From: Octopus vulgaris
Lineage: Eukaryota
Reading direction: 5' to 3'
Assembly: GCA_951406725.2 (NCBI GenBank)
Contig: OX597820.1
Span: 24,800,001 to 24,864,000, forward strand
DNA: 64,000 nt
In this document: in pieces, positions 1 to 64,000 of the stretch
Position numbering within the stretch: the first letter of the stretch is position 1
Layout of the letters: each line of letters opens with the position of its first letter
The notes under the pieces: model-generated
Databases searched by the model: none
What the model was told of the DNA's origin: nothing
What the model saw: the letters and a program-made list of their open reading frames with translations, nothing else
Made by a program: the position numbers and the translations under genes

Positions 1-117
1 TAGATCAAGATAAATTATTTGGTTTACCCCTCCTTTCTCCCTGAGTGTAAAGACGAATATTGGTAGAAAATTCCTGACCCTCCTAGATAAACACTTTCTT
101 GAAGCGCATATATAAGG

Positions 118-317
118 AGTCAAGACTATTGAAAAGGTTGCAAGATGCAACGAAAATTTTAGGAAAATAAAAATAAGAAATAAGTAGAAATTTTACCGGT
201 GAGTGTGTTACATTATAAGGCACAAAAAGAAAATAACTCTTCCCAGACACAACAGAATATGCTCCAACACACGAACTCACATAAAGAATCTGGCAAACCA
301 AATCCCAAAACGAAATT
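118..317 (+). mobile_element. Fragment of a non-autonomous repeat, same family as 60494-60953
   Basis: gagtcaagactattgaaaaggttgcaag...caaaccaaatcc closely matches the copies at 60494-60953. Confidence 0.7.
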
Positions 318-650
318 TAACAGAAATTCTGTTAAATTATCATATAGCTGCTGCCCGAGCATAAAAAGTATTACCACCTGCAATAACTAACAAGAAACTG
401 AACCAGATTGCAATTATCGCTACGTGGAATCCTGTTCGCTGGACCAGTAGTGTATGACGAAGTCCAGAGGTCTCGGCAACCCTTAATAGCAGTGACACAA
501 CCAATAAAAGAACATACATCGGATTATGTGAAGGAACTTTTAAAAAACGTTACGCCAACCACATGGCATCGTTCCACCACAGTGAGAAAAGCAAAACCAT
601 AATACTGACGAGCCACATTTGGGTCGTGAAAGTGGACCATATGTGATCAG
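312..650 (+). mobile_element. Decayed Penelope-like element: RT C-terminal linker and GIY-YIG endonuclease fragment
   Basis: KFNRNSVKLSYSCCPSIKSI matches the PLE motif FNRNTVKxSYSCxPN. It is followed by a Cys linker and RTYIGLCEGTFKKRYANHMASF (YIG..F..RY..H), with stops and frameshifts. Confidence 0.75.
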
Positions 651-887
651 ATGAAGAATAATAGAAAGGTCTAAAACATACGTGAATGGATCTAATAGAC
701 ATATACTTTAATTGGCTGAAAGGGTGCAGGTTTTATTTACATTCGAGATTCCGAACTCGATATTGAACTCGAGGTTGTAGATTTTTAATGGATGTATGGT
801 GCAGTTAACTCTGCCAGTCACCTTATATCATTGCGCATGCGTTAACCGAAGTCCCTTGCAAACACGTATTATTTTGAATTAAAAAAA

Positions 888-1217
888 GGCGCGTGGCTTA
901 GAGGTTAGGGTATTCGGCTCACGACTGCCAGGTTATGGGTTCAATTTCCGGCGACACCTTGTGTCCTTGAGCAAGACACTTTATTTCACGTTGCTGCAGT
1001 CGACTCAGCTGACAAATAATGAGTAGTTCCTGTATTTCAAAGGACCAATCTTGTCACATTCCGTGTTATGCTCAATCTCCCTGAGAACGGCGATTAAGGT
1101 ACACATGTTTGTGGAGTACTCAGCCACTTACAGGTTAATTTCACAAGCAAGCTGTTCCACTGTTCCGTTCATCAGAACAACTGGAACATTGGACGTCGTA
1201 AGAGACGGAGTGCCAGT
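888..1217 (+). mobile_element. tRNA-derived SINE (CORE-like)
   Basis: A-box-like ggcgcgtggcttagaggttaggg, B-box-like ggttcaattt, and gtgtccttgagcaagacactt. Related copies at 37297, 37902, 44120 and 20300(-). Confidence 0.75.
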
Positions 1218-1269
<52 letters not shown>

Positions 1270-1844
1270 AGAGTATGTGTGTCTGCATGTATATATACAT
1301 TAATGTATGTATAAATACACACACAGGTATTACTTTGTTTTTTTATTTAGTTTTTTTTGTATTTTTTGTTTTTTTGTATTTAGCAAAATTTTATTGCCAC
1401 AAGATTTATATATATGCTTACATACATACATAAATGTGTGCGTGTGTGTGTGTTCGCACGCGCGCGCACGTAGTATGAGTAATTAAAAATGCTGAAATAA
1501 AATGAAAAGCTATAAAAACCTCATTGTAGGCTAAACAAGACATTAAACACAATCTCTATTGTTGAAAGAGAAAATCCTGACAGACTGATCTTTAAAGGAG
1601 AAGAATTTGATTTCCTCCCCGAATCAATAACATTGACCAGCTGCTTATAAGACAATCATAAATTAGGCTAGCACCGTGGTAAGTGATATAATTTCCATAT
1701 TGACATTTTGATGGCTTGTCATTAAGTAATGTATGCAGAGAACAGTATAAATTAGAAGAACTCGAATTTAAACACTATAAAATGTTGCAATGGATTAAAC
1801 AAGAATATAAACATATTGTATGCTACATTTGATTGGAAAGAAGA

Positions 1845-2440
1845 GGTGGTGCGGATCACTTGACGGCTGTATCACAACTTATTGACTGTTGTGTACGTCA
1901 AGATGTTAAGTCGTGCGTCAAAACGTCAAGACGCTCGTAGCTTCAATAAACAGCAACTACCAACCACCGGATTATAGGTCAGTTGGAAGGGCCACTCTTG
2001 CGGTTCAAAGGCAAAAAGAAAGACAACTTGAAGCGATGCAACATTTCCTTTTCTTCCCTGGAAAACAAAGCATCAGAACGCAGGATCTTGCGGCCGGATG
2101 TCCTGCTTTTCCTCAGTTCAACGATTTGAGCAATGTCGACTCCAGCATTGGGACTAACTTCGTGCAAGCATGAAGGCAAGCTGGTAAAACCCTTCCCGTA
2201 AATGGAGACCTTCCTCTTTTATGACACGAAACAAAGCAGGCCTTGCAGTCCACTCTCAAGAAACCACATAGTTAATGATCCACAGGCACTCGAGCAAACT
2301 GACTCCTCAACTTGTTCCATTTGCCAAAAGGTTTGCAAGGCAGCAGCAGGACCCAAAAAACACATTTGTGTCCATAGAATATGATTACTGTTCCATCCTA
2401 CTGCGTCGTCATTTGTTGTTCACGACGAGAGAATCCATCA
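1845..2440 (+). mobile_element. RTE-clade LINE 3' fragment (decayed)
   Basis: Frameshifted GRPLLRFK..KDNLKRCNI-like motif and a C-terminal CSICQKVC...H...H zinc finger. Confidence 0.6.
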
Positions 2441-2522
2441 TATATATAAATGTAACCGCGTGTGTACAGTTCGCGAATTATTTTTCACCGTCTTCCCTTC
2501 TCTTGATTTTTCCTTTTCCTAT

Positions 2523-2557
2523 GTTTCTGGCGAAGAGCTCCGCTCGAAACGTAAGAC
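2523..2557 (+). ncRNA. Minimal hammerhead-like motif (ACGT-helix-III family, A6G core variant)
   Basis: gttt-CTGGCGA-A-GAGC(tcc)GCTC-GAAA-CG-TA-agac, inside a ~200-bp repeat abutting (TA)n. Confidence 0.5.
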
Positions 2558-2694
2558 CCTCCTTCTTCCTTTCCTTCCTGAGCGTCCAATAATACTATAT
2601 TTGTTCCACGTCCTCGCGTTGTTGTGTTTTCTCTTTGTGTTTTCATGTTTGGATTAACTATATATATATATATATAAAATATATATATATATAC

Positions 2695-2772
<78 letters not shown>

Positions 2773-3258
2773 ATATATATACATATATATTCTTTCTTTC
2801 TTGGTCTAGCCGTTGTCCGTGCAACATTGATATTCCTCTCTGTGTTTGTGAAATCTTGTATCCCTGCTGTATGGCTTCATTTCCACATACGCCAGCTTAA
2901 TTTATTTCGTCTTTAGTCGAAAGACACCTGTTGTTATGTCCTGTTATTATTTTTATTGTATTTTATTTTATTTGTGTAACATTGTCCGTTTTTTCCGTCC
3001 TTGTTTTTGCATACATTCGCTGCTTTCTTCCAAGGAATCTAATGCTCTTAGATTAGTTTTTGCTTGGGCCTGGCCAGATTGGAGCAATCTCAAGTATAAT
3101 CAGCCGAAATTGCGAAGATAATCTGGTACTTGACTGACGAAAGAAAACTTCGAATGACCCGTCATTGTTTTCTTTGTATCGTCTATCTGGATGTTTTGTC
3201 GTCCCATTTTGTATTTTTATATATGTGTGTGTGTGTGTACATACACACACGCGCGTGT

Positions 3259-3299
<41 letters not shown>

Positions 3300-3300
3300 C

Positions 3301-3357
<57 letters not shown>

Positions 3358-3358
3358 T

Positions 3359-3391
<33 letters not shown>

Positions 3392-3473
3392 CAGATATAG
3401 AAAGATAGATAGATATAAAAATAAATAAATAGCTAGATACATATATATATATATACATACAATCATATGTATA

Positions 3474-3517
<44 letters not shown>

Positions 3518-3540
3518 TATATATTGTGAGTGCGTGTTTT

Positions 3541-3615
<75 letters not shown>

Positions 3616-4689
3616 ATCAAATGTCTGTTTATGCTCATATCACAATGTATGTATTTGTAAGCCTGATTAAGGCTAACTGTATTAGAAATGATAAATCGTT
3701 AAACCAACTATGAATACAAATTAGACAGATCTATCTCTGTATACCTCGATGTTATTTATTGAGGTCAGGTGTTAATCAGAAGTTATTTAACTTCCATTTT
3801 GACTCTTTCACTATGTTTTTTTTTTTTTTGTATTATCCTGATTGTTTAAGCTTTATCTCATTTGAGATATAACCTAGAGGGATATGTTTTTGTAAAGTTA
3901 TTCATAGATTTGTAAGTTCTGTAATTTAGATGTGCAACAATTTTGTGAACTATCTACGCTTTTTAAGACAACATCTCGGAGATGTAATTGCCAGACAAGT
4001 GATTTGATCTGAGAGCGTGTTTTGGAATTGAAGCGTTTGCAGCCTGGAAGATTCATATTAGCCATTCAAAGCACACAAAGACTGTTAGCTTCACTTAAAG
4101 TTTATTATTAAATGTCAAAATTTTCGTCACAGAAACTGCAACCTGCTTTGAATTGTGGCGAGATGATTATCTCCCTTGTAATAGCCTTGACCAATAGAGA
4201 GACGACGTGTGAATATAAGATCGGTTATATCGCTTTCTTGGGCTGAAATGTATATAAATAAATAAAAATTATCTGAATATGATTTCAGGAGTCCTGGTGG
4301 AATCGATATCAGACAGAAATCTTTTGAAAGTTTGCATATTTTTCCATTGCAGCTGTTTTTCAGATATGGATACAATTAGACAAATGCAATATACGAAGAG
4401 AAAAAATGCTCCCAAATTACAAACGAAAATAAATAATTCAAAGGAAATAACAGAAAATTTTCTGGAAAATAGTAGCAAAGGAAACATTAGCATAAAACCG
4501 AAAATAACGGCAGATTTTCAAAGAAATGCACGTTAAAAAGTGAAAGGGAGAGGGAAAGGTAGAAAAAAGAAGGAAACGGAGAGAGGGAGGTGAAATAAAT
4601 AAGTGAAAGAAACATTAGCAGAAGTTACTGCAGAAGTTACTCAGAGGTTTTGCAAGCTTTTCTAAATCCATTGTAATGCTGGAAATCTT

Positions 4690-5015
4690 TCCGCGTCGTC
4701 AGCCGATATCTCAAAGTCATAAGTGTTTCACCATTTAGCCTGTAAGCTTTAGCTGACTGGGGGCAGTGAGGACGGAGCTAGTCTTCACCTACGGAAGGGT
4801 TTCACTTGCGGTCTCTTATCAACCATAGGCAGTTTGAGCAACTTTCAGCTACGAACTTAATTCCTTGATTGCTTCAAGTTGTCTAGGTTCCAGATCTATC
4901 TTCTGCAAGAAATAGTGCACTGATCTAGATGGAAAGCCGTGGAAGCCGACTTCAATGGAGAATGGGGTCGCATGCCAGCCCTTGACAAAAGCTTCATCGA
5001 CTAAGTCCTGAAACA
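4690..5015 (-). mobile_element. Hero-type (RLE) non-LTR retrotransposon 3' fragment
   Basis: FQDLVDEA..KGW.A..FSIEVGFHGFP matches the KYQxLV...IEVGCRGF motif of restriction-like endonuclease LINEs. Confidence 0.7.
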
Positions 5016-5440
5016 TTAATATGATAAATAAATATGGAATCAAATTAATAAATACAAAGAAAATGTATTGGCTTTTTAAAACTCTTATTGCTTAATAGAG
5101 GACTGTCCTAATATGTGTTACTGCTGCTGCTGCTGCTGCTACTACTGCCACTACTTCTGCTGCCGTTGTTGTTGTTATTGTTATTTAGCCACTGGTCAGT
5201 ATCGATTGAGGGGACATACGAACAAAGGCTTTCTAACCTTGACCACCAACACGTCTCTTTATATACCCGAGAGTACACTATGCAATATGCACTTTTTTCT
5301 TAATACAGTAAAACATATTACTGAGATGTTCTTGCATAGCAAGTGATCTGATGTGAGATCGTGTGCTGAACGAAAACAATTGCTGCGTGGAAGGTGTTTA
5401 TAAGCCATTTAAGAAACACACACAAACCGCAGCACGGAAT

Positions 5441-5491
5441 TTTGTCAGTGAACAGGTCGCAGTCTCAAAGCAACGAAAATATTTTGACAAA
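5441..5491 (+). ncRNA. Minimal hammerhead with swapped G3-C8 core, copy B
   Basis: tttgtca-GTGAACA-G-GTCGC(9 nt)GCAAC-GAAA-ATAT-TT-tgacaaa. 7-bp helix I, one mismatch in helix II. Confidence 0.6.
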
Positions 5492-6113
5492 TTAAATGTT
5501 GAGATAAAACGTAATTTGAGGTTTAATTGTTTTTTTCAAGCAAATCCTGTTTCCACATTGACTTTTGTTTTTAGTAGAAGGTGATATGAAGATTTGATGT
5601 TCATGCGTTTTGCATTGGCAATAATATGTTCAAACACAAATCGTCGTTGTTGTTGTTGTTTCTGCTATTATCGCTTCTTATTATTTGGTCTCGGATCAAC
5701 CCAGATCGCTCGTTTACTAGGTCACATGATCTGCTAAACATAGCAGCTAAATCAGCTTCAAATCATGCCCAATCGACATTAAAAAGATTATTTCCTGAAC
5801 AGAAACACGTATCAACTTTTTTGGACAAGTGTTTCTTATATCGAGACACCAAGCCTGGTTTATTCTCTAATGGAATCTCGATTCTAGAGAAGCCTAGATT
5901 CTGGGGGTTATTTTCCTTTCTCGTATAGTGCTGGTCTTAATTGCCATTCCGCAAATAGGAACACGTCCTCTTGAAGAACAAAGAATTTATGTCGTATGAT
6001 ACATAATATACCTATGCCACTTATTGTTATTTTTCTTAACTTATTTATTAAGTTATTATATGTTGTGAGTGAGAGTGTGTTTATATGTGTATGTGTATAT
6101 ACATACATATGTG

Positions 6114-6147
<34 letters not shown>

Positions 6148-6404
6148 TGTATGTATGTATGTATGTATGTATGTATGTATGTATGTATGGCATTATTCAG
6201 TTTTATTTCAAGATTTCTTGCCAATAGAGAAAGAGCCGGTATCCAACCTAGATCCAAGGGTCCTTCATTGGAACTTCAATCGACATTAAAAAGATTATTT
6301 CCTGAACAGAAACACGTATCAACTTTTGTGGACAAGTGTTTCTTATATCGACACACCAAGCCTGGTTTATACACATACACAGTGTATGTATATATATATA
6401 TATT

Positions 6405-6600
6405 CTGCCGGGGTCTCTTTCCATTCACAAGTTCCTCGTATAGTATCTGCTTGGGGATCCAACCATTCTTCGTTCTAATAAGTTGTCCAGTCCAACGTAA
6501 CCGATGCTTGTGCACCATTGCCTCAATAATCAAGATATCAGCTGTCCTCAGGTCCTGTGTGTCTGTAATTTTTTGAAGCTTTGTCCGCATTGTTTGCAGT
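6405..6600 (-). mobile_element. RTE-clade LINE fragment
   Basis: HRLRWTGQLIR...IPKQILYEEL..GKRPR is the typical RTE post-RT motif. Confidence 0.8.
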
Positions 6601-6842
6601 CGTGTATGCTTGTCAAGAGCAGAGTTCATTAGCCAGGAATGGAGCCGCAAATGTAAAATATAAGTTAGTCCTAGAGCGCACAATGTTCCTGAAGGTCAGC
6701 AATGGTCTTCCTCGGTCACGAATGGACGGCCGTCATATATATATATATATATTCATATAAAGTTAATCCAAACAAGAAAACAAAAACAACAACGCAAGGA
6801 CGTGGAACAAATAAAGTATTATTGGACGCTCAGGAAAGGAGG

Positions 6843-6877
6843 GTTTGACGTTTCGAGCGGAGCTCTTCGTCGGAAAC
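6843..6877 (-). ncRNA. Minimal hammerhead-like motif (ACGT family, U4C variant, GUC site)
   Basis: Minus strand reads gttt-CCGACGA-A-GAGC(tcc)GCTC-GAAA-CG-TC-aaac. Confidence 0.55.
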
Positions 6878-7504
6878 ATAGAAGGAAAGATCCTGAGAAT
6901 GGAAGACAGGGGAAAAAAATCGCTAGTGATACAGACGAGGTCACATTATAAACCCATATATACCTATGGTTGCGTTTTTGCAACGTAAAACCTGCCTCTG
7001 TTTGTTTGGATACGAACTTGCCGGGAAGCATCTGATAGAGCATGCGACAAGTTCAGTATTTAGTCGACACCCGTAGCTAACAGTTGCATAGTTCTTCTCT
7101 TCTAGATTGTGAAAGCTTACCATAACGTTTAATTTAAATGTAGTAAAAAATTTTATGGGAAGATATTGGTTAAATTAGAAGTAGCTCTCTAATAATGTAA
7201 AAACCACCGATGTCATATACTTAATGTATGTATTTTGTTTATGTGCTTATCCCGCAGACAATAAGCTCATAAACAAAACGCATAAACAAAATTAAGTACG
7301 AGACATTGCTTAAATGTTCGTCAAATCGTCTTTACAAGCCTTGCAACGGCAAGCGGTAGTTGAACATAGGAAGCAGAGCACTGAAAAACCACGTGGCACT
7401 GCATCAGATACGCTAAATATTCTGATTGTCCACTTCCGGGAATTTACAGACGCACACGCATGGATGAACACATGCAAAAACATATGCAAACACACCTATA
7501 CACA

Positions 7505-8720
7505 CTAACAGCCACAGAGGCCATCAAGTACAGAGATTCCAATAACACAAAAGTAGCAGGAGCCGGCATTGGAATTTGCACGTGTAAGAAGTGGAGTGCT
7601 GTCAGCGAGTTGCAGGTAGTAGAGGAACGGTTGGGGCAGAGGGCTCTGTTTGGAATTGTAATCATAGGGCGATCAGGCCTGGGCTACTTCCCAGCCTTCC
7701 AGATTGGAAGCGCTAAAGGGAAAGAGCGACAGTATCTACTCCAAGTACGCGTAGAAATAGCATGCGTTAGCTGGATGATGGGACAAGGAGCCTGGACAAG
7801 GTGGGCCTATATACAGCGGCGGAACATTACCTATATCTGATATTTGGTGGATTTACATCCAGCATATCAGATTTCTGGTCTAGGGTGTTGACGACCCTTT
7901 AACAAGTCCAACAAACCTTCATATATGAGGCAAGAGTAAAACGACGTCCTGTCCATTATGGATCGAAAGTGTTCCTTCAACGTTACACCAGCTGCCTCAG
8001 AGTTTTAGCCGATGGTCACTACTGTTGGTGACATAACCAGGTGCTTAGGGCGATTGCGGAGGTGATATCGATAGGTATTCGATCCAGTAAGTACCATCCC
8101 AAGAAGGAGGTGATCCCTTTTCTATGAGCCGAAAAGAAGACCAGTCCACTTAAACTTCAACGACTACCATAGCTACTTTCCATAGCCCCTCAACGGCAGA
8201 TTACATCGTACCAGCAACACTCCGCCCACACATAGTGATCTTCTCAAATTACACCAAACAGGTGATCGTGTGGGAACTGATTTACCCTAAGAACTGACTG
8301 TACAATGAGATGACTCATGAGAAGAAGCTTGCCAAATACCAAGAGCTGGTAGAATACTGCAGAAATCGAAGAAGGCCTGCATATTGCGAGGTAACTGAGG
8401 TGGGCTGTCGAGCTTTTGTGGAGCGTTCGTTCTGCAGGGCATTGACTGGACTTGGAATTACTGGAGGAGAGCTATAAATTTCATCAGTGAAGCTGCAGAG
8501 ACGGCTTTGGATATAGAAGGCAGACCAGACGTTTGGTGCTGTTGTGATGGCAACATGGGGCTTGAGCAACTCCAGCTGAATCTACAGGGTGATGGGGGTC
8601 TGATGCTGAAAGATCCAAAACTACCTAAGTGAAACCTGGGAAACATCACTGACAGTACGTCTCGGAGTATCCGCGCAATATCTCCTAAAAATCAATCAAT
8701 AAATCAATCAATCTATCCAT

Positions 8721-8725
<5 letters not shown>
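7505..8725 (+). mobile_element. Hero-type (RLE) non-LTR retrotransposon, 3' portion, decayed
   Basis: KKWSA..EL...EERL, GRSGLG, QGAWTRW, then LRPHIVIFS...KQVIVWEL, HEKKLAKYQELVEYCR and VTEVGCRAF. Ends in an (AATC)n/(ATCT)n tail. Confidence 0.85.
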
Positions 8726-8793
<68 letters not shown>

Positions 8794-8886
8794 CGTATGT
8801 CTGTCTGTCTGTTTCTTTATCTTTCCATCTCACTCTCTCTCTCTTTCTGTATATATGTATATATGTGTGTGTGTGAGTGTGTGTGA

Positions 8887-8935
<49 letters not shown>

Positions 8936-8953
8936 CGTAATACATATGAACTT

Positions 8954-9150
8954 GATAAATGGATAGATTGATTGATTTATTGATTGATTTTTAGGAGATA
9001 TTGCGCGGATACTCCGAGACGTACTGTCAGTGATGTTTCCCAGGTTTCACTTAGGTAGTTTTGGATCTTTCAGCATCAGACCCCCATCACCCTGTAGATT
9101 CAGCTGGAGTTGCTCAAGCCCCATGTTGCCATCACAACAGCACCAAACGT
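8954..9150 (-). repeat. 197-bp inverted copy of 8529-8725
   Basis: Direct reverse-complement match, no mismatch seen by eye, flanked by (TA)n tracts. Confidence 0.95.
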
Positions 9151-9171
9151 AATACATACATGGATGCATAC

Positions 9172-9245
<74 letters not shown>

Positions 9246-9270
9246 TGATACTGATTAGAAGATCGAAAAT

Positions 9271-9313
9271 CCACCTGAAGATTGTCGGAGCAGACATGAA
9301 ACATTTGTAGTGG
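9271..9313 (+). ncRNA. Minimal type-I hammerhead ribozyme motif
   Basis: ccac-CTGAAGA-T-TGTC(ggagca)GACA-T-GAAA-CATTTG-TA-gtgg. Canonical core with a GUA site. Confidence 0.8.
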
Positions 9314-9397
9314 CGGTTTATTTAATTTATATTAAAATTTTATGTATTGATTAAGTCTTTCCTTGTTTGGTTTTAAAATAGTGGTTTTGTCTCGAAT

Positions 9398-9472
<75 letters not shown>

Positions 9473-9581
9473 TAATGCACAGCACGACACGTCAGTTTGG
9501 ATTATGTCTTATTTTATCTTACTGTTTATATATATATATATGCAATTGTAATTGTAATTCACGTGTAATTTGTATTTGCAG

Positions 9582-9732
9582 ATCAAATGAACTTGATGTA
9601 TTTATACACGACACATATCTCCTAAAATTTGCCATTTCTCGGCTTGATGATAATTGCGCAATTTCCTTTGCTGGAGATAGCTTCGGTGAAGATGGGTATG
9701 CGTTCGGTCTGAAGAAGGGCTCAAAATTAATG
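9582..9732 (+). CDS. NMDA-type ionotropic glutamate receptor subunit (GluN3-like), internal exon encoding part of the S2 ligand-binding lobe
   Basis: Acceptor tttgcag| and donor ATG|gtaagc. Translation SNELDVFIHDTYLLKFAISRLDDNCAISFAGDSFGEDGYAFGLKKGSKLM resembles the iGluR S2 pattern (AFIxDxxxLxY...C....G..F...GYGIGL..GS). Phase-2 start, phase-0 end. Confidence 0.88.
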
Positions 9733-9753
9733 GTAAGCCTTCTTTTTTTAATA

Positions 9754-10136
9754 CAAGGTGGTCGCTAGAAAAGCAGAAATTTTGAAGCATTAATAAACTG
9801 TGTAATAGGAGGTTTCTGATTCGTTGTTTTTGTTATCGATTACTGTGTCTAGTGCTTGTTATTAGCAGATATACAGAAATATCGATGCTGTCATTCATGA
9901 ATTAAAAACGTGCTTGATAAAAGCTTGGAATGTCATCCCTCAGGTTACACTTCAAAATGTCACACGAGCTTGGATTTCTCGATTAAAACGCTCTCAGGAA
10001 GTGCACGGCAGACATTTTGAATATTTGTGAGTGGTGATATATCACGCTTTGTGACACTTATTGTTTACCTCAAATAGATCTTATGAAAATATAAATCAGC
10101 ATTTCACGAATTTTCGTCTTTTCTAGCGACCACCCT
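9754..10136 (+). mobile_element. Tc1/mariner internally deleted derivative (MITE)
   Basis: TIRs caaggtggtcgctagaaaag / cttttctagcgaccaccct with a left TA. Internal ELKTCLIKAWNVIPQ..LQNVTRAWISRLKR...HGRHFEYL* is a Tc1-type transposase C-terminus. Confidence 0.8.
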
Positions 10137-10153
10137 CTCTCTCTCTCTTTCTT

Positions 10154-10210
<57 letters not shown>

Positions 10211-10215
<5 letters not shown>

Positions 10216-10865
10216 TTTATATATAGAGGGCATTATACATACATGCCAGAGGGCATTATACATACATGCCACACGCTAAGAGGGACAATTAGTCATTTCT
10301 ACCAAAAATTTTTCTCTTATGAGGTTTTCACGCTATCTACCTGACAATTTCTTGTTAAGTTTTCCTTATTAAGTAGTTGTCCTTAATTGCTAAATTTTTA
10401 TTCCGAAAAAACTTTTCCTTTCCCGAAATGCAATTCGTAAAAGTCCGCCATTTACCGGATGTAATATATGTAAACTCACCCATGTGCTTCGTTGATGTTG
10501 ATCAGTTAGCTGATCGGCTTAAGCGAGGCAGGGTCGTTTATGTATGATACATCCAGGCCTGCTGATGAATACGTAAGTATGAAATCACTGTGATACAGGT
10601 CTATATTTTTTAAATGTCTTACTTTGAAAAATTGCATTCGGTGGGATTAGTAATATTTTTGGTAGAAATGACTAATTGTCCCTCTTAGCGTGTGGCATGT
10701 ATGTATAATACCCTCTGGCATGTATGTATAATGCCCTCTATATATAAATTAATATGTTCAATAAGAAATAATTATTTTCGAAATTTTTTCTCTTATGAGG
10801 TTTTCACGCTATCTACCTGACAATTTCTTGTTAAGTTTTCCTTATTAAGTAGTTGTCCTTAATTG

Positions 10866-10868
<3 letters not shown>
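10211..10868 (+). mobile_element. Hammerhead-bearing mini-element with inverted and partial-tandem terminal repeats (PLE pLTR-like)
   Basis: Inverted arms 10211-10309 and 10655-10753, direct repeats 10306-10392 and 10781-10868, (TA)n on both sides. Confidence 0.75.
10555..10602 (+). ncRNA. Minimal type-I hammerhead ribozyme motif
   Basis: aggcctg-CTGATGA-ATAC(gtaa)GTAT-GAAA-TCAC(t)GTGA-TA-caggtct. 7-bp helix I, GNRA loop II, AUA site. Confidence 0.85.
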
Positions 10869-10911
<43 letters not shown>

Positions 10912-11009
10912 CAACAATTGTAAAATTAATTAATTATTAATCAATTTCACCAAGTGTTCAGTATGCAAAGGGACCATTTAATTCAAATTATTACATTATA
11001 TAAAAGGGC

Positions 11010-11619
<610 letters not shown>

Positions 11620-11757
11620 CGGAGATGTACTCGCACAGCAAGTAATTTGATCTGAGATCGTGTGCTGAAACGAAAACAATTGCAGCGTGGAAGGTGTTTA
11701 TAAGCCATTTAAGAAACACACAAAAGCCGTTCGATTCACTTCAACATTTAAGTTTAA

Positions 11758-11807
11758 TTTGTCAAAATATTTTCGTCGCTAAAATCCGCGACCTGTTCAC
11801 TGACAAA
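11758..11807 (-). ncRNA. Minimal hammerhead with swapped G3-C8 core, copy A
   Basis: Minus strand reads tttgtca-GTGAACA-G-GTCGC(ggatttta)GCGAC-GAAA-ATAT-TT-tgacaaa. Helices I and II are perfect and helix III is the palindrome AATATT. Confidence 0.7.
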
Positions 11808-12129
11808 GTCCGTGCTGCATCTCATTGTATATATATATATATATATATCCATCATCTAATACTGTGCATGTTATTGTCGTTAATCCATAATTCAGTTTTG
11901 ATCCAGCATGCCTTGGATCAAAGCTATTTCTGCGATCACCATTCGATCTTATTTCAATGCAGCATATCTAAGACAATATTTTAAAAGGGGATTTATCCTT
12001 TTTTAATATGTTAAGATAGCATTTGATCTACTTTTGATTCTTATTCGATTATGCATTCTTATAATTTTAACCTTTTCGTCAGAGTACAAACAGCTGAAAC
12101 AAAAAGCACAAGACACATTATCTTACATA

Positions 12130-12343
12130 CGAGAGGATGCCAAAAAGTTCGTGGCTTTCGGTAAAAGAAAGCACAGCAGGATCAGTTAATTATGATTTTA
12201 TTCAATATATTCCCCTCTAAGATTCACACAGTTACCGCAACGGTCCTTCAGTTGTTCTAAGCCCTGTAATAGAACTCGGAAGGTTGGGCCTCCAAGCAGG
12301 CCTTATGCGAAACCCTTAAAACTAGGAACTTTTCAACATCTCG
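12130..12343. mobile_element. Mariner-type MITE
   Basis: TA|cgagaggatgccaaaaagttc ... ggaacttttcaacatctcg|TA, imperfect TIRs with a TA target duplication. Confidence 0.65.
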
Positions 12344-12400
12344 TAAATTCACGCATACATACTAATATACGAAAGTACCCACCAATACACGAGCGCGTGC

Positions 12401-12436
<36 letters not shown>

Positions 12437-14308
12437 ACACACACTTAATCCTACAATAAAGAAGTTTCTATAGTTCTTTCTTTTGAAGACTATTATGAAT
12501 CGACCTTCTCTCATATCTTAGGTATTTATTTCCAAACCTCCAGCTATGCAATCTCAAGTGAACAAAACCGAATCTATAAACCTGTTTCACGAAAGAGATC
12601 TCAATGGAAGTAACCAATAATATTTTTGTTTCTGTAGTGAGCGTATTTTCAGTGTGAGCACCTTCGTTGTTCAACTTTTCAAACGCACCTGTTCCAGGTT
12701 AATCCGTATTAAGGAAGCTGCTTTCAGTAGTGGTGCTATTTCCGTTTTAGCTTCAGATTTAGAATTTATATAAAGTATTCTTTTACCTTTATTTGATGAT
12801 CATTTTCGTGTTTTATATTGGATGAAAAGAAATATTTTATATTTTCCATTTCCATAAATATCTAAATGTTCACAACGCGAAATTTTTGTAAGCAATAAGT
12901 CTTTAATTTTCCCTTTGTGCAGACTCACACGGTTGCTTAGCTTTGTTCCGATTTTGCTGATTCTTGTTACAATACGAGCACGTAACGAAGTAGATAAAAT
13001 TTTTACTTTGCGATTTATGTTTGCATTCACTTTCATTTCCTTCTAAAAGGGTATCAAACGGAGAAAATACATGTTGGACGATTCGGCTTGTGCAGAGACA
13101 CAGTTATGTAACTATATTTTGTGCCGCCCCAGAGTCCACAAAATTATATAGGAGGTTCAAAAGCGCTGTCCCCACAAAAATGTCTCCTGGGGTGGACTAT
13201 CCTTTTTACCACCCATCTCCTAGCTATGCTACTGTAGGTAGGTTATGCATCTAGCTAATTCGAAGAAGCAGACGGCATTGATATGACGATAGAACAGAGA
13301 GAAGAAGCGTCATATTGATGTTGCTTTATAAAGTCCTATATTCAAAGTCATTGTATGTTCTATTTTAGTCATTCTATATTTAGAACTATAATATCCAACA
13401 TGTCCTATCTTTTTCTCGGAAAATAGGTTGCGTATTGTGGGAGATTTGACACATATTTTTCTCAGGTCGAGCGAATGCAAGAAAACACACCAGAGTGTCT
13501 AGGAACTAAAGAGAAGAGAGAGTATATAGTCGCCAATCAATCGAATGGCCTTTCTTTGATACGGTCCATAATGTTAATATTTATCCTACAGCAACATCAC
13601 CGCCGTATAAATAAATATGAACAGTCAACGCAAGGTTGCTTCTTACTAGGGTTCCATTCAAATTCACAAATTAAATGTAAATCGGAATACATGTCTTAAC
13701 AAATGAATATAAGTATCACTCATGCTCTTCCCTTGATACCTGTTAATTCACTTCGAACCTAACTATTCGAAAGTGTGTGAATTGAGTAGCAAATTAGATT
13801 CACTCAATACACATGCTAGACGTCCATTTTATTTATCAAATTTACGCCATTTTACATCGGAAATGTCCAACTTCTACCATCCTTCTCTTTCCCCTTTCTC
13901 TATTTTACAATCATCATTCTCCTTTTTCACTTCTTATTCTTCCTTTTCCTTTCTTCTTCTTCTTCTTCTTCTTCTTCTTCTTCTTCTTCTTCTTCTTCTT
14001 CTCCTCCTCCTCCTCCTCCTCATTTCTCCTCTCTTCCTCCTCCCCTCCAAATTTTCTCCTTCTGTCCTCCTCTTCCTCCACCTCCTCCTCGCCTCTATCC
14101 CCCTCGTCCTCCTCCTCATTCTTCTTCTTCTTCTCCTCCTCCTCGTCCTCCAGCACCACCAGCATCACTACTCCCTTCTTCTTCACATTATCCTCCGCCT
14201 CCTTTTCCATCTTCGCACTTCAATCTTAATTTTTCAGAACACAGCCACTATCACAGCCTACATACTCCACCACCATCATTCCCTCTCCCTCAACATCCCT
14301 CTCCTCAC

Positions 14309-14346
<38 letters not shown>

Positions 14347-14996
14347 GTAATCATGTTATCGCAAGGTCTGTTCCAGACGTATGCTGTTACACAAAAGTAA
14401 TCGGTTTCTTTCCACTTCATCTAGATCAGTCGTTTTGGAAATCTTGCAAAAAATAATTGCTTCTAACACTTCTAAACCGTGTCTTCGAGTGTATGGAAAT
14501 TCAACAGGGAGTACAAAAGTAATAAGACAGAACAAACATACTTTTTTTTTCAAACACGCAGAGACACAATCACACGTAAACAGAAATTCACTCATATACA
14601 CTCCATCCATAATTTTTATTCCTATGTCCGTCTCTTAAACATATATGTACATAGAGTCACTCATATTCTATCACAATCAGATTCATACATGCTTTTACAC
14701 ATATACGTATATTCACACGTACTTATATATATATGCTAACACACAAAGGCATTCATATATATATATATATATATATGCATATCCATACGATCATTCATTC
14801 ATAGATATATTTGGAAGATAACTGTGTCTAATTGTATGGAAGACTAACGAAGATGTTAACTCATCATGACAAAAATCGAACGACTGGAGTACGTAAAGCA
14901 GTGTAAGAAATATATGTACACATACATACATACATACATACATACATACATACATACATACATACATACATACATACATACATACATACATACATA

Positions 14997-15434
14997 CAGC
15001 GCTGGATTAGCCATTAAGCAAAATGAGCTCGTGCTTAAGGCATCAAGGGACGGCAGCACCACAAAAATGAAAATAGTTTACGGCACGAAAGAAATCACTT
15101 TAAACTTGCTAAAATAATATTCGTAATGCCTTATCTTTACTATGTATAGAAGTAGAAGTTTTACGTAAAAATTAATTTTAACTTTGCAATTAAATAAAAA
15201 CAAAATACAAGGGAAGTTTTCAAATATAAATAAAATGGAAGTCTACTAAAATAAACATCGTTTTCCATCTTACTCATAGTTTTGTTTCGTTTTGAAAAAT
15301 AAAAACTTATTTTGTGGTTTATTACTGTTTACATTTAAATCATTTTTGTTTATATTTTGAACCATTTGTATATACTTGAGGGCACCAAAACCTTTTAAGT
15401 GCTAAGGGCCTCTGTGAGTCTTAATCCCGCTCTG
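14997..15434. mobile_element. hAT-like MITE inserted into (CATA)n
   Basis: Imperfect TIRs cagcgctggatta / taatcccgctctg, flanked by the same microsatellite on both sides. Confidence 0.6.
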
Positions 15435-15464
15435 CATACATACATACATACATACATACATACA

Positions 15465-15497
<33 letters not shown>

Positions 15498-15614
15498 TAC
15501 AAATATATGAATACATATACATTTGTTTGTATGTATGGGTATATGTATATATAAGTACTTACAGTATATATATACACATATACTTATATACGTATATATA
15601 TATATATATATAAA

Positions 15615-15910
15615 ACAAGGACGGGTTATCCGGAATTTTCTTTCGTCAGTCGAGTTCGAGATTATCGTTGCAATTTCGGTTGGTTATACTCGAGATTGCT
15701 CCAATCTGGCCAGCCCCAAGGAAAATCTAAGCTAAGAGCATTAGATTCCTTGGAAGAAACCAGCGAATGTATATGAAAACAAGGACGGAAAAAATAACGG
15801 AGAAATGTTACACAAATACAAATGCAAATAACTGGACATTAACAACAGGTGTATTTCGACTAAGGACGAATTAAATTAAGGTGGCGTGTGTGGAAGTGAA
15901 GCCTTACGGC
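15615..15910 (-). repeat. Dispersed repeat, inverted homologue of ~2860-3170
   Basis: Shared blocks, e.g. gagcattagattccttggaagaaa and caacaggtgt.tttcgacta. Confidence 0.75.
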
Positions 15911-16309
15911 GTGGACATAAGAGATGAGAGGCATTGGAAGGAATATAGATTTTGTACGGATGGAGGTCGAACCAAGAAAGAAAGTTCAGGCTTGGCCGAT
16001 ACCGGTCACCTCGAGGGAGAGGAGAGGGGTAGAGGCAGAGGAATGGAAGAATTTGGGAGGGACGAGAAAAAATGAAAAGGGACAGAGTGAAGGTGAGAAC
16101 GAAGAGAAGGCCAGGAAATGTGAGAGGGGGGGAACGAAAGAAAGAAGAGTGGAAAGAACGAAGTGTGAAGGGGCTGATAGAAAGAAAGAAAGAATGAAAT
16201 AATAAGAGAGTCGTACAAAATTTATATACATATATATATGTACTTACATATAAGAGAACAAAGTGTACGTACGCCGCTATATGTACATAAAAAAGAATAC
16301 AAAAAATGG

Positions 16310-16576
<267 letters not shown>

Positions 16577-17711
16577 ATATATATATACATGTATATGTAT
16601 ATTCATGTATATATATATACACACACACATACATTTATGTATATATGTGTGTTTGTGTGTATGTATGTATGTATGTATGTATGTATGTATGTATGTATGT
16701 ATGTGTATGTATATAACTAAAGTAGACGTGATGGACATTATATAATCCGATATGTCTGCTTTCAGATTTATAATAATCACAAAAATATAAAAGAATTCCA
16801 TGCTTTTTTAACGAGAAATCAAAAATTTATGACAGCAGAACACACTGTCCTTCACCGTCTTACTAGCTTCGACTCAATGTCCTATATTTAGACTTTTGAC
16901 ATTAATCAACGCGCATTTATATCTAGGTCTGGAGTGTTGAATGTGTCTTTCATATGTGGAAGAGAATAGATTCCAGTAGTAGGCGTATTAGTGGTTAGTT
17001 CTTAGTGTTTAAGTGGATGTTAAGAGATTCTATCTTTGGCACAAAAAGATTTTGCTGGATGGTGGTATTTTAAAAAATATTTAATACGAACTGGATACAT
17101 TTGAAAGAATATGACGTTCAGACTGTGATCATACATGTGTGTGTGCGCGCACACACACACTCACACACACACACACACACACTTACACAAGCATACAATG
17201 TAATATATACACATAGGACATGGCTTTTTCACACGTCTCCTCTCCTTTTCTCATTTTCTTCCTCGACCTTCCTCTTTCTTCAGCAATGTTTTACACTCAT
17301 TCTACTATCCTATTTGCAGTTATATATACTACTGGTAGTGTTACCCTGGGTTTCTCCTCCTCCTCCTCCTTCTTCTGCTACTCCTCCTACTTCTGCTACT
17401 CCTCCTGTCTTATACTTATTATTGTCTCTGTTGTTTGTTGTTATTAAGGCGGTGAACTGCCAGAATCGTTCACACACCGGACAGAATGCTTAATGACATT
17501 TCTTCCGGTTCTTTACGATCTGCGTTCCAATTTCTCATCGTGTTCTACTTTGTTTTTAATCCATTAGGCGTCAATAAAATAATCCCCAGCTGTACATTAA
17601 AGTTGATATAATCAACTCGCTCCCTTCCCCGAAATCGCTGGCCTTGTGCCAAAATTTGAAACCGTTATTTTATTTAATCACATTATCTTTATATATCTCA
17701 TTTCATTGCAG

Positions 17712-18002
17712 AATCGGTTATCAGACAAAATATTGACGTATACGTCCAGTGGATTTATTGAAGGACTCACAAAAAAGTATTTTGCACATAAAGGATGTGA
17801 TATGCAGAGGGCACACACGCTTGAGATAAAGTATGGTCCGCAACATACGGCCGGGTTATTTGTTTTGCTCTTGGTAGCTGTTACCCTTTCAATCTTTCTT
17901 ATGATGGGAGAATACGTTTTTTTCAAGTACCTTATTCCTGTTTTGAGGAAGAAGCCTGCCTGTAGTAAATGGAGAAGTATCAATATTATGTTTCTAAGTC
18001 AG
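17712..18002 (+). CDS. Same receptor: end of S2, M4 transmembrane helix and proximal C-tail
   Basis: ttgcag|AAT ... CAG|gtaaga, 291 bp, phase 0/0, in frame with the previous exon. NRLSDKILTYTSSGFIEGLTKKYF..GC matches the iGluR helix J/K region plus the conserved Cys; AGLFVLLLVAVTLSIFLMMGEYVFF is M4. Confidence 0.92.
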
Positions 18003-18597
18003 GTAAGAACCATCACTGGAAAACCTCCATTTTATTCAGATTTCTTCTTTTTCACAGCATAAAGTACCATGGTACTTATATCTTCATAAAAAGTACAAGG
18101 AAAATTATTTCAATTTCAGTCTTTTAGATTAAATTTTTACTTTCAGTTTCGTCCGAAGAATTTTTCATTTATATTTATTTTATATCTTGTCTTTCATTTT
18201 TTTCCTGTTTCAATCATTGGACTGCGGCCATATTGGTTCAGCGTTATGAAGGGTTTAGTCAAACAAATCCACCCCAGTATATATTTTTAAGCCGGGTACT
18301 TATTCTATCGGTATCTCTTGTCGAACCGATATGTTACGGGGACGTAAACAAACCAACAAGTGTTGTTAGTGGTGAGGGGACATGCACAAACACACAAACA
18401 CACACACATACACACACACATCGTATACTTTGTGAGTACAGTTATATATACGACTACCACTGTTGAGTTTAGAAATCCGAGTGGATTATCAGCACCCAGG
18501 CTGCTACCAATGTAGTGGTTTGGTACTATTATACTTGGTAGTATTACTGCTTATGATGTACAGAGCAAATAATGCAACAATGCGTAATGTAATAAAG

Positions 18598-18699
18598 TGC
18601 TCCTCTGATGATCCGTCGTAGTTAAGCACCCAGTTGCACTGAGGATATCCAATACGAAGGTTTCAAACAAACGCAACGGTGAAATGTACGTAGGGAACA
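18598..18699 (+). ncRNA. Hammerhead motif with long helix II insert
   Basis: tcct-CTGATGA-T-CCGT...ACGG-T-GAAA-TGTACG-TA-ggga. GUA site, near-palindromic helix III. Confidence 0.7.
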
Positions 18700-18773
18700 A
18701 ATGATATAAATTTGTGTTTATCATAATTTCTTATATACGCAAGTGAACGAGAGAGAGTGAGAGAGTGAGAGAG

Positions 18774-18886
<113 letters not shown>

Positions 18887-19437
18887 GTGACAGGCTTCTT
18901 CACAGTTTGTGTCTACCAAATTCACGCATTTACTCACGAGACTCGTGCCAATAGTAGAAAACACTTTGCCAAGATACCAAGCAGCGAGACTGAACCGGAA
19001 AGTATATAGTTGCAAAATGAGCTTCTTAGCCACGCATGTTTATTTATTTATTTATTTTATTATTTGGTGAATACTGCCTTTGCTTTCATATTTCTAAATG
19101 CTCAATCCGTGTTCAATGAAATATATAGTACATCCACAGAAAACTTGGAAACAGAACCGTATTCTGGGCACTTATATAGTGATTGAATATGGCCGCTATT
19201 TTAGGACGCTAACTTAACGAAAATACTGCTAATTCTATAGCATTTTGGTTATTTACACGCCACACGCTGTACACAGGGCAAAATGCATTCACTCCTTGCC
19301 CTGTATTCGGTGCTATAGTCGCTTGTCCATTCAACGTTCTCAACATATTTTCAAGTCGTTTCAAGCTTATTTCAAATAACTTTTCTATATTTCATTGCAC
19401 TACTTGGTATAAGTAAATGTGAGAATGCATGCATATC

Positions 19438-19547
<110 letters not shown>

Positions 19548-20299
19548 CTTACACGTTTGCAAGTCTTCACACGGTTCAGTAGAAATTATACTAATGATTT
19601 CTATTGATTAAACAAAAAATGGTTCTTATATATTTAAAGAAAGCGTAAATGAGATCTTGTTCATTTTCTTCTTTATTTCCAAATGCATATTGGACATGAA
19701 TTATTTTTCACCAAGATATGGAACAAATCATAGTCTTGACTGATTAACTGCTTACCAATATTCTACAGTATCGATTGAAAAGCTTTGCACAGACTCTGAT
19801 CTTATTTCACAATACATTAATCATAGGAAAAAGGACTGCGCTATGGATCTTTCGAAGACCTTCCGTGACTGAATACCCAAAGTGTTTAAGAGAGGAAGTT
19901 ATCCTTAGAAAGTAGACTTGGATCGAGTATTGCAACAGAGGGAAGTTCTCTAAAAACAAGTAAGGATCACTAATGGTGTTGCATCAGACGGCGAATTACG
20001 CCTACTATCCAGGTACGTGTGTTTAACCTGATAGTTATACACACAGCCTCTATCTATCCAATTTCAATTATAACTCCTTTTTGTGTCAGAAAACATTTGT
20101 CCAAGGCACTGTCTGGGAATCGAACTCGAAACTAAGCAGTTGTGAAACAAATATCTTAACCACACAGCCATGCTTTGCGCCTGTTGACTGGCAGGCAAAT
20201 ACACACACACACATATAGATATTTATATCCATATATATATATATACATATATATATGTGTGTGTGTGTGTGTGCGTGTGTATCCGTATAAATGAGGACG

Positions 20300-20607
20300 C
20301 ATGTACTGCTGAGACCCCTTTCGGTCATGACTGACCATGGGATTGCTCCTAGCAAGTTACCTTCCCTTGCAAAATTCCGGGCAAGGTTGTTTATGGAAGA
20401 CCAGCAGTCGTCCATGCATACCGGCCTCCCCTCTCCACGAAACCAGTGTTACCCAAAGGGCCGATACAGCTTGGCACCTGTGACGTCGCAACTCGTTTCT
20501 ACAACGTGAAATAAAGTGTCTTGCTCAAGAACACAACACGCAGTCCGGTCCGGGATTCGAACTCACAACCTCGCGATCGTAAGCTCGACGCTCTAACTAC
20601 TGAGCCA
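20300..20607 (-). mobile_element. tRNA-derived SINE (CORE-like)
   Basis: Minus strand head tggctcagtagttagagcg...gagttcgaatcc, then gtgttcttgagcaagacactt. Confidence 0.75.
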
Positions 20608-20645
20608 TGTATGTACAAGTATATATGTATGTGTGTATATATATA

Positions 20646-20709
<64 letters not shown>

Positions 20710-21035
20710 ATATATATTTATATATATATAAATTTATATATATGATAAAAGCAACTAAAGGAAGTGCTAATGATATTATCAAAGACGGAGGTCATATCTA
20801 AAATATTTTGACTTTCTGTGTCTTTCCCATAATGAAAAGGAACGAATCACTTATCTTTTCTCAGATTCTAGACAATGTTATAAAGTTGAAAGGTTTTAAC
20901 TCTTTCAAATAATTCAATTTTTGATTAGTATGCTCTTATTCTATCTAATGTGTGTCCATATACGAATACGTGTATGCGTGTGCTCGGGTGAGCGTGTGTA
21001 CGAATTTATGTGTATGTGTGCGTGGGGTGTGTGTG

Positions 21036-21071
<36 letters not shown>

Positions 21072-21354
21072 CGTCTATGTCTGTATGTGTGTCTTTTCTT
21101 TGGAAATATCGCATCAAATTATTAGGAAATTTGATAACTATCTTTTGCTGAAATCAATGCAAATTATCGATCACCAACGCAATAATGTATTCAGTCACAA
21201 AGAATATAAAGTGACACCGATCAATGCATTATGGGTAGAACTTTTTCCAATGTGTGTAAATTACATTTCAGTTTTATACTTTATTGTTTTCATTCAGAGC
21301 GAAACCAATAAAGTCTCATCTCAAAATAATAATAACAACAAGAACAATAATAAT

Positions 21355-21790
21355 TAAAAATTTTGGCACAACGCCAGCAATTTCCTGGGAGGGGTAAATC
21401 TATTAAATCGACTTCAGGATTCAACTGATATTTATTTTACCAACGCAAAAAAATAAAACGTAAAGTCGACCTCGGCGATATTTGAACTCAAAACGGATGA
21501 AGTGCCGTTACGCGGTTTGCTCGAAGTCGCTAATGAGTCTACCAGCTCGCCGCCTGAAGTTGTCGTGGCCCAGTATCATAATGATAATATTAATCCCTTC
21601 TATTTTAGGCACAAGGTCTGAAATTTGAGGGGAGGTGGCTAGTCGATTACATCGCCCCCAGTATGTAATTCGTACTTAATTTATTGACCCCGAAAGGATG
21701 AAAGGGGCAGTCGACCTCGGTGGAATTTGAACTCAGAACAGCGACAGACGAAATACTGCTAAGCCTTTCGACCGACGTGCTAACGATTCT
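21355..21790 (-). mobile_element. Two tandem tRNA-derived SINEs with a Meta-like central domain
   Basis: Contain the reverse complement of gagttcaaattcc.ccgaggtcgact...tttcatcctttcggggtc.ataaa. The same family occurs at 17447, 35570, 39400-39995, 47222-47650 and 49410-49830. Confidence 0.7.
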
Positions 21791-23164
21791 GTGCTGGTGT
21801 CGGGTAAACACAAACATGCAGTGGGACTGAACCGCTTTGATCGGCTCGAGGCTATAGTAGAAGACACTTGTCCAAATTGCAAAGTAGTGGGACTGAACCC
21901 GGAACCATTTTCTTCTGAAGCAAACTTCTTACCACATAGCCTATTCTTGTATCAAATACAAGAATTTGGGGTTAAACAACAATATTGCAGATTCTTGGTC
22001 AATAGTTTTTGATATAGTACTGTCGACATATATCAGTTTCCATTGATTAATTTCTGGCTTCTACATTTATAGCGGAAAGAAGTGAAGGATGCTTGTGTCT
22101 TAGGAAAGAGCATTGAAAGCGTAAGACAAATAAAACTGGCTTCAATCTTCAACAGAGCTAGCATCGCCGACTCCACCAATAAGATCTTCTAATGGTCAAC
22201 ACTTCATCCATTCATTTACTTATTGATTCAGTTAATAGCCTATAACAGTTGATTTTAATCCATATTTATAGTCTATCCAAAGTGGTCGTAGAGCGATCTC
22301 CCATGAAAATGCATAACTCAAATTTATTCACTTCAAGCAATCATATCTAATTAAGAAAGCATTTATTAACGGTTCCTTCCTTGGCAGCTGTGGTGTTTGT
22401 AAAAGTACATTTGCAAATTGAGCAAGGATTTATTGTTTTATAAGTAGTAACACTGAAACACAAGATCACTCCAGCCTACATTCTCTGTTTCCACTCGTAA
22501 TTTTAGATAGTCTAGCTCAATTGAGCGAGAGGAAAGTTCCGAGGAAGTCCACGACTCGATTTCCCAGTATAAATTGTTTTCACTACATTGATGCGACAAA
22601 TGCCTACTACTAACTAAAATTCCATGATGAAACGGATATACTTTAAATGCTGACAATTAAGAGATTTCATTGGAGTTTTTTCTTGGTTTATATTGAGTGG
22701 GACGGAGGCTTCGTCAGAAAAGAAAGAGCAAGAACAATGAATTTTGTGTATAGCCTGTTGCGTGATTAAAGAAGAGGAAGAACAGGCTGACACCTGGATT
22801 ACCCTGAGCCGTGACACCAGATGCTTACAATAGAATGGGTTCTACTATAAGTTCATAAAGGCCAGGTGTTGATGATTCCATCGACCATTCGAGAGAAGGT
22901 ACATACAGTCCAACAGGATTTTATAGCTTCTATGTACGAAACTTCACACAGACTGCTTGAGCTGACTTGAGGTTTGCAGTGGGATCGAACTCAGAATCAC
23001 ACGACTGTGAAGTGAGCATCTTAACTGCATGACCATGCTCCATTTATGAAATCTGATTTCAGATTCGTCTTCCCGAGTAAAGTGGTAACGTTGACAACGA
23101 GAATCTACAAAAATATTGAAGACATGAGATATCGAACTTCATACATACTCTCTCTCTCTCTCTT

Positions 23165-23540
23165 TTACTCTTTTACTTGTTTCAGTCATTTGACTGTGGC
23201 CATGCTGGAGCACCACCTTTAGTCGAGCAAATCGACTCCAAGACTTATTGTTTGTAACCGCTAACTAACGGGGACGTAAACACACCAGCATCGGTTGTCA
23301 AGCGATGTTGGGGGGACAAACACAGACACAGACATACACACACATACATACACACACAAACACACACACATATATACGACGGGTTTCTTTCAGTTTCCGT
23401 CTACCAAATCTGCTCACAAGGCTTTGGTCGATCCGAGGCTATAGTAAAAGACACTTGCCCAAGGTGCCACGTAGTGGGACTGAACCCGGAACCATGTGCT
23501 TGGTAAGCAAGCCACTTACCACACAGCCACTCCTACGTCT
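23165..23540 (-). mobile_element. tRNA-derived SINE with internal (CA)n
   Basis: Minus strand head ggagtggctgtgtggtaag...ggttccgggttcagtcccact, then ggcaccttgggcaagtgtctt. Near-identical family copies at 34320-34810(-) and 56876-57225(+), and a split copy at 18200-19030. Confidence 0.8.
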
Positions 23541-24918
23541 CAAGTTTTTTAAAAACTTTTCTATAATAATTAGTTAACCTTACCACAAGCCACGTATCAC
23601 ACAGCCACTCCTACGCCTCAAGTTTTTTTAAAACTTTTTTACAATAATTAGTTAATGTTCTCTGAATGAAGTGAGCATATAAAATTTGTTGGAGCAATAA
23701 AGAAGACGAATATAAATATGAAATAACTTTTGTTTGCAAGACGCAAAATATTAATAATTAAATAGTTTTGGTTATAAAATTCTAGTTTCAATTCATTCAA
23801 CAGCGAAAGGCAATGCCTTTGCACATTTGGTAAAAAGCAGTGTACAAAATATCTTACAGTATTTGCGTCATTTTACATTCTGCGTTCAAATCCTGTTGAA
23901 ATCATTTTACTAGAGTCGATTCCGTCGTCTTTACTCTCCAGCTTCCATAACTTGTGGCTTTGTGGTTATGATAGAAACCTATTGATGGAGAATTGAATAA
24001 ATATTTGAAATGCATTAATCACATTAAATAATGAATGATTTCTAAGACATTAAATCACTTGTGATCGTCAGGACTATAGATTGTTGTGTCCATAACTAAT
24101 AAATCAAAGAAAGATAAATTGGCGTTTATTTCTTCACTTCCACGAGGAATACAAAAGGACTTGAAAAGGTGTTTACAGTGGAACCGAAGGAAACATTTAT
24201 AAACTATTAACCACAGTTTCTGTTTCCTATCACATCATAGTGCGGTTTTTATATTTCCTTAACACCTGCTTGCACAATTTGAAGATTTAAGGTCACGTAA
24301 ATCATGGATCTTTGTCAGAAATACGTAAGCTCATTCACAGTCGCTGCGTATGAATCAAGAAGCTTGTGATGGAACCCTTGTGTGATCCTTTAATTGGAAT
24401 TAGCATAACCAGGGAAAATCACGAACAAATACAGTGCAGAAACTAAATAATATCAAAATCAAAACAATGAACAGATGTACAAAATTCGATGTATTAAGCT
24501 CAAAGAAAAATAGAGACATTGACGTTTCGGAAAGACGTCTTTTAACAAGATAAAAGTAAACGAAGAGAAATGATAATAAATCAAGAAGGGACAAAGTAAA
24601 GTACTATTTCAATGATGAAGTATGTTGAACCAATTATACTTTGAATCTAAGCTCACTAGATAAATCCTGAGTGCACTATGTCTGAAATAAGGCGGCAAGG
24701 TGACATATTGAGCGTCATATCATTACAAGTGTTTCACTCAAGGTTGACTTGGCTGTAAAGAACAGCGTCGTCCTAGACTCACCAGCTTTGGATAAGTCTT
24801 GCAAATTTTGCTAAAGACAGGTAAAGAAAGGTATTAGCCTTACTAAGATGAAACATCTAAAAATGACGAACTAACGAAGAGATCTGTGTATGATCGCTCG
24901 ATGCCAGCCCAAGGGCCA

Positions 24919-27897
24919 TTAGTTAGTTAGTTAGTTAGTTAATTTGGCTCAAAAGCAAATAGCAAGGCCATGTAGGGGGACATGGAGTTAAGTACAGGGT
25001 GGTGTTCATGTAAAGAGTTCAGGCCACTTGAGGTCCAGGGAGGCTTTGAACAAAGCAGTCGTCGGCATCTTCACCATCTCGTCTGGCAGCTTGTTCCACG
25101 GATCCGCAACCCGGACGGAGAAAGCTCCTCTCCTTCGATTGAGATGAAATCGTCGCAGGTAGAGCTTTTCGGAATGACCCCGCAGCCGACGCTCCGGAGC
25201 AGGAGTGAAGAACAGCTCTTTCGAGAGGTTACACTTCCCGCTTATGATGTTGTAGGCGAGAATGAGATCACCACGGCGGCGGCGTTTTTCAAGAGAATAA
25301 AGGTCGAGCGTCCTCAGCCTTTCTTCGTAGGACAAATTTTTGAGACCATGAACCATGCGGGTAGCCAGCCTCTGGACTCTTTCGAGATGCTGTATGTCTT
25401 TGAGGAGATAAGGAGAAGAGGCTTGAATCCCATACTCCAATATGGGTCTCACCAGCGTGACATAGAGTGGTAGGAATATGGCTGCTGTGAGCATTCCGAA
25501 TGACCGTCGAATCAAAAACAGAATTCCGCGCGCTTTGTTGGCAGCATGGACGCTTTGGGCCGAAGGCGAAAAGGAGGAATCCACCAAGATACCCAGGTCC
25601 TTTACCTGATCGGTCCTCTCCAGCAGCAGACAACCCGGCTCGAAATCAAGTTGAGTTGCAGGAGTAGAGCCGACAGGCAGATGACAGCACTTTGACACGT
25701 TCAGACACAGGTCCCAATCGTTAGACCACTTCCAAATTTGGTGGAGGCATCGACGAAGATCCTCTATACTACCGCGAGGAGCGACCAGTTTGATATCGTC
25801 GGCAAATAGAAGGGTGTGTTGCGTGAGGTCGTCGGGCAAGTCATTTATGAAGACTAAGAACAACAAGGGCACAAGCACTGAACCTTGAGGCATGCCACTG
25901 CTCGCACTGGAGACGTCGGACCGCGAACCATTAACTTGAACTTGGAAGGAGCGATCTGAGAGGAAGGCACCAACCCATCGTACAATATCCAGATGGAAAC
26001 TATATGCTTGAAGCTTGACAAGTAGTAGGCGGTGGTTTACCGAGTCAAAAGCTTTGGCAAAGTCCAATAAAACGATGTCAACAGCATCACTATCATCGAG
26101 GATGCGCGTCACCAATTCTTCCATTACTAGTAAGTTGGTCAAGCATGATCTCTTCGGCACGAAGCCGTGTTGGGAATCAGTGATCGAGGCTGTGTTTAGG
26201 AGGTGGAGCATCATACTTTTCTTAAGGATGGTTTCGAACATCTTGCTGATTATTGATGTAAGGGAAACCGGTCGGTAGTTAAGCGGGTCTTCGCGGCTCC
26301 CTTTCTTGAAAATTGGGCAGATTATCGCTCTTCTCCAGTCTGCAGGTATAACACCCGTCGCCAATGACATATTGAATAGTCGTGTTAAGGGCTCGCAGAT
26401 GACCGGAGCCAACGCTTTGATAACCCGTGGGTGTATGCCGTCAGGGCCGTGACCCTTGTTGACATCGAGGCCTTGAATAACACGTTTGACTTCGTCCCGC
26501 GTGATGACCAATCGAAGCATTGGAGGTACCGATCTATCAAATGGAGGGGTTCACGACCATCATCTTGTTTGAAAATAGTTGAAAAAGCCTCGGCAAATAA
26601 TTGACTCTGTTGATAAGGGTCCTCAATCGATATGCCTGTTGAGTCTACCAACGTTGCAATCTGGTTGTTCAAGCGGGAATTCCGCTGGACATGGGCAAAG
26701 AAGGTTTTTGGATTGCTACTGGCATTTGCCGCGATTTTGTATTCATAACTGAAGCGTTCTTTCTTTTCAATTTTCACGGCTCGGTCTCGTTGAGTTTTGT
26801 ACACCTCAAAAGCTGCAGTCGAATCCAGATTTTTGAATTCAGCCCAAGCAATATCTCTGAGTCGACGTTCTCGTTTAACCTTCTTCGTCACCCAGGGCTT
26901 GTGTTTCTTCCTCTTGGGAAGCCCAACGGGAACTGCCTGGTCAGTCAAACAGATTACATATGCTTTGAGGGATGACCATAGTTCGTCAACTGAGGACAAC
27001 GTCATCAGGGATCACCAGTCCAGAAGCGCGGAAGCCTCGGTTAGAATTTCAAGATTAATTGCAGAGAAGACTCTACGTGGCAGCGAAGTAATCGTGGGCG
27101 TAGAAAAAGTTGCGTGTATGACGAACTTCAGGACCGCATGATCACTCTTGGCAAGAGGGGCGCACACAGATACGTCTGACACTGATCTTGGATAGCGGGA
27201 GAATACCAGATCTAGCATAGATGGCTGCTGCCCAGACCGATGCCTTGTCGGATATTCAACATGTTGCGATAGAAAACAATCTTCAGCCACGTCAAGAAGG
27301 GCCTGGCCGAACCGGGAAGATGTTGTACAAATTGATGCGGGCCAATCGATCGTGGGAGCGTTGAAGTCGCCTAGTACCAAGCAGTCATGCGAAGCTGAAA
27401 CGAATCTTATCGCTTCGAGTAGATGAGCATCGTCCTGGGGGTCGGCAAGAGGCGGCCTGTAGACAGCCAACACGGGCAGGCAAAACTCAGATAGGCTCAG
27501 CTTGCAATAGACGGCATCGAATTTTGTTGTAGGTTGAGCATTTGTGGGTAGAATACCGCAGGACGGTTTGTGCTCAGACTTAACATACACAGCAACACCT
27601 CCACCTCGCCTTTTTCCTCTGTCACATCTGAAAAGGACGTAGCCCTGCAGGTGGATTTCTGAGTCCTTTACTGCTGGAGTCAGCCAAGTCTCGGTGATAG
27701 CTATCACATCAGGAGAGTCACGTATGGCCAGTGTAAATAGTTCACTGAACTTTGGGAATAAGGAGCACGAGTTGGTGTAGACGATGCTGAGCTGTGAAGT
27801 CTGAGGGGCGGGAGTTGGGGAACAAGCAGAATAAAGGGCATCAGAGATAGCATCGTTGACGGGGGTATCAATTTCACTTCGATTTGCCCTCACATCA
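24919..27897 (-). mobile_element. CR1-clade LINE, 5'-truncated, near-intact ORF2 (APE endonuclease + reverse transcriptase)
   Basis: APE motifs IAITETWL, VYRPP, GDFN and SDH; RT motifs NYRPVSLTS, DFAKAFDSV, PQGSVL and FADD; C-terminal LRGH...FSVRV...WNKLP; (TAAC)n tail at 24919-24941. Only one in-frame TGA (27012-27014) and one frameshift (~26546-26549). Confidence 0.95.
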
Positions 27898-28074
27898 TTA
27901 AATATCGCATAGTGTCATCATTAGATGACACTATGCGATATTTAAAAGAAATGATACATATATTAGATAAGGCACTGTGTATAAAAAGGTCCGAGTTCGG
28001 GAGCAAGGAAAATTAAATACGATCCTTTCGGGGTCGATAAAGCAACCACTCCAGCGCTAAGTTGGCTCCTTCTA

Positions 28075-28094
28075 CTACTACTACTACTACTTCT

Positions 28095-28126
<32 letters not shown>

Positions 28127-28228
28127 TTCTTCTTCTTCTTCTTCTTCTTCTTCTTCTTCTTCTTCTTCTTCTTCTTCTTCTTCTTCTTCTTCTTCTTCTT
28201 CTTCTTCTTCTTCTTCTTCTTCTTCTTG
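28075..28228. repeat. (CTA)n-(TTC)n trinucleotide microsatellite
   Basis: Seen directly. A similar pyrimidine-rich tract lies at 13950-14160. Confidence 0.95.
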
Positions 28229-28854
28229 TTTCTTTGTTTCGATCGTCCTTCCTTCCATTCTTTCTTTCTCTCTCTCTCTCATTCTCGCATACTCTTCGAA
28301 CATATCAGGAATTGACAACCGTCGAATGGGATGCGCTACGCCAATTTTCAAACACTGAAGACACTCTATATGCCCCGACAACACCTTTACGACTCGATCA
28401 AAAGTTGAAAACCCGAGTAAGAAAGTATATGTATGTGTTTAAGCATGCGTTAGCACGTGCGCATGTGCGTGTGTTTGTGTGTGTGTGTGTGTGTATAGGT
28501 GTGTGTTTTGTGCACTTGCGTGCGTACGTACATTAAGACTTTGATTTGGATCTGCATTGCTAAAAGTTTCAGATAGGCAAAAAGCATGTCTAATTATTCC
28601 AATGCATTGATACCGAATGGCAGGCACTCAGCAGTTTCTAAATGAAACTCATTGTCATTGGATAGCACTCAAATGCACACTGACACTCACATAAAGACGC
28701 ATACACAGACACACACACACACACGCACACACGCACACAAACACGCACAAACACAAACACATATATGTGTGTAGGTTTCGTGGAACAAACAAACGAATTA
28801 GAACTCTATTAGCAGGTATATATACATTTGCATAAATGACACATGTGTATATGT

Positions 28855-28897
<43 letters not shown>

Positions 28898-29025
28898 TGT
28901 ATACACATACAGACATATATGCAATTACTCGTATATATATATATATATAAATGTATATATTTATGTATTAATTGAAAATCATATCTCTCTCTCCCCCACT
29001 TTATATATAAATATATATATGCATG

Positions 29026-29059
<34 letters not shown>

Positions 29060-29072
29060 ATATATATATACA

Positions 29073-29126
<54 letters not shown>

Positions 29127-29127
29127 C

Positions 29128-29183
<56 letters not shown>

Positions 29184-29703
29184 GAACGTGCATTATAGTG
29201 TTTCGCCATAGAATATCTATATAAGTATTATAACATTTAATGCTCACATGCTTGCCGAGCAAGGCGTAACATGACAAACAAATCCGCCATTTTGAACAAC
29301 AAATGGAATTACACCGGCCGCTGAATGTAGCGGGAGATATTTCTTTTGTAATGCTTTGAAGCGTTAATATTTTTGTAACAATGGCGAATGGAGATAAAAT
29401 GTTTTCACATCATAATGAAAAATAGGAGGATGAAAGCATTCCATGTTTGTCTTCTTCCTCTTCGTTCATCTCCTTCTTCAATTTCTTCAATTTCTTCTTT
29501 TTCGTCTTTATTTTTATTTTATCTCTTTTTCTTTCTCCTCCTCCTTCGACTCGTCCGCATCACCCACCCCCGTTGCAACTTGCTTATGCAGCAGGCTGTT
29601 TCGTTTGTGAATATTTGCCTATTTGTATGTCTATCCATATCGATACTAACTTATACACATACTTGCATATATACATACATACACGCACTCATATATTTAT
29701 TTA

Positions 29704-29746
<43 letters not shown>

Positions 29747-29857
29747 AACATACATACAAATATATATACACTTTCGTGCATATATATATATATATATATC
29801 TTCCTCACGTTGTTGTGTTTGTTTGTGCTTTCTTGTTTGGATTAACTATATATATAC

Positions 29858-29918
<61 letters not shown>

Positions 29919-29922
29919 CAAA

Positions 29923-30002
<80 letters not shown>

Positions 30003-30026
30003 TAGATTGATAGATAGATAGATATG

Positions 30027-30057
<31 letters not shown>

Positions 30058-30998
30058 ATATATTTATGTGTATATATACATATATATATGCGTGTATATA
30101 CATATATAAACATATTTGTATACATAAATATATATGATTTTGATATTTATATATATTATGTGTGTGAATATATATAATTCGCTATTTTTTCTTCATTAAT
30201 CTATATTTGGGCGAATATGCGCTTGCGTGTGAACCCGAGGGAGGGCATGAGTTTGCGTACATTGTAATATACGTAACGTCACTCGGCATTATGTTGTTTA
30301 TTTGGTGAGACCAAATATTAATGTATATATGTTTGTATACGTACGCATATATGTACGTATGTATATATGTATGTATGTTTGTATGTATGTATATATGTAT
30401 GTGTATGTATGTGTGCGTGATGTGTGTGAGTGTATTTGTGCGTATGTGAAAGAAAGTGTCCCCTGTGCACAGTTTCTTGTAAGAAAAGTATCCATGTCGA
30501 TTTCTGAAGTTATGTGCAGTATGTGTTGGGAATATATGCGTGTGTGTGTGTGCGCGCGCGCGATTATGTGTGCATTTGTGTGCGTAGAAAGAACTTTTAC
30601 TATGCGTATTTGCGTATGTTAACGAATTCTTTTATTTTCATAGATATTCGGCGTGTATATGAAGGTTTGAATGTCTATGATTAGGAGGATACATATATAA
30701 ATATCTGCGTATTTTGTGTGTAGATATGTCTGTATTTGTGTATATATATATACATCTGTGTATTTATATACACACATATATGTGTGTGCATGAATGTATG
30801 AAAGTACGAGTGTGCGTTTGTATGTATAGACATATTTCGGCATATGTATATATATATATATATATTCTTCTCTAGCATTGGATATGTTCATTGATTTTTA
30901 GAATATCATTTCATTGATTGTAACTTTATAGGCGCGTGTGTATGCATGTATGTGCATTCACATATATATGTATGCATGTATATATATATATATATATG

Positions 30999-31059
<61 letters not shown>

Positions 31060-31094
31060 ATATATATATATATGTGTGTGTATATGTAGATATG

Positions 31095-31137
<43 letters not shown>

Positions 31138-31148
31138 ATATATCTATC

Positions 31149-31182
<34 letters not shown>

Positions 31183-32399
31183 AATGTATATATATATATA
31201 TATATTTATACACACACACAAACGTATAGATAGATGAATTTCTCCATATCTGTGCATGTACATATACAGGCATACACATATGTTGATAGATGAGGACATA
31301 AACTAGAAAGAGAGACAGATAATTTTATACGAGTGTATGTGTGTGGATGTAGACGCATGCGCACGATACAGACTGACACTGAGACAACAGAAATCCGAGA
31401 AGCGATGCACTATTTCAGCGTTTCTTATTGAAAAACGAAAGCATATATCATATCATATGTATTTTATTAAGCATACTATATATCCGTATGCGCGCGTATG
31501 TGTGTGTGAGTGAGTGAGTGTACGAGCATACACTTATATACGATGTTCACTGTATAGATATGTCTGTAGAAACATGCCAGTGTGTAGCAGTGTCAATGTC
31601 AATTATTTCAATTTTGGCGTAGGAAGATAATGAATGTGCATAGGAGTATCTGAAGGCATGCCAGTGTGTGTATGTTTTGTGAGCACTTGTAGGTGTATGG
31701 GAGTTGTATGTAGCATGTTACTCTGTGGATTGTATGAATTAAGTCGTACCAATATCTGTTTGCAGTAGCCGTTTAGTTTGAGCTTCTCTATATGTTTATA
31801 TGTTCGTGTATGCGATGCGTTGAACGCACGAGAGAGCAATTAACGCAATGTAACGGGTGGTTAGGGAGGAAGCTAAAGTTATTAAGAGAAGACTCTATAA
31901 TTATTATTTCTGGTTGAGTAGTCTGTGTTTAGCTGGAACATTAATTGTTGTTCATGATGCAATACGCGAGAGAGAGAAGATCCTTGGTGTACAAGTTTGC
32001 AGTCAGCGTGTGGCACAAAGGGCAATTGAAATGCTGGGTTACGGGTCATGATGATTTGGTGTTGCCTCCTTAGCCACTGCTTCTATCCCAATAATATTCC
32101 ACTCCGTTGCCATCACTTCTTCAATTCTATAAGTTACTCTTTCTTTCCCATTGAGTTCATTCTTGCTCAATCTTAACGTCAACTTATGTGCTTCACTATC
32201 CGCTCCACGTGTTTCCAAAACTCTGCGTTCAACCATGATGTTTAGGAAATCTGTTTTCTTTTTTTCTCCCCTAATTCTGCAGCTTTTTATTAAATTTCTT
32301 TCCACACATCAAAGCTCATAGGTGCCAAAGCTCGTAAGATCCAACACCTACTATTCCACAGCAATTCTCCTTATTGCCTATCACAGACTCTACTTATTC

Positions 32400-33010
32400 G
32401 ATCTACCACTTTTCGATTCCAGCTGTTAGCTCGATGCCAAGTGTAACTGATTCAGACTCACTGAGTTCAGCCATTCTGAGAGCTTCACTAACCTCGTCTT
32501 GCGTCCATCTCGTAAATTTCCTCCACCCATAATCCACGTAACCAACACTTCAAGTCCACCGCCATGTTCTATTTCATCACCTTGTCTCTCATTCCTGAAA
32601 CATCTGCAGCCTCATTGACTAAACACCATGTTCCTCTGACCATCTACTCATTCCCAAGTACAGCAACCAGCTCCTCGCCTCCTTGTTAGCAGTTTTGGTA
32701 CCCGAGAGCATGTTTGGCGTCACAAATGTAACACCAAACACGCCCTCACCTCTACCCTTCATCGACTCCTTCCAGCTCATTTCCCCCATAGATATCAAGT
32801 CCTTCTATAATACTATCCCACCAAACCAATTGCCTTTTAGCGTTCAGATCCTTCCTTGATCGTTGAACCTAGCTCGACTGTAGTGAACTAATTCCCATCT
32901 TCAAATTCATATTGACATTCTTTTGCGACTTCAGTCTGCGGATCTCGATGACGGGTCCCAAATACACCAAACTCTTTGCTGGTCACATTGTGGTTAAAAT
33001 TTCACTCGGT
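32400..33010 (+). pseudogene. Heavily decayed Penelope-like reverse transcriptase
   Basis: DIKSFYNTIP at 32791 matches PLE RT motif DxxSLYTNIP. MTGPKYTKLFAGHI at ~32948 matches (MG)xxxGPxYAxLFxG. YSFPK upstream resembles YxLPK. Confidence 0.6.
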
Positions 33011-35797
33011 TCACTTGACTTGTTATACGGTCTTACATTGAAGGTCTTAACGTCTCCGCTCCTCTTAAGAAAAGCTCAAATCTATTAACGATATGTGTCG
33101 TAAATATTTCTATATTGCACCCGCTTTAAGATTGTGAACTGAAGTTTCATTGAGCAGTTTTCTGTGTGCTTCTATCCATGTAAGTTTGTATGTATTTTAT
33201 AGAATTTATAGTTTATAGCTGAGATAAATGTATTGGCATATATCTTATATCACAGGACTCGGCTTTAAATACAGGTCTAATTCTTTGATATTCTTTTCTA
33301 GATTTGTTCATCACACTTTTAAGCTGGTACTGAGAGCAGAAATTTGATTTCTAAGACTTAAGCAATGACTGGACCAAAGATAGATATAAACTGAAAGAGG
33401 ATCGGTGACCGATGTTATATGGTCATGGTTATCTAGATGAATACAGCTTAGAGTTATGTCTCTAAATCTAATAGGAGAGACAGAATCTGAACTGAATGCA
33501 AAATCTTTCGGGCATATAAAAACAGGTCAATAACAGACTTCTCAAAGAGTTGTAATAAAACTTTCAGTGACCAGGTTGCAGATATGCGACAAAAACTTTA
33601 ACCTCACGTGAAATGTATTTTAATTTCAAAGCAAATTTAACAGCTTCGTGTGTTATTAGATAGTGTTTTCACCATACTTACCTCCATTTCAACACAGTCT
33701 TAGATCAAGTCACTTAGTAGACAAGTCCACCTCCGAAATCTTCATTTTTTTTTTTATCCCTTTCATGTTCACCTAAGTACTAATATTCTAATTCCCGTAT
33801 ATCATTGTCAATCCTTTCAATCTGCGAGTAAACTTTAGCAAACGTCTTTTTTGTTTGACTATACTCTTGGTAGACGCAAAAGCGCGCGGCCAAGTGATTT
33901 TTGCTTACGCCTGAAACTATATCTGTTTCTGTCAATTAGCCGCTCCCTTTTACATCTTCCAAGGCTTTAGCTAAACAAAATCACATCCGCTAAAGCGCAT
34001 TCGCCGGTTCAATGGTTTAAAAGTAACTTAGAATTCTTAGTTTCAATTAATTTTCTTATTCCTAAGAGCAAACTTGCCTAATCCAATAACGTTTTTAATA
34101 TCCATTCTGAATTCATACACGGGTTTTTCTGGAGTTTTTTCATTTTTTTTTTTCAATAGGGGTCCTCAGCCTTAGCTTAGCATGTTTCCTGTAGGTAATT
34201 TTCAATCCTTGTCTTAAAATTAGTTTATAGTTTAGATGTCACTCTTCAAAGACAGATTTAGCTCAAAATCTCAATACTCATATATCCCAACGGCATACGA
34301 AGTTATCTTTTATCCTTCACCTATTTCAGTCATTAGACTGCGGCCATGCTGGGGCACCGTCTTGAAGAATTTTTAGTCGAACAAATCGATCATAGTACTT
34401 AAAATTTATTTGCTAAGCCTGGACCTTATTCTATGGGTCCCTTTAACTGAACTGCTAAGGTACGGGAATGTAAACACACCAACACCGGTTGTCAAGCAGT
34501 GGTGGGGGACAAACACAGACAGAAACACACACACACACACACATACACACACACACACATACACACACACACACACATACACATACACAAATACACTTAT
34601 ATATACGCCAGGCTTCTTTCAGTTTCCGCCTCCAAAATCCACCCACAGGGCTTTGGTCGGCCCGAGGCTATAGTAGAAGACACTTGTCCAAGGTGCCACG
34701 CAGTGGGACTGAACCCGGAACCATGTGGTTGGTAAGCAAGCTACTTACCACACAGCCACTCCCAAGGTGCCACGAAGCAAGCTTCATACCACATAGCCAC
34801 GCCTGCGCCTATATCAAAGTTTATCAAAGTTTTCAAACAATAGACAGATATACGTTAGTAATTTTATTGCTCTGCTGTTCCCTTTTAATTTTCGTTCTAT
34901 TTCATGGATGCTAGCAATATAAAATGCATTTTTTTGTTTGGGAGCTGTGCATTAGAGATGAGGATGTTACTTCTGAAGCTTGTCTTGCATGTTATGCTTT
35001 AGAGCGTGATCGCATTAAACTACGCATTTGTCATAAATCGGATGATGGCACGTATTATTTTCATTGCAGTTTCTATACTTGTATTTTCATAGCATCAGTT
35101 TTGTTTTAATTGATCCTTATGCTTTGTTTATGTCTCTCGTTATTGTTTTCTGTAGTCGATCGAAGTTACAGTTATTTTTTTCTATCGTATTCAATATTGT
35201 TTTATGCATAATAAAGACAAGCAAGTCGTAAAATAAGCATTACTTGTACTTCCTGAAGACTTAAATTGAATCACTGCTTACTTGGTATCTTGTTTCTGCT
35301 CTTCGAATCGGTGATGTTATTGTATATTTGCCTTACATTAAACTATTTCACTCTCCATGTTTTAATTCGGTAGACTTAGAAGAGTAGAGGATAAAATATC
35401 TTTTTGTCATTTAGTTATGCTTGTTTTCGTTCTGCGTTCGAATATTACTTAGCATTTTATCGATCCAGGGCAGATAAAGTGAGTACGACTCAAATGTTGA
35501 AGCGATCAAATTAGATATAGTCTTTCGCCAATATATGTGATTCTATTAAGAGCCATCATCATCATCATCAAGGCGACGTCAACACACCGAGCGAAATGCT
35601 TAGCCATATTTTATCCATCTTTACGTTCTGAACTCAAAATTCCCGAGATCGACTTTGCCTATTCATCCTTTCGGGGTCGATTAAAAAAGTACCAGTTACG
35701 CACTGGGGTCGATATAATCGACTTAATCCGTTTGTCTGTCCTTGTTTGTCCCTTCTGTGTGTAGCCCCTTGTGGGCAGTAAAGAAATAAGGAAGGAC

Positions 35798-35840
<43 letters not shown>

Positions 35841-36610
35841 TAGTGAGAGAGCTGTGCATGCCATCAAAGTGATACTCAGGTAAAATATACGAAGCCCAGT
35901 ACGAAGTTATTCCTCTTCGATTACTATCGCAAACAACAGTAGCTTCCTTCAAATGAATACACGTCGTTGATTGGTTGAAATTATCCAAATACGTGAACTT
36001 TTAACAGGATGTAACTTCTAAAATATGAAATTTTGTCCAAAACGTTCAAAGTAAACCGTGTTCTACGTGAGAATTTCTACCTGAATTCGAAGTTTCAAAC
36101 TGTTTAGTTAAAAAAAAATTAATAAAAAAATCTGTGATTGAGATGGAATACATCCGTCCAGTATAGCCATCATGACTACCCATCACAACCATATGTGCGC
36201 GACATGGGGATCTAATGTCAAGATTAACAGCGCATGACATTGCAGGTGGGACCCAGTTAGAATTTTCTTTAGATCGAGTAGCCCATCCCGCTCAAAAGGT
36301 CCCTGAATAAGGATTGTTTAAAGATGTTGAACGAAACACCCATGTTTCTAGAGGTGAATTATCCAAATCCCAAAGAATTCCTCTCAACACATGGCTATGA
36401 TGCTCCCCCATCAGAGATGCATATAACGTTAGCCACTAAGGGACATGCTCAACTGGTTAAGGTCAAACAACTGACCAGCAATCTGTAGTATTAAGTAGAA
36501 TACCTGCTGTAGCACATCTTTTATACCAAGACAAAACAATGTACATGATAACACTGGTGGTGGTGGTGGTGGTGGTGGTGTTGGTGGTGGTGGTAGTGGT
36601 GGTGGTGCTG

Positions 36611-36668
<58 letters not shown>

Positions 36669-37296
36669 AATGTTCCCAGTACTGTCACTGTTAATGGTTT
36701 TGAATCACGTTGTAATAATTGCTGTTGAAATTGACGAAGATGATGACGATGATAATGAAATGATATTGATGATGAGGAGTAGGAGGTGCAAGAGGATGAG
36801 GAAGAGGAAGAGGAAGATTTCGGCGATGTTTATTATGATGCAGATAACGAAATTACTGTATAATAGAAAACGATCTTAATAAATTGCTTTTAAGTAAAAC
36901 ATTTGAATTATTTTATTTGTATCTCATTCATTCATTTTTCTTTTTTTTTTTTGTTTTTGTTTTTATTTAATCATTATTCTGTTTCTTTATTTATGTGTTT
37001 GCTTTTCGGTCTGATTATCTGCGTTTTGGGGTTTATTTTTGCATTTGTTTGGTTCATGTCACGTTTGTTCTATTTTTATTTTGCTTCTATTTTTGCTTCT
37101 ATTTTTATTGAACTTCCCTTTGATTGATGATGTTTTATCTCTGATGTTTATATATTATTTAGTGTTTATTTACTATGAGTGAAACAATAAACAGCGAGCT
37201 CTTGGCAATTTGGGAGCAATCCATAGTTGAAGCCATTTTCTTTCACTTTATACTACTAATAATCTGGATAAAAACAGCATACCCATTCACCTGTGG

Positions 37297-38140
37297 AGGC
37301 GCGTGGCTTAGTGGTTAGGGTGTCAGGATCATGATCGTAAGGTTGTGGTTTCGATTCCTGGACCGGGCGACGCGTTGTGCTTTTGAGCAAACCACTTCAT
37401 TTCACGTTGCTCCAGTCCACTTAGCTGGCAAAATGAGTAACGCTGTGATGGATTGGCGTCCCATGCAGCTGAGGAACACATACGCCATTGAAACCGGGAA
37501 ACCGGGCTCATGAGCCTGGCTAGGCTTTAAAAGGGCGCATTTATTTTTTTGTTTTATCCATTCACTTAGGCTCTAGCATGGCCAGACCTGCAATCTTAAG
37601 CTAAAGTGAAAAGTAAAGTGACATAATAACACAGAAGACCTTTATATAGTTTTTATTTGAGCGGCGAGGTAACAGAATTGTTAGTGCGTCGTACAAAATA
37701 CTCAGCGTTATTTCTCCCGGTTCTTGGCGTTTTCAGTGAATTCCAATCCCGTCGTAATCAACTTTGCCTTTCATCCCTATCCCGGATCGATAAAATAATG
37801 TTCTTAGATCGATGGCATCAACTAACTCCTCCTCCCCTTAAGATTGTTACTTTTGCATCTAAATCAGAAATCATCAAATAGTTATAATTAAAGAGATGCA
37901 TGGAGGCGCGTGACATAGTGGTTAGTGTGTCAGCACCATGATCGTAAGATTATGGTTTCGATTCCTGGACCGGATGACGCGTTGTGTTCTTGAGCAAAAC
38001 ACTTCATTTCACGTTGGTCCATTCCACTCAGCTGGCAAAAATGATGGACTGGCGTCCCGTCCAACTGGGGAACATATACGCCATAGAAACCGGGAAACCG
38101 GGCCCATGAGCCTGGTTAGGCTTTGAAAGGGCGCATTTAT
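37297..38140 (+). mobile_element. Two near-identical CORE-like SINEs (37297-37540, 37902-38140) separated by a decayed Meta-like SINE
   Basis: Both read ggaggcgcgtg...gtttcgattcctggaccgg...ttgagcaaa...gctttaaaagggcgcatttatt. Confidence 0.8.
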
Positions 38141-39596
38141 TATTTTTTTTAAAGAGATGCATAAGCAGAAACGGTAGAATGTCGGTCCATATGATTCTCG
38201 GTAGTTGTTCTGGCCCTTTATGCTCTAAGTTCAAATCCCACCGAATTTATCTTTGCCTTTCATCCTTTTGGGATCGACAAATAAAGCACATTTCAAGTAC
38301 TGGAGTTGATTTCCTACACCAACACGCCTCTTCCAAATTTTCTGGTCTTAATCCTATGTTAGAAATAGTTAAAAATAGTAGACTGGCACAATCATGAGAG
38401 CGCCGAACAAACTATTTCGGTATTTGTTCTGACTTTTTCATCCCGGGTTCGTATCACGTCGTAGTCAATTTTCCTTTCATTGTTTTTACAATTGACAAGT
38501 ACCCTTATCTCCTTAGAGGTCGTTGGGGCGCTGCAGCCATGCAACGTATCAAGGACGAAAAAGCCTGGCGTAGCCCAACCTTCTCCAGGCTAAATTTATT
38601 TCTACAGCTGAGTGGACTGGAGCAGCGTGAAAAGAAGTGTTCTGCCCAAGCTCACAACGAATCACCCGGTCCAGGAATCGAAACCACAATCTGACGATCA
38701 TAAGTCCAACACCCTAACCACTAAGCCAGGCAAATTATGTTGTAATCAGTTTTGCCTTTCATTCTTTCGGTTCGATAAAATTAAGTATCTCTCAAGCACT
38801 AGAGCCAAAGCGATCATCTAATGCCGTTCTCCTCAAAACTCTTGTCTTTATGCCTAAATCAGAAATTACTATATATTTGTGTTAAGCAGGTAGAGCAAGA
38901 GAGATTCTCACATAAGAGAAACGTTCAACTGCAACTGAAGCTATATTTACTCCGTTTCATTTACTATGAGACTAAAATACGAAAACTCTTTGAAAAGCCA
39001 CGGTTATTCACTCTTCCTATTTGTGTACCTTTCCTCTAGTAGATTATGTATCTGTGTTAGACCTTCAACCAAATTTTGTGAATTGTACAAAAGAAGTGAA
39101 TAAAACGTAGACAAATTTGTGTAAAGAACAGTTTCGTATTACGATTCCCAAATTTAATCATTTTGACCACATAAATTAGTCCATTAATGTACTTGGGGAA
39201 AAAAGCGTATGAACGGAAACAAAACATGTGAAATTCAACGCAGTTCTATGTTCTCTCATCTGCAAATCACCAAAAAATAAGATGCAATGATATTGATGCG
39301 GTAGGGACGAGCGGAGATAGGCAAATTTTTACCTGCGAGCCAAAATTTGGTTTCGATATCTAGTTGAAACCAACTTATGTTACTGTATAGAATACTGATT
39401 TCAAATTTTGGTACAAGACCAGCAGTTGCGGTGGAGGTGTAAATTGATTACATCCAACCCAGTACTGAACTGGTACTTATTTTATCGATCCCGAAAGGCA
39501 AAGTCAGCTTCGACGGAATTTGAACGCCGCTAAGTATTTCGCCCGGTGTGCTAACGATTCTGACAGTCTGCTTCCTTTTTACTGCGCATAATATTC

Positions 39597-39994
39597 TTTT
39601 CTAGTCTAGGCACAAAGCCCAGAATTTTGGGGGCGTGGGGAGCGAGTAGATTAGATCGACCCCAGTATGCAACTGGTGTTTAATTTATCGACCCCGAAAG
39701 GATGAAAGGCAAAGTCAACCTCAGCAGAATTTGCACTCAGAACGTAAAGACAGACGAAATACCTATTTCTTTACTTCCACAAGGGGCTAAACACAGAGGG
39801 GAAAAACATGGTCAGACAAACGGATTAAGTCGATTACATCGACCCCAGTGCGTAACTGGTACTTATCTACTCGACCCCGAAAGGATGAAAGGCAAAGTCG
39901 ACCCCGGCGGAATTTGAACTCAGACCGTAAAGACAGACGAAATACTGCTACGTATTTCGCCCGGCGTGCCAACATTTCTGCCAGCTCGCCACCA
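39597..39994 (-). mobile_element. Composite Meta-like SINE insertion with a probable 19-bp target-site duplication
   Basis: Flanks ttttactgcgcataatatt (~39577) and ttttactgcgtataatatt (~39995). Confidence 0.65.
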
Positions 39995-40162
39995 TTTTAC
40001 TGCGTATAATATTGTGAGACAAAATATTCTTTTTTTTTTTTGACTTTTCAAAATGTGACGAAGACGTTGCCAGTGAAAGATTTTAATAAAGTATAAACTA
40101 TAATTTACGTTATATCTATATATAAATATATGATTCAAATTTTTTATGTTTTATACTTACAG

Positions 40163-40282
40163 AGATTCTTCAGAATTCTGAACAGCGAACAACTGGTATC
40201 TCCCCAGAGTACAGCTAGAGAGATAATACATATTGTTAGAAACAGAGATTTTGCCAAGTTTTTTCAGAAAGATGAAATAAAG
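40163..40282 (+). CDS. Same receptor: cytoplasmic-tail exon
   Basis: ttacag|AGA ... AAG|gtgaga, 120 bp, phase 0/0. RFFRILNSEQLVSPQSTAREIIHIVRNRDFAKFFQKDEIK continues naturally from ...FLSQ and is non-repetitive, protein-like sequence. Confidence 0.8.
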
Positions 40283-40398
40283 GTGAGATATCTACACAGA
40301 TTCACTAGAAAATATTGTTCGATAGACCGCATACCTTCACACACTCTTGTGTGCATGACTCCTGCTTACACACACTTCAACATGCACGTACACACACA

Positions 40399-40472
<74 letters not shown>

Positions 40473-40724
40473 CGTAACGCGGAGTAGATGAAACAGAGGC
40501 GGCTGAAGAAGGGGAATTTCCCTTGTGGTGTATGTCTTGTACTCTATTTGTTCGTTGTTTAAGAAAAATGTCTATTTCCTTGGTTTTGTGTTTATGTTTT
40601 CGTTTCTCATTGTGTTCGACGTTTTTTTGGAGTCCTGTACCCATATATGCATGTATATATACATATAGATGTAGGTACGTACATATATGTATGTATATAT
40701 GCATATGTTTTATTTATTAATTTG

Positions 40725-40771
<47 letters not shown>

Positions 40772-40776
40772 TGTAT

Positions 40777-40814
<38 letters not shown>

Positions 40815-42126
40815 GAGAGAGAGATGTCTCAATACTAATCTTGCGCCTGTGATACGTCTTTGGTAAAGAAAATAGAAACACTAAAATCCCATGATACACG
40901 TTTACACATACGTACACGTTGATAAAAAGAAAGATGCATTTGCGCAAAAGTAGGTATGTAGCTGCTTGATATGAGTGAAATTTTCTTTTCATTTCTGTAC
41001 TTTTAAGAAGTGAACTAAAACGCAACACACACACACACACACACACACACAGAATATACATAGATGTATGTTTTTGTGCGTGTGCTTCTTTGTGTTTAAC
41101 TTGAGTTCTTGCGAGAGTTAAATCCGGCGGCTAACAAAGCTACAAGACGTTTTGAGTTAAGAGAGTTCACGGTGTTTATAAATATGTGGGTGGGTTGGTG
41201 CCTTGATTGAGCTGTGTGTACGCATGCATGCATGCATGCATGCATGTATGTATGTATGTATGTATGTACGTTTGCATGTATGTATGTATGCAAGTTATTG
41301 TCAGGTCACTTTCGAGTGCTACTGGTAACATGTAACCCAGTACAACCTGTTGCATGGTCGGGTCGTCGGCGACTAAACCGGCAACCCCACCAAGCTTGCT
41401 TTGTGAGGAGGGTGTTTATTGGACACACCGCGGGATGAAAAACAAACCCCGTCAAAGGGCGGAGGAACTCTTGAGAGTCAACGGCCATCCAATAAATGTC
41501 TTAAGGCTGTATCATGCGCGGGGACATATAAATAATCGGACTGAATGCCCGATCGCGCGGTTAAACCATTGGGAGTGAAGGACTCCTAGAATCTGTTAGG
41601 GCATCGTTCTAGGAGAGGGTAACTCAGGTAACTGGGATAACTCCGACAGTGGTTACCGATGATGTTGACATGTTCTTCTTTTCGGATTATGGCTGCTGTT
41701 GCTTAGTGAGTGGGATTGACTCTGTGCACAGCCTTTCCTCACTTTAAAAAAATCTTCTTGCACAGGCATTGCACAATAGCAACATTGATTAAGCTTCGTG
41801 CAATGGCCATACTCGATAACCATGTATGCAAGTATTTATGTATATAATTTGTGTTTTACTTTCATTATATTTTATAACTTATAAAATTGAAGTGGTTAGT
41901 TGGGCTATCATTTAATAAAATGCGAAGGGTGCAAGAGAGATAGTGTGAGAGAGAACATAGTGGCATAAAGAGTATGACTGATTTCAAGGAAGGGGAGGGC
42001 AGAGTTGTATAAGCGACAAATATGGAGTGGCAGTTGGATAGTAATGTTAATACAGTTTTCATTCAAGGATACACACGCTCGTACTTCCAATGTTCTCTCG
42101 CTCGCGTCTCTTCCTGTCTGTCTCTT

Positions 42127-42169
<43 letters not shown>

Positions 42170-42213
42170 GTCTGTCTCTCTCACTCTCTCTCTGTCTCTG
42201 TCTCTCTCTCTCT

Positions 42214-42252
<39 letters not shown>

Positions 42253-42497
42253 ACACGCACACATGCAAACACATCTATAGACAAGTATTTGACAACGTTT
42301 AAACAGAAATTATCCGGAAGTAACCGAAGTATTCCTTTTTCCATTTATGAACAGACGATAAAGTGGTTATCGTCTGTTAAATATTTGGAGTCAACTCACT
42401 TTTCTTTTCACGAAGACGGCGTTTCAAGTCAACATTGAAGGTGAAGTACCTTATCAATTTCGTTTTTATTATTTACAAAATTATAATCACTCGTTCA

Positions 42498-44040
42498 TCT
42501 ATCTCAAAGTTAGAAAGACAGACTTTTAAAGGGGAAACTGTTACCACTTAGTATCTTATCCGTTTTGGTGTTGTAATTTTCCGTCACGTTCTGTTCCCAA
42601 AACCATTTAAAGTTTAAACTAAAGGTGAAGTCCCTTACTGAATTTAATGAAATATATTCAACAATTATATTAATTTATTAATTCACCCTTTTAATAAAGT
42701 CATGGGTGATGATATTTGTATGTTCAGAGCTGTGTCACTCTAGCTAAAAAACAACAGAAATTACCGACCTGTTCGGGAAGAGTCCGTACGATACATATGC
42801 AATAACTGAAAGTATTTTCATTTTTTTATTCCGAATAATACAATGCGGGAATACCAAGCATACATAAGTAGGGATGGAATATACGGCGGTAATGTTGAAT
42901 TAGCTGCCATTAGTGAATTGTACAATGTTGCAATTCAGGTTCATCACAATGACAATGAAATTATTCTTCCTCTGTTCACCGTTTGTGGTCGAACATTTAC
43001 AGAAAGGAAGATTTCAGTGTTATATAGTGCCGAAGTTGACAACGGTCACTACGATGCTCTCTTTCTCATAAATAATCATGAGGATGATAGAAATGTAGAA
43101 GGAAATGAAATATCACAAGACAGTAAAAAAGAGGAAAGAATGAGAATTCAAACACTTTATATGAAAACTGTTGCAGAAAGTAAAAACTATCGGAAAGTTA
43201 GGTTGCAAAAATATTAGGGAATATGAGAGGAGGACAAGAGAACAAGGTGACAAAAATAGGGAAATATGATTGTAAAGAAAGAAGGAAAATTATAGAAATA
43301 AAAAAGGTACAAGAAAATTAAAAAAAAGATAAAGAAATACGATCGCAAAAAAGGAGAGAAAAAGGTAGACTAAATAGAGAACAAGAGAGTGAGAGCGACC
43401 GAAAAATACGACTGAAAAGGGGAAAGCTTTCCAGAGAAAATCATCAGAAAAAGTATAGACGATTTCAATGGTAAGGTGTAGCATTTAATTATGGTCCTAA
43501 TCATAATTATGCATCTGAAAAAATGTCTCCCTGGGCTCTATGTACAAAACATGTGAAAAGTGAGGTGCTAGGAAGTGAGACAAGGAATCATTAGGTATGT
43601 GTTGTTCTAATGGTAAAGTCCATTTACCAATAACTGAGCCTCCAAAACTTATGAAACACTTTCTTAAGAATTTTCGAGCTGACACTTGTACATTTCAAAT
43701 GACATCATTTTGAGCAAAACTTATTGGGGAAAGTGGGTTTATGTCGACTTTTAAAGTGCAAGGACAAATTTATCACAGAATTGGCTCTCTTAAGCTTTTA
43801 CAGAATAAAGATCCACAGATTTTACAAAAAAAAAGCACGGTGTCGCAGCAAGATTTGTCCAGGTACAAAATTAGAATTTATTTTTAAGCTGCAAGAAATG
43901 CTCCACGAAAAGAATTCTTATGTGAGAAGCTTTCAGAATATACTTTAACTGCAGAATTTCAAATTGTCATCGATACCGACAAAAGACCAGCAGGAGAACA
44001 TGTCCGTCGGTTCAATGTTTCTTAGTGTAATGAAGAGAGT
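42498..44040 (+). mobile_element. Decayed Helitron 5' portion: OTU protease domain + RepHel N-terminus
   Basis: GDDICMFRAVS (OTU GDGNCLFRA), YGGNVELAAISELY and NGHYDAL; then C..*.A...GMCCSNGKVHLP, FQMTSF, FKVQGQIYHRIGSL, LQEMLHEKNSYVRSF and DKRPAGEHVRRFN. Confidence 0.85.
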
Positions 44041-44686
44041 ATAAATACTTGGAAAAAATTATTTACTCCTTATGCTTAAAGACTAAAACTCCGTTCATTT
44101 AAACAATATATATGTATGAAGGCGCATGGCTCAATGGTTACAGTGTCAGGCTCTCGGTTCCCGGACGGGGCTGCCTTATGTTTTTGAGCAAAACACTTTA
44201 TTTCACGTTGCTCGAGTTTACGCAGCTGTAGAAATGATTTGCAAAGCCACTGGTACCAAACTGCATCGGCCTTTACCTTTCAGTTGGATAACATTGATGT
44301 CGTGGATAAGAGTTGCTGGTATGCATGGGCGACAGCTGCTCTTCTATAAACAACCTTGCCAGGACTTGTGCTTTGGAAGGTAACATTCTAGATCCCATGG
44401 TCCTTCATAACCGAAAGAGGTTTTTACCCTACATATATATATATATATATATATATATAGTCAATTCAAATAAACAAACAATTCAAAATTAAAAAATATT
44501 TTTTTTAAATCATAAAAGACGAACGTGGGGACATGCAGAAAATATGTATTAGTTTGACACTCAGTGAAAGGAGAGAGTTTGACGTTTCGAGTATAGCTCT
44601 TTGTCGGAAAGAAGAAAGCGAAAAGTCCAAAGATAAAGAAATCGCCAACGGCACACGTGTAGTTATACATACAGGAATACATACAT

Positions 44687-44783
<97 letters not shown>

Positions 44784-45583
44784 ATAAGGACAGTAAAAAA
44801 TATATATTTCGTGTAGACGATCTTTAATTCAAATGGATTTGAATTAAAGATAGTCTACACTTATATAGTTTTTTTTCCTTATCTTATACCTCATTTATTG
44901 ATTTTGCAAGCTCTGAATATATATTTACATATATTATTTGCTTGGTTGTACTCGTGGACTTCGATGTTTGACATCTATCTTATTGAAGGATTTCGACCCT
45001 CACCTCTTATATATATATATATATATGAAAGTAAAATACAAAAATGGTCTGCAACGTGACAAATGTTTAATAGCTTTACTGGGCATATATTAGTGTATGT
45101 TTTCACAGAGTTTTACATGCCTAACACAAAAGGTAAAAACACGGGAGGGAAAAGATTACTTGTTACTTAGAGATTTCCTATGAGAAAAGATATGGCGACT
45201 AAATTGTTCTGTACACTGCGGCTAAAAGAGATTTTGTAGTAGAAGAAATAGCAGACCGGTATCTGGTGTTTCACTGCCTTTCAACTTAAGGATCTTGTTG
45301 ATACTTCGGTTCCTATAAAACCTACACCAGTAGCAAAATAGTGAAAAACGAAAATAAAAACGAAAACACATATACACATAGGCACACTCATGCACGCAAC
45401 ATACACACACATACACACACTTACGCACGCATACAAATACACACACAAACATATATGTTTATATATGTTGTTTCCATTTTTATTTTTTTTTATCTTGCTT
45501 CCAACACCACTTTGGTGGAGGGTTGATCCGAAGAGTCAGTCTACTTCTTTTCTTTATGTCGGCGTGCTTTTGACTGTGCAGAA

Positions 45584-45619
<36 letters not shown>

Positions 45620-45779
45620 GCACACACACACACACGCGCGCGCGCGCGCGCGCGCGCACTTATGTTTACATTTTATCCATCAATCTTCGAAGCCTTGTCT
45701 AGCGGTTGTAACCTCTCACATTGTTCACCTGTCCGTCTTTTTATTACTTCATTCCATTTGTGCTATTTGTACTATTTCA

Positions 45780-45847
<68 letters not shown>

Positions 45848-45910
45848 CATAAATTTATATATATACATATATATATATATATACACACATTTTGGGGAGA
45901 GACGAACATT

Positions 45911-45950
<40 letters not shown>

Positions 45951-46551
45951 CACAAACACATACACACACACACATTCAATGGCGAGACTTGAACACAGAT
46001 ATATTAAGAGTTGAAACAAAATAAATTTCCTTCTCATTTTCAGTAATTGATTCTGACAAACAGATTTATGCAATTTTAAATTTCTTTTCAAAGATAGTTT
46101 TGAAAGACAGCATTAAACAAACATTAATGGAAATATTATTGTATCATTTTAATAATTTTGAATGGCAATGTAGACAATTTTGCGGCTTATCAATGTTTTC
46201 TTTCCTACTCAGCAAAGACGTATACATTATCGTAACAGCAGCTTAGAGAATATTGTGAAAGATTTGGATTGGTTTTGATGCTGCTGGTTTGGTTAATGAT
46301 AGCTGTTCAGCTCCAGGCCAACACTCGTTTACCAGAGACGTTCTTGCCATAACTTTTCGTTATTTCTAATTATCTATGATGTAATATTCAATGTCACCTA
46401 CTCTTCATCTTTTAAGTCGGTATGGTTTGAATTGTAGAAGATTTACCTGCTATATCTTGTAGCTTGAGCGACCTTGTTTAGGTAAAAAAAAGGTGTTAGT
46501 TTCATTTAGCTTTACGAGCTTCTGAGATATGGGTGGATCACTTGGTAAAAA

Positions 46552-47126
46552 TCTTTATATCTATAAACGGCAAAATGTCTATGTGTCTGTGTGTCTGTGT
46601 GCCTGTGTGTCCTTTATACAAATCCACAGTTTTTCACGGAAAAGGCTCGCATTTTCGATAGGCTTTCAAAACTGGCTGAGGGTGGTCGTGAAGATCTTTT
46701 CATTTCCCCAGTCACCCCAGAAATCCATTAAAAAATCGATAAACCGACCCTTTATGCCCATAAGTTATGGGCATATCCATTCAAATTCGCTAAAACATAG
46801 AAATTTGTACGCGGTGTGTGCGTACAGCTAGATACGTCAATAGACTGTCAGCTGTTTTTTGATTGGACGGAGATCATTTTACCCTTGACAGATGAATGCG
46901 CATGCGCATTTACAGTCAGTCTGTATGACTCAGCGCATTTTTGTGTTTTGCGAAGACCCTTTATCATATGTTTTGGCTTTCAAACGTACACGCTTTTTTT
47001 AATTTGAGAAATGCAGGGAATAATTAACGAGTTAGACCAAATGAATGACAAGAGAGCAGGAGTTTCATGAAAGACCAAATATGCTTCACTAGCACTAGAC
47101 CCGGCAACGCCGGGTCATAGTGCTAG
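46552..47126 (+). mobile_element. Non-autonomous Helitron
   Basis: A|TC 5' end (tctttatatctataaac), subterminal GC hairpin gacccggc-aac-gccgggtc, and CTAG|T 3' end. Confidence 0.85.
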
Positions 47127-48004
47127 TAAGTACTATTTAAGTTCTATCGTTGACCAAATCCATTTAATCTATGCTTTTAAATTTCTAGGCTTTGTACCTA
47201 TATTTGAAATCATTATTACAGTAAGGCGGCAAGCTGAAAGAATCGTTAGCACATCGGACAAAATGCTTGGCTGCAGTTTGTTCGTCTTTACGTTCTGAGT
47301 TCAAATTCCACCAACGTCGACTTTGCTTTTCAACGTTTCGGAGTCGGGCATGGGGTCGATCTAATCGACTTACACCCATCCCCAAAATTGGTGGCTTTGT
47401 GCTGAAATTTGAAACCATTATTAAAGTAAGGCGGCGCACGGGCAGAATCGTTGGCATGCCGGGCAAAACGATTTACTCACTACATTTCGTCAGTAAATAC
47501 AATCTGAGTTCAAATTCTATCAATACCAACTTATTCTTGTATCTCTTTTTCGGGGTCGATAAATTAAGTACCAGTTGCATATGGGGTCGACGTGACCGAC
47601 CTACCCTTACCATCTAAAAATCAAGCCTTGTGCCTGTGGTAGAAAGGATTAGTAGATTAAGGGCGTAAAATGAAGAGAAACGCTGACTCGGTTTTTGCAA
47701 AACATTTACTACTTACATACAATTTCACTGTAAATTAACGTGTCACTTTAGTAGTTTACAGCGCTGAGATCAAATTATCTAAAAGATCGTATATAAGTGG
47801 AAGAAATAGCTTGTTCACGTGAGATCTGGTAACAATATAAAACAGAACAACATTAAAGTGCCATCAACTATATCAGACTTTGCGCCATCATTTAAACTGT
47901 CGCCTGTTTATATGCAAGCAATGCTTATTATGCAGGCTGGCACACACACACACACACACGCATGTATATACATGCATGATTATTTATATACATGTATGTG
48001 TATA

Positions 48005-48084
<80 letters not shown>

Positions 48085-48514
48085 AAAAGAAAATGATCCT
48101 CGCAATAACACACACACACACATATATATATGAATACTGTGTGTGTGTATATATATATATATGTATATATGTATGTGTGTATATATATATATGTATATAT
48201 GTATGTATGTATTATGTACGTACGTACGTACGGTCGTATGTATGTATGAATGTATGTATGTATGTATGTATGTATGTATGTACGTATTTATGTATGTATG
48301 AATGTATGTATGTATGTATGTATGTATGTATGTATGTATGTATGTATGTATGTATGTATGTATGTATGTATGTATGTATGTATGTATGTATGTATGTATA
48401 AAGAAAGCAATCAAGGAAAAACCGATCAGGTGAACTTTCACATTCCAGATTGGAAGCGTGTTTCATTTGTACAATTGATTCTTCAATAACACGAAGCGAT
48501 TGTACGGTAATAAC

Positions 48515-48548
<34 letters not shown>

Positions 48549-48659
48549 ATCGTAACTGGGTTGTCATTGAAAACAAAATCTATTTCGAGTAATGTTTTGA
48601 AAGTAAGCCACTGGACAAAGTGATATGTATACAGTAATATATACACGTGTGTATACATG

Positions 48660-48696
<37 letters not shown>

Positions 48697-49849
48697 GTGA
48701 GTGTGTGTGTGTGTGCGTGTGTGTGTGTATTTGTATGTGTATGTATGTGTGCATGTATGTATGTACGTATGCATGTAAGTATATATTTGCATGAGTGTGT
48801 GTGTATATGTGTGTGTGTCTGCGTATATCAAATAGTGATATACTACTCTATTGGTTATTTCTTCACTTCTACTTTTGTTATTATAAATTTAACACCTGCA
48901 TCCACACTGAAAATGTTGGCGATGTGAATCTCCTCTGGTTTATTTACGATTAGCCTTGTTATTCTTAAATTGCACAATTGGTAACGCCAGTGCAAATGTC
49001 ATGTGGTATTTAGTTACATCCCTTCATGTTCTGTGCTCAAATCCTGCCAAGTTTGAATATATTTTTCAAGCTTTTAATATTGATCATCTACATACCTGCC
49101 AAGCACAAGAATACGTTGTGGTCTCGTTAGAAATCTCGTTAGAAATCCTTACGATAGAGTCGCAACTTATCAATTAAGCCGAGTGACAGAATCTAAATGA
49201 ATGGTAAGTAATGTTCTGTCACAAGTGCCATGCTTGCCGTAAAAGTTCTTTAATCGCAAAATCCACTCTTATATTTTTAAATACAGTAAGACAGAGTAAA
49301 TTATATTTGCAAGTAGCCGCCATATTGTAAACATCGCTTTAGTTTGCAGTGTTTACTCAAATCTTTATAAAAGAACAACTAAGTTAACGTTAATAAATTT
49401 AATGTGTTGTAAGGTTGCTAGGTGGTAGAATTGTTTGCACGCCTGGCAAAATGCTTACTGGTATTTCGTTCTGAGTTCAAACTCTGCCAGAGCCGACTTT
49501 ATATTTTATCCTTTTGGAGCCGATAAAATACGTACCAGTTGAGCACTGGGATTGATGTTATCGACTTACCCTCTCCGCCACATTGCTGACCTTGTGTCAT
49601 ACTTTGAAACCAATGTATTTAATGGACTGAGGCGGTGAGATGGCAGAATAGGTACCGTGCCGAGCAAAATGCTCCGCGAGTTTTTACCTGAGTTCTGAGT
49701 TTAAATTCTGCCAAGTTCGACTTTGCCTTTCACTCTTTCGAGGCCGATAAGTACCAGTTGAGTACTGGAGTCGATGTAATCAACTTACGCCGTCTTCCAA
49801 ACGTGCTGGCTCTGTACCAAATTGTGAAAAAACATATTTAATGGACTGG

Positions 49850-50135
49850 TTATAAAACTGATGAAGTGCTTCATCGGACAAATGCAAAGAGGTCATTATT
49901 CTCAGCTATCAAGAAGAAAAAAAAGCTAAGGCGCTTTGATCACATATTAAGAGCACAAGAGATACAACGACTATTAGAAGGAAAGATAAATTAAATGACA
50001 AGCGCTCGAAAGGAAGACCTTGGGAAAAAAAACTGAACTAAATTATATGTTAAATATGTTAGAATGACAGAGGAAAAACCCGAATGGAAATCCTTGATAT
50101 TCAACCCTGAAAGAGCAGACGACACCTGGTAAATG
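49850..50135 (+). mobile_element. RTE-clade LINE 3' fragment
   Basis: EVLHRTNAKRSLFSAIKKK.LR.FDHILR...LLEGKI...RSKGRP-like translation across frameshifts. Confidence 0.65.
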
Positions 50136-50554
50136 AATGAATGTATTATGAATCTGACTAGTAATTATCATACAGAGAGGATAAAATAATATTAGACAAA
50201 TAGCTAATATTTTCATTCTTTCGACAAGAACGAAAGACTATACAGACATGTTTAGTCTCATTAGAACATTTTTTTCTTGAAGCATAGATAATTGTCCATT
50301 GGTTAGTACAGTGAAATATAATTGCATAGATTCGAAAGTTTCCATGAGATTGTTTTCCACCAAGATGATTTATCAAAGTATCCGAGAATATTCCGAACAT
50401 CACAGTAGTAACTTTTTGAACGAAATCACTAACATTGCAGCAACATTATTATTAGTTTCAGAACACATGGCAGAGTCGTACTGATGCAATATCTGGTAAT
50501 CATATCCACTAGGCAGCTGAATATAGATATATATGAATAAATATATATGTATAT

Positions 50555-50608
<54 letters not shown>

Positions 50609-50725
50609 ACATGTGTTTGTATGTATGTATATATATATATATATTTGTATATATACATATATATATATTTATGTATATATATGTATATATATATATATTT
50701 GTATATATACATATATGTATGTATA

Positions 50726-50814
<89 letters not shown>

Positions 50815-51662
50815 GTATATATATATGTACATAAATATATATACATATATATATGCATAAATATATATACATATATACATACATATATATATAAATATAT
50901 ATACATATATATATGCATAAATATATATACATACATATATATATATATATATCACGTGATCACGTGACCGACCAGATCATCAGATGTTGCTACACATCGC
51001 TGGTCACAATGCGTTCGCATTGTTTTAGCCTTCGAATGACGCCACCCCGCTGGCTAAGCGAGCAGGCCAACAGAAGAAAGAGTGAGAGAAAGAGAGATGA
51101 AAGAGTACAGCAGGGATTACTACCCCCTGCCGGAGTCTCGTGGGGCTTTAAGGTGTTTTCGCTCAATAAACACACACAACGCCCAGTCTGGGAATCGAAA
51201 CTGCGATCCTACATATATATATATATACATACCATCCATTGCTATTTGCATCGTTGCCGTATATTGGGATACATATTCTGGAAATATTAATATTTGTTTA
51301 GGGATCTCTAGTATATGAAAGTTTTGCTGCATATCTCTCTCCATCACACACACATTCTATATATATATATGTACGTATGTAAAATACGTACATATTGTCC
51401 TACTCACCTATCCAGCTCGGTGGTATCATTCGAAACAATGGGAAGCGCATTGTTACCAGCAGTGTATAACAATACGTGATAGTCTGGTCGATACTGTGAT
51501 ACCGTATACATGTGTGTGTGTGTGTGTGTGTGTGCGTGTGTAATGTAATACTGCTTCCTTCGTTACTAATTTATGTATATGTATATATATATATATATCA
51601 TTCGCCATAATGGTTTGTTAGCCACTACACATTCATTATTTTCTCTCCTTTCATTCTGTGTT

Positions 51663-51700
51663 CCTTTCTGTGGAAGAGCGTAGGCTCGAAACGTTAAGGA
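51663..51700 (+). ncRNA. Minimal hammerhead-like motif (ACGT family, A6U variant)
   Basis: cttt-CTGTGGA-A-GAGC(gtag)GCTC-GAAA-CG-TT-aagg. Confidence 0.45.
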
Positions 51701-51788
51701 CTTTTTCACTTCCCGAGCGTTAAACTAATACATCTGTTTGTTGCCTACACTACCTGTCTTCGTCTTTTGGTTTCTTATGAATTCTTCC

Positions 51789-51845
<57 letters not shown>

Positions 51846-52028
51846 GTAAATATATGGCACAACGAAGTACCGATATTTACTGGAAAATAGCGAAAGGAAT
51901 AAATACGACGCTAATGTATAACTTCACCGCGTATGTACTAGCAAAAATGCGTGTGTGCAACAAACTTGAAAAAAATTGTCTTACCTCCAGGGAGAACATC
52001 TGAAAGATGAAATACCTAGAAAGGGATA

Positions 52029-52101
52029 ATGTGGGACCGGTTTCAGATTTTTCAAGATATGTCTGCACACATATACTTGATTTATCTTCATCAGCCAACA
52101 T
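52029..52101 (-). ncRNA. Type-I hammerhead with extended helix II and GUC site
   Basis: Minus strand reads atgttgg-CTGATGA-AGAT.aaa.TCAAG.t.ATATGT(gtgcag)ACATAT.CTTGA.aaa.ATCT-GAAA-CCGG-TC-ccacat. Confidence 0.85.
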
Positions 52102-52285
52102 ATACCCGACAACATTTCAGATGTTGCCACATCAATGCCAATACACTCGACTGAAACGCCAAAACGCTGAGAGAACGAGAACAGTGAAGAAGTTTCAATA
52201 AAAATAGTAATGCAATACGAGAGTATTGCTTTCCAGTAAAAAATAGCCCGTGAGGGAAAATTATATATATATACATATATATATA

Positions 52286-52870
52286 TTAATAGAGGTCACA
52301 AAAGTGACAGAGGGTGCTGACTAGCACCGCTTATGCTAAAATAAGAGCTAAAATATCTCTAAATCTACTAACACACTATAGTTAATGACTGACAAAGAGG
52401 GATAAGTCCCTAGCGTACACAGCCGTATCGCGATTTCGAATTTTGGTGCAGATCACCTTAATCCTCATCAGCAGCTCTTAACATCTGGGGTTAAACTCAA
52501 TTTCCTTTGTCAATCTTATAAGAAAAATCATTTGCTGATTTTCAAAACAGTAAAAATGTAAACAGCAAATTAAAAGCGTGGCTTATTAGCAATTAGATCC
52601 TAAAGGCAAAATTAAAAGACATCACAAAAGTGAGGGTGCTGACTATCACCGATTATGCTAAAATGCACCAAAATTCGAAATCGTCATACGGCTGTGTATG
52701 CTAGGGACTCACCTCCCTTTGTCAGCCATTAGGTATAGTGCTTTAGTGACGTTAGAGTTAATTTAAATCTTAATTTTAGCATAAGCGGCGGTAATCATCA
52801 TCATTCGTCACTTTTGTGTCCTCTGTTAATTTTTTTCTTTAAGTTCTAATTGCTAATAAGCCACCCTTCT
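52286..52870 (-). mobile_element. Hammerhead-bearing mini-element with partial-tandem and inverted repeats
   Basis: Direct repeat 52296-52342 / 52622-52664. The inverted arm 52664-52870 matches 52286-52450 and 52575-52612. TA-rich flanks. Confidence 0.7.
52421..52476 (-). ncRNA. Minimal type-I hammerhead ribozyme motif
   Basis: Minus strand reads agctg-CTGATGA-GGATT.aa.GGTG(atctg)CACC.aa.AATTC-GAAA-TCGCGA-TA-cggct. Palindromic helix III ATCGCGAT. Confidence 0.85.
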
Positions 52871-52994
52871 AAGTTGTTATATATATACGTGTGTGTGCGT
52901 GTGTGTGTGTACATGTGTGTGTGTACATGTGTGTGTACATGTGTGTGTACATGTGTGTGTGTGTACATGTGTGTGTGTACATGTGTGTGTGTGT

Positions 52995-53044
<50 letters not shown>

Positions 53045-53128
53045 CAGGCAGGCAGACAGACAGATGTATACCTACGTACATAATTAGAACATTTAAAAAC
53101 ATAACTTCCATTTTTTTTTCTTTTGCAG

Positions 53129-53205
53129 TCTACCAAAGCCCATCGCAGAAACCCGCCGCCACAAAGAAATAAGGATATTTTTGATTTAGCCACAACAATG
53201 ATAAG
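53129..53205 (+). CDS. Same receptor: probable further cytoplasmic-tail exon
   Basis: Strong polypyrimidine tract ttttttttcttttgcag|, open phase-0 frame STKAHRRNPPPQRNKDIFDLATTMI(R), donor AG|gtaaag. Not shown in this frame in the ORF track. Confidence 0.65.
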
Positions 53206-54384
53206 GTAAAGACATTCTGTTTCATGTTTCAAGGTTTGCTTTCTGCAAATACAATCATCCGTATGTGCCTTCAACATAAACTCTTATGTATTCAACGAGT
53301 AAAGTTTGAGTATTCTTATTTTCTTGTTCTCTTTTAAGACGTTCACTAGGTAACGTACGGAAGAATCTCATCATTGCCTGATACCACTGGCTGCATTATT
53401 CTACACATTGTTATCTAATAAATACACCATCATTTGACCAATTAGAAGTAATCCTACTAGTGTTATTAAACAATAGCAGGATGTCTAGCAAATAAAAAAA
53501 AAACGGCGTAGAGACTCCCTCTTTCTCTCAGACTAAATATAAAGGATAGTAGTTGACAGTGTTTTAATTTAAGGTCCACATTGAATCTACAACGATGGAT
53601 TTTTTTTTAGTCCCACCATGCAGTGTAACATCAAAATTACTTATCAAAATGGCTTCTCCTTGTTAGCTTGGCCACTTTACGCGACGATATTCTAATATTC
53701 TATGTAGGTATAGATCCTTCTACACCAAGAGATTCAGGGTACTTTGTGCCAACCGTCCACTGCTTCCCACCAGGTTTGGCTTTGGTGTGCAGTTGTACTC
53801 GCACCTTCTCCTTCAATTCCTATTGGCTTGACTTGGTACATCTTGCAAATCTCACATTTTCATTCATGTTATATCATACTACAATGCATTCTGTAATGTA
53901 TAATTCTGATTATTCATCAGAATATATGCACTCACTGAAGTATTCAAGAATATACAAGAAATTTATTCACTTAGTAAATAAGCAGACATGTACACGTATA
54001 CAAATATATCTGTAGGATGATTTCTAAATCAAACAATGTTAAATACACACTTATGTGTGTATATATATATATATATATGTATGTATGTCTATGTATGCAT
54101 GTGTGTATATATATGTATGTGTGTATATATATGTATGTGTATGTATGCATGTTTTTATGAATGTATTTATGCATGCGTGTGTATCTGCATGTGTGTGCAT
54201 GTACGCATGTATGCATATATGTTTGTATATGCATATATGTGTAAATATATACATACCAGAGCAAGAACATAATTGTGAAACAAGGTGGAAAAAAGAGTAC
54301 TCAAATACCAGAGGTAGAGTAATATGGTTTACTTAAAAGCAGCAGAAATATATACATATACACATATATATATATATATGTGCG

Positions 54385-54463
<79 letters not shown>

Positions 54464-54471
54464 TATGTACG

Positions 54472-54512
<41 letters not shown>

Positions 54513-54873
54513 AATTGGCTAATACCCATTCTTATGATGCATTGATGTGCATAGGTTACATATATTTGTGGCATTGAATGCTAAACTTTCAGTTGCACAT
54601 AGGTCAAATTAGATTAATTATTACTGCAGTAATTAGGAACTGAGGGGAATTGAACAAGATCATTATCTGCACAGTTAAGAATTATTAATTATTATATTTG
54701 GTAAACTATGTTTTAATTAACATATAGTTACATAGTTTTATGGACCAGCATGTCAAAGAGATTTTAATCTCATATGTGCAAGATTCATATTGCGTTAGAT
54801 CAAAAAGATATGTATATATATTTATGGTGGGGGACAGGGCGTCTCGATTGATCATAAATAGAAACTAAACATT

Positions 54874-54929
<56 letters not shown>

Positions 54930-54951
54930 TTATATATATATATATATATGT

Positions 54952-55017
<66 letters not shown>

Positions 55018-55142
55018 ATCTATATGTATATATATATATATGCATATATATATATATGTGTGTGTATATGTATGTGTGTGTATGTATATATATAAATATG
55101 TATATATATGCATGTATGTATATATATATGTGTATATATATG

Positions 55143-55207
<65 letters not shown>

Positions 55208-56060
55208 GTATATATATATGCATGTATGTATATATATGTATATATATGTATATATATATATATGTGTGTGTATATATACATTATATATATATATATGTAT
55301 GTATGCATGTATATATGTATGTAATATATGTATGTATCTTTATATATGTCTGTGTGTCTGTATATATATATGTGTCTAGGGAGAGTCTTTATGCTAACAT
55401 TATTAACACATGCTGGTTTAAGTTCACATCTTTATCATTAGTCAATTGATTAAATATACAACTAATTAATCGATGGTTAATTAATATGGTTAAACAGTAA
55501 GTCGTTTGTTTGTTTGTTCTTTCGTTTGTCGCAGCTCTTTCATTGTGACTTGCAGTCTTCCCGATGACTTTTGACTTAGTCAGTTACGATGGCTGCGTTG
55601 GTCTGCTTCGGGCTTTGTTGCGTGCATTTGTATGCATGCCAATTGTGCGCATGTGCTTGCGTACGTATGTATTCTTCTATGCATTTATGCGTTTGTGTGT
55701 GTGTATTTGTGTGTGTGTGTGTGTGTGTGCGCCCGCGTACGTTTGTGTGTGTGTGTTTGTGTATGTACGTATGTGTGTGTGGTTTGTGTGTGTTTGTGTG
55801 CGTACTTCTGCTTTCTTGTGCGTACGTGGTTGGCTGTGTCTATACGTATGAGTTCCAACGCACGAAATCACATAAGTAATCTTTATGTTCGCCGCACGCA
55901 CACGCTTGTGCCTTTATGCATTCAGTGAAGCTTTACATCGACTGCTATTTCCATCAAACATTGGTGCCTTGTTGTGCCATTATTTCCTATTTATAATTCT
56001 AACTTTACGGTGCTTTATTTAGCTGGAAAATAATACTATTATATTGCAATAATATTTGTA

Positions 56061-56116
<56 letters not shown>

Positions 56117-56265
56117 GTATATATATATAATATAGGATAAAATTTTTCGAAAAAAATTTTATCAATGGCCAGCATATTAAAAAATACCTTTAAAGGTTAA
56201 ATTTATAAATAACCTATAAAACAAGGTCAAAACAAAAAAAATCTAGTGCCAAATATGTATGTATG

Positions 56266-56299
<34 letters not shown>

Positions 56300-56963
56300 T
56301 GTATGTATGTACGTATGTATGTATGTATGCATGTTTGTGTGTGTGGATCGTTGGCGATTTTTTTCCTCTGTCATCCTTTTCCCTTGGACTTTCCTCCGTC
56401 TCCTGTTTCTGACGAAGAGCTTTGCTCAAAAGGTAAAGCTACTTTTCTTTCCTTCCCTGAGCGTCTGCTAATACTTTGCATGTACCACGTCCTCGTGCTG
56501 CTGTTTTTTTTTTCTTGTGTTTTTCCTCTTTTTATTTGGGATTAATTATATATATATAGATTATGGTCCACTACAGCTGCTGCAGAAGCGTTCTTTTTTT
56601 ATGAACGAAACTATTACGTCATGCAAACGTTTTCTTCAGGTGTATAAAGATAAAAATTAACCACCAGAACTTCTCACAAAACAAAAGATAGTCAGACGGC
56701 TCAATCAACCTAATGTCGGCCGGAGAGTGAGTAGCTTAAGTTGTCACTAAGTTTATGGGCGCTATCCGTAAATCTACCTTGGTGATTTTACCATTTAAAT
56801 ATCTAAATATCTAATTCTTTCGGATTCTGAAAGTCTTATATACATATGACTTTATATATGTATATATATATATATGGCACCTTGGGCAAGTGTCTTCTAC
56901 TATAGCCTCGAGCCGACCAAAGCCTTGTGAGTGATAGACAGAAACTGAAAAGAAGCCCGCTGT

Positions 56964-57009
<46 letters not shown>

Positions 57010-57259
57010 TTCTGTGTTTGTGTGTGTGTGTGTGTGTCCCCAACATCGCTTGACAACCGATACTGGTGTGTTTATGTCCCCGTAACTTAGCGGTTCGACA
57101 AAACAGACTAATAGAATAAGTACTAGGCTTACGAAGAATAAGTCCTGGAGTCGATTTGCTCGACTAAAAGACGGTGCTCCAGCATGGCTGCAGTCAAATG
57201 ACTGAAACAAGTAAAAGAGTAAAGAGTATATATATGTGTGTGTGTGTGTATGTGTATAC

Positions 57260-57609
57260 ATATGGCAAATAAGGAAACGGAGAAGATTTAAAATCGACAG
57301 ACATCAGCCAGTAAACATTCAAGTAAGTCTATTTATTCAATTGTAAAGGATGAATACGCTCACTTGTATGACTTATGCAGATTAGGGTGTGGAAAAAGCT
57401 GGTAACTGCACAGACAAGAGTGTGAATACATATAAGTATATAGAAACATATGGGCAACTGAACAAATGAGCTTTTTCCACTCGCTAATCTGTTTAATTCA
57501 TACATGTGAATGTATTCATCCTTTACAATTGAATAAATAGATATACTTGGATTTTTACTGGCTTGTGTCTGTCGATTTTATATCCTCTCCGTTTTCTTAT
57601 TTGCCGTAT
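57260..57609. repeat. Diverged ~140-bp inverted repeat with a decayed hammerhead-like spacer
   Basis: Arms 57260-57400 and 57469-57609. The spacer contains ...GAAA-CATATG. Confidence 0.8.
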
Positions 57610-57769
57610 AAATCATGGATAAATCACTCTTTCACCTCCGCCCAGATATAATACTCAATTGCGAGATTGCCATGCAAAAATCTAGCACTTGACTATGAAT
57701 AATTGGGTACACTACCAGCATTAAATTGGATAGGTGCTATCTCTTAGTTGGTTTCTCAACCTCTAACTC

Positions 57770-58003
57770 ACACAGAAAAACACTGGGAATAAAACAACAG
57801 GGATCCTACTATAACGAGATAAACACGTGAACTGGGCGAGCAGAGGCTGCAGTTATTGGGAGATCGTGTGCGAGCTCAGCGCCGACTAGCGATCGCTTGT
57901 ATCAAACTTGCTAGTACTGCGGATTTCCACTCGTACTTCAAGACAAAAATTCGCACAGCAAATTACTCGTACAATGGTTCCCTCGTAATGCGAGGTTCTA
58001 CTG
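57770..58003 (-). mobile_element. Tigger/pogo-type terminal fragment
   Basis: Minus strand begins TA|CAGTAGAACCTCGCATTACGAG, a Tigger-like TIR. Confidence 0.6.
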
Positions 58004-58107
58004 TATAATATATGATATATATATATATATATGAGCGTCCAATAATACTATATTTGTTCCACGTCCTCGCGTTGTTGTGTTTTCTCTTTGTGTTTTCATA
58101 TTTGGAT

Positions 58108-58159
<52 letters not shown>

Positions 58160-58195
58160 AACATACATGCATACAGACAGACGTATACATACACA

Positions 58196-58548
58196 CAGGG
58201 TGATTCAAAAGTCTCCATACTTTTATTTTTTTATAAGAAACGGTTCATAACATCCCCTAGATCTCCTCTTGATTTCTATTTTGGGGGGCATTTGAAAGGC
58301 ATGGTGTATCGCGGAAAGATAAAAGACATAAATCATTTGAAGGAAGGCATCACCAACTAATTTGCACACGTATCACCAAATGTGTTCTTACGAGTTCACA
58401 ATGAGTGGGGTAAATGTATTGCAATGTGTATTCAAAACATTGGCAACCACATAGAGCCTGTTAAATAATTAAAAAAAACTGTTCTTATATACTGTTTCTT
58501 GTAAAAAGATACATTGTTCCTATGTATGGCGACTTTTGAATCACCCTG
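58196..58548 (+). mobile_element. Tc1/mariner internally deleted derivative
   Basis: TIRs cagggtgattcaaaagtc / gacttttgaatcaccctg|TA. Internal PRSPLDFYFGGHLKGMVY resembles the WPPRSPDLxPLDFxLWGxLK motif. Confidence 0.85.
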
Positions 58549-58571
58549 TACATATAGATTGACAGACAGAC

Positions 58572-58760
<189 letters not shown>

Positions 58761-59583
58761 CATGGATGGATGGATGGATGGATGGATGGATGGATGGATG
58801 GATGGATGGATGGATGGATGGACGGATGGATACATACATACAAACATATAGACATACATACATACAAACATATATACATAGATACATAAATACATACAAA
58901 CATACATGCAAACATACTTATATACGTATATACATAAATATATACAAACATATATAGATACATACAAACATACATACATTCATGCACATATAGATATATA
59001 CATTCGTGCATATATAGATATATACATACATACATACATATATCTATGCACACATACATACATACATACATGTATTACACACATACATAAATGACGAGTT
59101 TCTAGTTTCTGTCTACCAAATTCATTCACAAGGTATTGGTCTGCTCGGTGCGATAGTAGTAAACACTTGCCCAAGGTGCTGTACATTGAGAATGCGCCCG
59201 GAAACATTTGTACATCGAGCTTCTTAACCAAACAGTTATGCCTGTTCCTATTTTGCTTTCATTGTTACGACAAGAAGTCATTCACCTTCAGCGGTCAACA
59301 TTTTACAGCTATGTAAATGTTATTGCGACAATGACCGTATTTATTAGTATTTTTTAAGTTAACAGGCTGCAACAATTGTTATCGGTTACTGCGAGTAGTG
59401 GTCAGTGAATGCCGGTGAATTGTTCAATAGCAACTTAAAACGGACGATTCTCCCTTGATATTAAGCTGTCGACAATACTATCGTGGATCTAATTGCATAA
59501 CCTAAATACAAAAGAATATAAATTCGTATACAGACGTACACACACATTAATATATGTTGATAGGTAAATATATATATATATAT

Positions 59584-59689
59584 AGTCTTCGACGTTTCGA
59601 GCCCACGCTCTTCGACAGAAAGGGACGAGAAGAGAAAAATCCTCTCATTCCTTTCTGTCGAAGAGCGTGGGCTCGAAACGTCGAAGACT
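59584..59689. ncRNA. Inverted pair of minimal hammerhead-like motifs (ACGT family, A6U, GUC site)
   Basis: + copy cttt-CTGTCGA-A-GAGC(gtgg)GCTC-GAAA-CG-TC-gaag (59651-59686), and an exact reverse complement at 59584-59623. Confidence 0.6.
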
Positions 59690-59797
59690 TTTCCATTCTG
59701 CCCGAACGTCAAACTAATACAGCTGCTTGCTATTTCTTCGCCTGTCTTCGTCTTTTGTTTTCTGTAAATCTGATCTACACACACACACATACACACA

Positions 59798-59835
<38 letters not shown>

Positions 59836-60493
59836 ATATATATATATGCTACTTAATATACATGTATATATATATATATGTAAATATATGTATGCATATA
59901 TGCATACATATATATGTATGTTTATGTATGTATATATTCATAGGGATAGATGCATGTGTTTATATATATATATGTATGTATATATGTATATACGCATATA
60001 TATTTGTGTCTGTGTTCTCGCGCGCGCCGTGTGAAATTTTGCGAAACAGTAAACAAACCTAGAGATAACTTTTTTCTTTGTGATTCTCAATATGAAGGGA
60101 AGATAATTTCAAGAAGCAAGAGATCACTCAAGTCACTTTACAAGCGTGGGGAAAATACATTCTGGTCCTTATTTACAAAGACATCTTTTGACATAAATTT
60201 CGGTCCAATGAAACTCGTCAGCATTTTATATCTAGCCGAGCGTGTAGATCTGTAGATAAATGCTTTGATATAGGAAAAGAGGTACAATTATTTTCGGCAA
60301 CATATAGTGTTACCGTTATCATTAAACTGGAGATTTTATGCTCGTCGCTTGATGGTTAGTCATTTGACGATAACTCTGTCTGATTAAAAGACCCTTTGGG
60401 TATCATTTGCTCATAAAAGAAAGCTAAGATGAAAACAGACAAATATTCAGAAAGCTTCATTTACAAAATGAGGAGTAAAGCTATATAAAACAT

Positions 60494-60953
60494 ATTTCGT
60501 TTTTGGATTTGGTTTGCAAGATTCTTTATATGAGTTCGTGTGTTGAAGAATATTCTGTTGTGTCTGGGGAGAGTCATTCACTTTTAGTGCCTTTTTATAT
60601 AACACACACACAGGTAAAATTTCCACTTATTTCTTATTTTTATTTTCTAAAATTTTCGTTGCGTCTTGCAAACTTTTCAATAGTCTTGACTCGCCAGAGT
60701 CAAGCCTATTGAAAAGGTTGCAAGACGCAACGAAAATTTCCACTTATTTCTTATTTTTATTTTCTAAAATTTTCGTTGCGTTTTGCAACCTTTTCAATAG
60801 TCTTGACTCTCTGGCGAGTCAAGACTATTGAAAAGGTTGCAAGACGCAACGAAAATTTTAAAAAATAAAAATAAGAAGTAAGTGGATATTTTACCGGTGA
60901 GTGTGTTAAATAATAAGGCAATAAAAGAGAATGACTCTCCCCAGACACAACAG
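60494..60953. repeat. Multiply inverted array of one element end
   Basis: Four alternating-orientation copies of gagtcaagactattgaaaaggttgcaagacgcaacgaaaattt. Confidence 0.85.
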
Positions 60954-61639
60954 TATATTAAAACAGTTTATTATTTAGAAATTGAACAGAATAATTTAAA
61001 TAAAGTTCGATATGATCGGTTTGAGTGGAAAAAGTGTAAGTCTGTACAGATAAACTATAATCCCTTTTGAGGATATAATCCTTTTTTGCAATGTATCTCG
61101 AATGTGAATGTATCTGTAAATAGCTGCTTATAAAGTAGAAAAGTAACCTGGAACTAATCGCTTTAGAGTAATTCTTTCATAACCGTAGAAAGTGGGATAT
61201 GTGGTTCGGTTTCAAGGTGAGTGTGGTCGTGTTTCTTTTTTTTTATTTTTTATGTCGAAGGGATTTTTCATCCATTGCGTGATGAGCTTTTATTTACTTT
61301 TAAATTTCATTCGAGAATATTTATAAAATGGACTTACTGTTATATTTATAAAATAATAACCTTAAGTACAAACCTCCCTTTATAAATATTCAAATTAAAA
61401 TTCAGAAATAAAGTTGTAACATTAATATAATTTATCGTTGAATTTTTGCAGTTAATAAATTATATTCATGCTACATCTTCATTTTCTGAATTTTAATTTC
61501 AATATATATATATATATATATATATGTAGAAGGAACAGTCAAAACGACTGCTTCTTCTAGCGTGTAAAAATACCTGTTAAATGTAGTTTCTCTTGTGTTT
61601 AAATGTACACTATTTTATATTGAGAATATGTTGTCTATT

Positions 61640-63512
61640 GACGTTTTATACATGCTAGGCCACTTTTTATGCCTGCTAGGCAACGCATATCTGTCCACGA
61701 AGAGATAGAAAATTTGCTCCTCCTGTGGATCAATGAGAAGCAACTCACAGGAGATACGATTACTGAGACCATCATCTGCGAGAAAGCACGAGTGCTGTAT
61801 GGAGTTCTCCTGATGTAGAACCCTAGAACATCTATGGCCAGTCGTGGCTGGTTCAATGATTTGAAGAAGACTGGTGTTCATAGCGTCGTCAGGTATGGAG
61901 AAGCAGCGAGTTCTGACACGAAGGTAGCTGAGGATTTCGTGCGTAAATTCCGTCAGCTCATCGCAGCCGAGGGGTACATCGCACAACAGGTATTAAATTC
62001 TGATGAAACTGGTCATTTTTGGAAAACAAAATGCCCAGAAGAACATACATAACGGCAAAGGGGAAAAAAATGCCAGACCACAAGCTTATGAAAGATAGAT
62101 TAACTCTTAGCCTTTGTGTCAATGCGAGTGGAGACTTGAAGATTAAGCCACTACTTGTCTACCATTCCGAAAATTCACGTGTGTTCAAGTTGCACAAAAT
62201 CCTAAAGAAGAAGCTGCAGGTCATGTAGAGTGTAAATGTTAAAGCCTGGATCACCAGGCAATTCTTTACCAAGTGGGTCAACCTTATCCTCGCACCAGCA
62301 GTGAAAAAATGCATTCTGGACGACGATCTTCCTCTCAAGGCCCTCTTCATCCTCGACATTGCTCCTGCACTCCCACCTAACTTCGAAGATGATATCCGGG
62401 ACGAATTTAAATTCATAAAAGTTCTATACCTTCACGCAACACCACCCCTGTCTTACAGTCCATGGACCAACAGGTGGTTTCTAATTTTAAGAAATCGTAC
62501 ACTAAATGCCTGTTTCGTCGGTGCTTTAGAGTCACCGAAAATACAAAGCTAACCCTTCATGAGTTTTGGAAGGAGTACTACAACATTGTTAAGTGTCTGA
62601 AAATTATAAATATGGCTGGCAAGATGTAACGAGAACACTGAATTCTATTGGGAGGGACCTGTGGCCTGATTGCGTATCCGGAAGAGACTTTGAGTGGTTT
62701 GAGTTTGCGACACTTGTAATCGAGGAGATGGTGTCTCTTGGCAAGTCTATCGGCCTCGAGGTTGACAATGGGGACATTAACGATTTTGTCGAGGAGAACT
62801 TAGAGGAGCTGACGATAGACCAACTCCTGCAGCTTCAGGAGCAGCAGCATTCGGATACAGTGGAAGAGATTGGTTCCGCGGAGGAGGCCAGTGTAGCGGA
62901 GAAGGCTATTTCTACGAGTAATGTTGGTAAAGTGGCAGTATATTTCTGAATGTGTGGAAAAATACCATCTTGAAAAGGTATCTACAAGTCGTGCGGCTTT
63001 GGCGCATTTTCGTAACATTTTGAAGGTATGCAGACATCTCTTGATACCTTTTTAATGAACCGACCTGCAAGTGGAAAAGTGAAGAAAGGGTGTCCAAAAA
63101 ACTTAAATTAAGCGAAAAGAGACGACGCCAGAAATTATTCTTCCTGAAGTTTTACTAGAAGAAGATTCTCCTTCCAAACAATAGTCCTCCTCTTCTCTGT
63201 TCCATCGTCTTCCTTGCGCCCATTTCATCCCGTCTTTAAGGTAATTAAAGTAATAAAGCTAATTTACATATTTTTTTGCATTCTCTTTTATTATGTTTTT
63301 ATAATTGTCATTTTCCTTCTAACTGCATCTTTTCTGAATTTAAAACTCATAAAAGATAACTTCTGAGAGGGGCTTTTTTTGAGGGGGGGAGCTCGAACGG
63401 ATTAATTATATTTTAATTAATTTCAATGGGGAAAATTGATTTGTAAAACGAGTAAATCGTAAAATAAGGTCAGTCATGGAACTAATTAAACTCGTACTGC
63501 GTGGTATCATTG
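61640..63512 (+). pseudogene. Decayed Tigger/pogo (TIGD1-like) transposase with 3' TIR
   Basis: CENP-B HTH (LLLLWINEKQLTGDTITETIICEKAR), ASRGWF, GEAASSD, NSDETG, KDRLTL..CVNASGD and LFILD, with several frameshifts and stops. Ends ctcgtactgcgtggtatcattg|TA. Confidence 0.9.
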
Positions 63513-63546
63513 TATTATATTATCTTATCTTATCTTATCTTATATT

Positions 63547-63756
<210 letters not shown>

Positions 63757-64000
63757 GTATATATGTATGGATACAGACATCATTTATGAAATTATTTTGT
63801 TATAAATTTTTAAGAAGCGTCTATTCTGCCTGAGTTTAAATGATACTGTCAAGCACAACAAACTGGAAGTGTCGGTAGATAATATATCGACTCGGTGTAT
63901 TATGATAATTCGACAACTATTGCATACATGTGTTTACATAAATATGTCAACAAGTGAGCCTCTATAAAAGCATTTTATGTACTAGAATTAGTAAACAATT

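Follow-up and report, generated by a model that had tools for sequence, protein, structure and literature searches.

Type I hammerhead ribozymes in the pLTRs of Penelope-like elements (PLEs), and the proposal of circular templates for these elements, both date from 2014 (PMC4209133). Related small elements, the non-LTR retrozymes of metazoans, have been described with units of 150-450 bp, those of invertebrates measuring 170-400 nt (PMC7229834). A 2026 survey reports retrozymes of 51-972 bp that are derived from pLTRs, describes monomer derivatives, and takes at least two consecutive ribozyme-bearing units as the criterion for an active retrozyme (10.64898/2026.07.22.740005). Where PLEs form inverted copies, these are most often head-to-head (PMC3846280). 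Work with a purified PLE protein has shown that it cleaves and extends both DNA strands, preferring DNA rich in A and T, that its reverse transcription starts internally on the RNA, and that it can use uncleaved RNA (PMC11167929).

The genome of Octopus vulgaris is reported to hold 30 recently active Penelope families (PMC13282606). The words ribozyme and retrozyme are absent from the text and supplement of that paper, and passages of PMC8557442 that concern cephalopods describe only Naiad elements. A literature search whose coverage was thin for subscription papers found no cephalopod example of a hammerhead-bearing Penelope element or retrozyme, supplementary family lists aside. Here we describe such an element at 10,209-10,868 of a 64-kb stretch of O. 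vulgaris DNA (hereafter, the window). With a probability of about 0.6, we consider it a recent single insertion of a non-autonomous, hammerhead-bearing, retrozyme-like element of 476 nt, one that a Penelope-like RT/GIY-YIG protein would have moved in trans.

Repeat map and target site

The anatomy of the element is given in Table 1. Its direct repeat has a period of 476 nt, and runs of at least 12 are absent at periods of 474, 475 and 477. An initial annotation had placed a repeat of ~87 nt at 10306 and 10781 with a period of 475 nt; this is the same repeat, its A-run having been aligned through a one-T gap (T5 against T6). The annotation's inverted copy (10211-10309, of 10655-10753) was also borne out and extends by two bases, to 10209-10309 against 10655-10755, with the sole mismatch between arm and source at 10254/10710. 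Both ends of the element do meet (TA)n, as had been noted, with the left tract at 10180-10212 and the right at 10867-10909. Tracts of (TA)n make up 4.3% of the window, and a target-site duplication is not discernible inside those that flank the element.

Table 1. Features of the hammerhead-bearing element and its host intron (positions in the window)
Feature	Position	Strand	Remark
Flanking GluN3-like exons	~9582-9732 and 17712-18002	+	Consecutive; colinear alignment to GluN3A
Intron of GluN3-like NMDA-receptor gene	9733-17711	+	7,979 nt; same strand as ribozyme
Left target microsatellite	10135-10212	.	(CT)n 10135-10178, then (TA)n 10180-10212; final 4 nt (10209-10212) common to arm
Inverted arm, copy of 10655-10755	10209-10309	-	3' end faces left (TA)n; 100/101 identical
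Inversion junction	10304-10313	.	A5T5 palindrome; microhomology 1 nt (exact register) or 4 nt (one-T gap)
Partial upstream copy (pLTR-like)	10309-10392	+	84/84 identical to 10785-10868
Complete 476-nt non-coding unit	10393-10868	+	34% GC; strong predicted fold
Long imperfect rod (predicted)	10395-10668	+	88 confident pairs including hammerhead helix I; 11 are G-U
Type I hammerhead ribozyme motif	10555-10602	+	Core 10562-10568; predicted cut after 10595 (AUA)
23-nt tandem duplication inside unit	10693-10739	+	Present in arm too (10225-10271)
TA-rich internal site, arm start	10736-10755	+	Putative second-priming site
29 nt missing from inversion junction	10756-10784	+	Unit stretch between arm start and partial-copy end
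Right target microsatellite, (TA)21	10867-10909	.	Initial 2 nt common to element 3' end

The forward copy amounts to 1.18 unit lengths, and arm and forward copy together cover 690 nt (1.45 units) on one periodic map. The 3' end of the arm differs from the forward 3' end by 113 nt. Self-BLAST found no second copy of the 476-nt unit elsewhere in the 64-kb window. The duplicated bases show only 1 mismatch in 185 (184/185 identical), which implies that the insertion is recent.

An inverted repeat of ~100 nt between TA-rich flanks could also suggest a MITE, or another non-autonomous TIR DNA transposon, that had inserted at TA. The right-hand partner of the arm, however, is internal and ends 113 nt before the element does, so that the repeat map contradicts a transposon of this kind, which would moreover leave the direct repeat and the hammerhead unexplained; we find this origin hardly credible. 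The same map could conceivably come from an assembly or sequencing artefact between the two (TA)n tracts, or from local DNA repair that rearranged an older single copy. The near-identity of the duplicated pieces and the placement of both ends in microsatellite would suit such an origin, PLE-type structures are known to trouble assemblies (PMC8557442), and an inverted duplication of 263 nt (93%), in which no ribozyme was detected, surrounds ATCT and TA microsatellites close by, at 8529-9150. Nevertheless, a fold-back of a read mirrors adjacent sequence, whereas the arm copies a segment 346 nt away and differs from it by one real substitution. Other hammerhead-bearing families in the window also have inverted and tandem layouts, with diverged copies. 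An artefact or repair event is accordingly very improbable, and the recent insertion remains our preferred reading of the map.

The hammerhead and the 476-nt unit

The unit contains a real hammerhead motif. It consists of a 7-bp helix I, a CUGAUGA core, a 4-bp helix II with a GUAA loop, GAAA, a near-palindromic helix III and an AUA triplet. A descriptor that called for the core CUGANGA or its UUGANAA variant, helix II, GAAA, a paired helix III, UH and a helix I of at least 5 bp went unmatched when the unit was dinucleotide-shuffled 20,000 times and both strands were scanned, and matched twice in the real window as against none in 100 block-shuffled windows. The earlier description of the motif as canonical needs some qualification, however. 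Rfam gave no family of any kind for the window at the gathering threshold, and no hammerhead family for stretches of 901 nt and 121 nt at E<=10, which yielded only chance matches of the miRNA/snoRNA type. Compared with the canonical type I motif, A10.1-U11.1 here replaces G-C, and helix III is longer than the 1-2 bp usual for type I hammerheads (PMC4209133). The exact 27-nt ribozyme pattern had no match in a collection of bacterial and archaeal genomes, as expected for an animal element.

Fold prediction gives helices I and II pairing probabilities of ~0.9 or more in four contexts. Helix III reaches a predicted 0.03, the core mispairing with it, and the active fold of the monomer makes up 0.9% of the ensemble. 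Because this fold is so rare in the monomer, while two copies could form a helix III of -12.1 kcal/mol, the predicted ribozyme is probably of the dimer type.

Another type I hammerhead element lies at 52285-52880 on the minus strand, with its core at 52471, a palindromic helix III and an AUA site. Its layout of (TA)n, inverted arm, partial tandem and (TA)n is as in the first element, at a period of ~322. Its three partial copies are only 78-84% alike, and the forward ribozyme is intact. Arm and forward copy overlap by ~100 nt (78% identity), and the unit has a weak predicted fold (z -1.7). Comparison with the 476-nt unit produced only short matches, the best in TA-rich sequence (E 0.013), and a match of 10 nt near the 3' ends of the two elements is not significant (E 0.53). 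With no homology demonstrated, the two are unrelated as far as compared. Next to the second element, at 52035-52094 (-), lies a hammerhead-like motif with a GUC site, a CCGG palindrome and a helix I of only 3 bp.

The 476-nt unit (GC 0.338) is non-coding. The longest stop-free frame within the element is 56 aa, every frame is interrupted in the 273 nt between the ribozyme and the 3' end, and all seven element frames tested against Pfam lacked a match at E<=0.1. An ORF for RT and GIY-YIG is absent within the element, which is thus not an autonomous PLE. Nor did a PLE ORF or GIY-YIG match emerge from 16 frames scanned (9 outside the element), out of 99 long ones listed for the window. A scan for sigma-70 promoters gave one site where 3.6 were expected, although this bacterial consensus is inapplicable to an animal.

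As a circle the unit is predicted to fold to -130 kcal/mol (z -6.2) with 65% of its bases paired, and none of 60 shuffles folded as low. In a background of 33 windows of 476 nt, folded with 10 shuffles each and taken from the 71 of 134 that passed a simple-repeat filter, two scored lower than the unit, both with fold-back inversions; the next stood at -5.1. Fold strength alone is no proof of selection on the RNA, since the opposite strand folds well too (z -6.9). The use of G-U pairs is asymmetric: on the ribozyme strand they number 18 among 144 confident pairs, on the opposite strand 5 among 126, and this points to an RNA fold on the former. The long predicted rod (z -8.2) would hold the hammerhead at a three-way junction, with two smaller domains downstream. 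The base of this 275-nt domain falls 2-18 nt from the repeat junction, its outermost helices being weak (p 0.5-0.6), and the 162 nt before the ribozyme are paired into the predicted rod and have no Pfam match.

These features bear on whether the unit is natural at all. The pieces might instead be 5'-truncated termini of a long autonomous PLE, in the form of its last 476 nt, a jump onto the 3' end of a second transcript (84 nt) and an inverted pLTR, the period being accidental. PLE insertions show heavy 5' truncation and make up partial tandems together with an inverted copy (PMC8557442), and solo-pLTR and truncated copies are common (PMC4209133, PMC3846280). The forward pieces also have one 3' end in common by construction, and the element at 52285-52880, with an end difference of 45 nt, fits the classical reading as arm, pLTR and tail. 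Known pLTRs, on the other hand, either take in the ORF's first 12-22 codons or stop ~110-150 nt into it (PMC11167929, PMC3846280). Here the closed frames beyond the ribozyme, the rod-paired sequence before it, the nearness of the junction to the rod base, and an arm that ends 113 nt from the forward end rather than the usual 30-40 (PMC8557442) all speak against a terminus. In particular, the lack of coding remnants on either side of the ribozyme and a junction near the rod base make a natural 476-nt unit more plausible than the truncated end of a long PLE, and we regard the latter origin as doubtful.

Priming and template of the insertion

For the proposed trans-mobilised 476-nt element, what the sequence shows is the repeat anatomy, the hammerhead motif, a predicted fold and microhomologies at the junctions; all of the enzymatic steps, the PLE involved and the RNA's form are inferred. 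A source locus elsewhere would yield a folded 476-nt RNA as a tandem transcript, a circle or linear monomers. Both strands of the (TA)n tract would then be cut by the PLE endonuclease, and one DNA end would prime at unit position 10868 through a 2-nt TA match; the RT starting there would copy the unit in full, past an intact ribozyme site, and go on for 84 nt into its neighbour. The other DNA end could anneal by 4 nt at the TA-rich 10752-10755 of that neighbouring copy, slightly in front of the first RT, and this second priming would account for the 101 nt copied into the arm. Finally, the two cDNAs would be joined at A/T microhomology with a loss of 26-29 nt, and the site repaired.

Several features of the junctions suit this scheme, as do the layout of the element, which is the ordinary one for PLE insertions (PMC8557442, PMC3846280), and the activities of the purified PLE protein (PMC11167929). 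On the periodic map, the arm begins 26-29 nt upstream of the point where the forward copy stopped. Microhomology measures 4 nt between arm start and left (TA)n, 1-4 nt at the inversion junction, and 2 nt between the 3' end and the right (TA)n; under twin priming, as described for L1, such microhomologies are expected at the 5' junction and at the inversion junction (PMC2912911). The initial annotation had envisaged reverse transcription for about 1.2 rounds with a template switch. The 1.18 units and the added arm agree with the first part of that proposal, while the arm matches a second priming from the other target strand better than a single template switch. By our own arithmetic, random placement on a 476-nt unit would give a gap no larger than this in ~6-13% of cases. 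The geometry comes from one locus and is not seen in the element at 52285-52880.

In a narrower version of the same explanation, the template was a covalent circle of 476 nt that arose from cleavage by the hammerhead and ligation by the host and was copied by rolling-circle reverse transcription. The cDNA does pass an intact cleavage site and exceed one unit length, arm and forward copy fall on a single periodic map for 1.45 units, and helix I and the rod are predicted to keep the cleaved ends together. Moreover, retrozyme circles have been demonstrated in coral, mussel and axolotl (PMC7229834), and for PLE tandems a circular template had been suggested (PMC4209133). Yet all of these points are also compatible with an uncleaved tandem transcript or with a template jump from one linear RNA to another. 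Folding cannot tell a circle from a linear RNA either, as 34 linear permutations came out at about the same stability (-129.6 to -137.4 kcal/mol). In vitro, PLE protein inserts uncleaved RNA and ribozyme mutants insert normally (PMC11167929), and only one of nine Xenopus retrozyme dimers was cleaved in vitro (10.64898/2026.07.22.740005). The position of the arm was considered as evidence for a circle and rejected, since arm and partial copy need only have shared one RNA. Of the annotation's circular or tandem RNA of ~475 nt, the reverse-transcribed ribozyme unit therefore stands, and the geometry does not discriminate among circle, tandem RNA and template jump; a circular template can be put forward only tentatively.

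If the two ideas are combined, the locus would record a true circular retrozyme RNA of a cephalopod, copied by a Penelope protein from both cut target strands through rolling-circle synthesis and twin priming. This combination is unlikely, but were it true, the offset between arm start and forward end over all genomic copies would make a DNA-readable test of circular templates. The same offset would also test how the tandem and inverted ends of PLEs form, which specialists on these elements list as unresolved.

For the 476-nt element as such, the locus is a clean, recent specimen whose junctions can be read to the base, and these suggest twin priming as a source of the 5' inversions of PLEs. 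Twin priming would be a concrete rival to the published ideas of self-priming and tail resolution (PMC3846280, PMC8557442). Among titles and the starts of abstracts, with subscription papers thinly covered, no account of twin priming as a PLE mechanism was found.

With its single ribozyme, for which misfolding is predicted in most monomers, the inserted product cannot release a unit-length RNA unaided. With a single hammerhead at the locus, it is also not an active retrozyme by the two-ribozyme criterion. Earlier labelled a retrozyme or pLTR-only element, it earns part of that name as a non-coding ribozyme unit of PLE type, and its one hammerhead falls short of the rest. The most apt reading of the locus is that of a dead-end progeny copy, made from a retrozyme-like unit mobilised by a PLE.

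Genomic surroundings and comparison with known systems

The element lies ~480 nt into the intron of the GluN3-like gene, in sense orientation. Alignment of the flanking exons to GluN3A gave E 1e-7 for the downstream exon and a weak E 0.011 for the upstream one. The downstream exon is 86% identical to an NMDA 3A-like protein of Argonauta hians (one match among 281 candidates, all longer proteins); a search for homologues of the host exon among proteins of near length found no match. The element is probably an inert intronic passenger. It places a sense-strand ribozyme, predicted to be weak, in the intron of a neural receptor gene; any influence on the host transcript would be speculative. Loop II of the ribozyme (10573-10578) reads GTAAGT, in sense within the intron, which we take to be the splice-donor consensus and a possible cryptic donor. 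As a working donor it was set aside: joined to downstream acceptor-like sites it gave no open frame by inspection, and the match is likely due to chance.

Adjoining the element between two (TA)n tracts is an insert at 10910-11498 with inverted arms at 11010-11144 and 11354-11498 (91% alike, 67 nt of them free of mismatches); a degenerate sequence that resembles a hammerhead occurs near 11281-11327. It is probably another PLE-type insertion into the same microsatellite. A further repeat family, at 60494-60959 and 117-316, carries a minimal hammerhead-like motif with the core UUGAAAA (129 +, 60797 -, 60680 -) and a helix I of only 3 bp, and its copy at 60.5-61 kb has a head-to-head inverted and tandem structure. 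A relaxed scan, run without a shuffle control, listed minimal hammerhead-like motifs (7-nt core, helix II, GAAA-CG-UH) at 2527 +, 6873 -, 51668 +, 59618 - and 59655 +; four of the five have a base other than A at core position 6, and one is altered at position 4.

The window also holds repeats of other kinds. A LINE at 25006-27914 (-) has an AP endonuclease and an intact RT (Exo_endo_phos, E 4e-13; RVT_1, E 4e-31) and adjoins a (CTT)46 tract. Weak Pfam matches below the cut-off were fragments of an OTU-like protease at 42810-43217 (E 7e-4) and of a DDE_1 transposase at 62229-62552 (E 0.006). A dispersed family of ~250 nt (37294-37554, 37901-38150, 38605-38731, 887-1025, 20502-20607 and 44154-44238) looks SINE-like, its 5' part being tRNA-like by eye.

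Among known systems, the LTR retrozymes of plants (PMC7229834, 10.64898/2026.07.22.740005) are likewise non-coding, hammerhead-bearing and non-autonomous. Those are described with a type III ribozyme in each of two LTRs, a PBS, a PPT and a 4-bp TSD, whereas here there is one type I ribozyme, and it lies outside the direct repeat. The 5' inversions of L1 (PMC2912911) are similar in that the inverted segment comes from just upstream of the point where the forward cDNA stopped, with short microhomologies at the junctions. In contrast to L1, the octopus insertion shows no poly(A) tail or discernible TSD, its forward part exceeds one unit, and the enzyme would be a PLE protein rather than L1 ORF2p. 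The non-autonomous elements of the Chlamys group, such as MRC1, are also short PLE derivatives that give pLTRs and head-to-tail insertions (PMC8557442). They belong to a green-algal clade in which canonical hammerheads are mostly absent, and are set beside the octopus element by description only.

EN+ PLEs of the Penelope/Poseidon, Neptune and Hydra groups (PMC8557442, PMC3846280, PMC4209133) also form partial tandems with an adjacent, truncated copy inverted head-to-head, carry a hammerhead with a palindromic helix III, and insert at AT-rich or (TA)n targets with no discernible TSD. Unlike in these PLEs, the octopus locus has no RT/GIY-YIG ORF or start of one, its arm does not overlap the upstream partial copy, and its ends differ by 113 nt in place of an optional tail of 30-40 nt (PMC8557442).

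With metazoan non-LTR retrozymes the element has in common a non-coding unit, a type I hammerhead motif, a GC content below 50%, high predicted self-pairing, a head-to-tail arrangement and a proposed mobilisation by PLEs. At 476 nt its unit is larger than the 150-450 bp given for metazoan units and the 170-400 nt of invertebrate retrozymes (PMC7229834), and within the 51-972 bp of the 2026 survey (10.64898/2026.07.22.740005). It differs in having 1.18 units with one ribozyme and an inverted arm instead of a tandem array, and in its octopod host. PLE-mobilised hammerhead elements are a kind already known, and the locus described here adds an octopod example to them.
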